From the NCBI GenBank assembly GCA_034722055.1, contig JAYENL010000278.1:1-54791 (forward strand): 54,791 nt of DNA, in the 5' to 3' direction. Made by a program: the position numbers and the translations under genes. The first letter of the stretch is position 1. Each line of letters begins with the position of its first letter. A model generated the notes under the pieces. That model saw only the letters and a list, made by a program, of their open reading frames with translations. It did not search any database and had not been told where the DNA came from. This document shows, in pieces, positions 1 through 54,791 of the stretch. Source of the stretch: Armatimonadota bacterium. Its GTDB lineage: Bacteria; Armatimonadota; Zipacnadia; Zipacnadales; UBA5352.

Positions 1-1
1 A

Positions 2-216
2 GGCTGCCCGCCGCTCCGTACGGCAAAGGCAGCCACGCGAGGCGTCATGGAGGGGCCGGACTACTGTCCGGCCCGTCGTTCCTTCGCCGCAGGCGGGAGA
101 GGGGGAGACGGCAACGGCAAACAGCCGGCGGGCAGGGCTGCCCGCCGCTCCGTACGGCAAAGGCAGCCACGCGAGGCGTCATGGAGGGGCCGGACTACTG
201 TCCGGCCCGTCGTTCC
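2..216. repeat. Two identical 81-bp direct repeats (2-82 and 136-216) with REP-like hairpins
   Basis: Exact match at an offset of 134 nt. Each copy carries TGGAG followed by the hairpin GGGCCGGAC-TACT-GTCCGGCCC. GGCGGGCAG-GG-CTGCCCGCC (about 127-146) is also palindromic. Confidence 0.9.
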
Positions 217-365
217 GTACGACGTTTCGGCGGCGAGAGAGCGAGAATGGGGGATGGGGCGCTCCATTCCCCCCTCCCGCGTGCGCCACGTCGTGTGTGG
301 CGCCAGGGAGGGGGGTGGGCCGAGCGAAGCTCGGGTCGGGGGGAGGCGCCGTTGCTGCCGTAGCC

Positions 366-1343
366 TCACGAGATGTCGATGGAGGCCACGTAGATGCCCG
401 CGCGATGACCCGTGCCTGAGTAGTAGCTGAGCAGCAGCTCATCGCCACCCACGTAGTGGGCGCCGGCGTAGGAGTTGTCTCCCTGGCGCTCGGGAGCCCA
501 GTCCGGCGCCGGGAGGACGAGAAGCTCCTCAAGCTGGAAGTCATCTGTGACCCGATACAGCCGGGTGTCGCGCAGCGTGCCCTCCTCGGTCGGCTCCATG
601 AGCCTGCCGCAGACGTAGAGCGTCCCCTCCGCCTGCGTGAGCATCGGGCCGCGCACGTCAAGGGGCTGATCGTGCTGCTCCCACTGGGTGTATGGCGGGG
701 CGGAGGTCTTGAAGGGCGTGCCCGCGCCACCCGCCTCCTCGCGACGCACGAAGGCCACCAGCGTACCATCATCGAGGAACTCGATGTCGGTCTCGTTCGC
801 GCGCTCGCCCTCGTGGATCATCGAGACGAACTCCCAGCGCTGCATGTCGGTGGAGCGCCACAGGGAGGCGTGCTCCTCGCGGCCCGGCTCGGGGTTCGAG
901 CAGTGATTGGCGACCCACATGGCCCCAGCGTGCTCGCGCGGGCGCCAGAAGCGGTGGTCGATCGGCTCCAGGACGGTCCCAGGCGACCAGTGCTCCCCGT
1001 CCGTGGTGCTGCACCCCACGCTCTGGAAGCGGAACCGTCGTGCGCCCCGCGTCATCTCCTCCGGGAAGTCCGGGGTGCGCGTGGGCCCGAGCACCCACAG
1101 CCTGCCGCCCCACTCCGCCAGCTTCGGATCGCGATCATCCAGCACCGTGGAGAGCAGCGCCACCTGCTGCCAGCTCTTCAGGTCGGCCGAGGCCATGACG
1201 CGGGTCTGCCCGTCGAGACTCCCGTGGGCGGTCCCGCTGCGAAAGCAGACGTAGTACCTGCCCCGGAACAGCCTGATGTCCGTGAAGGCGTTGTGCCTGC
1301 CGTCCTCGTAGATCTCGCGCAGCCACTTGATGCGGTCGCTCAC
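366..1343 (-). CDS. BNR/Asp-box (sialidase-like) beta-propeller protein
   Basis: HNAFTD..F, DDRDPK, S.D...W Asp-box-like repeats (SADLKSW, STTDGEHW, STDMQRW), NETD and GDNSYAG motifs; GGAGG upstream of the GTG start. Confidence 0.75.
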   Translation of the reverse strand: MSDRIKWLREIYEDGRHNAFTDIRLFRGRYYVCFRSGTAHGSLDGQTRVMASADLKSWQQVALLSTVLDDRDPKLAEWGGRLWVLGPTRTPDFPEEMTRGARRFRFQSVGCSTTDGEHWSPGTVLEPIDHRFWRPREHAGAMWVANHCSNPEPGREEHASLWRSTDMQRWEFVSMIHEGERANETDIEFLDDGTLVAFVRREEAGGAGTPFKTSAPPYTQWEQHDQPLDVRGPMLTQAEGTLYVCGRLMEPTEEGTLRDTRLYRVTDDFQLEELLVLPAPDWAPERQGDNSYAGAHYVGGDELLLSYYSGTGHRAGIYVASIDIS

Positions 1344-1526
1344 ATCTGACCCTCCCTCACCTGAGTGCGTGGCGCCGGCGGTCTCTCATGGAGCAGTCCC
1401 GGATGGCCGGGATCGCCACGGTCTGCTTCTCTACCCAGGGGCGATGGCCTTCCGTGGGAGGGCCACGGCCGTCACGCGGCGAACGGGTCGCGCCAGGTGC
1501 TACTACACGTCAGCGGAGGCACGGCC

Positions 1527-2504
1527 ATGTCCGTTACCGTCGCAATCGTCGGCTGCGGCCACATCGCGAGGCGCCATATTCACAGCTACCAGCTCGTGGA
1601 GGATGCGGAGTTCGTGGGGATGTGCGACCTGGTGTCTGAGAAGGCTGATGCGTATGCCGAGGAGTTCGGGGGGCGAGCCTACACCGACGTCGTCAATATG
1701 CTGGAGAGCGAGGCGCCTCAGATCGTGGATGTGTGCACGCGCGAGCAGGACCGCGATGTGCCCGTCATACAGGCCGTGGAGCGGGGGTTCACGACCATCG
1801 CGGAGAAGCCGCTGTACTCGGCCCAGCATCAGTTCAAGGTGCAGCCGGGGGACGTGGAGGTAGGGCGGAGGATGGTGGAGGCGGCGCAGGCCGGCGGCGC
1901 GGAGCTGTTCGTGGCATACAACTACAGGTTCGGCGAGTACGCCCGGCGCCTGAAGAAGATGATCGATGGTGAGGAGCTGGGGGAGCTGCAGTACGTGCAT
2001 GCCTCGACGCGGCTGGCCTGCTGGTCGCACGTTATCGATCTGATCCGGTGGTTCTGCGGGGATATCGAGGCCGTGGCGGCGGCGATGTCGGGACCTGACG
2101 ACGCGCTGACGCGGGCGGGGAGCCTGCGGTTCGCTGGCGGCTTCGTGGGGACGCTGCTGGGTGAGGGCATCCGGCCGGGCTTCCACGACATGCTCCGCAT
2201 CGAGATCGCCGGCAGCAAGGGCACGGCGGTGCTGCGCGACATCGCAGGCGGCCTGGAGCACTACTCGAACGACCGTCCTCAGCGCACCATCGTGGAGCAG
2301 GCGCACGACAATCCCCGTTCGGGCTTCCTGACCACGTTCGAGCGGGAGATTGCGGCCCTGTGCGAGCACATCCGCGACGGCACCGCCGTGCCGCTGGCGA
2401 CGGGCGAGGACGGGCTGCGGGAGCTGGAGGTGGACGCCGCCTATCATATGGCGGCCGAGTGGGGCGAGTGGGTGGACATCCGGGAGCAGTGGGGTGAGGG
2501 GTAG
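1527..2504 (+). CDS. Gfo/Idh/MocA family oxidoreductase
   Basis: N-terminal VAIVGCGHIA Rossmann motif, AEKP, YNYRF, SHVIDLIRW; GGAGG before ATG 1527. Confidence 0.9.
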   Translation: MSVTVAIVGCGHIARRHIHSYQLVEDAEFVGMCDLVSEKADAYAEEFGGRAYTDVVNMLESEAPQIVDVCTREQDRDVPVIQAVERGFTTIAEKPLYSAQHQFKVQPGDVEVGRRMVEAAQAGGAELFVAYNYRFGEYARRLKKMIDGEELGELQYVHASTRLACWSHVIDLIRWFCGDIEAVAAAMSGPDDALTRAGSLRFAGGFVGTLLGEGIRPGFHDMLRIEIAGSKGTAVLRDIAGGLEHYSNDRPQRTIVEQAHDNPRSGFLTTFEREIAALCEHIRDGTAVPLATGEDGLRELEVDAAYHMAAEWGEWVDIREQWGEG

Positions 2505-2543
2505 GCCGCGGCCAGCGACGACGACTTCGTGCTCAGATAAGCT

Positions 2544-3545
2544 TCACCCGGCCCAGTCCAGGATTACCGCCCCGGCCTGGCCACGGTCGGCCATGAGCAT
2601 CTCGTAGGCCTCCGGGGCGTCGGTGAAGTCATAGCGGTGGGTGATGAGATGGTCCACCCGCACCTCGCCGGCGGCCATGAGGTCGAAAAGCAGCTCGGTG
2701 TTGCGCGCGGCCGTCCACTGATTATACCAGGTCTCGCAGGGCGGGTGGGAGCCGTTATGGGCGCCGATGATGGTGTGGCTGGGTGAGTTGACGTAGTCGT
2801 GGAAGTCGAACTGCGTCTTCCCGCGGGGGCTCGAGAGGATGACGATGCGGCCCTGGCGGTGCAGCAGGTCCATTTCGCGTGGGATCAGCTCCTGCACGCC
2901 GGTGACCTCAAAGACGCAGTCGGCCATCCGCCCGCGCGTGGCCTGCTCAACAGCGGCGCCCACGTCCTCGTCGCCCCCAAGCACCAGGTCGGCGCCGCCC
3001 TGTATGGCGAAGTCGCGGCGGATCTCCGACAGGTCCACGCCCGCCACCGGTCGGGCGCCATCCAGCCGGGCGAGTTGAGCCACGAACTGGCCGATGACGC
3101 CCAGGCCGTAGACCACCACGCACTCGCCCATCTCCAGCCGCGCGCGCCGCACGCCGTTGAAGGCGATGCGCCCCAGCATCCACAGCGCGGCCTCCTCGTG
3201 AGCCACGCCCTCGGGGATTCGATGGGCGGCGCCCGCTGGAACCGTCACCCGGGCGGCATGCTTCGCTCCCGTCGCGACGCGGTCGCCGATGGCAAAGCCC
3301 TCCACCTCGTCGCCGACCTCCTCCACCACGCCCACGTGGCAGTACCCCGGGCGCATGGGAAAGCTGGTGATCTGATCCCAGCGCGAGCCCTCCGGGAAGT
3401 CGGCCATGAGCATGGTCAGCTCAGTGCCGGTGGAGATGGCGGTCTTGGTGGTGCGCAGCAGCAGGTCGTGGGGACCCGGCTGGGGGGTCTCGGCGGACTG
3501 CACAGCGACCTGCCGAACGTCGGTGAATGCCACTTCATGGTTCAT
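2544..3545 (-). CDS. Zinc-binding (MDR family) alcohol/sugar dehydrogenase
   Basis: ISTGTEL, PGYCHVG, VYGLGVIGQ NAD-binding motif, LITHRY; GGGAGG upstream of ATG 3545. Confidence 0.88.
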   Translation of the reverse strand: MNHEVAFTDVRQVAVQSAETPQPGPHDLLLRTTKTAISTGTELTMLMADFPEGSRWDQITSFPMRPGYCHVGVVEEVGDEVEGFAIGDRVATGAKHAARVTVPAGAAHRIPEGVAHEEAALWMLGRIAFNGVRRARLEMGECVVVYGLGVIGQFVAQLARLDGARPVAGVDLSEIRRDFAIQGGADLVLGGDEDVGAAVEQATRGRMADCVFEVTGVQELIPREMDLLHRQGRIVILSSPRGKTQFDFHDYVNSPSHTIIGAHNGSHPPCETWYNQWTAARNTELLFDLMAAGEVRVDHLITHRYDFTDAPEAYEMLMADRGQAGAVILDWAG

Positions 3546-3653
3546 AGAGTGCGCCTCCCGGCGCGTTGCTGCGTAATGCTCACTTCCCAAGTCGCTGGAT
3601 GGTGACGATGGGTGCAGCGGGCCGGCTCGATTGTCGTGAGTATGGTCGCATTC

Positions 3654-3793
3654 ACGCGAAGGGGCCACTGCGCGCACTGCGCCTGGTGAGGTCTGTGAGC
3701 CAAGCGAACGGGCCTGCGGTCTCACCTCCGGCCCAGATCACTGGGAAGCCGGCGCCCTCGCCGGCTTGTGGCGCGCAGCGCCACTGACTTCGC
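3654..3793. repeat. Intergenic REP/REPIN-like element, homologous to 10976-11146
   Basis: 3661-3714 matches the reverse complement of 11089-11142 at 44/54 nt by manual alignment; CGCGAAG...CTTCGCG outer inverted ends. Confidence 0.7.
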
Positions 3794-3911
3794 GCGGCTT
3801 CACTGAATCCCCGACCGCTGACGACGTGCGGGCGAGGGCGCCCGCACCCCAAGGGGCTAATCAGGCACGTTGGGCGGGCTTGGCGAAGACGCGACAGGCC
3901 GAGGCCGCGGC

Positions 3912-6353
3912 TCAGAGGCGCACCTCCGTCGCCCCCGAGCCCCCCTCGCCGATCTCGGCCAGCGAGAAGTCGCTCACATAGCGGTGCTTCCGCAGGTACT
4001 CGTGCACGCCCTCCCGCAGCGCGCCGGTGCCCTTGCCGTGGATGATGCGCACGTGGTCTGCGCCGGCCAGCATGGCGTCGTCGAGATACTTCGACAGCGC
4101 CGTGATGGCCTCGTCCACCGTCATGCCTCGCAGGTCGATCTCGTCATCGAAGCTGAGCGACTTCTTCGCCCGCATTCGCTGGTGAATCTCCTGGGCCTCG
4201 GGCGAAGGCTGGGTCTGCGCCGGCTTCAGCTCCTCGGCGCGCGTCTCCACGGTCATGTTGCCGACGCGGACCTCGACCTGGCCGTCGTCGGAGGCCTGCA
4301 CCACCTCGCCGTCGCGGCCCAGGGAGGGCACGTGAACACGGTCGCCGGCGTACACCTCGAACACCTCGGGCTCGGGCGACGCCTCCTCCTCGACGGCCGC
4401 CTCCTCGCGTTCCCGCCGACGCTGCCGCTCCTGGCGCTCCCGCCGCAGCTCCTGGAGGCGCCGCTGCGCCTCCCGGCGCATCTCGGCAAGGCGCTGGCGG
4501 CCCTCCTCGGTGACCTTGGACTGCCGAGGCTGGCGCTGGAGGCGCGCGATGATCCCCCGAGCCTCCTCCTCGGCCTCCCGGACGATCTCCAGGGCCTCCT
4601 CGAAGCCCTCCTCGAGGGCCTCGTCGCGCTGCCGCTCCAGCTCCTCGATCCGCTGCTCGTGCTCCCGCTGCAGCCGTTCGGCCTCCGCACGAGCCTCGCG
4701 CGCCTGTGACTGCTCGCGATCCATCGCCCGCCGGGAGCCCTCCACCTGCCTGATGAGGTCCTCGAAGGCCATCTGGTCGGGATCCAGGAACTCCGAGGCC
4801 CGGCCGGTGATGGTCCGCGGCAGGCCCAGGCGCTGGGCGATCTCCAGCGCGTTGCTGGAGCCGGCCGCGCCGATGCGCAGATGATACGTCGGCTGGAGGG
4901 TCTTTACGTCGAACTCCACCGAGGCGTTCTCGATGCCGTCCGTGGCGTAGGCGAAGGCCTTCAGGTCATTGTAGTGCGTGGTGACGACGGTGATGCAACC
5001 GGTGGCGTGGAGCTGCTCGATCACGGCCTGGGCCAGCGCCGCGCCCTCCGTGGGGTCGGTCCCGGCCCCGATCTCGTCCAGCAGCACCAGGGCGTTCACC
5101 GGCGCGTCCACGCCCTTGCGCCGATGCCGCCGCTCGTGGGCGGCCACGCGGTGGAGGACCTTCACGATCTGAGTCATGTGGGAGCTGAAGGTGGACAGGG
5201 ACTGCTCGATGCTCTGCTCGTCGCCGATGTCCGCGAAGACCTCCTCGAACACCGAGACCTCGCTGCCGGGGTCGGCGGGAATGTGCATGCCGGCCTGGGC
5301 CATGAGGGTCAGCAGGCCCACGGTCTTCAGCGCCACCGTCTTGCCGCCGGTGTTGGGGCCGGTGATGATGAGAGTGTCAAAGGCCTCCCCGCCCCACACG
5401 GTGATGGGCACGACCTCCTCGGGGGTGAGCAGAGGATGCCGCGCGCCCCGGAGTGAGAACACGCGGTCCTCGCGCACCACGGGGTTGGTGGCGTCCATGC
5501 GCTGGGCAAGGCGGGCCTTGGCGCAGATGAAGTCCAGGACGCCGAGGGTCCGCTGGTCGGCCTCCAGCGACGACGCCAGCGCCCCGATGAGCTGCGACAG
5601 CTCCATCAGGATGCGCCGGACCTCCTCCTTGATGGCCAGCTCAGTGTCGCGCAGGCGGTTGCCGAGGTCCACGAGCTCCTGGGGTTCGATGAAGACCGTC
5701 GCGCCGCTGTCGGAGCGGTCGTGGACGATGCCCGGAACCCGGCTCTGATGCTGCGAGTCCACGGGGATGCAGTAGCGGCCGCTGCGCTGCACGATGAGCC
5801 GCTCGCGGGCGGCGCCGGACTGCGCCGCGCTGTCCAGGATGCGCTCCAGCCGCTCGTGCAGCGTCTCGCGCAGGTCCTCCTCTCGCCGCCGCAGCCGCAC
5901 CAGCTCATCGGAGGCGTCGTCCCGGACCTCGCCCTCCTCGTCGATGGCCCGCTCCACGCGCTCCTCCAGGTCCTCGTAGAGGCCGAGGCGCTGTGAGAAG
6001 TCGGCCACGTCGGGCGCCTCCTCGCGGGCGGCCTCGAAGTAATCGGCGACCAGCCGCGCCGCGCGGGCATTGGCGGTCACGCGCAGGATCTCCTGGCCCT
6101 CAAGGCCGCGTCCCGCCGCCGCACGCTCCAGCATCTCGGAGACGTCCGTCACGCCGCCGAAGGGCGGTCGTCCGAACTCCTGCAGGGCGATGCGGGCCTG
6201 GGCGGTCTCCGACAGACGCGTGCGCACCCACTCGGGGTCGGTGTTGGGCTTGAGGCGCTCGGCACGCCCCCGCCCCAGAGAGCAGGCGCATGTAGCGCAG
6301 AGGCGCTCGATGATGTTGGGGTACTCCAGCACCTCGAGGGTATGTGAGTCCAT
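3912..6353 (-). CDS. mutS2: Endonuclease MutS2
   Basis: ITGPNTGGKT Walker A, DIGDEQSIEQSLSTFSSHM, LLDEIGAGTDP, coiled coil, KOW-like domain, C-terminal Smr domain (IDLRG...IIHGKGTG). Confidence 0.97.
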   Translation of the reverse strand: MDSHTLEVLEYPNIIERLCATCACSLGRGRAERLKPNTDPEWVRTRLSETAQARIALQEFGRPPFGGVTDVSEMLERAAAGRGLEGQEILRVTANARAARLVADYFEAAREEAPDVADFSQRLGLYEDLEERVERAIDEEGEVRDDASDELVRLRRREEDLRETLHERLERILDSAAQSGAARERLIVQRSGRYCIPVDSQHQSRVPGIVHDRSDSGATVFIEPQELVDLGNRLRDTELAIKEEVRRILMELSQLIGALASSLEADQRTLGVLDFICAKARLAQRMDATNPVVREDRVFSLRGARHPLLTPEEVVPITVWGGEAFDTLIITGPNTGGKTVALKTVGLLTLMAQAGMHIPADPGSEVSVFEEVFADIGDEQSIEQSLSTFSSHMTQIVKVLHRVAAHERRHRRKGVDAPVNALVLLDEIGAGTDPTEGAALAQAVIEQLHATGCITVVTTHYNDLKAFAYATDGIENASVEFDVKTLQPTYHLRIGAAGSSNALEIAQRLGLPRTITGRASEFLDPDQMAFEDLIRQVEGSRRAMDREQSQAREARAEAERLQREHEQRIEELERQRDEALEEGFEEALEIVREAEEEARGIIARLQRQPRQSKVTEEGRQRLAEMRREAQRRLQELRRERQERQRRREREEAAVEEEASPEPEVFEVYAGDRVHVPSLGRDGEVVQASDDGQVEVRVGNMTVETRAEELKPAQTQPSPEAQEIHQRMRAKKSLSFDDEIDLRGMTVDEAITALSKYLDDAMLAGADHVRIIHGKGTGALREGVHEYLRKHRYVSDFSLAEIGEGGSGATEVRL

Positions 6354-6370
6354 GGCAGTCGCTCAGCTTC

Positions 6371-7423
6371 TCAGGCGTTCGGGGCCTGCTGTCGCTCCTT
6401 GTGCTGGCGTATGACCTCGTCCACGGCCTCGTCCACCCGCCGGGTCTGCTCGGGATGTGGGGGCGGATCGAGCTGATGCCACTGGGCCTCCGGCTTGCGC
6501 ATCAGTGCCCGGGCGGTGGCCTCCACGGACTCCGGCAGGCCGATCTGCAGGTCGTACCCGCCCTCCAGGACGCAGGTGAGGCGGCCATCGCAGAGGTCCC
6601 GCGCTGCGGTCAGCAGTCCCACCGTCATCAGGAAGAAGCCCCGCGCGGTCAGGGACAACTGCACCAGCGGATCGCGGAAGTGCGGGTCGAAGCCGGCCGA
6701 GACCAGGATGGCGTCGGGCTGGTAGGCGGCCAGCGCGGGCATCACCACCTCATCGAAGGCCCTGAGGTGGTGGATGTCCTGGGCATGCGGCGGGAAGGGG
6801 AGGTTCATGGTCCGGCCGAAGCCGGCCTCCACGCCGATCTCCCCGATGCTGCCCGTCCCCGGGAACAGCGGCGTCTGGTGCAGCGAGATGTAGAGGACGT
6901 CTTCGCGATGGTAGAAGGCCTCGTGCGTCCCGTTGCCGTGGTGGCCGTCGAAGTCCACGATGGCCACGCTGGTGGCGCCGTCGCGAATCAGGGCCTGGGC
7001 GGCGATGGCCAGGTTGTTGAAGAAGCAGAAGCCCATGCCCCGCCCCGGCCGGGCGTGATGGCCCGGCGGTCGCACCAGGCACAGCGCGTTGTCGGCCTCT
7101 CGGGCATGGACCGCTCGCGCGGCATCGATGCAGCCGCCGGCAGCCAGGCGCGCCGCGTCCCAGGTCATCTCGGTGGCGCGGGTGTCCAGGTCCAGGTCCC
7201 CACCGCCTGCTCGCGAGAGGTCCCGCACCTCCATGACGTACTGCTCGGAGTGTATCCAGCACAGCTCCTCGATCTCCGCCGGTCGGGTCGGCAGCCGCCG
7301 CATCTCGTCCAGCAAGCCGGTCTCGCGCAGCCGCTGCATGCACACCTCCAGCCGCTCTGCGGACTCGGGGTGATGCTCCACTCCGTGCTCGAGGAACACC
7401 TCGTCGTAGACCAGTCCTGTCAC
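6371..7423 (-). CDS. Histone deacetylase (HDAC/AcuC) family protein
   Basis: HPESAERL, RPPGHHA, GMGFCFFNN, DFDGHHGNGT, SAGFDPH, LEGGY motifs; GTG start at 7423 after GGAGG. Confidence 0.93.
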   Translation of the reverse strand: MTGLVYDEVFLEHGVEHHPESAERLEVCMQRLRETGLLDEMRRLPTRPAEIEELCWIHSEQYVMEVRDLSRAGGGDLDLDTRATEMTWDAARLAAGGCIDAARAVHAREADNALCLVRPPGHHARPGRGMGFCFFNNLAIAAQALIRDGATSVAIVDFDGHHGNGTHEAFYHREDVLYISLHQTPLFPGTGSIGEIGVEAGFGRTMNLPFPPHAQDIHHLRAFDEVVMPALAAYQPDAILVSAGFDPHFRDPLVQLSLTARGFFLMTVGLLTAARDLCDGRLTCVLEGGYDLQIGLPESVEATARALMRKPEAQWHQLDPPPHPEQTRRVDEAVDEVIRQHKERQQAPNA

Positions 7424-7553
7424 GCTGTCGGTTTCCTCCCTGCGGGTGCCGGCATGAGCAGCGCCTCCCATGCGGGTGGGGACGCACGGGAGGCGCAGTC
7501 CAACGGTCGGCACGGTCCATATGGATTGACGTCTCGGGCCCGCCGACTGTTCC

Positions 7554-8378
7554 CTACGTCACATCCGCCAGGGCCTGCTTGAGCGTCTCCAGGCCCTTGG
7601 CCGCGTGCTCCCGTGGATCGGGCTCGAAGTCGAAGACCTCGATGGAGCAGTAGCCCTGGTAGTCGATGTCCACCAGGGCCTGCATGATGGGCCGGAAGTC
7701 CACCTCGCCCCAGCCCGGCGCCCGCTGATTGAGGTCGTTGCAGTGATAGTGGAAGAGCAGATCGCCCGTCTCCCGGATCGCCTCCGGCAGGTCGGATTCG
7801 GTCTGCAGCCCCGAGTAGGTGTCGAGGATCACGCCCACGTTGGGCAGGTCGATCTCCCGGCACATCTTCACGACCTCCAGGTGGTTGAACAGGAAGTTGT
7901 TGTTGGTGGAGGGCGCCAGAGGCTCGATGCAGACCCGAAAGTGCTCCGCACCGGGCATCGTGGCGCAGGCCGCCATGGCCTCCTTGAACCACTCCCAGCA
8001 TTGATGGTAGGTCACGCCCTCCTTCCGCGCCCGCTGGGCCGGCGAGCCCACCACCTCGTAGGTGGCCCCGATGTCCAGCCCGAAGCGCACCAGGTCCGTG
8101 CAGTAGGCCGTGGTGTTCTCGCGCACCTCCGGATCGGGATCGGTGATGTGCAGACCTGTCGGCCCCACCAGCAGCCAGTGAATACCGGCCGCACGAACGC
8201 CGGTGTCCGCCGAGGCCTGGCGGATGCGCTGTTTCTGCTCCTCGGTGATCTGCTGCACCCAGTCGTTGAGCGTGAAGGGCGCGATCTCCAGCGCGTCGAA
8301 GCCGATGTCCGCAGCGACGGCGAACTGCTTCTCGATCTCCCACTCCTTGAAGATCTCGTTACACAGAGCGAACTTCAC
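7554..8378 (-). CDS. Sugar phosphate isomerase/epimerase (xylose isomerase-like TIM barrel)
   Basis: C-terminal part of track ORF 7554-10943 starting at VKFALCNE; GFDALEIAP, CIEPL, LDTY, HYHCND, APGWG, SIEVF; GGAGG before GTG 8378. Confidence 0.88.
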   Translation of the reverse strand: MKFALCNEIFKEWEIEKQFAVAADIGFDALEIAPFTLNDWVQQITEEQKQRIRQASADTGVRAAGIHWLLVGPTGLHITDPDPEVRENTTAYCTDLVRFGLDIGATYEVVGSPAQRARKEGVTYHQCWEWFKEAMAACATMPGAEHFRVCIEPLAPSTNNNFLFNHLEVVKMCREIDLPNVGVILDTYSGLQTESDLPEAIRETGDLLFHYHCNDLNQRAPGWGEVDFRPIMQALVDIDYQGYCSIEVFDFEPDPREHAAKGLETLKQALADVT

Positions 8379-8534
8379 GGTATCGTCCTCCCGCCAAGGG
8401 CCGTTTGCGGTCGGTGTTACCTTCGGCGCACTGGCGGAGTTGACCTCCACGGACCCAGCCGACGTAGAAGGTCCTGGCGACGTCCGTGCAGAACCTCGCG
8501 CCGGAGTGCAGTCCACGATGAGGAGGCACCGGCT

Positions 8535-9785
8535 ATGAGCGGAAGCAACACGCTCGCCGTCGAGGGTGGGACGCCGGTCCGCGAGCGACCCTTCCGGGAT
8601 CGCGCTCCCTTCGGGCCCGCGGATCTGCAGCAGCTCCGGGAGGTCCTCGACCAGCAGACCGCGTTCTTCCCCACCGGCACGAAGGTCTACGAGTTCGAGC
8701 GCCGCTTCCGCGAGCTCTACGGCGTCTCGCACGCCGTGGCCTCCACCTCGGGGACCTCCGCCATCCACGTCGCGCTGGGGGCCATCAATCCCGAGCCCGG
8801 CCAGGAGGTCATCACCACGCCGGTCTCGGACATGGGCACGGTGGCGCCCATCGTGCTGTGCAACGCGGTGCCGATCTTCGCGGACGTGGAGCTGGGCACG
8901 TTCAACCTCGATCCCGACGACGTGGAGCGCAAGATCACCGACCGCACGCGCGCCATCATCGTGGTGCACTGCTGGGGGCAGCCGGCGCGCATGGACCGGA
9001 TCATGGCGATCGCCCGGGAGCACGATCTTGCGGTCATCGAGGACTGCTCGCAGTCGCACCTGACCCGGTATCGCGGGCAGCTCACCGGCACCATCGGCGA
9101 CCTGGGCGCCTTCAGCCTGCAGTCCTCCAAGCACCTGCAGTGCGGCGACGGCGGGGTGACGATCACCGATGACGAGGAGCTGGGCCGCCGCGCTACGGTC
9201 TACGTGGACAAGGGCTGCGACTGGACGGAGGACCGGCAGTATCGCCTCCGCTACGCCTTCATGGCGCCGTGCTATCGCATGACGGACCTGCAGGGCGCGG
9301 TGCTGTGCAGCCAGCTCGAGCGCCTGGAGTGGATCGTCAGCACCCGTCAGCGGCTCGGCGACGCGCTCGTTGAGATGCTGCAGGATGTCCCGGGCGTGCA
9401 CCCGCCCGAGCGCACCGAGGGCGCCGAGCACAGCTACTGGCATTTTCCTGTGCGGGTGGACAGCCAGGTGCTGGGCGTCTCCCGCGAAAAGTTCGTGGAG
9501 GCGGTGCAGGCCGAGGGCGTGCCCCTGGGCGGCAACTGGATCGGCAAGCCCCTCTACATGTTCGAGGCCCTGGCCCAGCGCATCGCCTACGGGACCTCGG
9601 ACTACCCCTGGGACGTCGGCCGCGAGGAGCCGGTCGAGTACCATGAGGGCCTGTGCCCTAACGCCGAGGTGGCGATGTCGCAGCTCTGCGTGCTGGTGCT
9701 GAATGAGCGCTGGAGCGATGACGACATCGCGGACTGCTCCGAGGCGATCCGGAAGGTCGCCGGCGCCTACGCCGCCCGGGCGTGA
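8535..9785 (+). CDS. DegT/DnrJ/EryC1/StrS family PLP-dependent aminotransferase
   Basis: SGTSAIH, VIEDCSQSH, FSLQSSKHL (PLP lysine), GDGG; AGGAGG before ATG 8535. Confidence 0.93.
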   Translation: MSGSNTLAVEGGTPVRERPFRDRAPFGPADLQQLREVLDQQTAFFPTGTKVYEFERRFRELYGVSHAVASTSGTSAIHVALGAINPEPGQEVITTPVSDMGTVAPIVLCNAVPIFADVELGTFNLDPDDVERKITDRTRAIIVVHCWGQPARMDRIMAIAREHDLAVIEDCSQSHLTRYRGQLTGTIGDLGAFSLQSSKHLQCGDGGVTITDDEELGRRATVYVDKGCDWTEDRQYRLRYAFMAPCYRMTDLQGAVLCSQLERLEWIVSTRQRLGDALVEMLQDVPGVHPPERTEGAEHSYWHFPVRVDSQVLGVSREKFVEAVQAEGVPLGGNWIGKPLYMFEALAQRIAYGTSDYPWDVGREEPVEYHEGLCPNAEVAMSQLCVLVLNERWSDDDIADCSEAIRKVAGAYAARA

Positions 9786-9803
9786 GACGTGGAGGTGCCG
9801 CCG

Positions 9804-10916
9804 ATGACTCGCAAGCAGGCCTTCCTGACCGCGCTGCGCCTGGAGACGCCGGACGTCGTGCCGGTGTCCCCGCTCATCCACCACCGCTACGCCCACGCCC
9901 TGCTGGGCCGCCAGGACTGGCGAGCGGTCTTCGAGGTCCATCAGCGCCTGGGCTCCACGCACTTCCGGGGACCCATCGGCGTCGGCGCCCACGCCACGGA
10001 CGAGAGCGCCTGGACCACCCAGGTGCGAGTGCTGGAGGAGGAGGGCACGCGGCGCGTGACCGAGGAGGTCATCTCCGGGCCGGAGGGAAGCCTGCGCGCC
10101 GTCGATGTGCGGGGCATGATCCCGCACGATCCCATCACCCACAAGCGCACCGAGTATCCGGTGAAGACGCCCGAGGACTGGCAGGTCTTCATCGCCATGC
10201 AGCGGGACTTCCTCGAGCGCGACCCCGAGCCCGCGTGGGGCGTCGCCGCCGAGGCGCACGAGGCTATGGGCGAGGACGGCGTGCCCAGCGTCTCCATCCC
10301 TTCGGTCTACGGGATGCTCGGCAACGCCCGCGGCATGGAGGATTTGCTCTACGACCTCTACGACATTCCGGAGGTCATCCACGAGGTCCAGTCGCTGCTG
10401 GTCCAGCGCACTGCCCTCGGCGTCCAGGCCTTCCTGGACTCGCCCTGCGAGGTGGGGTGGTACGACATCTGCTGGGCGACCGGCTCGCAGATGAGCCCCG
10501 CCATGTTCGAGGAGTGGGTGATCCCGGACGTGGCGATGGTCTGCGAGCTGGTCCGCGAGGTGCCCGGCAAGTTCGTGGGGCTGTATACTCTCGGGCGCAT
10601 CCGGGAGCTGCTGCCCATGATGGTGGACGCAGGTGCGCACTTCATCGAGACCTTCGAGCCCAATGAGGGGGACATCACACTGCGGGAGGCGAAGCAGCTC
10701 TACGGGGGGGACACCTGCATCATGGGCAACTTCGATTGTGTGCCGCTGGCCATGGGCACGCCGGAGGAGTGCCGCAGGGAGGCACTGCGCTGCCTGGACG
10801 AGGCCATGGGGGGCGGCGGATACATCATGGTCTCCGGCGACGAGGTTCCCGCGGACGCGAAGTGGGAGAATCTGGTGGCCTGGGTGGAGACCGTCCGCGA
10901 GCACGGCCGCTATTAG
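9804..10916 (+). CDS. Uroporphyrinogen decarboxylase / MtaA-CmuA-like TIM barrel protein
   Basis: MTRKQAF..AL....PDVVPV start, RGMED, MSPAMFEEWV, GNFD, GTPEE, GGGYIM motifs. Confidence 0.85.
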   Translation: MTRKQAFLTALRLETPDVVPVSPLIHHRYAHALLGRQDWRAVFEVHQRLGSTHFRGPIGVGAHATDESAWTTQVRVLEEEGTRRVTEEVISGPEGSLRAVDVRGMIPHDPITHKRTEYPVKTPEDWQVFIAMQRDFLERDPEPAWGVAAEAHEAMGEDGVPSVSIPSVYGMLGNARGMEDLLYDLYDIPEVIHEVQSLLVQRTALGVQAFLDSPCEVGWYDICWATGSQMSPAMFEEWVIPDVAMVCELVREVPGKFVGLYTLGRIRELLPMMVDAGAHFIETFEPNEGDITLREAKQLYGGDTCIMGNFDCVPLAMGTPEECRREALRCLDEAMGGGGYIMVSGDEVPADAKWENLVAWVETVREHGRY

Positions 10917-10975
10917 CGGGAGTCGCGCAAGTTCGCCTACCATCCTGGCTCACAGCAAAACAGTTGTTCCTGCCA

Positions 10976-11146
10976 TGGAGGGGCCGCCGCGAGCGAAGCG
11001 AGCGGTGTGAGGTCGCAAGCAATGCGCGACCTCACAGGTTCCACCCCGGCCCATGTCAGGAAAGGTCTTGGGCCGGGGTGGAACCCTCGGCCCGTTCGCT
11101 GCGCTCACGGGCCTCACCGGGCGCTGCGCGCCCGGCGGCCCCTCCA
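10976..11146. repeat. About 170-nt imperfect palindrome (REPIN/MITE-like)
   Basis: Outer 14-bp IR TGGAGGGGCCGCCG (10976-10989 / 11133-11146); inner perfect 17-bp IR GGTTCCACCCCGGCCCA (11037-11053 / 11069-11085). Confidence 0.8.
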
Positions 11147-11356
11147 CCGAGCACGCCGCGCATCTTCAAAACAACCGAGCCGCCGAGCGCCTTCCTCGTC
11201 AGCAAACGCGGAGTTGGGCAAGTGACCACTAGCGCCAGTCGCCTCGTGCCACTCCGGGGTCCGGACGCGAGGATCGCGCAGGCGGATTCCGCTCAGCCTG
11301 CGCCGCAGAGACATATTCTTCGATCGTCACACGCAGCAGGCGCGGGGGTGAGGCAG

Positions 11357-12769
11357 ATGGGCCGGTGCCAGTCACGGCGAGAGTTTCTGAGCACCGCGCT
11401 ACGAGGCGCGGCCGGAGCGGCGCTGGGCTGGTCGGCGCTGGAGGCCATCGCGCCGCGACGGGCGGGGTGCGACGTGGAACGACCGAACGTGCTGTTCATT
11501 GCCATCGACGACCTCAACGACTGGGTGGGGCACCTGGGCGGGCATCCGCAGGCCCGCACGCCCAACATCGACGCGCTGGCGGACCGGGGCGTGACCTTCA
11601 CCCACGCCTACTGTTCGGCGCCGGCCTGCAACCCCTCGCGCGCCAGCCTGCTGACCGGCGTGCGGCCCTCCACCTCGGGCGTCTACGACAACCGGCAGCC
11701 CCTCCGGAAGGCGATGCCGGACGCCGTGACCCTCCCGCAGCTCTTCCGGCAGAGCGGCTATCGGGTGATCGGTCGGGGGAAGATCTTCCACGGGCGCTAC
11801 CCGGACCCGCAGTCGTGGGATGAGTACATCCCCAAGGGCAGAGAGCCACGGCCCGAGACCCCGCCGCTGAACGGCATCCCGGAGACCGGCAACTTCGACT
11901 GGGGTCCGCTGGACGTGTCTGAGGACGAGATGGATGACGCGAAGGTGGCCGCGTGGTGTGTCGAGCAGCTCCGCGGCGGCCTGCAGGAGCCGTTCTTCCT
12001 GGGATGTGGCATCTTCCGCCCACATCTGCGGTGGTACGCGCCGCGGAAGTACTTCGAGATGTTCCCCGAAGATGAGATCATTCTTCCGAACGTCAATGAG
12101 GACGACCTGGACGACGTGCCGGAGACGGGGCGGCGGTTCGCGCGCACGCACGACCATGAGGCGGTGACCAGCACCGACAACTGGCGGCGCGCGGTGCAGG
12201 GCTATCTGGCCTGCGGCACATTCTGCGACGCGCAGGTGGGGAAGGTCCTCGACGCCCTCTACGCCAGCCCCTACGCCGAGGACACCATCGTGGTTCTGTG
12301 GGGCGATCACGGCTGGCACCTGGGTCAGAAGCTGCACTGGCGGAAGTTCGCGCTGTGGGAGGAGGCGACGCACGCCCCGCTGGTCTTCGCCGGGCCGGAA
12401 ATAGCGGCTGGCGGCGTCTCGCCGCGCACGGTGAGCTTCCTCGACGTTTACCCCACGCTGGTGGACCTGTGCGGGGTGCAGCCCCCGCCGGGTCAGCTCG
12501 AGGGCCGCAGCCTGCGGACGCTGCTGGAGGACCCGAAGGCAGCGTGGGGCACGCCGGCGATCACCACTCACAGGCGCAACAATCACTCGGTGCGCACGGA
12601 GAGCTGGCGGTACATCCGCTACGCCGACGGTGGCGAGGAGCTGTACGACGAGGTGGATGACCCGCTGGAGTGGACGAACCTCGCCGATGAGCCGCGCCTT
12701 GCCGAGGTCAAGCGGAACCTGGGGCAGTGGCTCCCGGAGGTCAACGCCCCGGACGCGCCACACGAGTAG
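11357..12769 (+). CDS. Tat-exported Cys-type sulfatase (choline/iduronate sulfatase-like)
   Basis: SRREFL twin-arginine signal, PNVLFIAIDDL, CNPSRASLLTG (CxPxR), GKIFH, RPH, GDHG, W.K motifs. Confidence 0.93.
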   Translation: MGRCQSRREFLSTALRGAAGAALGWSALEAIAPRRAGCDVERPNVLFIAIDDLNDWVGHLGGHPQARTPNIDALADRGVTFTHAYCSAPACNPSRASLLTGVRPSTSGVYDNRQPLRKAMPDAVTLPQLFRQSGYRVIGRGKIFHGRYPDPQSWDEYIPKGREPRPETPPLNGIPETGNFDWGPLDVSEDEMDDAKVAAWCVEQLRGGLQEPFFLGCGIFRPHLRWYAPRKYFEMFPEDEIILPNVNEDDLDDVPETGRRFARTHDHEAVTSTDNWRRAVQGYLACGTFCDAQVGKVLDALYASPYAEDTIVVLWGDHGWHLGQKLHWRKFALWEEATHAPLVFAGPEIAAGGVSPRTVSFLDVYPTLVDLCGVQPPPGQLEGRSLRTLLEDPKAAWGTPAITTHRRNNHSVRTESWRYIRYADGGEELYDEVDDPLEWTNLADEPRLAEVKRNLGQWLPEVNAPDAPHE

Positions 12770-12785
12770 GCGAGCGCAATGATCC

Positions 12786-14105
12786 TCAGCGGTTGAGCCT
12801 CGCCAGCAGCTCCCGGGCGCCCTCCAGGATGATCTCCTCGGACTCGGGGGCGATGCCCAGGCCGCCGTAGTAGTCCCAGGACGTATCCACCTCGTAGCCG
12901 CCCTTCGGGAACGCGTCGGCGGTGGGGACGTAGCCGATCATCCCGTTGGTGTAGGCCGGGACGATCGTGGGGCTGAAGGGCGACAGCTCCGCGATGTTGA
13001 GAGCGTAGCGCACGAAGACCTCGCCGGGCAGGCCCACGATCGCGGCCGGCCCGATGCGCACGGCGGTGACATCGAAGCGCTTGGTGCCGGTGGCGCCCTC
13101 CCGGGCCGCCTCCAGCATCGTCTCGCGGCGCCTGATCCGCCACTTCAGCACGCGATCCTGCACCGTGTCTTTGGCCTCTCGAGCCTCCTGGTATTGCGGC
13201 CGAAGCTCGGCCAGTTCGGCCTCCAACTGCTCGGCTGGCGGCGGCTCACGCAACGGCAGCTCCAGGCGCCGGGAGGCGGCTGCAAGCGTGGCGCTTGGAA
13301 CAGGTGGCGCCTCCTCCAGAGCCATGATGACCGCGCCGGCGAGCTTCAGGCCGCGGCTGCGGACCTCCTCGAAGGTTCCCGGCCGGCCCCGCTCGGCGTT
13401 GATGTCGCCGCAGCAACCCTGCGCGAACATGGCCTGAGCGCCGGGATAGACCGCCTCCACGGCGCGCTGGGCCGGGCCGGGATAGTCTGCTGAGATAAGG
13501 TAGTTGTCGCCACCGAGCACCACCGCGTGGGCGGCGTGGGAGAACCAGGTGGCCACCAGCTCTTGCGCCTCATCCCGCAACGCCATGACATCGACGAAGG
13601 GCGCCAGCGGGCCGCGGGGATCGATGCCCAGCCGGATGCCCTCAGCAGTCATTTCGCGCCGGTTGTACCCCACGCGAACGTCGGCGCGGCCAAAGCCGAC
13701 CGTGACCGGCTGCGGGTTCTGTACCGCGATGCTCGCGATGGAGAGGAGCTTGTCGGCGAGCACCGCGACGTACTGCTCGTCCACCAGGTCGAAGCCCGAC
13801 ACTCCGGGGGTCAGCGGGCCGGAGTGAGTGTGGGAGTTGCTGACGAGGACGTGCGAAGGCGGGACGCCGGTAGCCTGCTGGATGCGCTCCATCAGGGGAT
13901 CGATGAAGCCGTAATCGAAGCTGATGATGTCGCAGGTGATCAGCAGCACTGTCGCGTGGTCATCAGTGAGTGCGAGGGCCTTGGCCATGAGCGGATCGTG
14001 CACGCCCTCGGCACCGTGGTCGCGGGAGGCGTAGCCGCCCATGCTGGTCCCAAGCGGCGGTGTGACGTCGATCGCGGCGGTTCCGGCCTGCAGGTGCGCG
14101 GGCAT
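12786..14105 (-). CDS. Neutral/alkaline ceramidase N-terminal domain family hydrolase
   Basis: DVTPP..MGGY, GVHDPL.AKAL, SHTHSGP, SADYPG, QGCCGDIN, PGEVF, GYVPT, GGYE motifs. Confidence 0.85.
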   Translation of the reverse strand: MPAHLQAGTAAIDVTPPLGTSMGGYASRDHGAEGVHDPLMAKALALTDDHATVLLITCDIISFDYGFIDPLMERIQQATGVPPSHVLVSNSHTHSGPLTPGVSGFDLVDEQYVAVLADKLLSIASIAVQNPQPVTVGFGRADVRVGYNRREMTAEGIRLGIDPRGPLAPFVDVMALRDEAQELVATWFSHAAHAVVLGGDNYLISADYPGPAQRAVEAVYPGAQAMFAQGCCGDINAERGRPGTFEEVRSRGLKLAGAVIMALEEAPPVPSATLAAASRRLELPLREPPPAEQLEAELAELRPQYQEAREAKDTVQDRVLKWRIRRRETMLEAAREGATGTKRFDVTAVRIGPAAIVGLPGEVFVRYALNIAELSPFSPTIVPAYTNGMIGYVPTADAFPKGGYEVDTSWDYYGGLGIAPESEEIILEGARELLARLNR

Positions 14106-14156
14106 GTCATGAGACCTCCGTGAGGATGAGATGATCCTCCTGAGGGTGGCGCGGGG

Positions 14157-15284
14157 TCAGGCACCGGCGTCGGCGACGATGATATCCAGGATCTCCGCCA
14201 GCCATCGGGCGCTGTCGGCCATCAGCTCGGCATCGACCCATTCGTTGACGGTATGCACCTCGGCGGGCCCGGTGGCCAGAATCAGTGAGGGGATGCCGTT
14301 CTCGTTGAAGACGTTCGCGTCGCTGCCGCCGCCGCCGCGCTCCATCTGAGGCTCGAAGCCGAGGCCCTCCGCGGCGCGGTGCGCGTACTGATAGATGGCC
14401 TGGTCCTCGCCGATCTCGAAGCTGCGGTAGGTGAGCGCGGCATCGGCCTCGACCTTCGCCTCGTGGCGCTGGGCGGCCTCCTCGAAGGCCGCCAGCATTC
14501 GGTCCTTCTGCGCCTCCAGCTTGGCGTCGTCATGGCTGCGGGCCTCGCCGTCCACCGTGGTCAGCTCGGGGACGATGTTGGTGGCCTCGCCGCCACGGAT
14601 GACGCCGATGTTGGCGGTGGTCTCGAAGTCCAGCCGCCCCAGCGGTATCTCGGCGATGGCCTCGGCGGCCACCTGGATGGAGTTGACCCCGCGTTCGGGA
14701 CAGACGCCGGCGTGTGCCGCCACCCCTTGGACGCGCCAGCCCAGCTTATAGGACGAGGGCGCAGCGGCGGTGATGACGCCCATGGTTCGCCCGCCGTCCA
14801 GGACGTACCCCATGTCAGCCTCGAGGTCGGTGTAGTCGAGGGCCTTGGCGCCGCAGAGGCCGACCTCCTCCCCCACCGTGAAGACGATCTCCAGCGGAGG
14901 GTGCGGCAGATCCTCCTCCCGCAGGTGCGCCAGGAGCGTGAGGATGATGGTCACGCCGGCCTTGTCATCAGCGCCCAGGATGGTGCTGCCATCTGAGGAG
15001 ATCACGGTCCCGTCCACCTGCGGGTTGATGCCACGGCCCGGCTCGACGGTGTCGGTGTGGGCGTTGAGCATGACGGTGGGCGCGCCCTCACGACCCGGCA
15101 TGCGGGCGATGATGTTCCCGGCCTCGCCCCCGATAGGATCGCCGGCGTCATCCATCTCCGAGTCGATGCCCAGAGCAGCCAGCCGGTCGCGGATCAGCGC
15201 ATTGACCTCCGCCTCATGCAGTGAAGGGCTGTCCACGCGCACAAGCTCGCAGAACTCTTCGACCATGGTCTGCACATCAATCAT
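14157..15284 (-). CDS. M20 family peptidase T-like metallopeptidase
   Basis: AHTDTV, LGADDKAG, GEEVGL.G, AHAG..PE.G, TTANIG, GGGSDAN, HT..E motifs. Confidence 0.9.
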   Translation of the reverse strand: MIDVQTMVEEFCELVRVDSPSLHEAEVNALIRDRLAALGIDSEMDDAGDPIGGEAGNIIARMPGREGAPTVMLNAHTDTVEPGRGINPQVDGTVISSDGSTILGADDKAGVTIILTLLAHLREEDLPHPPLEIVFTVGEEVGLCGAKALDYTDLEADMGYVLDGGRTMGVITAAAPSSYKLGWRVQGVAAHAGVCPERGVNSIQVAAEAIAEIPLGRLDFETTANIGVIRGGEATNIVPELTTVDGEARSHDDAKLEAQKDRMLAAFEEAAQRHEAKVEADAALTYRSFEIGEDQAIYQYAHRAAEGLGFEPQMERGGGGSDANVFNENGIPSLILATGPAEVHTVNEWVDAELMADSARWLAEILDIIVADAGA

Positions 15285-15359
15285 GATACGACTCCCCGGC
15301 GTATCAGCTTCGAAGACGTGCCGGTGGTTCGGCCCGATGGGTGGATACTCCTCCCTGCA

Positions 15360-16310
15360 TCACAGCATGGCGGGCTGGTCGGGAGCTGGGGGAGTGTATG
15401 TGCGGAGGAGATGCTCGATGAGGTCCGCCGCGTCCGGGCCCAGGATGGGCTCGGCGCCCTCGGCGATGAGCGCCCGCGTGCCCTCGGCCTGGCGCTTGTC
15501 GGCCTGCCAGTCGCAGGCGAAGACGAGCCGCCCCTGCTTCCAGGCATCGCGGGCAGTCTTGAGCGTGCCTCCGCGGGAGGTGGACTCGATGGCGAGCACG
15601 CCGCGGGCCAGGGCGCTGGTCAGGCGGTTCCGGGCCATCAGACGCGCCCCGGTGGGGTTGTCTCCGGGTGCCACCTCGGAGATGACCGCTCCCTGCTTGG
15701 CGATGCGCGCCGCCAGGCGGATGTTGCGCTTGGGATGGATGTGCCGGATGCCGGAGCCGAGCACTGCCACGGTGCGGCCGTCGGCGTCGAGCGCCCCGCG
15801 ATGGGCCATCGTGTCGGTGCCGCGGGCGAGGCCGGAGACGATGGTGATGCCGCGCGCGGCACAGGCTCTCGCCACCTCGCGGGCGACCTTCCGGCCCTCC
15901 GGGGTAGGCTCGCGAGTACCGACGATGGCCAGCGCCAGCCTGTCCCCGTCGGTCAGCTCCCCGGAGACGCAGATGACCGGCGGCGGGTTCTCCGCCTCGC
16001 GGAGCCTCTGCGGGTAGCGCTCCTCGAAGGCACAGATCACCGCGATGCCATCAGCCTGCAGGTCCGCCAGCTCGCCCTCGATTGCCTCCAGGCGAGCGGG
16101 CACCTGCTCGCGGATGGCCGCGATCTGCCCCTCGTCCAGCTTGAGGGTGGGCGCGGCCAGCTCTTTGGGCGGGGCCTCGATCACGGCCTGAGCGGAGCCG
16201 AATCGAGACAGCAGGCGCAGGAAGCCGGCCGGCCCGATGCATCCGGCCCAGTACAGCGCGGCCCAGGCCCGACGGTCCTGGGAATCAGGTTGCGGCGCGG
16301 TGACTCTCAT
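15360..16310 (-). CDS. dprA: DNA-processing protein DprA
   Basis: YPQRL....PP, AIVGTR.PT, IVSGLARG.D..AH, VLGSG, RNRL.SAL motifs; no obvious C-terminal winged-helix extension. Confidence 0.92.
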   Translation of the reverse strand: MRVTAPQPDSQDRRAWAALYWAGCIGPAGFLRLLSRFGSAQAVIEAPPKELAAPTLKLDEGQIAAIREQVPARLEAIEGELADLQADGIAVICAFEERYPQRLREAENPPPVICVSGELTDGDRLALAIVGTREPTPEGRKVAREVARACAARGITIVSGLARGTDTMAHRGALDADGRTVAVLGSGIRHIHPKRNIRLAARIAKQGAVISEVAPGDNPTGARLMARNRLTSALARGVLAIESTSRGGTLKTARDAWKQGRLVFACDWQADKRQAEGTRALIAEGAEPILGPDAADLIEHLLRTYTPPAPDQPAML

Positions 16311-16314
16311 GACG

Positions 16315-18354
16315 TCACATATCCCTGCGCCAGCCGAGAGTGGTGCGGACGGCGGTGAGCAGGCTCACATCCGCCGCCCCGGCCCGGCGGAGGACCCTGC
16401 CAGCCTCCTCAAGCGTGGCGCCGGAGTCGAAGATATCATCGACGAGCAGAACCGCGCGCCCCTCGATCTCTCCACTGCCGACGCACTGGAAGGCCCCGGC
16501 GACGTTGGCTCTTTTCCCCTCCCCCGACGTAAGACCCTTCTGGGGCGGACGGTCGCGCGTGGATCGCAAGGCGTGAGCGACAGGCCGATCGATCAGCGGC
16601 CCGAGCGCCTCCGCCAACAGCGTCGCCGGGGAGCGCTCGGCCTCCGGGTCTGTCGGCGGGATGGGCACGATGACCTGGGCCGCCCGCAGCTCCGGGCGGT
16701 CCCGCACGCGCCGGGCCATCAGCCACGCCAGCCGCTCCGCGAAGCGTTCGACGCCCGCGTACTTCAGATCGTGCATCAGCCGTCCTGGTCCCTCCTTGGG
16801 CTCGTCGTCACCGGGCAGCCGGTAGAGGTCCAGAGCCCAGCCCTGGAAGTCGCCGGCGCGGATGGGATAGGCGACGCGGGGCGCCGGGATAAGGGCGCTC
16901 GTTGAGGGCCGGCAGCGATCGCAGCAGTCCTCCACGTCCCTGGCCGGCTGGTAGCCCAGCGAGTCGGCGAGTGCGGCCCGCCTGCAGCCACGGGCGCGAG
17001 CGTACTCCACGACCTCGTCCACCTGCTGCATGCGCGCTCGGCGCAGGGCGTCGGCCTCACATGCGAAGGCGTGCAGGGCGGACGCGTCCGGCGGGCCCAC
17101 GGCCTCTGCGACCAGCCAGTCATCGCCCCCGGCCGCGATCCGGATCGCGTCCATCTCGGCCAGCGCCTCCACGCCCAGGTGAACCTCGTCGGGATGCAGG
17201 CCCGTCAGGCGGCTAAGGGTGGCGGAGGTCAGCCGGTCGCCGTGCGGCTCCGCGATGGCCCGGTGGATCGCCAGAAGGTGGCCGGGCTCCGGGGCGCAGC
17301 GCCACGCCCTGCGTTGCGCCGGAGCGATATCTGCCGGATCGTAGAGGAGCACAGACCGGGCCGGCCTGCCATCGCGGCCGGCGGCCATCGCCTGGCGATG
17401 CAACGCCTGGAGGCTGTCAGGCAGCGCGCAGTGCACAGCCAGGCTGACAGGTGGGTCCCTGTGCTCGGGAACGTAACTGCGCGTGGCGACCAGCACACGC
17501 ACTGAGCCCTCCCGGAAGCGCCGCATGACGCCCGCGAAGTCCTCAGACGCCATGCCGGCGTCGAGCACGCGCGCCGGGAGTCCGTAGTGGTCGTCGATGA
17601 GGGCCGCCAGCCGCTGGCCCTCGGCCCGGAGGGCGACGGCGACGATGGCACGCCCGCCGCACTGCCGCACGAGTGTCCCGAGGTGGCTGTCCATCTGCCG
17701 CCGCGAGGGCGTGCGGCGGACCTCGAGCCGGAGGTTAGGCCGATCCGCCTCCGCCAGCTCAGTGCCCTCAGCCGGGATGTCCAGGGCCTCAGCTATCTCC
17801 GCTCGCGCCGCCTCGGGAGCGACCTCCGCCAGCGCCAGCACGGGTGGCCCTGCGACGTCGCGGCGCAGGCCTGGGAGGTGGCGAAGCGAGGGCTCGTAGC
17901 GGCGGCCGAGGGTCGTGAGCGCGTCCGCCTGCTCGACGACGATCAGCCGCGGACGCAGGGCGCGCGCCGCGATGGCGATACGCGGATCGCCGAGGTGGCG
18001 AGCGGGGACCAGCGCCACGTCATAGTGTCCGGCGGCGAGCTGGTCGCGGAGTCTCGGGAGCACCTCGCCGGGAAGCTCGGCGTCAAGCCGACAGGCCACG
18101 AGGCCGGGCTCCCTGCCCAATGCCTCCACGCGGCGGTCAAGGCCACGGGCGGAGCGCGCTATCACCAGGACGGGACGGCGCCCGGCCGCAGCAGCCACCT
18201 GCCAGCAGAGGCTCCGGCCCGATCCCTCCGGTGCGACGAGGAGCGTGGACCGGCTATCCAGCACGCGGGCCGCGATACGGCGCTGCCAGTCGCTGAACGC
18301 TCGCCGGGGAAAGCGCCGGCTGATGGCCTCGTCGATCGTCATCGGACCGGACAT
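16315..18354 (-). CDS. RecQ-like helicase with degenerate ATPase motifs fused to a ComF-type phosphoribosyltransferase domain
   Basis: RecQ-like frame (APEGSGRSLCWQ, DRPNL, VLVAT, AGRDG, CRR...CCDRC Zn site) plus ComF motifs (LKY.G, VPIPP, QKGL, VLLVDDIFDSGATL); GGGAG before ATG 18354. Confidence 0.85.
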   Translation of the reverse strand: MSGPMTIDEAISRRFPRRAFSDWQRRIAARVLDSRSTLLVAPEGSGRSLCWQVAAAAGRRPVLVIARSARGLDRRVEALGREPGLVACRLDAELPGEVLPRLRDQLAAGHYDVALVPARHLGDPRIAIAARALRPRLIVVEQADALTTLGRRYEPSLRHLPGLRRDVAGPPVLALAEVAPEAARAEIAEALDIPAEGTELAEADRPNLRLEVRRTPSRRQMDSHLGTLVRQCGGRAIVAVALRAEGQRLAALIDDHYGLPARVLDAGMASEDFAGVMRRFREGSVRVLVATRSYVPEHRDPPVSLAVHCALPDSLQALHRQAMAAGRDGRPARSVLLYDPADIAPAQRRAWRCAPEPGHLLAIHRAIAEPHGDRLTSATLSRLTGLHPDEVHLGVEALAEMDAIRIAAGGDDWLVAEAVGPPDASALHAFACEADALRRARMQQVDEVVEYARARGCRRAALADSLGYQPARDVEDCCDRCRPSTSALIPAPRVAYPIRAGDFQGWALDLYRLPGDDEPKEGPGRLMHDLKYAGVERFAERLAWLMARRVRDRPELRAAQVIVPIPPTDPEAERSPATLLAEALGPLIDRPVAHALRSTRDRPPQKGLTSGEGKRANVAGAFQCVGSGEIEGRAVLLVDDIFDSGATLEEAGRVLRRAGAADVSLLTAVRTTLGWRRDM

Positions 18355-18503
18355 GGCTCCCCCTGAGGCGGCGGTGAGCACCGGCCGGGATGCCTGCGTC
18401 GTTGACCTGCGCGACATTCAGATGCGTTGCGTGGTGCGTCAGCACCTCCTGCGTCCGGAAGGTCGGGCCGAATCCGCGGCGAAGGTGAGCTTGAGGTGAG
18501 ACG

Positions 18504-19286
18504 ATGACGCGAGGAGGCGACGACCTGCCTGAGGTCGTGGAGCCGCTCGATCTTCCCGAACGGCCCTTCACCGCCCGTAACATCGCCGACTATCGCGAGT
18601 GCCCCCGCAAGTTCCTGCTGTCATGGTTCGTCCCCCGCGAGGAGACGCGGCGGTTCCTCGGCGGCCCGGCCACGCTGCACCAGGCCGTCCGCGACGCCCT
18701 GGTGGACTGCTACCGGCTGGGCGGTCCGGCGGAGGTGGCGCTTGAGCGACTGGAGCGCATCTTCGAGGAGGGCTGGGACGGCTCGGCCTGCGCCGACAGC
18801 CTCGAGGAGGAGCAGCTTCACGACCGGGGCCTGAGGATGCTGCGCGACTTTCACGAGGCGCACGGGGGGCCGTGGCCGGCGGCAGTGGAGGTTGACCTGC
18901 GCATGGAGATCGAGCTGGGCGACCACCGGTTTGTGGTCGTCGCGGACGCGGTGATGCGGGAGGAGGATGGCGGGATCAACGCCCTCCGGTGGCTGTCCAC
19001 GCGCAGGCCGCCATCGGTCAATGAGATGTATGAGAGCCCCGGGTGGGCGCTGCTGTTCGCCTGCGCTCGGGAGCACTTCCCGGACGAGGACGTATCCGTG
19101 ACCATGTACTCCCTGCGGCGGGGCAGCGGCCATCGGGTTCGCTACCAGGACGAGGAGGTAGAGCCGCTGCTTCGATGGCTGACGCGGGCGGCCGACCGCA
19201 TCCGGGTGGACACCGAGTTCGAGGCGGTGACGGGCAAGCACTGCCGGTGGTGTCGGGCGCGGAGCCGCTGCCCGGCGCTGAAGTGA
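18504..19286 (+). CDS. PD-(D/E)XK RecB/AddB-like nuclease-family protein with degenerate catalytic motif
   Basis: Y..CPRKF N-terminus, G..LH, C-terminal CRWCRARSRC Fe-S-staple cysteines; the expected DYKT position reads RWLS. Confidence 0.8.
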   Translation: MTRGGDDLPEVVEPLDLPERPFTARNIADYRECPRKFLLSWFVPREETRRFLGGPATLHQAVRDALVDCYRLGGPAEVALERLERIFEEGWDGSACADSLEEEQLHDRGLRMLRDFHEAHGGPWPAAVEVDLRMEIELGDHRFVVVADAVMREEDGGINALRWLSTRRPPSVNEMYESPGWALLFACAREHFPDEDVSVTMYSLRRGSGHRVRYQDEEVEPLLRWLTRAADRIRVDTEFEAVTGKHCRWCRARSRCPALK

Positions 19287-19291
19287 TCGCG

Positions 19292-20326
19292 ATGCGGATC
19301 GGCGTTCAGTCCCGGCCTCTCGTCGCGCTGAGCCTGGCGGTCTGCCTGGCCATGGGGACGGCACAGCACTCGGAGGCCGCGGAGCCGCGGCGGTGGGTGC
19401 TGGGCTCGGAGCATCTGCGGGTGCTGTGCTGGCCGCAGCACGAGGAGCTGGGGGAGCTGGCGCTGGAGGAGGGTGGCGACGCGCTGCGGCGACTGCGCCG
19501 CATGCTCGACGTGGAGCTGGACGAGCGCATCGATGTCTTCATCGTGCGCTCGCAGAGGGAGTTCGACGAGCTGGCCGGCGGTGATAGCGGCTACTGGGTC
19601 GTGGGCCGGGCGCTCCCGCGTAACCTGCGCGTGGTGCTCAAGCCCGTGGGCCCGCAGCGGCTGCCCAAGCTGCTGGCGCACGAGCTTGCGCACGTGATGC
19701 TGGACGTGCGTATGGGTGAGGCCGCCGACGAGCTGCCGCGCTGGCTGCACGAGGGGATCGCACAGTACGCGGCGGGCGATTTCGAGCACTCCCAGAAGCG
19801 GGTGATCGCCGGGGCCGCGCTGCGGGGGAAGCTGCTGAGGATTGATGAGCTGAACGCCGCCTTCCACGGAGACCAGGATCAGGTGGCGCTGGCCTACGCA
19901 CAGAGCTACACACTGGTTGACTACCTGGGCACACTGGAGCCGGCGAAGGGGCTGGCGCCGCTGTTGGAGCAGCTCGAGAAGGGCCGGGATGTGCGGCTGG
20001 CGCTCGGCTTGGCCTACGGCCGGCCGGTGCCGGCGATGGAGGAGGAGTGGCTGGAGATCATCGGGCGGGCATACGCCACCGCACTGGCGCCCCCGCTGGG
20101 GCAGACCATCATCGGGGCGCTGTTCGTGATAGCGTTTATCATCACGCTGGTGGCGGTGCGCCGCAGGTCGGCTCGGATTCGGCGGCGAATGGAGGCGGAG
20201 GAGCGGCTGCAGCAGCTCTTGCGGGAGGCGTCGGTGGGTGGCGTGACGGGACTGCCTGAGACCGCAGGCGGCCTCCAGGACGATGATGGCCAGGCCGGAG
20301 GCGCAAACGGGCTGTCGGAGCAGTAG
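19292..20326 (+). CDS. Peptidase MA-clan metallopeptidase with signal peptide and C-terminal membrane anchor
   Basis: AHELAH (HExxH), LPRWLHEGIAQY, LAYAQS; hydrophobic N-terminus and one C-terminal TM helix. Confidence 0.85.
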   Translation: MRIGVQSRPLVALSLAVCLAMGTAQHSEAAEPRRWVLGSEHLRVLCWPQHEELGELALEEGGDALRRLRRMLDVELDERIDVFIVRSQREFDELAGGDSGYWVVGRALPRNLRVVLKPVGPQRLPKLLAHELAHVMLDVRMGEAADELPRWLHEGIAQYAAGDFEHSQKRVIAGAALRGKLLRIDELNAAFHGDQDQVALAYAQSYTLVDYLGTLEPAKGLAPLLEQLEKGRDVRLALGLAYGRPVPAMEEEWLEIIGRAYATALAPPLGQTIIGALFVIAFIITLVAVRRRSARIRRRMEAEERLQQLLREASVGGVTGLPETAGGLQDDDGQAGGANGLSEQ

Positions 20327-20341
20327 CAGGAGGCATCCGAC

Positions 20342-20929
20342 GTGGAGGGCTTCTACGAGTACGTGCGGGACGTGTGGCTCAGTCCGTGGCCCAGGAAGCT
20401 GGCCTACGCGATTCTGGCGGCCGCGGTCTTCGAACTGATCCTCTACGTTACCGGTCGCATGATCCGGCGGGCGGTGGCACCGGCGCTGCGCCGCGACGCC
20501 GGCCGGGAGCCCTCTGAGCGGGTCCGCCGCCGCCGCATCGTGGAGGGCATCCCGCTCAAGATCAACAGTGTCATCTGGCACGCCATGGCGTTCCTGATGA
20601 TCCTGCGTATCTTCGGCCTGAAGACGGGGGCCGAGGTGATTCCGGTGACCGCGGGGGTGCTGGTAGTCGCGCTCGTGGCTGGTAAGAACGTGCTCCGGGA
20701 CGCCGTCCGGGGGTACCTGATCACCTACGATAACCTCTACGCGCCCGGCGATCAGATCACGGTGGGCCAGGTCAGCGGGATCGTCACGGAGCTGTCGCTG
20801 CGCAACACCGTGGTGCGGACGAGCGAGGGTCGGGAGATCACCGTCCCGAACTCCCAGGTGATGCTGGTGGCGGGGAGCCCCGAGCGCCAGGCCCGGGCCA
20901 GCCCCGGCCAGCGATCAGAGCCCCAGTAG
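20342..20929 (+). CDS. Short MscS-family mechanosensitive channel protein
   Basis: Three hydrophobic helices then PGDQITVG..SGIVTELSLRNT.VRT.EG....VPNS. Confidence 0.8.
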   Translation: MEGFYEYVRDVWLSPWPRKLAYAILAAAVFELILYVTGRMIRRAVAPALRRDAGREPSERVRRRRIVEGIPLKINSVIWHAMAFLMILRIFGLKTGAEVIPVTAGVLVVALVAGKNVLRDAVRGYLITYDNLYAPGDQITVGQVSGIVTELSLRNTVVRTSEGREITVPNSQVMLVAGSPERQARASPGQRSEPQ

Positions 20930-21568
20930 CTGTGGAAGCTGCAGGACGTCTGGCAGGAAGAGGTGCTCGCCTCTGGGCGGGGGCGGGCCGACCTTAATGG
21001 TGACCATCCCCAGCTCGGTCGCCGGCTCGAGATTCGGCTCCGTATCCTCCAGGATCGCGATGCGCCCCGGCGGCAGTCCGACCTCCTCGGCCACACGCTC
21101 GTAGCACCCGCAATGGGGCTTGGGCCGCCCGTTGGCGAACTCGATGTCGAAGATGCGGTCGAAGTGCGACGTCACCCCGAGAGCCTCCAGCACCCACTCG
21201 GCGTAGCGCCGAGTGGAGTTGGTGAAGATGTAGAGCCGCTGGGGGAGGCGTGAGAGCATCGCGGCCAGGTCCGGGTCGGGCTGGACGTAGCGCTCAATGC
21301 TCACACGCTCCACGGATCCCGCGAAGAACTCCCGCTGGGGCACGCCGTGCTCCACCTCCAGGCCGCGGGCGGTGGCGCCGTACTGGCGCCAGGTGCGCAG
21401 CCGGAGGCTGTCGGCCTCCTCGCGGTCAAGCCCCAGCCGCTGGACGATGAAGTCGGTGATCATCTCGTCGCCGGCCTCGAGGAGCCCGCAGTCGGGGTGA
21501 TAGAGAGTGTTGTCGAGGTCGAAGAGGATGGCGTCCACGCGCCGTTCGCGCTCAGTCATGGGCTTCAT
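20915..21568 (-). CDS. HAD-superfamily pyrimidine 5'-nucleotidase
   Basis: FDLDNTLY, YG.T..GL, FTNS, KP, EDT..NL motifs. Start could be 21559. Confidence 0.9.
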   Translation of the reverse strand: MKPMTERERRVDAILFDLDNTLYHPDCGLLEAGDEMITDFIVQRLGLDREEADSLRLRTWRQYGATARGLEVEHGVPQREFFAGSVERVSIERYVQPDPDLAAMLSRLPQRLYIFTNSTRRYAEWVLEALGVTSHFDRIFDIEFANGRPKPHCGCYERVAEEVGLPPGRIAILEDTEPNLEPATELGMVTIKVGPPPPRGEHLFLPDVLQLPQLLGL

Positions 21569-21700
21569 GGATGCTGTCGTCACTGCTCCAGTGCGAGATG
21601 GCACGTGTACGCCTCGGGACTCGAGGTAGTCTTTAGAGTCGGCCGGCGACGGCCCTCAGCGAGCAGCTCACGATCTCCGGCGGCCGCTCTGCGGCAGGTG

Positions 21701-21730
21701 CGAAAGAGGGGCGGGCCGGGGCCCGCCCCT
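21701..21730 (-). terminator. Probable intrinsic terminator after the 21755-22963 gene
   Basis: 10-bp stem AGGGGCGGGC/GCCCGCCCCT followed on the minus strand by CTTT (short U-tract). Confidence 0.55.
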
Positions 21731-21754
21731 GACGCGCCTTGTGTGGCGCTGCCG

Positions 21755-22963
21755 TCAGTCGGTGAGGCCGAGGTCGGCCATGGCGGCGTCGATGTGCTGC
21801 TCCCACTCCGTGACGCCCAGCGTGCGCAGCCCGACATCGAGGTAGCTCTGGGCCTCGTCGAAGCTGGCGTTGGTGTAGGCGGTGCGGGCCGCGCTCATGA
21901 CCTCTCTGGCCTCCGCAGCGGTGTCAGGGTCGGTTGAGCGCATCTGCTGATAGGCGCCAGTGGCCGCGCGGAACTTGGCCTTGATGATGACCTTGTCCAG
22001 CACGTTGGCGTAGCTGGGATCGTTCTCGGGGATCTTGGCCTCGATCTTGGCGCGCCCCTCGTCGCTGATCTCGTAGCCGCCTGTCCCGGTGGGCACGACC
22101 GGAGCGGTCAGCGGAGCCACCGTCTCCTCGACCGCGACGACCTCGCTGGGCGCCGGCTGTGGGGCGGTCTCCGGGGCGGCGGTCTCCCGCTCGGTCTCTG
22201 CGATCGATGGCGGCGGAGGCACCGCGGCCGTGCCGACCCCGACGCCCTCCAGGCGACCGGTGGCCTTGCCGCTGGTGAGGACCTGGACGAGATTGTCGAA
22301 CAGCTCCTGGGCCATGGTCTCGCGGCGCACAAGGTAATTGTCCTCGGGAAGCTCACGGGCCTCGTTGAAGGCCTCCAGGATCAGGAGCTTGGCGCCCTGC
22401 CCGGCGACGATCTCCTCCGGCTCTCCCTCAGAGGGTGGCACCTCCAGCACCTCCACGGCCGTCGATCCGGTGTTGGTGACCGCGCCGGTCACGGGCTCAT
22501 CCTCCACCCCGGCGGCGTCCACGGAGGGCTCCTCGCCGACCTCCGCGGGCGCCGGGCCGGCCTCGCCGACATCTTGCACCTGCACCCTGACGGCATTGGG
22601 CAGAGCCTCGCGGAAGATGCGCACCCACTGGGCACCCAACAGGCCCGGCGTGGTACCGTTGGCCTCCGCCTCCGCGGGGTACACCGACATGATCTTCGTG
22701 TCGTCGATGAGGATCGTCCACAGGCCGTCGATCTCCTCGAGCGTGACCTCCAGGCCGGCCGGGTCGTCGGTGGCCGCGAGCACCTGGTTGATGGTCTCGT
22801 CGATGGCCGCGGCGCGATGCTGCACCGACTCGTACTCGCCCCTCTCGCGGACCCGCGCCACGACCTGGCCCCCCACGACGATGTCAGCCGTCTCCTGGGC
22901 AACGCCGGTGCCGAGAGTCACCAGCACCATGAGGGCAACCGCGCAACACTTGCGTCGGAGCAT
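21755..22963 (-). CDS. Secreted hypothetical protein with acidic Pro/Ala/Glu-rich linkers
   Basis: Signal peptide (MLRRK...GVAQ), AAGGAG upstream, coding-like codon pattern. Confidence 0.75.
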   Translation of the reverse strand: MLRRKCCAVALMVLVTLGTGVAQETADIVVGGQVVARVRERGEYESVQHRAAAIDETINQVLAATDDPAGLEVTLEEIDGLWTILIDDTKIMSVYPAEAEANGTTPGLLGAQWVRIFREALPNAVRVQVQDVGEAGPAPAEVGEEPSVDAAGVEDEPVTGAVTNTGSTAVEVLEVPPSEGEPEEIVAGQGAKLLILEAFNEARELPEDNYLVRRETMAQELFDNLVQVLTSGKATGRLEGVGVGTAAVPPPPSIAETERETAAPETAPQPAPSEVVAVEETVAPLTAPVVPTGTGGYEISDEGRAKIEAKIPENDPSYANVLDKVIIKAKFRAATGAYQQMRSTDPDTAAEAREVMSAARTAYTNASFDEAQSYLDVGLRTLGVTEWEQHIDAAMADLGLTD

Positions 22964-23036
22964 TCCCTGGACCCTCCTTGCGAACGCCACTGCAGCTTGA
23001 ACGACCGCCGATGGGGAAAGGCACCCGGTCGGGAGC

Positions 23037-23066
23037 ACTATAGTTGATAGCTTCTCCGCCCGTCAA
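23037..23066 (-). promoter_or_regulatory. Putative sigma70 promoter of the 21755-22963 gene
   Basis: TTGACG-N18-TATAGT on the minus strand. Confidence 0.5.
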
Positions 23067-23105
23067 GTTCGCGCATCCAGCCCTGGACACCTGCCCGCCG
23101 CGGGC

Positions 23106-25508
23106 TCAGAACGGGCTGAGGAGCGCCCGGAGCATCGCCCCGTCGGGCACCTCCACGAACTCCTCGCCGGTCTCGAAGCGCCAGCCCTCCGGAGCCGCCA
23201 GCGTGGCTGCCACGCCCTCGGGAAGGCGGACCTCCACGCTCACGGACCCGCCGCCGACCTCCTCCCACCAAACCTGGATCTCGCCCCGGACGGTGCAGAC
23301 GCTTCCTCGCACGCCCGGCAGCAGGTCCGGGCGGGGGCGGATCTCGGCCCTCGCGAAGCCCGGCTGCGCGCACTGCACGCCGAGGAAGTGCTTCTGCAGG
23401 ATGTGGTTGGGCGCTGACGACCAGGGGTGGCAGAGGCTGTCAAGCTCGTCGCCAGCGAAGGTCTCCCACCAGGTGGCGGCGCCGGCGTGCGCCATGGCGC
23501 CCCACAGCTCACGGATGGCCGCCAGCATCTCCCGGTGCATCCCGGCCATGGCCATGGCCTCGAACTGGTAGAGCCAGAAGTAGGGGCTGCACCGGCAGAC
23601 CTCCGGATCGTCAGCGAGCACTCCCCCGAGCACCTCACGCCGGCGATGCGGCGGGCAGACGCCGGCCAGGATGGCGAGCGTGTTGACCTGCTGGCTGACC
23701 TGCCCGGAGGGCTGGCCCTCAACCAGTGCGTCGGCGTAGACGCCGCGCTGAGGGTCATAGAACGTGGCCTCGATGAGCTCGGCCAGGCTGCGGGCCTCCC
23801 GGGCGGTGGTCGCCGCTCGCTGGGCCACGCCCATCTCGCCCAGCAGCTCCGACCAGCACTGCAGGGCCCGCAGGAGGAACAGATTAAGGCCGGCGCTGAT
23901 GCCGCGCCGGTCGAGGCCGGGGTGGGGGAAGTTGTGCCAGCCGAGCCCCGGGTGATCGATGAACAGCGTGCCCTCCCGGCGCTCGTGGGCGGCCACGGCG
24001 TCGAGCTCCACCAGGCCGGAATCGCCCCGTCGCTCGCGATACCACTCCAGGACGCGCTCGACGGTGCCGTCAAGATGCCTCGCCACCGAGAGGTCGCCGG
24101 TGTTCCACCAGTAGGCGTGCAGACCCCAGGGCATCACCAGGGAGTAGTCGAAGAGCACCTGGCCGAGGCTGGAGAAGATGGAGGCGGGAAGCTGGCCGTC
24201 CTCGTACTGAGCGGGCTCGGCCGACAGCAGCAGGTGCCTGAGATGACTGGCGTCGCCGGTCATCCACAGCGTCCAGAGGCCGATCCAGGTGGCATCGCCC
24301 CAGTATGCCGCCTGCTCGCGGGTGGGGCAGTCCACATGCACCTCCTGGGTGCCGACCTGCAGCGTGTGCCGGCCGATCTCCCAGATGCGGTTCAGCATAC
24401 CGTCTGCCCCGCCATCCGTCACGTGCCAGCGCGACCTCCAGTCCAGGTCGGCCTCGCGCCGCCGCACGCCCAGGCGGTGGATGGTCACCGGACCGTCGAA
24501 GCCGCGGAGGACCACGTGCAGGTAGCGCAGGCCGTGCCACGCGAATGTCTGCCAGCGCTGCCGGCCGGCGCGCGTGACGTAGCGCTGAGCGTAGCTGCAG
24601 CCCTTGCGCAGACACCACGGGCGCCCGTGACGCAACAGCTCCGCGGGGCAGAGATCGATGCGACCGCCCGCCGGGGCCTCGATGTCCAGCTCCAGGTGGC
24701 CGACGACCTCGCGGCCGAGGTCCAGCGTCACCGCCAGCCCCTCGTCAGCATGCAGTTCCAGCGGATCGGCTCCAGTGAGGGCATCCGTCACCTGATCCCG
24801 CCGGTCGCTGGGGAGCGGCTCCAGTGGCTCCTCATCGAGGAAGGCGGTGAGCTCGGGCTCGTCGCCGGCTCCGGGGGCATCGGAGGTGGCGGTCCAGGCG
24901 CCTGCGATCTCGGAGGGCCTTTCGAAGGACTCCCGCAGGAGAGGGCGCATCCGGGGGACCAGCCGCCGCTGCGATACGTCCACCAGGGCCGCTGCAGGCC
25001 ACTGGGCATCGTCGAAGTCGGGGCGCGTCCATCCGACCGGTGCCCGGCGGGCATCGTAGTACTCCGTCCAGGCGACCGCGCCGCTGCGGCGGGGGACATC
25101 GCGCTCCCAGGCCTCCGAGGGCATGGCTCGCCAGGACTCGTCGGTCCCGACCGTGCCGGTGCCGCCGGAGAGGTCCTCCCAGCGCAGCTCGGCCAGCACA
25201 CCGGCGCGGCCCTTGGGGCGGGAGTGGCTGGTGACGCCCCACCAGTGGCCGAGGATGCAGATGACATTCGCGCCCGTGCGCAGGAGCCCGGTGACGTCAT
25301 GCTCGTCCACGGGCCTGACCTCGTTCACGAACGGCCCCGGTCCCCGGCCGACGAAGCGGCCGTTGATCCAGAGCTGATAGCTGGTGTCGGCGGTGATGCG
25401 CAGGCGGGCGAGCGCCACGGCGTCGGCGACCTCGAACCGGCGGCGCAGATAGCAGTAGGCGTTGGGCTGCGGCTCTCCCGCCCAGATCCAGCTTTCCTGT
25501 AGCTGCAT
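23106..25508 (-). CDS. Alpha-L-rhamnosidase (GH78 family)
   Basis: LRITAD.Y.LWING..VGRGP, LDLGREV.G, DCPTREQ..YWGD, ATTWWE, SLCHPWS motifs; GGAGG before ATG 25508. Confidence 0.9.
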   Translation of the reverse strand: MQLQESWIWAGEPQPNAYCYLRRRFEVADAVALARLRITADTSYQLWINGRFVGRGPGPFVNEVRPVDEHDVTGLLRTGANVICILGHWWGVTSHSRPKGRAGVLAELRWEDLSGGTGTVGTDESWRAMPSEAWERDVPRRSGAVAWTEYYDARRAPVGWTRPDFDDAQWPAAALVDVSQRRLVPRMRPLLRESFERPSEIAGAWTATSDAPGAGDEPELTAFLDEEPLEPLPSDRRDQVTDALTGADPLELHADEGLAVTLDLGREVVGHLELDIEAPAGGRIDLCPAELLRHGRPWCLRKGCSYAQRYVTRAGRQRWQTFAWHGLRYLHVVLRGFDGPVTIHRLGVRRREADLDWRSRWHVTDGGADGMLNRIWEIGRHTLQVGTQEVHVDCPTREQAAYWGDATWIGLWTLWMTGDASHLRHLLLSAEPAQYEDGQLPASIFSSLGQVLFDYSLVMPWGLHAYWWNTGDLSVARHLDGTVERVLEWYRERRGDSGLVELDAVAAHERREGTLFIDHPGLGWHNFPHPGLDRRGISAGLNLFLLRALQCWSELLGEMGVAQRAATTAREARSLAELIEATFYDPQRGVYADALVEGQPSGQVSQQVNTLAILAGVCPPHRRREVLGGVLADDPEVCRCSPYFWLYQFEAMAMAGMHREMLAAIRELWGAMAHAGAATWWETFAGDELDSLCHPWSSAPNHILQKHFLGVQCAQPGFARAEIRPRPDLLPGVRGSVCTVRGEIQVWWEEVGGGSVSVEVRLPEGVAATLAAPEGWRFETGEEFVEVPDGAMLRALLSPF

Positions 25509-25634
25509 GGAGGAGACCTCCTGTAGGCCGGCGAACTGACCTCCCCAGTAGGTTCCATCCTGAGTGCGTCCATGCCTGCACGCGCGACGCCAGGGACCGG
25601 TGCGGCGGGCCAGAATCACGGAAGGTCTGGCGTC

Positions 25635-25663
25635 TTGACACCGGGGCGAAGCGTGGGTATAAT
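25635..25663 (+). promoter_or_regulatory. Consensus sigma70 promoter of the DUF1559 gene
   Basis: TTGACA-N17-TATAAT, perfect consensus. Confidence 0.85.
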
Positions 25664-25704
25664 CGTCACGCGCTCAAGAGTCTCTTAGGGCAGGAGGAGG
25701 TCCG

Positions 25705-26409
25705 ATGATGGTGCGCAAAGGCTTCACCCTGATTGAGCTGCTGGTGGTGATCGCGATAATCGCGATCCTGGCGGCGATTCTGTTTCCCGTGTTCGCCAGG
25801 GCTCGGGAGAAGGCGCGCCAGGCGTCCTGTCTTTCGAACGTCAAGCAGCTTGCGTTAGGGGCGATGATGTACATCCAGGACTACGACGAGACGCTTTTCA
25901 CGTGGTCCAGCTACGAACCCTCGCCCCTGCACCCGCACGCGGCAATCTACCCGTACGTCAAGAACGTCGCGATATACACGTGTCCGAGCGCGGGCCGCAC
26001 CGGCCGGCTCGATGGGAGCACGTACGGTTCCCAGTACGATGGTTGGGACTGGTACCGTGTCAGCGACAACCCGCTCAAATTCTTCCCGGGGCCCGTCATG
26101 AGGGGGTACGCGTTTGCCTGCAACGGCACGATGCTGTTCACACATGGGACGACACGCACACCCCGCAAGCTCGCGGACTCTGGTCGCCCGGCGGAGGTCA
26201 TAATGCTGGGCGATGCGGTGCACATCTGGGGAGGGCGGGGTGCGATTCTGTGGGCCAACATGTGCTGCGGCTATATCCCCTCCAGAATGGCCACTTCCGA
26301 CGATGATTCCAGGCACAATGGCGGCGAGAACCTGGGGTTCCTGGACGGCCATGCCAAGTGGTCGCGGTCCAGCGCCGCCTACGCCGACGGCCTGTGGAAC
26401 TGGAAGTGA
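25705..26409 (+). CDS. DUF1559 / prepilin-type N-methylation protein with H-X9-DG motif
   Basis: [40 protein letters not shown] and [28 protein letters not shown]. Confidence 0.95.
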
Positions 26410-26625
26410 ACCGACCCGCTGAGTTCAGAGGCGCAGCGTCTCGGAGCACCACCAGGGCGCTGCCCCTGGCTTTCCTCGCTGACAGCCGCATCTGAGGCGC
26501 CCCGAAGATGCCCGCCCGGAGGGGCCGGGCGTTTTCGCCTCTCTTGATCTCTGCTCTATGGTTCGACTTCGGCCTGTGCCGTTTCGCGGTTGCCGATGCC
26601 ATATGAGTGGCGAGGGCGCCCGCGC

Positions 26626-26661
26626 CCCAGTACTCACATGTCCCAGTACTCACATGTGAGT
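26626..26661. repeat. 16-bp tandem duplication ending in a 14-bp perfect palindrome
   Basis: CCCAGTACTCACATGT twice (26626-26641, 26642-26657); ACTCACATGTGAGT at 26648-26661. Confidence 0.75.
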
Positions 26662-26720
26662 TGCAGGCGCCCCCGCTCCACAACCCGTGATCTGAGGACG
26701 GGCCTACGGATGAGGGCGGT

Positions 26721-26749
26721 TTGACACCGCCCCACGGCGGGAGTACAAT
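26721..26749 (+). promoter_or_regulatory. Sigma70 promoter of the Trm112-family gene
   Basis: TTGACA-N17-TACAAT. Confidence 0.75.
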
Positions 26750-26791
26750 GCGCGCGGTTTGCCGCTGCCACGAGCGCAGGGAGGCGTTGCG

Positions 26792-26977
26792 ATGGTCGAT
26801 GAGCGCCTGCTGGAGATTCTGGTGTGCCCCAAGTGCAAGGAGGACATCAGGCTGGAGGATGACTGGCTCATCTGCGATGAGTGCCGGCTGAAGTACCCCA
26901 TCCGCGACGGCATCCCCATTATGCTGGTGGACGAGGCCGAGCCGCTGGAGGGGGGCGAGCAGAGCGAGGAGAGCTGA
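26792..26977 (+). CDS. Trm112-like (UPF0434/YcaR) protein
   Basis: LLEILVCPKCK...C..C.LKYPIRDGIPIML..EA; GGGAGG RBS. Confidence 0.93.
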   Translation: MVDERLLEILVCPKCKEDIRLEDDWLICDECRLKYPIRDGIPIMLVDEAEPLEGGEQSEES

Positions 26978-27092
26978 CGCATTCGGTGGCGCCGTCCGCT
27001 CGGCCACCGCGGCGCCGACGTATGACCCCGCCGCCCCACCATCCCATCGGCCGCCCATAAGGGCGGCTTGAATAGCGCCATCGCACGCTATC

Positions 27093-28010
27093 ATGCAGGG
27101 CCCCCCACCGGACGTCAGCGTCTGCATCGTCAGTTGGAACGTCGCTGACGACCTCCGGGCGTGCCTGAAGTCCATCCGCGGCCAGCACACTCCGCCCACC
27201 TTCGAGATCATCGTGGCCGACAACGCCTCCAGCGACGAGTCGGTGGCGATGCTCCGCGAGCACTTCCCCGAGGTGAAGGTGATCGTCAACGAGAGGAACC
27301 TGGGCTTCGCACGGGCGTGTAACCAGACGCTGCGGGCCGCGCGCGGCCGGTATCTGCTGGTGCTGAATCCGGACACGGTGCTGGAGCCGGACGCGCTGGA
27401 GAAGCTGGTGGCCGTGGCGGATGCCCATCCCCAGGCCGGGATCGTGGCGCCAAAGCTGGTGTATCCCGACGGCTCGCTGCAACACTCCTGTCGCCGCTTC
27501 CCGACCATCACCGCGGCGGTGTTCCGCAACACCCTCCTGGGCCGGGTCTTTCCCAATGCGACCGCGGCGTCGCGGTACATCATGGCCGACCGCGATCACG
27601 ACACCGAGCAGGAGGTGGACTGGGCATCCGGGGCCTGCCTGCTGATCAGGCGCGAGGCCTACGAGGAGGTCGGGGAGCTGGACGAGGGCTTCGTGTGGGG
27701 CTCCGAGGACGTGGACTACTGCCTGCGGATGCACCAGGCGGGCTGGACGGTGCTCTACTCTCCGGTGACGACGGTGGTCCACGCGGTTGGCCGCAGCAGC
27801 GATCAGGCCGTGATCCGCACCATCCTGCGCACGCACCGGGGGATGTTCCGCCTCTACAGCAAGCATTTTGCTCGCAATCCGCTGGCGAAAGCACTGGTCT
27901 TTCTCGGCGTGTGGCTGCGCGGGGGGCTGCTGGTCGCAAGCTGGTGTGTAAGGTGGCTGGTCGTGAGACTGACGGCGCCGGTGCGGCGCCTGTGGAGGCG
28001 GTGGCGGTGA
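27093..28010 (+). CDS. GT2 family glycosyltransferase (WbbL/rhamnosyltransferase-like)
   Basis: IVSWN, DNASSD, NLGFARACN, LNPDT, GACLL, DEGF...EDVD motifs. Confidence 0.92.
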   Translation: MQGPPPDVSVCIVSWNVADDLRACLKSIRGQHTPPTFEIIVADNASSDESVAMLREHFPEVKVIVNERNLGFARACNQTLRAARGRYLLVLNPDTVLEPDALEKLVAVADAHPQAGIVAPKLVYPDGSLQHSCRRFPTITAAVFRNTLLGRVFPNATAASRYIMADRDHDTEQEVDWASGACLLIRREAYEEVGELDEGFVWGSEDVDYCLRMHQAGWTVLYSPVTTVVHAVGRSSDQAVIRTILRTHRGMFRLYSKHFARNPLAKALVFLGVWLRGGLLVASWCVRWLVVRLTAPVRRLWRRWR

Positions 28011-30028
28011 GGCCTGTAGCGGACTGGCTTGCCAATGCGACCCGGGTCACGGCCCTGGCGCTGCTTCTGGCGCTGCCGTGGTTCGCTGGCTACATGTTCC
28101 AGGAGCGGGTGCTGATCGCCGGGATGCTGACGCTCGTGGTGGGCCTGCTGGCGTGTGTCGCCGCGGCCCTGGGCGCGCGGAGGGTGGGCGCAGGCGTGGG
28201 TGCAATCGCCTGGCCGCTGGGGGGCTTTGTGGCGTGGTCGGCGCTGGCCGCGGTCTTCAGCGTCTACCTCCACGCCAGCCTGGTGAGCGTGCTGCAGCTC
28301 GGCGGCTACGTGGCGGTCCTGTGTGTCTTCGCGTCGCTGTTCCGGGAGCATCGCTGGCGCCGTGCGGCGTGGATGACCATCGCGGCGGCCGGGGCGGTGG
28401 AGGGGATCGTGGGCCTCCGAGAGTGGACGCAGACGGCCATCTTCCAGGGCAATCTGACTTGGCGCATCTTCGGCACCATGTACAACCCCAACGTGGTGGC
28501 GGGCTATCTGCTGGCGTGCCTCCCGGCGGGCGTGGTGGTGCTGGCCGTGGCCTGGCACAACGCGAGGAGCGACGACGAGCGCCCGCGGCTGGGACTCATC
28601 GCGGCCGGCTTCGCGGTGGCGATCCCGTGCGCGGCCCTGCTGCTGACGGGCTCGCGAGCCGGGATGCTGGGAGCGATGCTGGGAGCCGCGGTGCTGGCGA
28701 TTGCCTCCCCCAATCGCATCCGCGGCCGATGGGTGGTGGCGGGCCTGGTGCTGGTGGTGCTCCTGGCGGTCGCCGCCCCGCCGATCCGCAGCCGCCTGCT
28801 CTCGGCCACCACGCAGTCGCACTCCGCCATCTTTCGATGGTACACCTGGGTGGGGACGGCGCGGATGGTGGCCGCGCGGCCCGTACTGGGCTTCGGCCCC
28901 GGCAGCTTCGAACACGCCTACTCCCTGTACGCCGTGACCGGCTTCACACGCATGGCCCACCAGACGCCGCTGCAGATCGCCGCCGAGGCCGGCCTGCCGG
29001 CCCTGGCGCTGGTGCTGGCCGCGGTGGGGATGCTGCTGCGCCGGATGCGTGACGCGCTTCGACGCGGCGGCATGCGATCGATGGAGGTCGCTGCCGGCTT
29101 GGCGGCCATGGCTGCGCTCGGCTTCCAGAACCTGGTGGACTACACGTGGTACGTGCCGGCGGTGGGCCTGACACTCACGGCGGCGGTGGGGCTGGCGCTG
29201 GCGGCGGCGCGCGGCGAGGAGGCGCCGGGGGATGAGGGCAGGCCGAGGCGATGGCTGTGCTGGCCGCTGGCCCTCGCGTTGGCTGGAGGGGCCATCGCCG
29301 GCGGGATCGGGCTGCGGGCCGAGGTGCTCGCCGAGCGGGGGCGGGCGCTGCTCGGCCGGGGGCGCTATCACATGGCTGCCGGCTGGCTGCGGCAGGCGGC
29401 GGAGATCGACCCCCTGGACGCCGAGATCTGGGAGGACCTCGGTCAGGCGGCCGCGGGCACCAGGCCCGGAGGGCTGGAGCGTGCGGTGCAGGCCAGGCTG
29501 CGCACGGCGGAGCTGAACCCGCTGAGGGCCGGGAACTACCTGGGGCTGGCGTGGGTGTATGAGGCGCTGGGTGAAGAGGAATCGGCGCTGCGGGCGGCCC
29601 GCAAGGCCATCGAGGTGCATCCCAACTACCCGCGCGCCTACGTGACCCTCGCTCAGCTCCAGGAGAGGCACCGGAGCCACGCGGAGGCGCTGAAGACGTG
29701 GCGGGCGCTGGAGGAGGTGTACCAGTCCCCTGTGGGGCAGTACCAGGCGGTGAAGGAGCCCACGGACTTCTCCTACGCGTACGCCTGGATTGCCCTGGGC
29801 CGGGAGGCCGAGAGCGAGGGGGACCTGGCGACCGCGCGGGACTACTATCAGCGTGCCGCGGAGCTGGCGGGGGAGTTCGCCCGCCTGCATCGAGAGCGCG
29901 AGGAGGTCCTCCAGGCGCCGGGAACCTGGGACGAGCGGGAGGTCCGGGAGGCCGAGCGGGTGAAAGCCGAGGCCGAGGCGGGCCTGAGCAGGATCCAGCG
30001 ACGCGGCGATGGGCGGGATGCCCCATGA
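28007..30028 (+). CDS. O-antigen ligase family membrane protein with C-terminal TPR repeats
   Basis: Many TM helices, RIFGTMYNPN..AGYL, LTGSRAG, P.LGFG.G.F, AH...LQIAAE.G; TPR-like C-terminus; GTG start overlaps the upstream stop. Confidence 0.85.
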   Translation: MRPVADWLANATRVTALALLLALPWFAGYMFQERVLIAGMLTLVVGLLACVAAALGARRVGAGVGAIAWPLGGFVAWSALAAVFSVYLHASLVSVLQLGGYVAVLCVFASLFREHRWRRAAWMTIAAAGAVEGIVGLREWTQTAIFQGNLTWRIFGTMYNPNVVAGYLLACLPAGVVVLAVAWHNARSDDERPRLGLIAAGFAVAIPCAALLLTGSRAGMLGAMLGAAVLAIASPNRIRGRWVVAGLVLVVLLAVAAPPIRSRLLSATTQSHSAIFRWYTWVGTARMVAARPVLGFGPGSFEHAYSLYAVTGFTRMAHQTPLQIAAEAGLPALALVLAAVGMLLRRMRDALRRGGMRSMEVAAGLAAMAALGFQNLVDYTWYVPAVGLTLTAAVGLALAAARGEEAPGDEGRPRRWLCWPLALALAGGAIAGGIGLRAEVLAERGRALLGRGRYHMAAGWLRQAAEIDPLDAEIWEDLGQAAAGTRPGGLERAVQARLRTAELNPLRAGNYLGLAWVYEALGEEESALRAARKAIEVHPNYPRAYVTLAQLQERHRSHAEALKTWRALEEVYQSPVGQYQAVKEPTDFSYAYAWIALGREAESEGDLATARDYYQRAAELAGEFARLHREREEVLQAPGTWDEREVREAERVKAEAEAGLSRIQRRGDGRDAP

Positions 30029-30465
30029 TGGTGGCGGTGATTCACGGTCCGAACCTGAACCTGCTGGGCGTGCGGGAGCCGGAGGTCTACGGGACGGTGA
30101 CGCTGGAGGAGATCGATCGGCGCATCGAGGAGCTGGCCGCGGAGCTGGGGATCGAGGTGACGCTCAGCCAGCATAACAGTGAGGGGGACGTGATCGACGC
30201 CATCCAACGGGCGGGCTGCGAGGCGGACGGGATCGTTATCAACCCCGCCGGCTATACCCACACCTCCGTCGCCATCCACGATGCCCTGAAAGCCGTGCCC
30301 GTCCCGGCCATCGAGGTGCATCTGAGCAACATTCTGGCCCGGGAGGACTGGCGGCAGCGGTCGATGACCGCCCTGGCCTGCGAGGGAATCATCGGCGGCC
30401 TGGGGGCGGAGAGCTATCTGCTGGCGGTGCGGGGCATCGTGGCGCTCGTGGAGGCCGGGCAATGA
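30025..30465 (+). CDS. aroQ: Type II 3-dehydroquinate dehydratase
   Basis: HGPNLNLLG.REPEVYG, INPAGYTHTS, EVHLSN motifs. Confidence 0.97.
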   Translation: MMVAVIHGPNLNLLGVREPEVYGTVTLEEIDRRIEELAAELGIEVTLSQHNSEGDVIDAIQRAGCEADGIVINPAGYTHTSVAIHDALKAVPVPAIEVHLSNILAREDWRQRSMTALACEGIIGGLGAESYLLAVRGIVALVEAGQ

Positions 30466-31517
30466 TCGGCGAGCGGATGACCGCCGTGCGGCAGTGGATG
30501 GAGGGGGAGGGCCTGGCCGCGCTGCTGGTCTCCTCGGGGCCGAACGTGCGCTACCTCACGGGCTTTTCCGGCGAGGGCCTGCTGGTGGTGGATGATGAGG
30601 GGGCGCTGGTCTGCACCGACAGCCGCTATGCGGTGCAGGCGGGCCAGGAGGCCCCCGACCTGGAGTCCGCGACCGACGGGAACCACCTGCAGCAGGCCAT
30701 CGCGCGGCTGGAATGCGGGGGCCACGAGCGCGTCGGCTTCGAGGCCGCACACCTCAGCTACGCCAGCTTCCAGACGCTCTCTGAGAAGCTGGACGGCGTG
30801 GAGCTGAAGCCCTGCGAGGATGAGATCAAGCGGCTGCGGGCCGTGAAGCACCAGGGCGAGATCGCACTGATCGAGCGGGCAGCCGGTGTCGCCGATGCAG
30901 CCTTCGAGCAGTGGCGCCGAGAGCTGCAGCCGGGGATCGCCGAGCGCGAGGCGGCGCTGGAGCTGGAGCGTCTGATGGTGCTTGGCGGCGCCGAGGGGGC
31001 ATCGTTCGAGACCATCGTGGCGACCGGCCCCAACGGGGCGAAGCCGCACGCCCGCCCCGGCCCCCGAAAGATCCAGGGGGGCGACATGGTGGTCGTGGAC
31101 TGGGGGGCGGTGGTGGACGGCTACTGCTCGGACTGCACGAGGACCGTGATCGTGGATGATGTCGATGACCGCCAGCGGGAGGTCTGGGAGGCGGTGCGGG
31201 AGGCCCAGCAGGGGGCGCTGGCGGCGCTGCAGCCGGGGATGACCGGCAGGGAGGCGGACTCCGTCGCGCGCGAGGCGCTGCAGGAGCGCGGGCTGGCGGA
31301 GCACTTCAAGCACGGCCTCGGGCATGGGGTGGGACTGGAGGTGCACGAGCTGCCGCGGCTGAGTGAGAAGAGCGAGGACACTATCGATCCGGGCATGGTG
31401 GTGACCATCGAGCCGGGCGTCTACATTGAGGGCTGGGGCGGCGTGCGGCTGGAGGAGCTGGTACTGGTGACTGAGGAGGGCGGACGGGCCATCACCGCCG
31501 CCGGCTACGACCTTTGA
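30462..31517 (+). CDS. Xaa-Pro aminopeptidase (M24 family)
   Basis: YLTGFSG, DSRY, SFETIV, PH, DWG, YCSDCTRT, HGLGHGVGLEVHE, TIEPGVY, GGVRLE. Confidence 0.95.
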   Translation: MIGERMTAVRQWMEGEGLAALLVSSGPNVRYLTGFSGEGLLVVDDEGALVCTDSRYAVQAGQEAPDLESATDGNHLQQAIARLECGGHERVGFEAAHLSYASFQTLSEKLDGVELKPCEDEIKRLRAVKHQGEIALIERAAGVADAAFEQWRRELQPGIAEREAALELERLMVLGGAEGASFETIVATGPNGAKPHARPGPRKIQGGDMVVVDWGAVVDGYCSDCTRTVIVDDVDDRQREVWEAVREAQQGALAALQPGMTGREADSVAREALQERGLAEHFKHGLGHGVGLEVHELPRLSEKSEDTIDPGMVVTIEPGVYIEGWGGVRLEELVLVTEEGGRAITAAGYDL

Positions 31518-31542
31518 CTTTTGGCGGGGAATACCGTATCCT
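31514..31542 (+). promoter_or_regulatory. Putative internal sigma70 promoter for efp
   Basis: TTGACT-N17-TATCCT overlapping the peptidase stop codon. Confidence 0.55.
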
Positions 31543-31620
31543 CTCAGGCACCCCTGCGGGGCGGGCGCAGAGGCCGGCGGCCGGTCGCAGGGGGGCTTGG
31601 TAACGAGGAGGTCAGACGGC

Positions 31621-32184
31621 GTGGTCACACCGAACGATTTCAAGCCCGGATTGACCATAGAGCTGGACGGGCGCGTGCTGCAGGTCGTGCAGGCGGACCA
31701 TCACAGGCAGGGCCGCGGTGACGCTATCGTCCGGACCAGGCTCCGCGACGTCGAGACGGGCGAGGTCTTCCAGAAGACCTTTCGCTCCAATGAGGACGTG
31801 GAGACCGCCCACGTGGATCGCAGGGACTTCCAGTACCTCTACACCACCGGCGAGACCTACGTCTTCATGGACATGGAGACCTACGAGCAGCGAGAGCTGA
31901 CCCGCGACATCCTCGGCGAGAACGTCAAGTGGCTCAAGGAGGGCGAGACGGTGCAGTTCGCCCTCTATGAGGGCAAGATCGTGGGGATGGAGATCGACAA
32001 GACCGTTGACCGGCGCGTCACACAGACGGACCCGGGCCTGCGTGGTGACACCACTCAGGGCGGCAGCAAGCCGGCGACAATCGAGGGGGGAGCGGTGGTG
32101 CAGGTGCCGCTGTTCGTGCAGACCGGGGACGTGCTGCGGGTGGACACCGAGACCGGGGAGTACGTCGGCCGGGTGGAGAGCTGA
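31621..32184 (+). CDS. efp: Translation elongation factor P
   Basis: NDFKPG, QYLY, FMDMETYEQ, TDPGLRGDT, KPA, VPLFV, DT.TGEY..R; GGAGG before GTG. Confidence 0.96.
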   Translation: MVTPNDFKPGLTIELDGRVLQVVQADHHRQGRGDAIVRTRLRDVETGEVFQKTFRSNEDVETAHVDRRDFQYLYTTGETYVFMDMETYEQRELTRDILGENVKWLKEGETVQFALYEGKIVGMEIDKTVDRRVTQTDPGLRGDTTQGGSKPATIEGGAVVQVPLFVQTGDVLRVDTETGEYVGRVES

Positions 32185-32196
32185 GAGGCGGAGCGG

Positions 32197-32661
32197 ATGC
32201 GGATCGACAGGGAGGCCGTGGAGCGGGTGATCGATCTGCTGGCCGGCTCGGACGCGGCCGAGATCGAGATCGAGGACGGCGAGACCCTCGTCCGCGTCAG
32301 CCGCATGGCGCGCGCCCCGGAGGTGGCGCCCGCTGTTGAGGCTGAGGGCCAGGAGACGCCGGAGGTGCCGATGGAGGCCGCTCAGCCCGACGAGGCCGCG
32401 GAGTCTGAGGCCCGCGTCGAATACGTCACGGCGGGGCTGGTGGGGCTGTTCCACCAGGGCCCGGCGCCGGACGAGGAGCCCATGGTCCAGGTGGGCGACG
32501 TGATCTCGGCCGGGGAGGTCATCGGGACCATCGAGGCGCTGCGCAAGCTCACCGACGTCGTCTCGCCCTATGACGGCGAGGTGATCGAGGTGCTCGTTGA
32601 TGACGGAGAGGCGGTGCAGTACGGGGATCGGCTGTTCGCGGTTCGTGTCGAGGAGGCGTAG
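32197..32661 (+). CDS. accB: Biotin carboxyl carrier-like protein with a non-canonical biotinylation site
   Basis: AccB N-terminus, Ala/Pro/Glu linker, VG.F....P...P.VQVGD, V.YGD.LF; EALRKL in place of EAMK. Confidence 0.85.
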   Translation: MRIDREAVERVIDLLAGSDAAEIEIEDGETLVRVSRMARAPEVAPAVEAEGQETPEVPMEAAQPDEAAESEARVEYVTAGLVGLFHQGPAPDEEPMVQVGDVISAGEVIGTIEALRKLTDVVSPYDGEVIEVLVDDGEAVQYGDRLFAVRVEEA

Positions 32662-32665
32662 GATC

Positions 32666-33037
32666 ATGGGCGGGGGGCGGCAGTCGGGACAGGCAGGCTT
32701 CGCGCTGGTCGAGATCCTTCTGGTCATCGTCATCATCGGTCTGCTCGCAGTGGGCTACTACGGCCTCAGCGGCCCCGGGGAGAAGGGCCAGGAGCAGGAG
32801 AAGTCGATCCCTGCGCGGTCCATCGACAAGGCCAAGAGCGCGCAGTGCGCCAGCAACCTGAACCAGTGCCGGCAGCTCATCGAGATGTACGTGATCGAAC
32901 ACGGGGAGTATCCCAAGAAGTTCAACCCCGGGCAGCAGGGCAGCATCGGTACCTGCCCGGTCAGCGGCAAGCCCTACGTCTACAATCCGCAGACCGGGGA
33001 GATCCACTGCACCACTCCCGGGCACGAGAACCTGTAG
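32666..33037 (+). CDS. Small type IV pilin/pseudopilin-like protein
   Basis: Class III signal G|FALVE followed by a hydrophobic helix; C..NL, YP and CP.SG.PY.Y...C motifs. Confidence 0.8.
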   Translation: MGGGRQSGQAGFALVEILLVIVIIGLLAVGYYGLSGPGEKGQEQEKSIPARSIDKAKSAQCASNLNQCRQLIEMYVIEHGEYPKKFNPGQQGSIGTCPVSGKPYVYNPQTGEIHCTTPGHENL

Positions 33038-33082
33038 GAGAAGGTCCGCGGCAGCGCAGGGCGGACGGACGGAGCGGAGCGC

Positions 33083-34444
33083 ATGTTTGACAAGGTCCTG
33101 GTGGCCAACCGCGGTGAGATCGCCTGCCGGGTGATCCAGTCGTGCCGCGAGCTTGGGGTCGCCACCGTAGGCGTATACTCCGAGGCTGACAGGGACGCCC
33201 TGCACGTGCGGATGGCCGATGAGGCCATCTGCATCGGCGCTTCGCCTAACACCGATAGCTACCTCAACGCCGCCAACATCCTCAGCGCGGCGGTCATCAC
33301 TGGCGCCGACGCCATCCACCCCGGCTACGGGAATCTCTCGGAGGACGCCAACTTCGCCGAGGCCACCGAGAGCTGCAAGCTGACCTTCATCGGCCCCTCC
33401 GCCGACGCCATCGCGCGGGTGGGGAACAAGGCCGAGGCCCGCAAGACCGTGCGAGAGGCGGGGGTGCCGGTGGTGCCGGGGAGCCTGGACGGCATCCGGA
33501 ACCCCGAGGAGGCGCGGGATGTCGCGCGGGACCTGGGCTACCCGGTGATGGTGAAGGCCGCCGGCGGCGGGGGTGGCCGGGGCATCCGCATCATCCACAA
33601 TGATGAGCAGATGAAGGAGGCCGTGGAGCGCGCGGCCTCCGAGGCCCGGAGCGCCTTCGGCAATGGCGAGCTTTACATTGAGAAGTACATGGAGGACCTG
33701 CGCCACGTGGAGGTGCAGATCCTCGCCGACACACATGGCAGCTACGTCCACCTGGGCGAGCGCGACTGCTCCATCCAGCACCGCCACCAGAAGCTGCTGG
33801 AGGAGTCGCCGTGCCCGGCGGTAGGCAGCACGCTGCGGCGGCGGATGGGCGAGGCGGCGATCCGGGCCGCGCAGGCCGCCGGCTACACCAACGCCGGGAC
33901 GGTGGAGTTTCTCCTGGATGCCCGGGGCCGGTTCTACTTTATCGAGATGAATGCCCGCATCCAGGTCGAGCATCCGGTCACTGAGATGCTCACCGGGATC
34001 GACATTGTGCGGGAGCAGATCCGCATCGCGGCCGGGGAGCGGCTGCGCCACGAGCAGGGCGGTATCTGGTTCGAGGGGCACACCATCGAGTGCCGCATCC
34101 TGGCCGCCGACGGCGACCGGGGCTTCATTCCCTCGCCCGGGACCATCACCGCCTGGGAGATGCCCAGCGGCCCGGGGATCCGCATCGACAGCGGCGTGGC
34201 CACCGGTTCGGTGGTGTCCACCCACTACGACCCGATGATCGCGAAGGTCATTACCTGGGACGAGAATCGCGAGAGCTGCATCGAGCGGATGCGGGCCGCG
34301 CTGAGAGGAATGCGCATCGAGGGCGTGAAGACCACGATCCCCTACCACCTGCGGGTTCTGGGCAACGCCTACTTCCGGCGAGGTGAGGTTACCACTCAGT
34401 TCATTCAGCGACGGGTGCCCATCGATCAGGGAGGTGGACATTGA
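33083..34444 (+). CDS. accC: Acetyl-CoA carboxylase biotin carboxylase subunit
   Basis: KVLVANRGEIA, IHPGYG, GGGGRG, ERDCSIQ.RHQK, EMNARIQVEHPVTE, YDPMIAK. Confidence 0.96.
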   Translation: MFDKVLVANRGEIACRVIQSCRELGVATVGVYSEADRDALHVRMADEAICIGASPNTDSYLNAANILSAAVITGADAIHPGYGNLSEDANFAEATESCKLTFIGPSADAIARVGNKAEARKTVREAGVPVVPGSLDGIRNPEEARDVARDLGYPVMVKAAGGGGGRGIRIIHNDEQMKEAVERAASEARSAFGNGELYIEKYMEDLRHVEVQILADTHGSYVHLGERDCSIQHRHQKLLEESPCPAVGSTLRRRMGEAAIRAAQAAGYTNAGTVEFLLDARGRFYFIEMNARIQVEHPVTEMLTGIDIVREQIRIAAGERLRHEQGGIWFEGHTIECRILAADGDRGFIPSPGTITAWEMPSGPGIRIDSGVATGSVVSTHYDPMIAKVITWDENRESCIERMRAALRGMRIEGVKTTIPYHLRVLGNAYFRRGEVTTQFIQRRVPIDQGGGH

Positions 34445-34614
34445 TGGTCGAGGAGAATGCCCGCGACTTCTGGAGGTGCACAGCGGGGAGCGCCTTCGGA
34501 CTCGCGTTGGCCGTGGTGTGGATGGTAAAGGGTTTCCCCTGGTTTCTGCTGGCGGCGGCCTTGACTGTCGTCGGCGGGCTGGGGGCATGGCTGTTCGGAC
34601 GCATCTTCGCGTGA
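34444..34614 (+). CDS. 56-aa two-helix membrane protein (DUF2273-like), not in the ORF track
   Basis: ATG overlaps the accC stop (TGATG) with GGAGG upstream; translation MVEENARDFWRCTAGSAFGLALAVVWMVKGFPWFLLAAALTVVGGLGAWLFGRIFA; fills the gap to nusB. Confidence 0.75.
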   Translation: MVEENARDFWRCTAGSAFGLALAVVWMVKGFPWFLLAAALTVVGGLGAWLFGRIFA

Positions 34615-34626
34615 CGAGGTGTCGTG

Positions 34627-35100
34627 GTGGCTGAGGGTGCACGACGGCGAGGGCGTGAGCTGGCGCTCTCCATTCTGTTTCAGGCGGACCTTTGCCAGCT
34701 TCGCGCCGGGAATGCAGTATCCCGGCTGGAGCAGACGATGGAGGTGCTCGCGGAGACCTGGCAGATGGCGCCTGAGGAGCGGCGCAAGCTGGGGCCCGAG
34801 ATCGAGGAGTTCGCCGTCCGGCTGGCGGAGGCGTACTTCGCGCGGGCGGAGGAGATAGACCAGCACATCGAGCGGCTGGCTCGGGACTGGACGCTGGAGC
34901 GCATGCCCGCCACCGACCGCAATGTGCTGCGGGTGGCGGCCGCGGAGCTGCTGGGGGTCCCCGAGACCCCGGTGAGCGTGGCCTTCAACGAGGCGGTAGA
35001 GCTGGCCAAGCTCTACGGCACCCCGGCGTCGGGGAAGTTCGTCAACGGCGTGCTGGCCAGCCTGGCCCGGGAGAAGGGCCTCGTCTCGGAGAAGGCGTGA
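34627..35100 (+). CDS. nusB: Transcription antitermination factor NusB
   Basis: RRRGRELAL..LFQ, ID..I....W..ERM...DRNVLR, NEAVELAK.YG...S.KFVNGVL. Start could be 34624. Confidence 0.95.
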   Translation: MAEGARRRGRELALSILFQADLCQLRAGNAVSRLEQTMEVLAETWQMAPEERRKLGPEIEEFAVRLAEAYFARAEEIDQHIERLARDWTLERMPATDRNVLRVAAAELLGVPETPVSVAFNEAVELAKLYGTPASGKFVNGVLASLAREKGLVSEKA

Positions 35101-35106
35101 GCGGAC

Positions 35107-36504
35107 GTGGCTGAGCGCCCGGATCCGGGACGGATGTCGCTGTCTGTCTCCGAGCTGACAGCGTACATCAAGCGGCTCATCGACGGCGATGAGCTGCTTG
35201 CCCAGGTATCAGTGCACGGCGAGATCTCCAACCTCGCCCGCCCCAGCTCCGGCCACCTGTATTTCTCGCTCAAGGACGAGGGCAGCCAGCTTCGCTGCGT
35301 CTGCTTCCGGGGCGACGCCTGCCGGCTGGGGTTCGATCCCGATGACGGCCAGCAGGTCCTGGCCCACGGGAACGTCACGGTCTACCAGCCGCGCGGCGAG
35401 TACCAGCTCATCGTGCGGGCCATGCGGCCCGACGGAGCCGGCGAGCTGGCCGAGGCCATCGCGAAGCTGCGGGCGAAGCTGGAGGGGGAGGGGCTCTTCG
35501 AGCCCTCGCGGAAGCGGCCCATCCCAGCCTTTCCGCGGCGGATCGCGCTGGTGACGTCGCCGACGGGCGCGGCAGTGCGCGATCTCATCACCGTCATCTC
35601 CCGGCGCTACCCGCCGGCCGAGATCATTGTGGTGCCGGCGGTGGTGCAGGGCGAGGAGGCGCCGGAGGGCCTGGTGCGGGGGCTGCGGCTGGCGGCGGAG
35701 GTCTGCCGGCCGGACGTGGTGATCATCGGCCGCGGCGGGGGATCGCTGGAGGACCTGTGGGCGTTCTACGATGAGCGGGTGGTGCGGGCGGTCTTCGCGT
35801 GCCCGGTGCCCGTCATCAGCGCCGTGGGACACGAGACGGACGTATCGCTGTGCGACGAGGCGGCGGACCTTCGGGCGCCCACGCCGTCGGCGGCCGGAGA
35901 GCTTGCGGTTCCGGACGTGCGGGACCTGGCGGGTGGGCTCGACCGCCTGGGCCAGCGGGTGTGCACGGCGCTGCGGGAGCGCCTGAGCCGGGGGGACTCG
36001 CGGCTGACGGCGCTGTGTGAGCGGCCGGTGCTGTGCCGGCCGGAGAGCATGGTGGAGGGGCGCTGGCAGCGGCTGGACGAGGCCGGCATGCGCCTGGTGC
36101 GGTCGGGCGATGTGGCGACAGAGCGCCTGCGTGCGCGGCTGGCGGAGTCGGTGCTGACGCTGCGCACGCTGGATCCGAGGGTCCGGCGACGGCTGACTGC
36201 ACTGGATCGGCGCCGCAGCCGCATCGTGGCGGCGGGAAGACGGGCGCGAGAGGCCCTTCGACGGCGCTTCGAGCGCGTTCACGGCCGGCTGGATTCGGCG
36301 GAGGCGTCACTGCGAGCGCTGGACCCGGCGGGGGTGGTGCAGCGCGGCTACGCCCTGGTATGGCGGGATGAGGATCAGCGCCTGGTACGCAGCATCGAAC
36401 AGGTATCGACGGAGGATGGCATACACGCGTCGGTTGCCGACGGCGAGATTCGGGCGCGGGTGACCGGCACGGAGGCGCGAACGGAGAGCTCGACCGGTGG
36501 CTGA
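35107..36504 (+). CDS. xseA: Exodeoxyribonuclease VII large subunit
   Basis: SVSELT, GEISN...SSGHLYFSLKD, TSPTGAAVRD, RGGGSLEDLW, SAVGHETD, RAPTPSAA. Confidence 0.96.
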   Translation: MAERPDPGRMSLSVSELTAYIKRLIDGDELLAQVSVHGEISNLARPSSGHLYFSLKDEGSQLRCVCFRGDACRLGFDPDDGQQVLAHGNVTVYQPRGEYQLIVRAMRPDGAGELAEAIAKLRAKLEGEGLFEPSRKRPIPAFPRRIALVTSPTGAAVRDLITVISRRYPPAEIIVVPAVVQGEEAPEGLVRGLRLAAEVCRPDVVIIGRGGGSLEDLWAFYDERVVRAVFACPVPVISAVGHETDVSLCDEAADLRAPTPSAAGELAVPDVRDLAGGLDRLGQRVCTALRERLSRGDSRLTALCERPVLCRPESMVEGRWQRLDEAGMRLVRSGDVATERLRARLAESVLTLRTLDPRVRRRLTALDRRRSRIVAAGRRAREALRRRFERVHGRLDSAEASLRALDPAGVVQRGYALVWRDEDQRLVRSIEQVSTEDGIHASVADGEIRARVTGTEARTESSTGG

Positions 36505-36754
36505 AGAGGATCGCGACATTGAGCAGCTCGGCTTCGAGGAGGCGCTGGGGGAACTGGAGGAGATTGTGGCGGAGCTGGAAAGCGGGCAGGTGGTGTTGGA
36601 GCGGATGTTGGATCGCTTCGAGCGCGCCATGGCCCTGCGCCAGCACTGCACGCGGCTGCTGACGGAGGCCGAGACGAGAATCGAGCAGCTCGTTGATGAG
36701 GAGGGTGGCACCGAGCCGTTCGCGGCCGGTGATGCCGATGACAGTGAGGCTTGA
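36497..36754 (+). CDS. xseB: Exodeoxyribonuclease VII small subunit
   Basis: FEEAL.ELEEIV..LESG...LE.....FE....L...C...L..AE; follows xseA. Confidence 0.93.
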   Translation: MAEEDRDIEQLGFEEALGELEEIVAELESGQVVLERMLDRFERAMALRQHCTRLLTEAETRIEQLVDEEGGTEPFAAGDADDSEA

Positions 36755-38669
36755 CGACATTCAGTCGCCGGCGGATCTCAAGGGGCTGAGGGCCTCGGAG
36801 CTGGAGTCGCTGGCGCGACAGATACGAGAGCGCATCATCGACAGCGTCTCCAAGACTGGCGGCCACCTGGCCTCGAACCTGGGTGTGGTGGAGCTCACGC
36901 TGGCGCTGCACGCGGTGCTCGACAGCCCCAGGGACAAGATCATCTGGGACGTCAGCCACCAGTGCTACACGCACAAGCTGCTGACGGGGCGACAGGGGGA
37001 CTTCGGCACGCTCCGGCAGCATGGTGGGCTGGCGGGCTTCACCAAGCGCGATGAGAGCGAGCACGATCAGTTCGGGGCCGGCCACGGCAGCACTTCGATC
37101 TCGGCGGCGCTGGGCTTCGCCAAGGCCCGCGACCTGCGTGGCTCGGACGAGCGGATCGTGGCGGTCATCGGCGACGGGGCGCTCACCGGCGGGCTGGCGT
37201 TCGAGGGCCTCAACGCGGTCGGGCACCTGGGCGCGGACATGACGGTGGTGCTCAACGACAACGAGATGAGCATCGCGCGCAACGTCGGCGCGCTCTCGGG
37301 GCACCTGGCGTTGCTGCGCGCGAACGTCACCCCCACCATCCGGCGCGCCCGGGAGGACCTCATCCGGATGTTCGAGCGGCTGCCCATGGGGCAGTCCATG
37401 GTGCTGGCCATGGACCGCTTCCGTGACGGCGTGAAGGGCATGGTCATCCCGGGGATGCTCTTCGAGTACCTGGGCTTGACCTACCTGGGGCCCATCGACG
37501 GGCACGATATCCTGCACCTGATTGAGATCCTGGAGCAGTCGGTGCGCCTGCCGGGTCCGGTGCTGGTGCATGTGGTGACCACCAAGGGCAAGGGGTATGA
37601 GCCGGCGGAGGAGGACCCGCGCAGCTTCCACAGCGCGCCGCGCTTTGACGTGGAGAGCGGGCGCCCGCTGCGCACGCGAGAGGCGCCCACCTACAGCGCG
37701 GTGTTCGGGGAGACGCTGTGCCAGCTCGCGGGTGATGATGAGAGGATCGTCGCCATCACGGCGGCGATGCTTGACGGCACCGGCGTGGAGGCCTTCAATC
37801 GGCGCTATCCCAGCCGAACCTTCGATGTGGGCCTGGCCGAGGAGCATGCAGTGACCTTCGGAGCGGGCCTGGCAGCGGCCGGCATGAGGCCGGTGGTGGC
37901 CGTCTACTCCACCTTCCTGCAGCGCGCCTACGACCAGATTATCCACGACGTCTGCCTGCAGAACCTGCCGGTGGTCTTCGCACTGGACCGGGGCGGGCTG
38001 GTGGCCGGCGACGGCCCCACGCATCACGGGGTCTTCGACCTGGCGTATATGCGGCACATCCCGGGCATGACCGTGATGGCTCCGCGGGACGAGGCCGAGC
38101 TGGGGGACATGCTGGTCACGGCGCTGGCGCTGGAGTCGCCGGTCAGCCTCCGCTACCCGCGGGGCGAGGGAGAGGGCGTGGAGCTGACCCGGGAGCCGGA
38201 GGCTCTGGAGATCGGCAGGGCCGAGGTCATGCGCGAGGGAGACGACCTCGCGATCCTGGCGGTGGGGCCGATGGCCCACCGCGGGCTGGAGGCGGCTGAC
38301 GCCCTGGCCGGGGAGGGGATCGAGGCCGCAGTGGTCAACGCGCGCTTCGTGAAGCCCCTCGACGAGGGCCTGATCGAGGAGCTGGCGGAGCGCACCGGGC
38401 GCCTGGTGACGGTCGAGGAGGGTGTGCTGGCTGGCGGCTTCGGCTCGGCGGTGCTGGAGTTGCTGTCCGCGCGTGGCCTGGACGACGTCCACGTGGCGAG
38501 GCTGGGGATCGGCGACGAGTTTGTGGAGGCCGGCGACCCGGAGATACTGCTGGCCCAGTGGTCGCTGACGGCCGAGGGGATCGCCGCGGCGGCCAGGGAC
38601 CTGATTGCCGCTGCTGGCGAGAGCCGAGAGCCATCCTGGGGCGCCAGAGGCCCCATGGCAAGGTCGTGA
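36738..38669 (+). CDS. dxs: 1-deoxy-D-xylulose-5-phosphate synthase
   Basis: GGHLASNLGVVELT, WDVSHQCYTHK, GDGALTGG, NDNEMSI, DVG.AE.HAV, YSTFLQRAYDQ, DGPTHHG. Exact start uncertain (36732-36744). Confidence 0.97.
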   Translation: MTVRLDDIQSPADLKGLRASELESLARQIRERIIDSVSKTGGHLASNLGVVELTLALHAVLDSPRDKIIWDVSHQCYTHKLLTGRQGDFGTLRQHGGLAGFTKRDESEHDQFGAGHGSTSISAALGFAKARDLRGSDERIVAVIGDGALTGGLAFEGLNAVGHLGADMTVVLNDNEMSIARNVGALSGHLALLRANVTPTIRRAREDLIRMFERLPMGQSMVLAMDRFRDGVKGMVIPGMLFEYLGLTYLGPIDGHDILHLIEILEQSVRLPGPVLVHVVTTKGKGYEPAEEDPRSFHSAPRFDVESGRPLRTREAPTYSAVFGETLCQLAGDDERIVAITAAMLDGTGVEAFNRRYPSRTFDVGLAEEHAVTFGAGLAAAGMRPVVAVYSTFLQRAYDQIIHDVCLQNLPVVFALDRGGLVAGDGPTHHGVFDLAYMRHIPGMTVMAPRDEAELGDMLVTALALESPVSLRYPRGEGEGVELTREPEALEIGRAEVMREGDDLAILAVGPMAHRGLEAADALAGEGIEAAVVNARFVKPLDEGLIEELAERTGRLVTVEEGVLAGGFGSAVLELLSARGLDDVHVARLGIGDEFVEAGDPEILLAQWSLTAEGIAAAARDLIAAAGESREPSWGARGPMARS

Positions 38670-38686
38670 CAGGGAGTGGTCACGAG

Positions 38687-40171
38687 ATGGATACCCGAAG
38701 GATGAGGCGCTGGTGCGCACCTCTGATGGTGGCGGCGCTGGCCGCGGCCTGCTGCTGCGCATGGGCCCAGGAGGAAGACCCGGTGCTGGCGGAGTTCAAC
38801 CAGGGCCTGGAGCACTACGAGCAGGGCCGGCTTGAGGAGGCACGGGACGCCTTCAAGGCGGCGCTTCAGGCGCGTGCCGATGATCCCACGATCTTGTGCT
38901 GGTTGGGCTCTGTGTCGCTGCAGCTCGGTGAGACCGAGGCGGCCATCCAGCACCTGACCAGGGCCATCGAGCTGGACCCGAAGTACGCCGTGAGCTACAA
39001 CAACCTCGGCAATGCCTACCTGGCGGCCGGCGAGATGGCGAAGGCCGAGGAGATGTACACGAAGGCCCTGGAGAAGGACCCCCAGTACCTGGATGCCCAA
39101 TACAACCTTGCGAATCTCTACGCACGCCAGGAGCAGTACGAGAAGGCCTTCAATGCCTACAACCGGGCGCTGGAGATCGCCCCTGAGGACTTGGAGACGC
39201 ATGTCTCATTCGGCCACGCCCTGCGCAAGATCGGCGATACCGAGAAGGCCATCCGGGAGTTCGAGGCGGCTCGGAAGATCGCCCCCGACGACACGTCGGT
39301 GCTGACGGTGCTGGGGACACTCTACGTGAAGACCGGCGATACTGAGGCGGCGACGAAGGCTTACGAGGCCGCGCTGGCCGATGACCCGGAGATCGTGGAG
39401 GCGCACGTGGGCCTGGGGCTTGCGCTCTACAATGCCGGCAAGTACGCAGAGGCCGTGGAGCACTGGCGGACGGCGGCGGAGCTGGATAACACCAGCTTCG
39501 CGGCGCGCTACAACATGGGCCTGGCCCACGCAGCCATGGGAGACTACGCGAAGGCCGCCGAGGCCTACGGCGAGGCGCTGAAGATCCGGCCGGACGACGC
39601 CAACGCCCTCAACAACCTCGGCTGGGCGCTGTACGAGCAGGACAGGGCGGAGGAGGCGGCGGGGTACTTCCGCCAGGCCATTGCCGCGAACCCCGACCTG
39701 AAGGTGTCGCATCTGAACCTGGCGCTGGCTCTGGAGAAGGCCGGCAAGAAGGACGAGGCGCTGGCGCAGTGGCAGGACGCGGTCAGCCGCTTCCCGGAGA
39801 TGGTCGCCGCCCACTGTGGGCTGGGGAACCTCTACTACGAGCGGGGCCAGTTCGATGAGGCGCTGCAGGAGTATTCCCGCACTCTGGCGCTTGAGCCTGA
39901 GAACCTGGAGGCACATAACAACGCCGGGCTCATCTATTACAGCCGCGAGAATCTCACTGAGGCCATCGTGCACTTCCGCGCCGCCCTGAAGGCCGACGCC
40001 AACTACGTGTATGCCCTCAACAATCTGGGGGCGGCGCTGGAGAAGCAGGGCGACCTGGACGCGGCGTTGGAGAACTACCGCAAGGTCCTGGAGATTGAGC
40101 CTGACTACGCACCGGCGAAGCGGAACGTCGAGCGCCTGGAGCGGAAGCTGGGACAGACGGAGGGGCAATAG
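38687..40171 (+). CDS. Exported tetratricopeptide repeat protein
   Basis: Signal peptide (AWA|QE) then about a dozen 34-aa TPR units (e.g. YNNLGNAY, ALNNLG). Confidence 0.92.
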   Translation: MDTRRMRRWCAPLMVAALAAACCCAWAQEEDPVLAEFNQGLEHYEQGRLEEARDAFKAALQARADDPTILCWLGSVSLQLGETEAAIQHLTRAIELDPKYAVSYNNLGNAYLAAGEMAKAEEMYTKALEKDPQYLDAQYNLANLYARQEQYEKAFNAYNRALEIAPEDLETHVSFGHALRKIGDTEKAIREFEAARKIAPDDTSVLTVLGTLYVKTGDTEAATKAYEAALADDPEIVEAHVGLGLALYNAGKYAEAVEHWRTAAELDNTSFAARYNMGLAHAAMGDYAKAAEAYGEALKIRPDDANALNNLGWALYEQDRAEEAAGYFRQAIAANPDLKVSHLNLALALEKAGKKDEALAQWQDAVSRFPEMVAAHCGLGNLYYERGQFDEALQEYSRTLALEPENLEAHNNAGLIYYSRENLTEAIVHFRAALKADANYVYALNNLGAALEKQGDLDAALENYRKVLEIEPDYAPAKRNVERLERKLGQTEGQ

Positions 40172-40181
40172 CGAGGCTGAG

Positions 40182-41060
40182 ATGGGCGATCCGATCCGGC
40201 GAGTGGGGATCATCACCGCGCTGCACAAGCCGCGCGCCAAGGACGCCACCTGCAGGGCCGTGGCGGTGCTGGAGGAGGCGGGCGCCGAGGTGGTGGTGGC
40301 TGAGACGCTGGCGGAGGCCTGCTCGCTGGACTGCACAACCTGCGAGGATATCGTGGCCGCTCGGCCGGACCTGATGCTGGTGATGGGAGGCGACGGGACC
40401 TTCCTGTCAGCGGCCCGGATGGTGGCGCCGATCGGGGTGCCGCTGCTGGGGGTGGATTTGGGGGGCTTCGGCTTCCTGGCCGAGGAGGAGCCCGACCGGG
40501 TGCTGTCGGAGATCGACCGGGTGCTGGCCGGGGAGTTTGAGGTCGAGGAGCGGATGATGGTCCGCGTGTGCCTGCGGCGGGGGGGAGAGACCTGCGAGGA
40601 GTTCATGGGGCTCAACGACGCGGTGCTGGCGACGGGCAGCTTCCGGCGGATCGTGCGGCTGAGGGTGGAGGTCGATGGGCAGCACGTCGCGCACTTCGCC
40701 GCCGACGGGCTGATCGTGGCCACGCCCACGGGCTCGACCGCCTACTCCCTGTCGGCCGGCGGACCGATCGTTGACCCGAAGGTGGAGGCGCTGCTGCTGA
40801 CGGCCATCTGCCCGCACACTCTCACCACCAGGCCGCTGGTGGTGCGACCGGACTCGGACCTGGTGGTCACCGTCGAGCCCTCGCCGGCGCCGCAGGATGA
40901 CCTGGCGCTGACCGTTGATGGCCAGGAGACTGTGAGGGTGCGGGCCGGCGACGAGGTGGAGGTCTCACGCGCCGAGTGCCGGGCGCGGCTGGTGCAGCTT
41001 GGGCGGCGCACGTTCTACGAGCGATTGCACAGCAAGCTGCGCTGGGGCGAGGCCCGGTAG
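40182..41060 (+). CDS. nadK: NAD kinase
   Basis: GGDGTFL, GFL, LND, DGLIVATPTGSTAYSLSAGGP, PH.L..RP, DGQ. Confidence 0.96.
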   Translation: MGDPIRRVGIITALHKPRAKDATCRAVAVLEEAGAEVVVAETLAEACSLDCTTCEDIVAARPDLMLVMGGDGTFLSAARMVAPIGVPLLGVDLGGFGFLAEEEPDRVLSEIDRVLAGEFEVEERMMVRVCLRRGGETCEEFMGLNDAVLATGSFRRIVRLRVEVDGQHVAHFAADGLIVATPTGSTAYSLSAGGPIVDPKVEALLLTAICPHTLTTRPLVVRPDSDLVVTVEPSPAPQDDLALTVDGQETVRVRAGDEVEVSRAECRARLVQLGRRTFYERLHSKLRWGEAR

Positions 41061-41105
41061 CATGCCCACAGCAACCGTGCGAGGACGGGCGGACGGCGAG
41101 ATGCG

Positions 41106-42860
<1,755 letters not shown>

Positions 42861-42881
42861 TCGCAGCAGAGAGGGATGTCG

Positions 42882-43085
42882 ATGCCGAAGGTGAAGATCG
42901 ACGCGGAGCGCTGTAAGCAGTGCATGCTCTGCGTCGAGTTCTGCCCCAGGGACTGCCTGCAGGTCAGCAACGAGACCAACCTCAGAGGTTATCACCCCGT
43001 GGAGCTGACGGATGAGGAGCAGTGCACCGGGTGCGGCATCTGCGCCCTGGTGTGTCCGAGCGTGTGCATCGAGGTGTACCGATGA
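42882..43085 (+). CDS. 2[4Fe-4S] ferredoxin subunit of 2-oxoacid:ferredoxin oxidoreductase
   Basis: Two CxxCxxCxxxCP motifs; N..GYHP. Start could be 42876. Confidence 0.93.
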   Translation: MPKVKIDAERCKQCMLCVEFCPRDCLQVSNETNLRGYHPVELTDEEQCTGCGICALVCPSVCIEVYR

Positions 43086-44170
43086 CCCAGCAGGGAGAGC
43101 GCGTCTTTATCAGCGGCAATGAGGCCACCGCCGAGGGCGGGATCGCGGGCGGCTGCCGGCACTTCTTTGGCTACCCCATCACGCCGCAGAACAAGATCCC
43201 CGAGTATATGTCGGCGGAGCTGCCCAAGCTCGGCGGGGTGTATCTGCAGGCGGAGAGCGAGGTGGCGGCGATCAACATGGTCTACGGGGCGGCCGCGGCC
43301 GGCGCGCGGGTGATGACCACCTCGTCCTCGCCTGGAATCGCTCTTATGCAGGAGGGCCTGTCGTACATGCTGGGCTCGGAGCTTCCCTGCGTGCTGGTGA
43401 ACATGGTGCGGGGCGGGCCGGGGCTGGGGAACATCGGTCCGGCGCAGTCGGACTACTGGCTGGCGACGCGGGGAGCCGGTCACGGCGACGGCCGGTGCAT
43501 CACGCTCACGCCCTACTCGGTGCAGGAGTTGCACGACTTCACTGCGGGGGCTTTCGACATCGCGGACCGCTACCGCAACCCCGTGATGGTCCTGGCCGAC
43601 GCCATCCTGGCGAACATGATGGAGCCGTGCGCCCTCATCCCCCGCAGGGAGCTGCCACCGCCTGAGCGCAACTACGCGGTGGGTCCGCACGACCCGCAGG
43701 AGCGGGAGCGGAACATCGTCAACTCGCTGTGGGTGGAGTTCGACGCTATGGAGGCCGTCAACGAGCGCATCGCCGAGCGCTACCGCCGGGCGGCGGAGGA
43801 GATCACCGACTGGGGGGAGTTCGGCGCGGAGGAGCCGGAGGTGCTGCTGTGCGCCTACGGCATCTCGGCCAGGATCTGCGAGAGCGCCGTGATGCAGGCC
43901 GAGGAGCTGGGCATTCCCACGCGCCTGATCCGGCCCAAGACGGTCTTTCCCTTCCCGGCCGAGCCCATCAGAAGCTGGTCGGAGCGGGCGACGGCCGTGG
44001 TGGTGGTGGAGATGTCGATGGGGCAGTTCATTGAGGACGTCAGGCTGGCGGTGGAGGGACGCTGCCCGGTGGACCTGCTGGCTCGGACTGGGGGCAACAT
44101 GCCCAGCGTGGGCGACGTGGTCGAGAAGATACGCGAGGTGGCGCTGACGGCTGGCGCCGCCGGGGTGTGA
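43082..44170 (+). CDS. vorB: 2-oxoacid:ferredoxin oxidoreductase alpha subunit (VorB-type)
   Basis: GNEA, FFGYPITPQ, QAESEVAAINM, TSSSPG, RGGPGLGNI.PAQSDY. Confidence 0.92.
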   Translation: MTQQGERVFISGNEATAEGGIAGGCRHFFGYPITPQNKIPEYMSAELPKLGGVYLQAESEVAAINMVYGAAAAGARVMTTSSSPGIALMQEGLSYMLGSELPCVLVNMVRGGPGLGNIGPAQSDYWLATRGAGHGDGRCITLTPYSVQELHDFTAGAFDIADRYRNPVMVLADAILANMMEPCALIPRRELPPPERNYAVGPHDPQERERNIVNSLWVEFDAMEAVNERIAERYRRAAEEITDWGEFGAEEPEVLLCAYGISARICESAVMQAEELGIPTRLIRPKTVFPFPAEPIRSWSERATAVVVVEMSMGQFIEDVRLAVEGRCPVDLLARTGGNMPSVGDVVEKIREVALTAGAAGV

Positions 44171-44203
44171 CGCATCCTCGCGTGAATCGAGGAGCGCAAG
44201 TGC

Positions 44204-44986
44204 ATGGCTGAGGAGACGCTGATCAATCCGTATCCCGACGCCCTCACCGAGGTCGAGATGCGCTACTGCCCGGGGTGCACGCACGGGACGGCGCACCGCC
44301 TGGTGGCGGAGGTCATCGACGAGCTGGGAGTCAAGGACCGCACCGTGGCCATCGCGACGGTGGGCTGTTCGGTGTACGCCTATGAGTACTTCGACACGGA
44401 TGCGGTGCAGGCCGCGCACGGTCGAGGCCCGGCCGTGGCCACCGGCATCAAGCGGGTGCAGCCGGAGGCGATCGTCTTCACATATCAGGGCGACGGGGAC
44501 CTGGCCTCCATCGGCATGGCGGAGGTGGTTCATGCCGCCGCACGGGGCGAGGCCATCACCATCGTTTTCATTAACAACGCCGTCTTTGGCATGACGCAGG
44601 GGCAGATGGCGCCGACCACGCTGCTGGGGCAGAGGACCACCACCTCGCCCACGGGCCGCACGGTGGAGGCCGCCGGCTACCCCATCCGCATCTGCGAGCT
44701 GCTGGCGACGCTCCCGGGGGTCGGCTACTTGGCGCGCGAGGCGCTGACGACTCCGCCCCGCATCCGCAGCGCCAAGCGCTCCATCCGGCGGGCCTTCGAG
44801 ACGCAGGTGGCAGGCGGGGGCTTCTCGCTGGTGGAGCTGCTGAGCATCTGCCCCACGTGGTGGGGGATGGACCCGCTTGAGGCCGTGGAACACGTGGAGG
44901 AGAGAATGATCGACTACTACCCGCTGAAGGTCTTTCGGGATCGCCTCGCTGAGGAGGAGACCGGGGGAGGGGAGTCAGATGCGTGA
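44204..44986 (+). CDS. 2-oxoacid:ferredoxin oxidoreductase beta (TPP-binding) subunit
   Basis: YCPGC.HG, VGCS, HGR..A.ATG, YQGDGD, NN..FGMT.GQ.APTT, CPT.W. Confidence 0.93.
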   Translation: MAEETLINPYPDALTEVEMRYCPGCTHGTAHRLVAEVIDELGVKDRTVAIATVGCSVYAYEYFDTDAVQAAHGRGPAVATGIKRVQPEAIVFTYQGDGDLASIGMAEVVHAAARGEAITIVFINNAVFGMTQGQMAPTTLLGQRTTTSPTGRTVEAAGYPIRICELLATLPGVGYLAREALTTPPRIRSAKRSIRRAFETQVAGGGFSLVELLSICPTWWGMDPLEAVEHVEERMIDYYPLKVFRDRLAEEETGGGESDA

Positions 44987-45527
44987 GGAGCTGTTCATGG
45001 CCGGAATCGGGGGGCAGGGCGTGAACCTGGCGGGCCAGCTCGTGGCGAGGGCCGGGATGGACATCGGGCTCAACGTGTCGTGGTTCCCGATCTACAGCCC
45101 CGAGGTGCGCGGAGGCAGCTCCACCTGTACCATCGTGCTCACCGACGGTCGCGTCGCCAGCCCCACCTCGGACCATCCCACCTCCATGATCCTGATGGAC
45201 CGCACCGCGGTGCGCGACTTCGCGGACCGGCTGGCGGAGGGCGGCTTGGTGGTGATCAACAGCTCACTGGTGCCCGAGCCGCCGGACTGCGGCGACTGCC
45301 GGGTGCTGATGGTCCCGGCGAACGACATCGCGGCGGAGATCGGCAATGAGCGGACGCTGAACATGTCGCTGCTGGGCGCCTGGGCGGCTGGCACCGGAGT
45401 CATGACCGCAGAGGATGTGGCACGTTCGCTGCGCGAGATGCTTCCCGAGCGCCACCACCATCACATGCCCGATAACGAGAAGGCCCTGGCCCGCGGGGCG
45501 GACATCGGACGGAGCGCGCGGATCTGA
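44979..45527 (+). CDS. 2-oxoacid:ferredoxin oxidoreductase gamma subunit
   Basis: AGIGGQG, W.P.Y.PE.RGG, NSSL, NM..LGA, N.KA...G. Confidence 0.93.
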   Translation: MREELFMAGIGGQGVNLAGQLVARAGMDIGLNVSWFPIYSPEVRGGSSTCTIVLTDGRVASPTSDHPTSMILMDRTAVRDFADRLAEGGLVVINSSLVPEPPDCGDCRVLMVPANDIAAEIGNERTLNMSLLGAWAAGTGVMTAEDVARSLREMLPERHHHHMPDNEKALARGADIGRSARI

Positions 45528-45550
45528 GCTGCGAGGGAGAGACGGGCGGA

Positions 45551-46192
45551 ATGCTCGATCGCATAGACGAGTTTGCCGACCAGGCCCGGGAGCACCTGGA
45601 GCAGATACACCAGCGCCGGGAGGAGGCCTACACCACCTCGCGCGAGGTGGTGCAGGCGGCCTCGGCCACGATCAAGGCCGTGCACCGCCAGGAGTTCGAT
45701 CGGGCGCGGGAGCAGGTGCGGAAGACCCGCGAGCTGCACGACCGGATGCTGGCGGCGGTGCACGCGAGTCCGGAGATCGGCTACTCGGGCTTCGTGGGCG
45801 ACGCGGCGCGGGAGTACGCCGAGGCGGCGGTGGCTCTCGCGCTCATCGGGGGCAACGATCTGCCGAGCCCCGACGATATCGGCGTGGATCACGCCGACTG
45901 GCTCAATGGGCTGGGGGACGCGGTGGGCGAGCTTCGCCGGCACGTGCTGGACCTCATCCGCCGCGACGAGGTTGAGGAGGCCGAGACCTATCTGCAAATG
46001 ATGGACGAGATCCACCAGACGCTGATGAGCTTCGACTACCCCCAGGCTGTGACCAAGGGCCTCCGCGGCCGCACGGATCAGGCTCGGGGCGCCGTGGAGC
46101 GCACTCGCGGCGACCTGACCAATGCCCTGCGCCAGTCGCGCCTTGAGCGGCGCATGAGGGAGCTGGAGGAGGCGCTGGGGGAGGAGGGGTAG
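45551..46192 (+). CDS. Translin/TRAX family protein
   Basis: All-helical; REE....SR, EYAEA and WL.GLGD.VGELRR motifs typical of prokaryotic translin/TRAX homologs. Confidence 0.85.
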   Translation: MLDRIDEFADQAREHLEQIHQRREEAYTTSREVVQAASATIKAVHRQEFDRAREQVRKTRELHDRMLAAVHASPEIGYSGFVGDAAREYAEAAVALALIGGNDLPSPDDIGVDHADWLNGLGDAVGELRRHVLDLIRRDEVEEAETYLQMMDEIHQTLMSFDYPQAVTKGLRGRTDQARGAVERTRGDLTNALRQSRLERRMRELEEALGEEG

Positions 46193-46336
46193 GAGCGGCC
46201 GGCGCCGACGGAGCGACGCCATCTCCTCGGTAACGGATCAGGCCGGCTCCGCCCCGTTGGGTAGGTGCGCTGTTTGGAGGAGGGGGCCGGTCACTTGGTG
46301 CAGCCAATTCGCGGTCAACTTCGTTCGCCCTAAACC

Positions 46337-46365
46337 TTGACATGAGAGGCGCCGATCCTTATAAT
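46337..46365 (+). promoter_or_regulatory. Consensus sigma70 promoter for the repeat RNA and NYN gene
   Basis: TTGACA (46337-46342)-N17-TATAAT (46360-46365). Confidence 0.9.
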
Positions 46366-46370
46366 AATCC

Positions 46371-46451
46371 TGTATAAACTCCTCGCCATTGCGTGCAACG
46401 GCGAGTGTATTAGCTCCCCGCGGTTGCGTGCAACCGCGGGTTACTTTTTTT
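46371..46451 (+). ncRNA. Candidate ~80-nt structured RNA of two 35-nt hairpin repeats (putative RNA antitoxin/leader)
   Basis: Repeats 46371-46405 and 46406-46440 are 28/35 identical, share TTGCGTGCAAC, and differ by compensatory stem changes; they begin at the predicted start site and end in a T-tract. Confidence 0.65.
46417..46451 (+). terminator. Intrinsic terminator between promoter and NYN gene
   Basis: CCCGCGGTTG-CGTG-CAACCGCGGG perfect 10-bp stem followed by TTAC and seven T. Confidence 0.75.
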
Positions 46452-46479
46452 GCTGTAGGAACGTGGGGGTCTGATCAAG

Positions 46480-47004
46480 ATGCTCGAATCGAGAGTGATG
46501 GTATTCGTCGATGGCAGCAACTTCTACCACGGTCTGCGGGCAAACGATTTCGACACGCAGGTTGACTTTGGGGCGCTGGGGCGAGAACTTGCCGGCGCCG
46601 GACGGCAGCTCATCCGTGTCTACTACTACAACGTATCGCTTCTTCAAGACGTAGACCCTGATCGCTACGAGCGGCAGCAAGCGTTCTTCTCCGCTGTACG
46701 CGAGCAGCAGCATGTACGCCTGATCTTGGGGCGCCTCGTTCCCCGAGGGGGTACATTCGTGGAGAAGGGCGTTGACACTCAGATCGCGGTGGACATGCTC
46801 AGACACGCGTCCACTGACACCTACGATGTCGCCATTCTCGTCTCAGGGGACGGGGACCTGGCGTGCGCCTGCGAGGCGGTCGGCGAGCTGGGGAAGAACG
46901 TTGAGAACGCGTTCTTCGCGATCGGCAGGTCTCAGCAGTTGCACAACTTCTCAGACGTCTTCCACGAGATCACAGCAGAGCTTCTCGAGCGGTGCAGACC
47001 ATAG
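46480..47004 (+). CDS. NYN domain (LabA/DUF88, PIN-like fold) putative ribonuclease
   Basis: VFVDGSNF, R.YYY, EKGVD..IAVDM, ILVSGDGD, G..VE; acidic catalytic residues intact; more A/T-ending codons than neighbouring genes. Confidence 0.93.
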   Translation: MLESRVMVFVDGSNFYHGLRANDFDTQVDFGALGRELAGAGRQLIRVYYYNVSLLQDVDPDRYERQQAFFSAVREQQHVRLILGRLVPRGGTFVEKGVDTQIAVDMLRHASTDTYDVAILVSGDGDLACACEAVGELGKNVENAFFAIGRSQQLHNFSDVFHEITAELLERCRP

Positions 47005-47178
47005 CGGCAGCAGGGCCGATTCTGCAATATTGGCGAAGGACGCCGCCTACCTGTTTTCGCTGCCCGCTGCCTCCGACGCGGGGGCGACGTCTGGCTTGGC
47101 GTCGGTTCGAGCGCTTGCAGCAGCCGAGGCCGTTCCTTCGCAGGCCACGTGGGGCGTGTGCGTGGGAGAATCGAGGTC

Positions 47179-47207
47179 TTGACTTCGGCACTGGGATAGG
47201 CTATCAT
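47179..47207 (+). promoter_or_regulatory. Putative sigma70 promoter of rplU-rpmA-obgE
   Basis: TTGACT-N17-TATCAT. Confidence 0.7.
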
Positions 47208-47295
47208 ACTGATAAGCAGTTGATGGCGCGGGCGTCCGCGCTATCGACTGTTTGTTTTGCCCTTTGTGGTCGGGAGCGTAGTGAGGGAGCAGGTC

Positions 47296-47610
47296 ATGTA
47301 CGCGATAGTGGAGGTCGGCGGCCGGCAGCACATGGTGCAGCCGGATCAGGTCGTGAAAGTGGATCGGCTGGCCAACGAGACCGGCGAGGAGATCGAGCTC
47401 GACAGGGTCCTCGCGATCCGCGACGAGGAGAGCGGGCTGCGTGTGGGCCGGCCGTATCTGGCTAACGCCGCCGTGAAGGCCCGCGTGGTGCAGCAGGGCC
47501 GCGAGCGGAAGATCATCGTCCGGAAGTTCCGGGCCAAGAAGCGCTACCGGCGGAAGATCGGCCACCGGCAGCACTTCACGGCGCTGGAGATCATGGACAT
47601 CGCCGGCTGA
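47296..47610 (+). CDS. rplU: 50S ribosomal protein L21
   Basis: MYAIVE.GG.Q, VG.PY, KF..KK.YRRK.GHRQ.FT. Confidence 0.97.
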   Translation: MYAIVEVGGRQHMVQPDQVVKVDRLANETGEEIELDRVLAIRDEESGLRVGRPYLANAAVKARVVQQGRERKIIVRKFRAKKRYRRKIGHRQHFTALEIMDIAG

Positions 47611-47660
47611 GCGGCCAACGCTGAGAGCACGCAATCTTTACATACAGGGAGCTGGCAGAG

Positions 47661-47930
47661 ATGGCGCACAAAAAGGGAATGGGGTCCACCCGCAATGGGC
47701 GGGACTCGCGAAGCAAACGACTGGGCACCAAGCGGTTTGAGGGCCAGCAGGTGAAGGCTGGCAGCATCATCGTGCGGCAGCGGGGCACCAAGTTCCGCCC
47801 CGGCCGCAACGTCGGGATCGGCGGCGATGACACCATCTTCGCCAAGGCCCACGGCTTCGTGGAGTTCGAACAGAAGGGGCCCAACAAGCTCGTGCACGTC
47901 TGGCCCGAGCGGGCCCGGGTGGCGTCGTAG
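47661..47930 (+). CDS. rpmA: 50S ribosomal protein L27
   Basis: [36 protein letters not shown]. Confidence 0.98.
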
Positions 47931-47962
47931 GGCCACTCAGACAGGAGCCAAGCGTCATAGAG

Positions 47963-47993
47963 AACTGCCGGCACGTTCAGTGCCGGCGGTTTT
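47963..47993 (+). terminator. Hairpin/terminator between rpmA and obgE
   Basis: AACTGCCGGCAC-GTTCA-GTGCCGGCGGTT followed by TT. Confidence 0.6.
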
Positions 47994-48011
47994 CGTAAGC
48001 AGGCAGCTATC

Positions 48012-49319
48012 ATGAGCGGATTCATCGACGAGGCCAGGATAAACGTGCGCGCCGGCGACGGCGGCGACGGCGTGGTGAGCTTCCGTAGAGAGGCCTTCGA
48101 GCCCCGCGGCGGGCCAAACGGCGGGGATGGCGGCGATGGCGGCGATGTCTACCTGCAGGTCAAGGACGACATGCGCACGCTGCTCGACTTCGAGTACCGG
48201 AACACCTTCAGGGCCGAGGACGGGAGGATGGGCAGCTCCAAGAAGCATCGGGGACGCGACGGCCGGGACACAGTGATTCCCGTGCCGCCGGGCACCGTCG
48301 TCTACGACCTGGACCTGGGAGAGCAGGTATGCGACCTCACGCATGGGGGCCAGCGTCTGCTGGTTGCGCGCGGCGGGAAGGGAGGACGTGGGAACGCCTC
48401 CTTCGCCACGCCCAGCCGTCAGGCCCCGCGCTTCTGCCAGCTCGGCGCGCCGGGCGAGGAGCGCCATCTGCGACTGGAGCTGAAGCTGCTCGCGGACGTG
48501 GGGATCATCGGCTACCCGAACGTGGGCAAGTCCAGCTTCATCTCCCGCGTCTCAGCCGCCAAGCCGGAGGTGGCCGCATATCCCTTCACGACCCTGCAGC
48601 CGAACCTGGGAGTGGTGCAGTTCGAGGACTTCACCACCATGGTCATCGCGGACATGCCGGGGCTGATCGTGGGCGCGCATGAGGGCGTGGGCCTCGGGGA
48701 TCGCTTCCTGCGGCACATCGAGCGCACCAAGCTGCTGGTGCATATGGTGGACGCCAGCGGCCTGGAAGGCCGCGATCTGCTCCAGGACTTCCGGGAGATC
48801 AACCGCGAGCTGGAGATGTATGACGCGCGCCTCGCGAGGCTGGAGCAGGTGGTGGCGCTGAATAAGATGGACCTGCCCCAGGGCCGCGAGAGGGCGGCGG
48901 AGCTGCGGGAGGCGCTGGAGGCGGAGGGCTACGCGGTGTTCGCCATCTCCGCAGCGACCGGGGAGGGCACCAGGGAGCTGCTGGATCACCTCCGGGAGCG
49001 GCTGTTCGCGCATGGGCACGAGGTGGAGCCGGAGCCCCCCGACGAGGAGGAGATGGAGCTCGAGATCCCGCCGCTGCCGAGACGACCCTTGAGGGTGCGG
49101 CGGCTGGATGGGGAGACGATGGGAGTGACCGGCACGCGCATCGAGAAGCTGGCGGCGACGGTGGACATGGAGGCCGACGAGGCCGTGGCATGGTTTCAGC
49201 AGCAGCTCGAGGAGCAGGGGGTGCTGAAGGCCCTTCGCGAGGCCGGCGTCGAGGAGGGGGACACCGTGGTCATCGGCGCCGTGGAGTTCGTGTATACGAC
49301 TGAAGAGGCCACGAAGTAG
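48012..49319 (+). CDS. obgE: GTPase ObgE/CgtA
   Basis: Gly-rich Obg fold, GYPNVGKS, YPFTT, DMPG, FLRHIERT, NKMD, ISA; C-terminal OCT domain (AGVEEGDTV.IG). Confidence 0.97.
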   Translation: MSGFIDEARINVRAGDGGDGVVSFRREAFEPRGGPNGGDGGDGGDVYLQVKDDMRTLLDFEYRNTFRAEDGRMGSSKKHRGRDGRDTVIPVPPGTVVYDLDLGEQVCDLTHGGQRLLVARGGKGGRGNASFATPSRQAPRFCQLGAPGEERHLRLELKLLADVGIIGYPNVGKSSFISRVSAAKPEVAAYPFTTLQPNLGVVQFEDFTTMVIADMPGLIVGAHEGVGLGDRFLRHIERTKLLVHMVDASGLEGRDLLQDFREINRELEMYDARLARLEQVVALNKMDLPQGRERAAELREALEAEGYAVFAISAATGEGTRELLDHLRERLFAHGHEVEPEPPDEEEMELEIPPLPRRPLRVRRLDGETMGVTGTRIEKLAATVDMEADEAVAWFQQQLEEQGVLKALREAGVEEGDTVVIGAVEFVYTTEEATK

Positions 49320-49408
49320 TCGCCCCTCCGCCGCCAGGGGCCACCGTTGCTGGTGTCGCCCTTATCTGCTATGCTGAGGTCAGATCACGGCAGGCAGAGG
49401 TGAGACTC

Positions 49409-49648
49409 ATGGCCGATTGGCGCGGACACATCAGCGTGAACCCAAAGGTGATGTTCGGGAAGCCCTGTATCGCGGGAACGCGCATCCCGGTCAGGGACAT
49501 ACTGGACAAGCTGGCGGCTGACATCACTGTTGAGCAGATTCTCCGCGACTATCCTACCATTACTCGCGAGGACGTGATGGCGGCGCTGGCCTACGCTGCG
49601 GATGTCATAGGCTGCGAAGAGGTCATCCCCACGGAGGCTATCGAGTGA
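49409..49648 (+). CDS. DUF433 family antitoxin
   Basis: I.VNPKVMFGKPCIAGTRIPV, IL.DYP.IT.EDV.AAL.YA; GAGGTGA RBS. Confidence 0.93.
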   Translation: MADWRGHISVNPKVMFGKPCIAGTRIPVRDILDKLAADITVEQILRDYPTITREDVMAALAYAADVIGCEEVIPTEAIE

Positions 49649-50004
49649 GGTGGCTGGCAGACGAGAACGTCGAGACCGGCGTCGTTGAGGCCCTTCGCTC
49701 ACTTGGCCATGACGTTGAGTGGGTATCGGAGACCGCGTCCGGGGCTGAGGATGAGGACGTTATCGCTGCAGCAAGGGCGGGGAAGCGCCTTATTCTTACC
49801 AATGCTAAGGACTTCGGGGAGCTCGTCTTTCGGCTTGGACTGGCTGCGGCTGGCATCGTGCTGCTACGGGTCAGCACTCGGGACGCGGACGAGAAGGGGA
49901 GGCACCTCCGCCGCGTCCTTCCCGCAATCACGGATCGCCTCCGAGGCTCTTTCACGGTGGTAACAGACGACGGGGTGCGGGTGCGCGCTCTCGACCATAG
50001 GTGA
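49645..50004 (+). CDS. DUF5615 PIN-like toxin (VapC45-like)
   Basis: RWLADENV, L...GHDV, D..VI..A, ILT..KDFGELVF, GIVLLR; GTGA overlap with DUF433. Confidence 0.9.
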   Translation: MRWLADENVETGVVEALRSLGHDVEWVSETASGAEDEDVIAAARAGKRLILTNAKDFGELVFRLGLAAAGIVLLRVSTRDADEKGRHLRRVLPAITDRLRGSFTVVTDDGVRVRALDHR

Positions 50005-50013
50005 TGCGAGGGG

Positions 50014-50188
50014 GAAGCTGGCGGCGACGGTGGACATGGAGGCCGACGAGGCCGTGGCATGGTTTCAGCAGCAGCTCGAGGAGCAGGGGGTGCTGAAGGC
50101 GCTCCGGGAGGCCGGCGTCGAGGAGGGGGATACCGTGGTCATCGGCGCCGTGGAGTTCGTGTATACGACTGAAGAGCCCACGAAGTAG
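50014..50188 (+). pseudogene. Orphan 3' fragment of obgE (OCT domain)
   Basis: Second repeat copy keeps the obgE frame to TAG 50186-50188 but lacks the rest of the gene. Confidence 0.75.
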
Positions 50189-50534
50189 TCGCCCCTCCGG
50201 CCGGCTTGTGTCGCACAGCGCCACTCAATCGTGACAAGCTCGGGCTGGCCTCCTCCGCGTGCTCTGCACCCGTCTTCGTGCGCGCCTCGGCGGCAACAAC
50301 AGCGGCTGGCTGGTCCACAGACACTGCCGCCGCGGATTGCGGCGGTAGTGCCCCGCGCGCAACCGAGAGTCTGAGGACGTTCCCTCCGCTGTGACGCGCG
50401 CTTTCCTCTCCGTGGTCTCCTGTGGTAGAATCAGCCAGAGCGTGGGTCGGCCCCGTCACAGGGCGGGACCGTGGGCTTCGGACGTGTTAAGCGAATGCCC
50501 GCCTGGAGTTGACAGGAACTGGGGAGGGACGGTT

Positions 50535-51461
50535 GTGTCTGAGGTGAGAGAGCATGAGCTGGTCGTGATCGGCGGGGGTGCGGCGGGGCTGACCGCCGGC
50601 ATCTACGCCGTGCGCTACGGGCTGGACGTGGTGCTGCTGACGGTAGGGGCGCCGGGCGGACAGACCGCCACCGCCACTACCATCGAGAACTTCCCCGGCT
50701 TCCCCGAGGGGATCACCGGCGCGGAGCTGATCATGCGGCTGACGCAGCAGGCCGAGAGCTTCGGCGTCGTCATGGAGAACGCCGAGGTCACCAGCATCCG
50801 GTCTGAGGGTGAGCGGTGGCGGACGATCAGCGCCCCGCAGGAGTATCTCTCGACGGCGGTGATTCTGGCAGTCGGGGCTCACCCGCGCCACCTGAAGATC
50901 CCGGGTGAGCGGGAGCTGTTCGGGCGGGGGGTCTCCTACTGCGCCACGTGCGACGGGTTCTTCTACCGCGACGAGACGGTTGCCGTGATCGGCGGGGGGG
51001 ATACGGCCGCCGAGGAAGCCCTGTATATGGCGAACATCGCGAAGAATGTCTATCTGGTGCACCGCCGCGATGAGCTGCGGGCGACCGAGATTCTGGCCGA
51101 GCGCGTGCTAAGGAACGGGAAGGTCGAGGTGATCTGGGACTCCGTGCCCTCCGAGATCCGTGGGGATGACGAGGTGACCTCGGTGATACTGCATAACAGG
51201 AAGACAGGGGAGGACTCGGAGCTGGAGGTTAGTGGGGTGTTCGTGGCCATCGGCTACGAGCCGAACACGGAGTTCCTTGGCGACCTGGTGGAACTTGAGG
51301 ACGGCTTCATCGTCACAGATGAACGGATGCGCACGTCGCAGCCGGGCATCTTCGCCTGCGGTGACGTGCGGGATACGCCCCTGCGACAGGTGGCCACGGC
51401 GGTGGGGGACGCGGCCATCGCGGCAGACAGTGCCTATCACTACATATCCGAGGGGCGCTGA
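50535..51461 (+). CDS. trxB: Thioredoxin-disulfide reductase
   Basis: IGGGAAG, GGQ, IENFPGF, GRGVSYCATCDG, GGGDTA.EEA, HRRD, GIFACGDV, RQ.ATAVGD; GGAGG before GTG 50535. Confidence 0.96.
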   Translation: MSEVREHELVVIGGGAAGLTAGIYAVRYGLDVVLLTVGAPGGQTATATTIENFPGFPEGITGAELIMRLTQQAESFGVVMENAEVTSIRSEGERWRTISAPQEYLSTAVILAVGAHPRHLKIPGERELFGRGVSYCATCDGFFYRDETVAVIGGGDTAAEEALYMANIAKNVYLVHRRDELRATEILAERVLRNGKVEVIWDSVPSEIRGDDEVTSVILHNRKTGEDSELEVSGVFVAIGYEPNTEFLGDLVELEDGFIVTDERMRTSQPGIFACGDVRDTPLRQVATAVGDAAIAADSAYHYISEGR

Positions 51462-51507
51462 CGAGCCGCGGCGAGTGGCACGGCGAGGGCGGATGGAGGT
51501 ATGCGCG

Positions 51508-53490
51508 ATGAACAGAAGCTGGCCGATGGCGCGCCTGATGCTGGCCGCGGTCCTGGCGGCCGGGCTGATGCTGGTGGGCGCGGGCTGCGAGGATGACGTC
51601 GAGGAGGCCCTCGGTGAGGCCTCGGCAGCGTCCATCGAGGCCGCTTATGATGTGGACCATGATCCTCTGATGAATGAGTGGCTCAACCACGCGGGGCAGA
51701 CGATCGTGGCCCAGAGCCGCCGCCAGACGATCCCCTACGAGTTCAAGGTCATCGAGACCGACCTGGTCAATGCCTTCGCTGCGCCCTACGGACACATCTA
51801 CCTCACGCGCGGCTTCATGGACTTCTGCGAGAGCGAGGACGAGGTGTGGATGGTCCTGGCCCACGAGGTGGGGCACGTGGTGCATCGGGACTCCATCAAA
51901 TCCTTCAAGCAGAGCCTGCTGATGGGCATTCTCACCCAGGTAATCAAGGGCGAGTCCCGGACGGTGGGTGACGTCGTCGGGATCGGCCTGGGCCTGCTCT
52001 CACTGCGGTACAGTCGCGATGACGAGTACGAGGCTGACGACGCGGGCACGCTGCTGTGCTATCGGGCCGGCTACGATCCTCATAAGGGCCTGGACTTCTA
52101 CCACCGGCTGATGACGAAGCTCCAGAAGCATCGGCCAAGCCGGTTCGAGGTCTACTTCATGACCCACCCGCGCACCGACGATCGCATCAAGCGGCAGCTC
52201 AAGCGGGAGGAGCTGAGCACCGAGGATGCGGAGGTGCTGATGCGGATCGCGCGGGGGTACATGACGCGCGGACAGCCGGCGAGAGCGGCCCAGATGCTGC
52301 GCGAGGCTCTGACGGTAGCGCCGGAGTCGGCCGCACTGCACTCCCTGCTGGGCGATGCCTACGCGGCGCGCGGGGAGCTTGGGCTTGCGAGGGCGCACTA
52401 CAAGACCGCGCGCGAACAGGAGCCCGACAGCCGCTACGTGCGCGCACGGCTTGCGGCCCTGGACGACGCCCCCATGCCCGCTACGGAGGGCGTGGGACCG
52501 CCCGGCCGGCAGAAGGCCGGGGAGCTGCTGGCAGAGCTGTCGGAGGTGCGGGCGCTGTCGGAGAGCTCGCGAGCCAGCGCCACACGCTACGCTCAGAAGA
52601 CGAGGGAGCAGATCGGCGACCTGGTCTCGACGGTGAAGGGCATCAACGAGCGGCTGCTGGACCTCGCCGACTATGAGGGCGATGTTACCGAGGCCACGCA
52701 GGAGTTGCTGGTGCGCGGCAATGCGGCCATCTCCCGGGCGACGGAGCCGATCTACGTGCTGGAGGCGGTGAACGAGGGCCTGGAGGACATGGGAGCGGAG
52801 ATCGGCGGTCTGCTGACGAAGTGCGAGGGCCGGCTGGAGGCGGCCCGGGCCGGAGAGGGGAATCCCGAGGACATTCCGGCGCTGCAGACGGCTGTGCGGG
52901 AGCTGCGCCGCGGGAGCGCCACGCTGGAGCTTGCCATGGCGGAGGCGCCGAATACTGTCGGTGACGTCCGCGCGGCACAGTCCTCGGCCAGGGGCGTGGC
53001 GTCGCTGATGGAGAGGATGGTACGCGAAGACGATCCAGAGAGCCTGGCGGCCGACCAGCTCCGGAACGCCGCAAGCCATACCCAGAAGCTGGGCAGCGAC
53101 GCCCTGCAGGCGGTCAATCGGGCGCGGCGGCAGAGCGTGAAGGCCCGCAGCCACGCGCTGCTGGCGCGGCTGAACCTGCTCGGGACACAGGCGACGCCCT
53201 ACGAGCAGAGGCTGTTCGACCGGCAGATCGCGCACCTGCTGCTGGTGCCGGAGGCGCAGGTGCGGGCGGTGCGCGCCGCCGGCGCGGGCTACGGTGAGAC
53301 GGCCATGTCGATCGCCGCCGCCAAGAGCCTCAGGGCGGACCCGGGACAGCACATGCCCACAGTCGCAGCCGGAGTGAGCCCGGTGGGGTCGGCCATGGAG
53401 CAGGGGGCGGCGATCGCCAATGCCAACGTGCTGATGAAGTTCCTGGCGGATCGCATGCAGTCCGAGCGGGACGCAGCTGAGGCCATGTGA
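51508..53490 (+). CDS. M48 family zinc metalloprotease lipoprotein with TPR and long helical C-terminus
   Basis: Lipobox-like VGAGC, VNAFA.P.G.IY, AHEVGH, YSR..E.EAD, THP; TPR segment. Confidence 0.88.
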   Translation: MNRSWPMARLMLAAVLAAGLMLVGAGCEDDVEEALGEASAASIEAAYDVDHDPLMNEWLNHAGQTIVAQSRRQTIPYEFKVIETDLVNAFAAPYGHIYLTRGFMDFCESEDEVWMVLAHEVGHVVHRDSIKSFKQSLLMGILTQVIKGESRTVGDVVGIGLGLLSLRYSRDDEYEADDAGTLLCYRAGYDPHKGLDFYHRLMTKLQKHRPSRFEVYFMTHPRTDDRIKRQLKREELSTEDAEVLMRIARGYMTRGQPARAAQMLREALTVAPESAALHSLLGDAYAARGELGLARAHYKTAREQEPDSRYVRARLAALDDAPMPATEGVGPPGRQKAGELLAELSEVRALSESSRASATRYAQKTREQIGDLVSTVKGINERLLDLADYEGDVTEATQELLVRGNAAISRATEPIYVLEAVNEGLEDMGAEIGGLLTKCEGRLEAARAGEGNPEDIPALQTAVRELRRGSATLELAMAEAPNTVGDVRAAQSSARGVASLMERMVREDDPESLAADQLRNAASHTQKLGSDALQAVNRARRQSVKARSHALLARLNLLGTQATPYEQRLFDRQIAHLLLVPEAQVRAVRAAGAGYGETAMSIAAAKSLRADPGQHMPTVAAGVSPVGSAMEQGAAIANANVLMKFLADRMQSERDAAEAM

Positions 53491-53615
53491 TTCGGGTCCT
53501 CATCATGGGACACTGGGGCTCGCGGCGATCGTCGCGGGCCCTTTCTGTTGGGGAGTAGGTGTTCGCGCCCCCGCCGCCGAAACGACACTGGCCGAAGGCA
53601 TCCGGCGTTGAGAGG

Positions 53616-54737
53616 ATGGCGGATGTGAGCGAGATGACCGGTCGCCAGCGATTCATGACCGCGCTGCGCCTGGAGCAGCCCGACCGCGTGCCCATCTGGG
53701 AGCTGATCGTGGACGAGCCGGTGGTGCACGCTATGATGGGGCCGGACGGCACCTACGCGGACCTGGTGGAGGCGGAACTGGATGGTGCGACCTGCGTTGA
53801 GAACCAGATCTTCGAGCCCGTCGATGAGGATCACGACCGCGATGAGTGGGGGATCGTGTGGGGCTATACGGCGGGCGGCATTCCCTACCCGGCCGGACAC
53901 CCGATAGAGAGCTGGGATGACATGGCCGATTGGGAGCCTCCGGACCCCGAGGCCGACCATCGCCTGGATCGGCTGCAGGAGCTCGTGGAGCGCTTCAAGG
54001 GGCGCAAGGCCATCGTCTTCCTGGGCCACGACACCTTCGAGTTCACCCACTACCTGCGGGGCATGGACAGGCTGCTGATGGACTACGTGATGGAGCCGGA
54101 GAGGGTGCACGAGCTGTCGCGGATCGTGATCGACTACAAGAAGCGGGTCATGGAGCGGGCCCTGGAGATGGGGGCGGACGTGGGACTGACAGGGGACGAC
54201 TATTCCCACCGCCACGCGCCGATCATGTCACCGGCGCACTTCGAGGAGTTCATCCAGCCCTACCTGGCGGAGATCGTAGAGGTCACGCACGAGCAGGGCG
54301 CGCCCTTCATTAAGCACACCGACGGCAACATCTGGCAGATCTTCGACCTGATTGCCGATACCGGCATCGATGCGATCGATCCTCTGGAACCGATCGCGGG
54401 GATGGACATCGGCGAAGTGAAGGAGGCCTACGGCGACCGGATCGCCGTGTGCGGAAACGTGGACTGCGGGGAGCTGCTCTCGCGGGGGACGCCAGAGGAG
54501 GTGGTGGAGGCGGTGAAGGAGACTATCGCCAAGGCCTCGTCCGGCGGGGGGCACATCATGGCCTCCAGCAACTCCATTCACCCGGCGGTGAAGCCCGAGA
54601 ACTACCGGGCCATGATCGACGCGTCCATGCAGTTCGGCCGGTATCCGCTGGATGAGAAGATGGTCGAGGAGTACCGGCAGCGCAACTATATCGAGCGCAT
54701 CACCGGAGAGGAGTACGAGCGCTTCCGCCGGGTGTGA
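53616..54737 (+). CDS. Uroporphyrinogen decarboxylase / MtaA-CmuA-like protein
   Basis: R...AL....PDRVP, DEWG, LRG, GDDY, MSP, HTDGN, GNVD, GTPEEV, SSNS. Start uncertain (53616-53634). Confidence 0.88.
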   Translation: MADVSEMTGRQRFMTALRLEQPDRVPIWELIVDEPVVHAMMGPDGTYADLVEAELDGATCVENQIFEPVDEDHDRDEWGIVWGYTAGGIPYPAGHPIESWDDMADWEPPDPEADHRLDRLQELVERFKGRKAIVFLGHDTFEFTHYLRGMDRLLMDYVMEPERVHELSRIVIDYKKRVMERALEMGADVGLTGDDYSHRHAPIMSPAHFEEFIQPYLAEIVEVTHEQGAPFIKHTDGNIWQIFDLIADTGIDAIDPLEPIAGMDIGEVKEAYGDRIAVCGNVDCGELLSRGTPEEVVEAVKETIAKASSGGGHIMASSNSIHPAVKPENYRAMIDASMQFGRYPLDEKMVEEYRQRNYIERITGEEYERFRRV

Positions 54738-54791
54738 GGCAGAAAGAGGCGGGCCCGGACGTCGCCCGGCCCCCCACCCTGGCACGAGCGT

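Follow-up and report, generated by a model that had tools for sequence, protein, structure and literature searches.

A tandem-hairpin RNA family tied to stand-alone NYN ribonuclease genes: a candidate type III-like toxin-antitoxin module

Organization of the locus and the NYN protein

The window analyzed here is the whole 54,791-nt stretch of DNA from an Armatimonadota bacterium, and the features of the locus under study are presented in Table 1. A promoter is followed by two directly tandem RNA units (46371-46440), a U-rich tail and the gene for a stand-alone NYN ribonuclease. The promoter called in a first-pass annotation of this DNA was confirmed at every position, and is one of 21 perfect TTGACA-N17-TATAAT sites in the 6.1-Mb genome. 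The tandem 35-nt repeats were identical at 28/35 positions as had been claimed, with differences at unit positions 6, 8, 13, 17, 18, 30 and 34, and the reported bias of these differences to the stem (5/7) was reproduced. The terminator had also been correctly placed, with a U7 tract after repeat 2 that ends 28 nt before the NYN ATG. Folding z-scores were -2.9 and -3.7 for the two hairpins and -2.9 for the whole 81-mer. Each unit had been described as a stem-loop around an invariant TTGCGTGCAA; both units do fold as hairpins, but this sequence is invariant only inside this locus, the loop being variable across homologous elements and the exact TTGCGTGCAA occurring in 2/27. The A.C to G-C difference between the repeats had been taken for a repair of the stem, a view that did not hold, as the unpaired position below the stem top of hairpin 1 recurs in 11/27 elements and is not a one-off.

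Table 1. Features of the NYN locus and its flanks (window positions)
Feature	Position	Strand	Remarks
Sigma-70-type promoter, TTGACA-N17-TATAAT	46337..46365	+	12/12 consensus
RNA unit 1, 35 nt	46371..46405	+	Single-stranded leader, then hairpin 46382-46405 with A.C mismatch
Unit 1 leader AU-N-A	A46374, U46375, A46377	+	A in 27/27, U in 27/27, A in 25/27 homologous elements
RNA unit 2, 35 nt	46406..46440	+	AU-N-A leader 46409-46412; fully paired hairpin 46417-46440, also the terminator stem
U-rich tail	46441..46451	+	U7 at 46445-46451; predicted 3' end of ~80-nt RNA
Candidate G-rich ribosome-binding site	46465..46469	+	10 nt 5' of ATG; putative, read from sequence
Stand-alone NYN (LabA/DUF88, COG1432) PIN-fold ribonuclease, 174 aa	46480..47004	+	PF01936; D11, D99, D124, D126
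Translin-like gene, left flank	45551..46192	+	Outside module; adjoins rplU in 4 relatives without module
rplU, right flank	47296..47610	+	Outside module; own promoter 47179-47207

Both the single site in the 6.1-Mb genome that matches the RNA model described below and the single PF01936 match are at this locus. The genome contains 321 tandem sites of period 33-39 and at least 80% identity, and two stable hairpins with a T4/A4 flank were found at this locus only. Two other features of the window were observed outside the module. Between the rplU promoter and rplU lies a hairpin followed by a U-rich run (47215-47262), kept, as judged by eye, in the four relatives with an empty site; it has no Rfam match and is possibly an L21/L27 leader. 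In a lower-GC stretch after an obg-like gene, a DUF433 and DUF5615/PIN-like gene pair (49400-50004) looks like a type II toxin-antitoxin pair.

The NYN protein scored 80.2 bits against PF01936 (curated cut-off 24.2). Its AlphaFold model had a pLDDT of 95, and the best Foldseek matches of the model were 2qip (VPA0982, TM 0.76) and the MARF1 NYN domain. The acidic residues reported in the first-pass annotation proved to be intact catalytic aspartates, all four of those listed in Table 1 being present in 31/31 RNA-linked homologs. A profile search returned 432 clusters (50% identity) at E up to 1e-30, and the closest homologs were Armatimonadota records. With respect to other collections, NCBIfam had no model for the protein, PHROG 7929 (unknown function) matched it weakly, a viral fold search returned only further NYN-like proteins, and PLSDB plasmids and GenBank phages contained no close homolog, with best matches at 25-32% identity. 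In the available portion of PMC5499597 the function of the NYN.COG1432 family is listed as unknown, and one bacterial NYN is described in the accessible text of PMC11346440 as a Mn-dependent non-specific endoribonuclease. The PADLOC HEC-09 profile matched the protein at 81 bits. HEC-09 itself, according to the part of 10.1101/2024.01.29.577857 that was accessible, gave no protection against any phage tested; its setting, embedded in an Hma system, was not found here, where oxidoreductase, translin-like and rplU genes form the flanks.

The repeat RNA family and its linkage to NYN genes

Homolog loci were taken from species genomes (3), metagenomes (the best 80 of 540 confirmed, a sample biased to close relatives) and viral sequences (34), the others being from Armatimonadota. 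A covariance model of the repeat RNA, seeded with 12 loci, was applied to 142 sources (623 kb), where it found the seeds again and 21 held-out loci, two of them close kin of seed loci, with the RNA upstream of the NYN gene in 15 and convergent with it in 6; every one lay beside a NYN gene, and no match away from NYN sites was obtained in the 623 kb up to E = 1. Among 95 distinct NYN rows, the RNA was upstream in 27 and downstream on the opposite strand in 6, while no hit was obtained in 46 that had enough flank, and the remaining 16 could not be scored because they were too short.

The first-pass annotation had proposed looking for conserved tandem hairpins and covariation among homologs, and both were found: besides the recovery of held-out loci, 19/19 base pairs had changes on both sides in 27 aligned elements. 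In this alignment, which was fitted to the RNA model (the unfitted seed alignment gave 17/19 covarying pairs), paired cells made up 94.9%, compared with 70.9% when shuffled and 37-46% with slid partners. Stem sequence turns over while pairing is kept. The strand of the RNA is fixed because G-U cells (27) outnumber A-C cells (7). When the window was compared with a homolog sharing 85% protein identity, RNA identity was 87% and identity at four-fold sites 32%. Before each hairpin, at a fixed distance from the stem, is a mostly unpaired AU-N-A, for which the unit 2 counts were 26, 27 and 23 of 27. The unit period was 34-39 nt in 27/27 elements, and the spacing between the top-stem arms ranged from 4 to 15 nt. 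The last hairpin was more stable than hairpin 1 in 27/27 elements and was followed by at least five T within 10 nt in 21/27; non-terminal hairpins were without a U-tract. A promoter of at least 9/12 was located within 110 nt 5' of the RNA at 26/32 loci with sequence. Concerted evolution of the units of a locus was apparent in the leader (0.48 vs 0.36), and the lower stem shows no such signal. Co-divergence of protein and RNA was weak in a Mantel test (rho 0.15; 113/2000 permutations as high). No pseudoknot signal was obtained from loop-linker pairing (2.7 vs 2.8 bp) or loop-leader pairing (3.1 vs 2.9 bp; shuffled loops second), a result to be read alongside the ToxI pseudoknot, which is itself unpredicted from sequence. 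At one viral-contig locus (L113:2750-2900), two extra, longer palindromic units were seen 5' of a standard two-unit RNA.

In an Rfam search, including the abiF motif that had been suggested for comparison in the first-pass annotation, no family reached its gathering score, either in the window or at the elements of 20 other loci. A sub-threshold match to ClpQY_promoter (24.7 vs 42 bits) was rejected as generic hairpin-U-RBS similarity, and short loops and conserved linkers ruled out a guide or spacer role for the RNA. A cross-phylum RNA family tied to NYN RNases is thus real and apparently undescribed; on sequence evidence, its standing as a family absent from Rfam 15 is well supported, whatever its function.

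In the six convergent loci, the RNA has 2-3 units and the last hairpin begins at the NYN stop codon, with the model hit overlapping the NYN gene by 7-9 nt in five and by 31 nt in one. Of the five with sequence, four have a promoter scoring 9/12 or better in the direction of the RNA, and the fifth has TTGACA and a poor -10. As the convergent RNA lies outside the NYN leader, it is not an attenuator or operator of that NYN. In both layouts it is the RNA's own strand that carries the AU-N-A leaders and the tandem units. Their retention points to a protein ligand, which would most simply be NYN. In quick trees the convergent loci fell in two places, and a single origin was not rejected (AU p 0.084). 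These loci provide an argument for action in trans beyond that of the first reading, and we regard an action of the RNA on NYN in trans as probable, with antisense action against a read-through NYN mRNA possible at the convergent loci.

Linkage was also examined from the RNA side. When 61 relatives were searched with the RNA model, matches were found in exactly the 4 genomes with a full-length close NYN; these four were in the training set, and the 57 blanks are the informative part. In two overlapping sets of WOR-3 genomes (151 and 101), nine sites that had not been used for training were found, spread over 8 genomes; four were directly before an intact NYN, one before a NYN truncated by a transposase-like gene, three without NYN and one weak. 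The three orphan RNA copies (L205, L206 and L208, oriented position ~1500-1583), two of them near-identical, have kept promoter, two units and tail, and no intact close NYN was found in their genomes, the assemblies of which are incomplete. One more RNA-linked NYN carries an in-frame stop. Antitoxin logic allows the RNA to outlive NYN. When read by eye, the surroundings of the orphan copies in these WOR-3 genomes contained apparent HicB, HEPN and Fic remnants. Of ten WOR-3 NYNs the best four had the RNA; the fifth, still close, had none in its locus or genome, and the five distant ones had none nearby. A model-free rule (promoter, two hairpins, U-tail) was satisfied at 15/27 upstream loci, 0/46 RNA-less loci and 6/246 promoter-like sites of the genome. 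Pattern scans of viral contigs that started from the RNA gave 17 and 6 stretches, among which only two already known loci were real. In nearly all cases there was one RNA site per genome.

Spread of the module, RNA-less homologs and other leader RNAs

The RNA-linked protein clusters include members from Armatimonadota, WOR-3, Aminicenantes, Desulfobacterales, Phycisphaerae, Planctomycetes and Dehalococcoidia; three module loci are on viral contigs, and one RNA-linked locus, with a TATA-like box, had 88% identity to a cluster with a Methanophagales archaeon. The left-flank gene was followed in 20 loci, and in six rplU was also visible; the module was between the two genes in two of these (this genus) and absent in four, one of these empty-site relatives carrying it elsewhere. 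Neighbors of RNA-linked loci vary and include integrases, an IS transposase, R-M genes, a portal gene, a prophage repressor pair and DUF3800. HTH genes were beside two RNA-linked loci only, one being the prophage repressor pair. No recurring partner gene was present among the 76 of 97 flanking ORFs scanned, in agreement with the earlier claim that a cognate protein antitoxin is absent, although length-based ORF picking may miss very small genes. At locus L069:1438-2553, a DUF3800 gene, from a family itself tied to RNA motifs, was observed 438 nt 5' of the NYN-RNA module.

No RNA model hit was found near 46/79 scorable NYN rows. The RNA-linked proteins are diverse, a grade with 48% mean identity; most of the RNA-less NYNs belong to two tight clades (72-74% mean identity) with Dehalococcoidia members. 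These clades have all four Asp intact and have lost R89, a residue that 87% of RNA-linked proteins possess; one of the clades precedes a radical SAM gene in 7/7 loci tested. As the RNA-less clades and the close RNA-less WOR-3 NYN indicate, this RNA is not required by every one of these NYNs, and the case against obligatory toxicity rests chiefly on the clades, which may have been domesticated or may have their RNA elsewhere. The RNA model did not match these clades, 22 distant Armatimonadota NYN loci or any of 6 inspected plasmid or phage NYN loci.

A second array is present in the same genome within the first ~190 bases of contig C281, on the minus strand, and consists of a promoter, three hairpin units and a U-rich tail. 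The ORF that follows is cut by the contig end after 8 codons, which match the start of a distant NYN subfamily, and this gene comes after R-M-like and nucleotidyltransferase-like ORFs. A similar array of 2-4 units was found in 6/6 other members of this subfamily with upstream sequence (L016, L019, L221-L224). In six aligned sequences of this second RNA, 12/26 pairs covary; it is not matched by the model of the first RNA, and the two families are unrelated. Further distant NYNs had promoter-hairpin-terminator leaders, at 4/21 and 1/6 by a strict rule. As a side observation, distant NYN genes at 25-35% identity (L013, L026, L015, L020, L028, L017, L031, L029, L032, L024, L025, L171-L174) often have a promoter, at least one hairpin and a terminator-like hairpin immediately upstream. 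These leaders fall into several sequence classes, none matching the RNA model or Rfam. Two plasmid NYN loci (L171 and L175) have very long perfect inverted repeats upstream, with arms of ~25-35 bp, which are either real or assembly artefacts.

Interpretation and comparison with known systems

Judged from sequence, the reading which we favor, with modest confidence, is a type III-like toxin-antitoxin system with a PIN-fold NYN toxin. An RNA antitoxin paired with a NYN toxin had been proposed in the first-pass annotation, and that proposal stands in part: a structured, strand-specific repeat RNA tied to NYN, no protein partner and intact Asp residues speak for it, while the many NYN homologs without the RNA nearby speak against it. 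The failure of HEC-09 to protect against phages, the lack of close homologs among PLSDB plasmids and GenBank phages and the weak protein-RNA co-divergence also count against it. That annotation had also considered that homologs might lack the repeats or that the palindromes might be DNA operators, and for the close clade neither is the case.

Under the toxin-antitoxin reading, a strong promoter would produce an ~80-nt RNA with 1-3 units, or perhaps more at one viral locus. Each unit would comprise a single-stranded AU-N-A-(N)3-CC leader and a 9-10 bp hairpin. The last hairpin would end most transcripts, and in the upstream layout NYN would be made only from rare read-through, so that the RNA would be in excess; in the convergent layout the RNA would be a separate gene. 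NYN may recognize the AU-N-A leader and the U-A/U-A/G-C stem top, may cut the RNA between units, and would be inhibited while RNA-bound. Should transcription stop through phage take-over, loss of the element or stress, the RNA would decay and free NYN might then degrade RNA. ToxIN is reportedly activated in this manner, with toxin release upon phage-driven transcription shut-off.

A rather unlikely alternative, to which the RNA-less clades nonetheless lend weight, is that NYN is bound by the RNA in trans and is non-toxic, the RNA tuning a mild RNA-turnover enzyme through a feedback loop or a stable RNP (decoy, sensor or scaffold). The same linkage and covariation data would be expected, the clades persist with an intact active site, one of them before a radical SAM gene (7/7), and HEC-09 showed no defence. 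The pair would then be likened to the unexplained RNA-protein pairs of DUF3800, drum and skipping-rope, in which RNAs on either side and in either orientation of a partner gene have no function assigned in the accessible text of PMC5737381. However, patchy insertion, defence- or prophage-type neighbors and the keeping of the RNA after loss or breakage of NYN fit addiction or defence better, and the RNA-less clades evolve slowly (72-74% vs 48%) and are without R89, as if domesticated.

That the element only limits NYN expression, as an upstream terminator or attenuator and as a downstream antisense or bidirectional terminator with no complex in trans, appears improbable. The last hairpin is terminator-like, and the NYN stop codon is next to or inside the element in 6/6 convergent loci, so that NYN mRNA could run through it. 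Yet a conserved AU-N-A and tandem units are superfluous for termination or antisense pairing, the non-terminal hairpins have no U-tract, and orphan copies retain promoter, two units and tail. Very improbable is a role of the palindromes as DNA, either repressor operators or REP-like hairpins for an HUH/RAYT transposase: a palindromic TTGC..GCAA core does lie beside the promoter, and the recurrent stem mismatch presumably resembles that of REP hairpins, but arm spacing varies from 4 to 15 nt, stem sequence changes while pairing stays, G-U exceeds A-C (27 vs 7), nearly every genome has one site, the AU-N-A leader and U-tail are one-sided, and no regulator or transposase recurs as a neighbor.

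A broader proposal is made only tentatively, and we consider it possible though somewhat doubtful: stand-alone NYN RNases would be a widespread and so far unrecognized third toxin fold under RNA antitoxins, after MazF-like and HEPN, with subfamily-specific tandem-hairpin RNAs, the RNA gene on either side, and the RNA-less clades as domesticated descendants. If this broader proposal is true, a function would be gained for some members of one of the largest uncharacterized PIN families, in bacteria, probably archaea, and prophages. A single PIN-fold example would already suggest a function for the large LabA/DUF88 family, and the 174-aa RNase with its 35-nt RNA would be a minimal pair for structural and biochemical work, in which the two natural layouts and the nearly invariant AU-N-A lend themselves to testing. 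In a literature search that reached few subscription journals, no paper was found that links NYN genes to repeat RNAs or RNA antitoxins.

Among known systems, the module is like the type III systems (ToxIN/AbiQ, CptIN, TenpIN) in having one promoter, tandem repeats, a terminator and an RNase gene, a plan found in the window and 26 other upstream loci and from which the layout of the 6 convergent loci differs. ToxIN family repeats are 34-36 nt in the available part of PMC5086642, compared with 34-39 nt here. The type III toxins have a MazF/Kid/CcdB-like fold, their RNAs form pseudoknots and a separate terminator follows the repeats, whereas here the fold is NYN/PIN, the RNAs are simple hairpins with no pseudoknot signal and the last repeat is the terminator. 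AbiF (RCd22, AbiFr), the nearer parallel for the proposed mechanism, also combines a promoter, a short RNA with two conserved hairpin motifs, a terminator and an RNase gene reached by read-through. According to the accessible text of 10.1101/2025.04.15.648962 and PMC12737573, AbiF RNA acts in cis and in trans through protein binding, and the latter proposes AbiF as the ancestor of Cas13. Unlike AbiF, the toxin here is NYN/PIN and not HEPN (only NYN matches were found), the RNA has no RF03085 match, the last repeat is itself the terminator, and a convergent layout exists. The module is therefore neither ToxIN nor AbiF, having another toxin fold, no pseudoknot seen and no Rfam match.

The DUF3800-I to XI, drum and skipping-rope motifs are similar as terminator-ended RNAs that accompany a single protein family, placed on either flank of its gene and in both orientations, and the DUF3800 domain, as described in the part of PMC5737381 at hand, is like NYN in having several unrelated RNA structures for one protein domain; they differ in the partner protein, and the RNA here has no Rfam match. 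Other NYN.COG1432 proteins, including PADLOC HEC-09 and the CRISPR-associated NYN of Bacteroides fragilis, share domain, fold and catalytic aspartates with this NYN; unlike it, they have no RNA partner described in the accessible portions of PMC5499597, 10.1101/2024.01.29.577857 and PMC11346440, and neither Hma nor CRISPR context is present at this locus. Type II VapBC-like systems differ in having an adjacent protein antitoxin gene, no recurring counterpart of which was found among the 76 flanking ORFs scanned. Few protein folds are known among RNA-neutralized toxins, and a toxin with a PIN fold would broaden this group.
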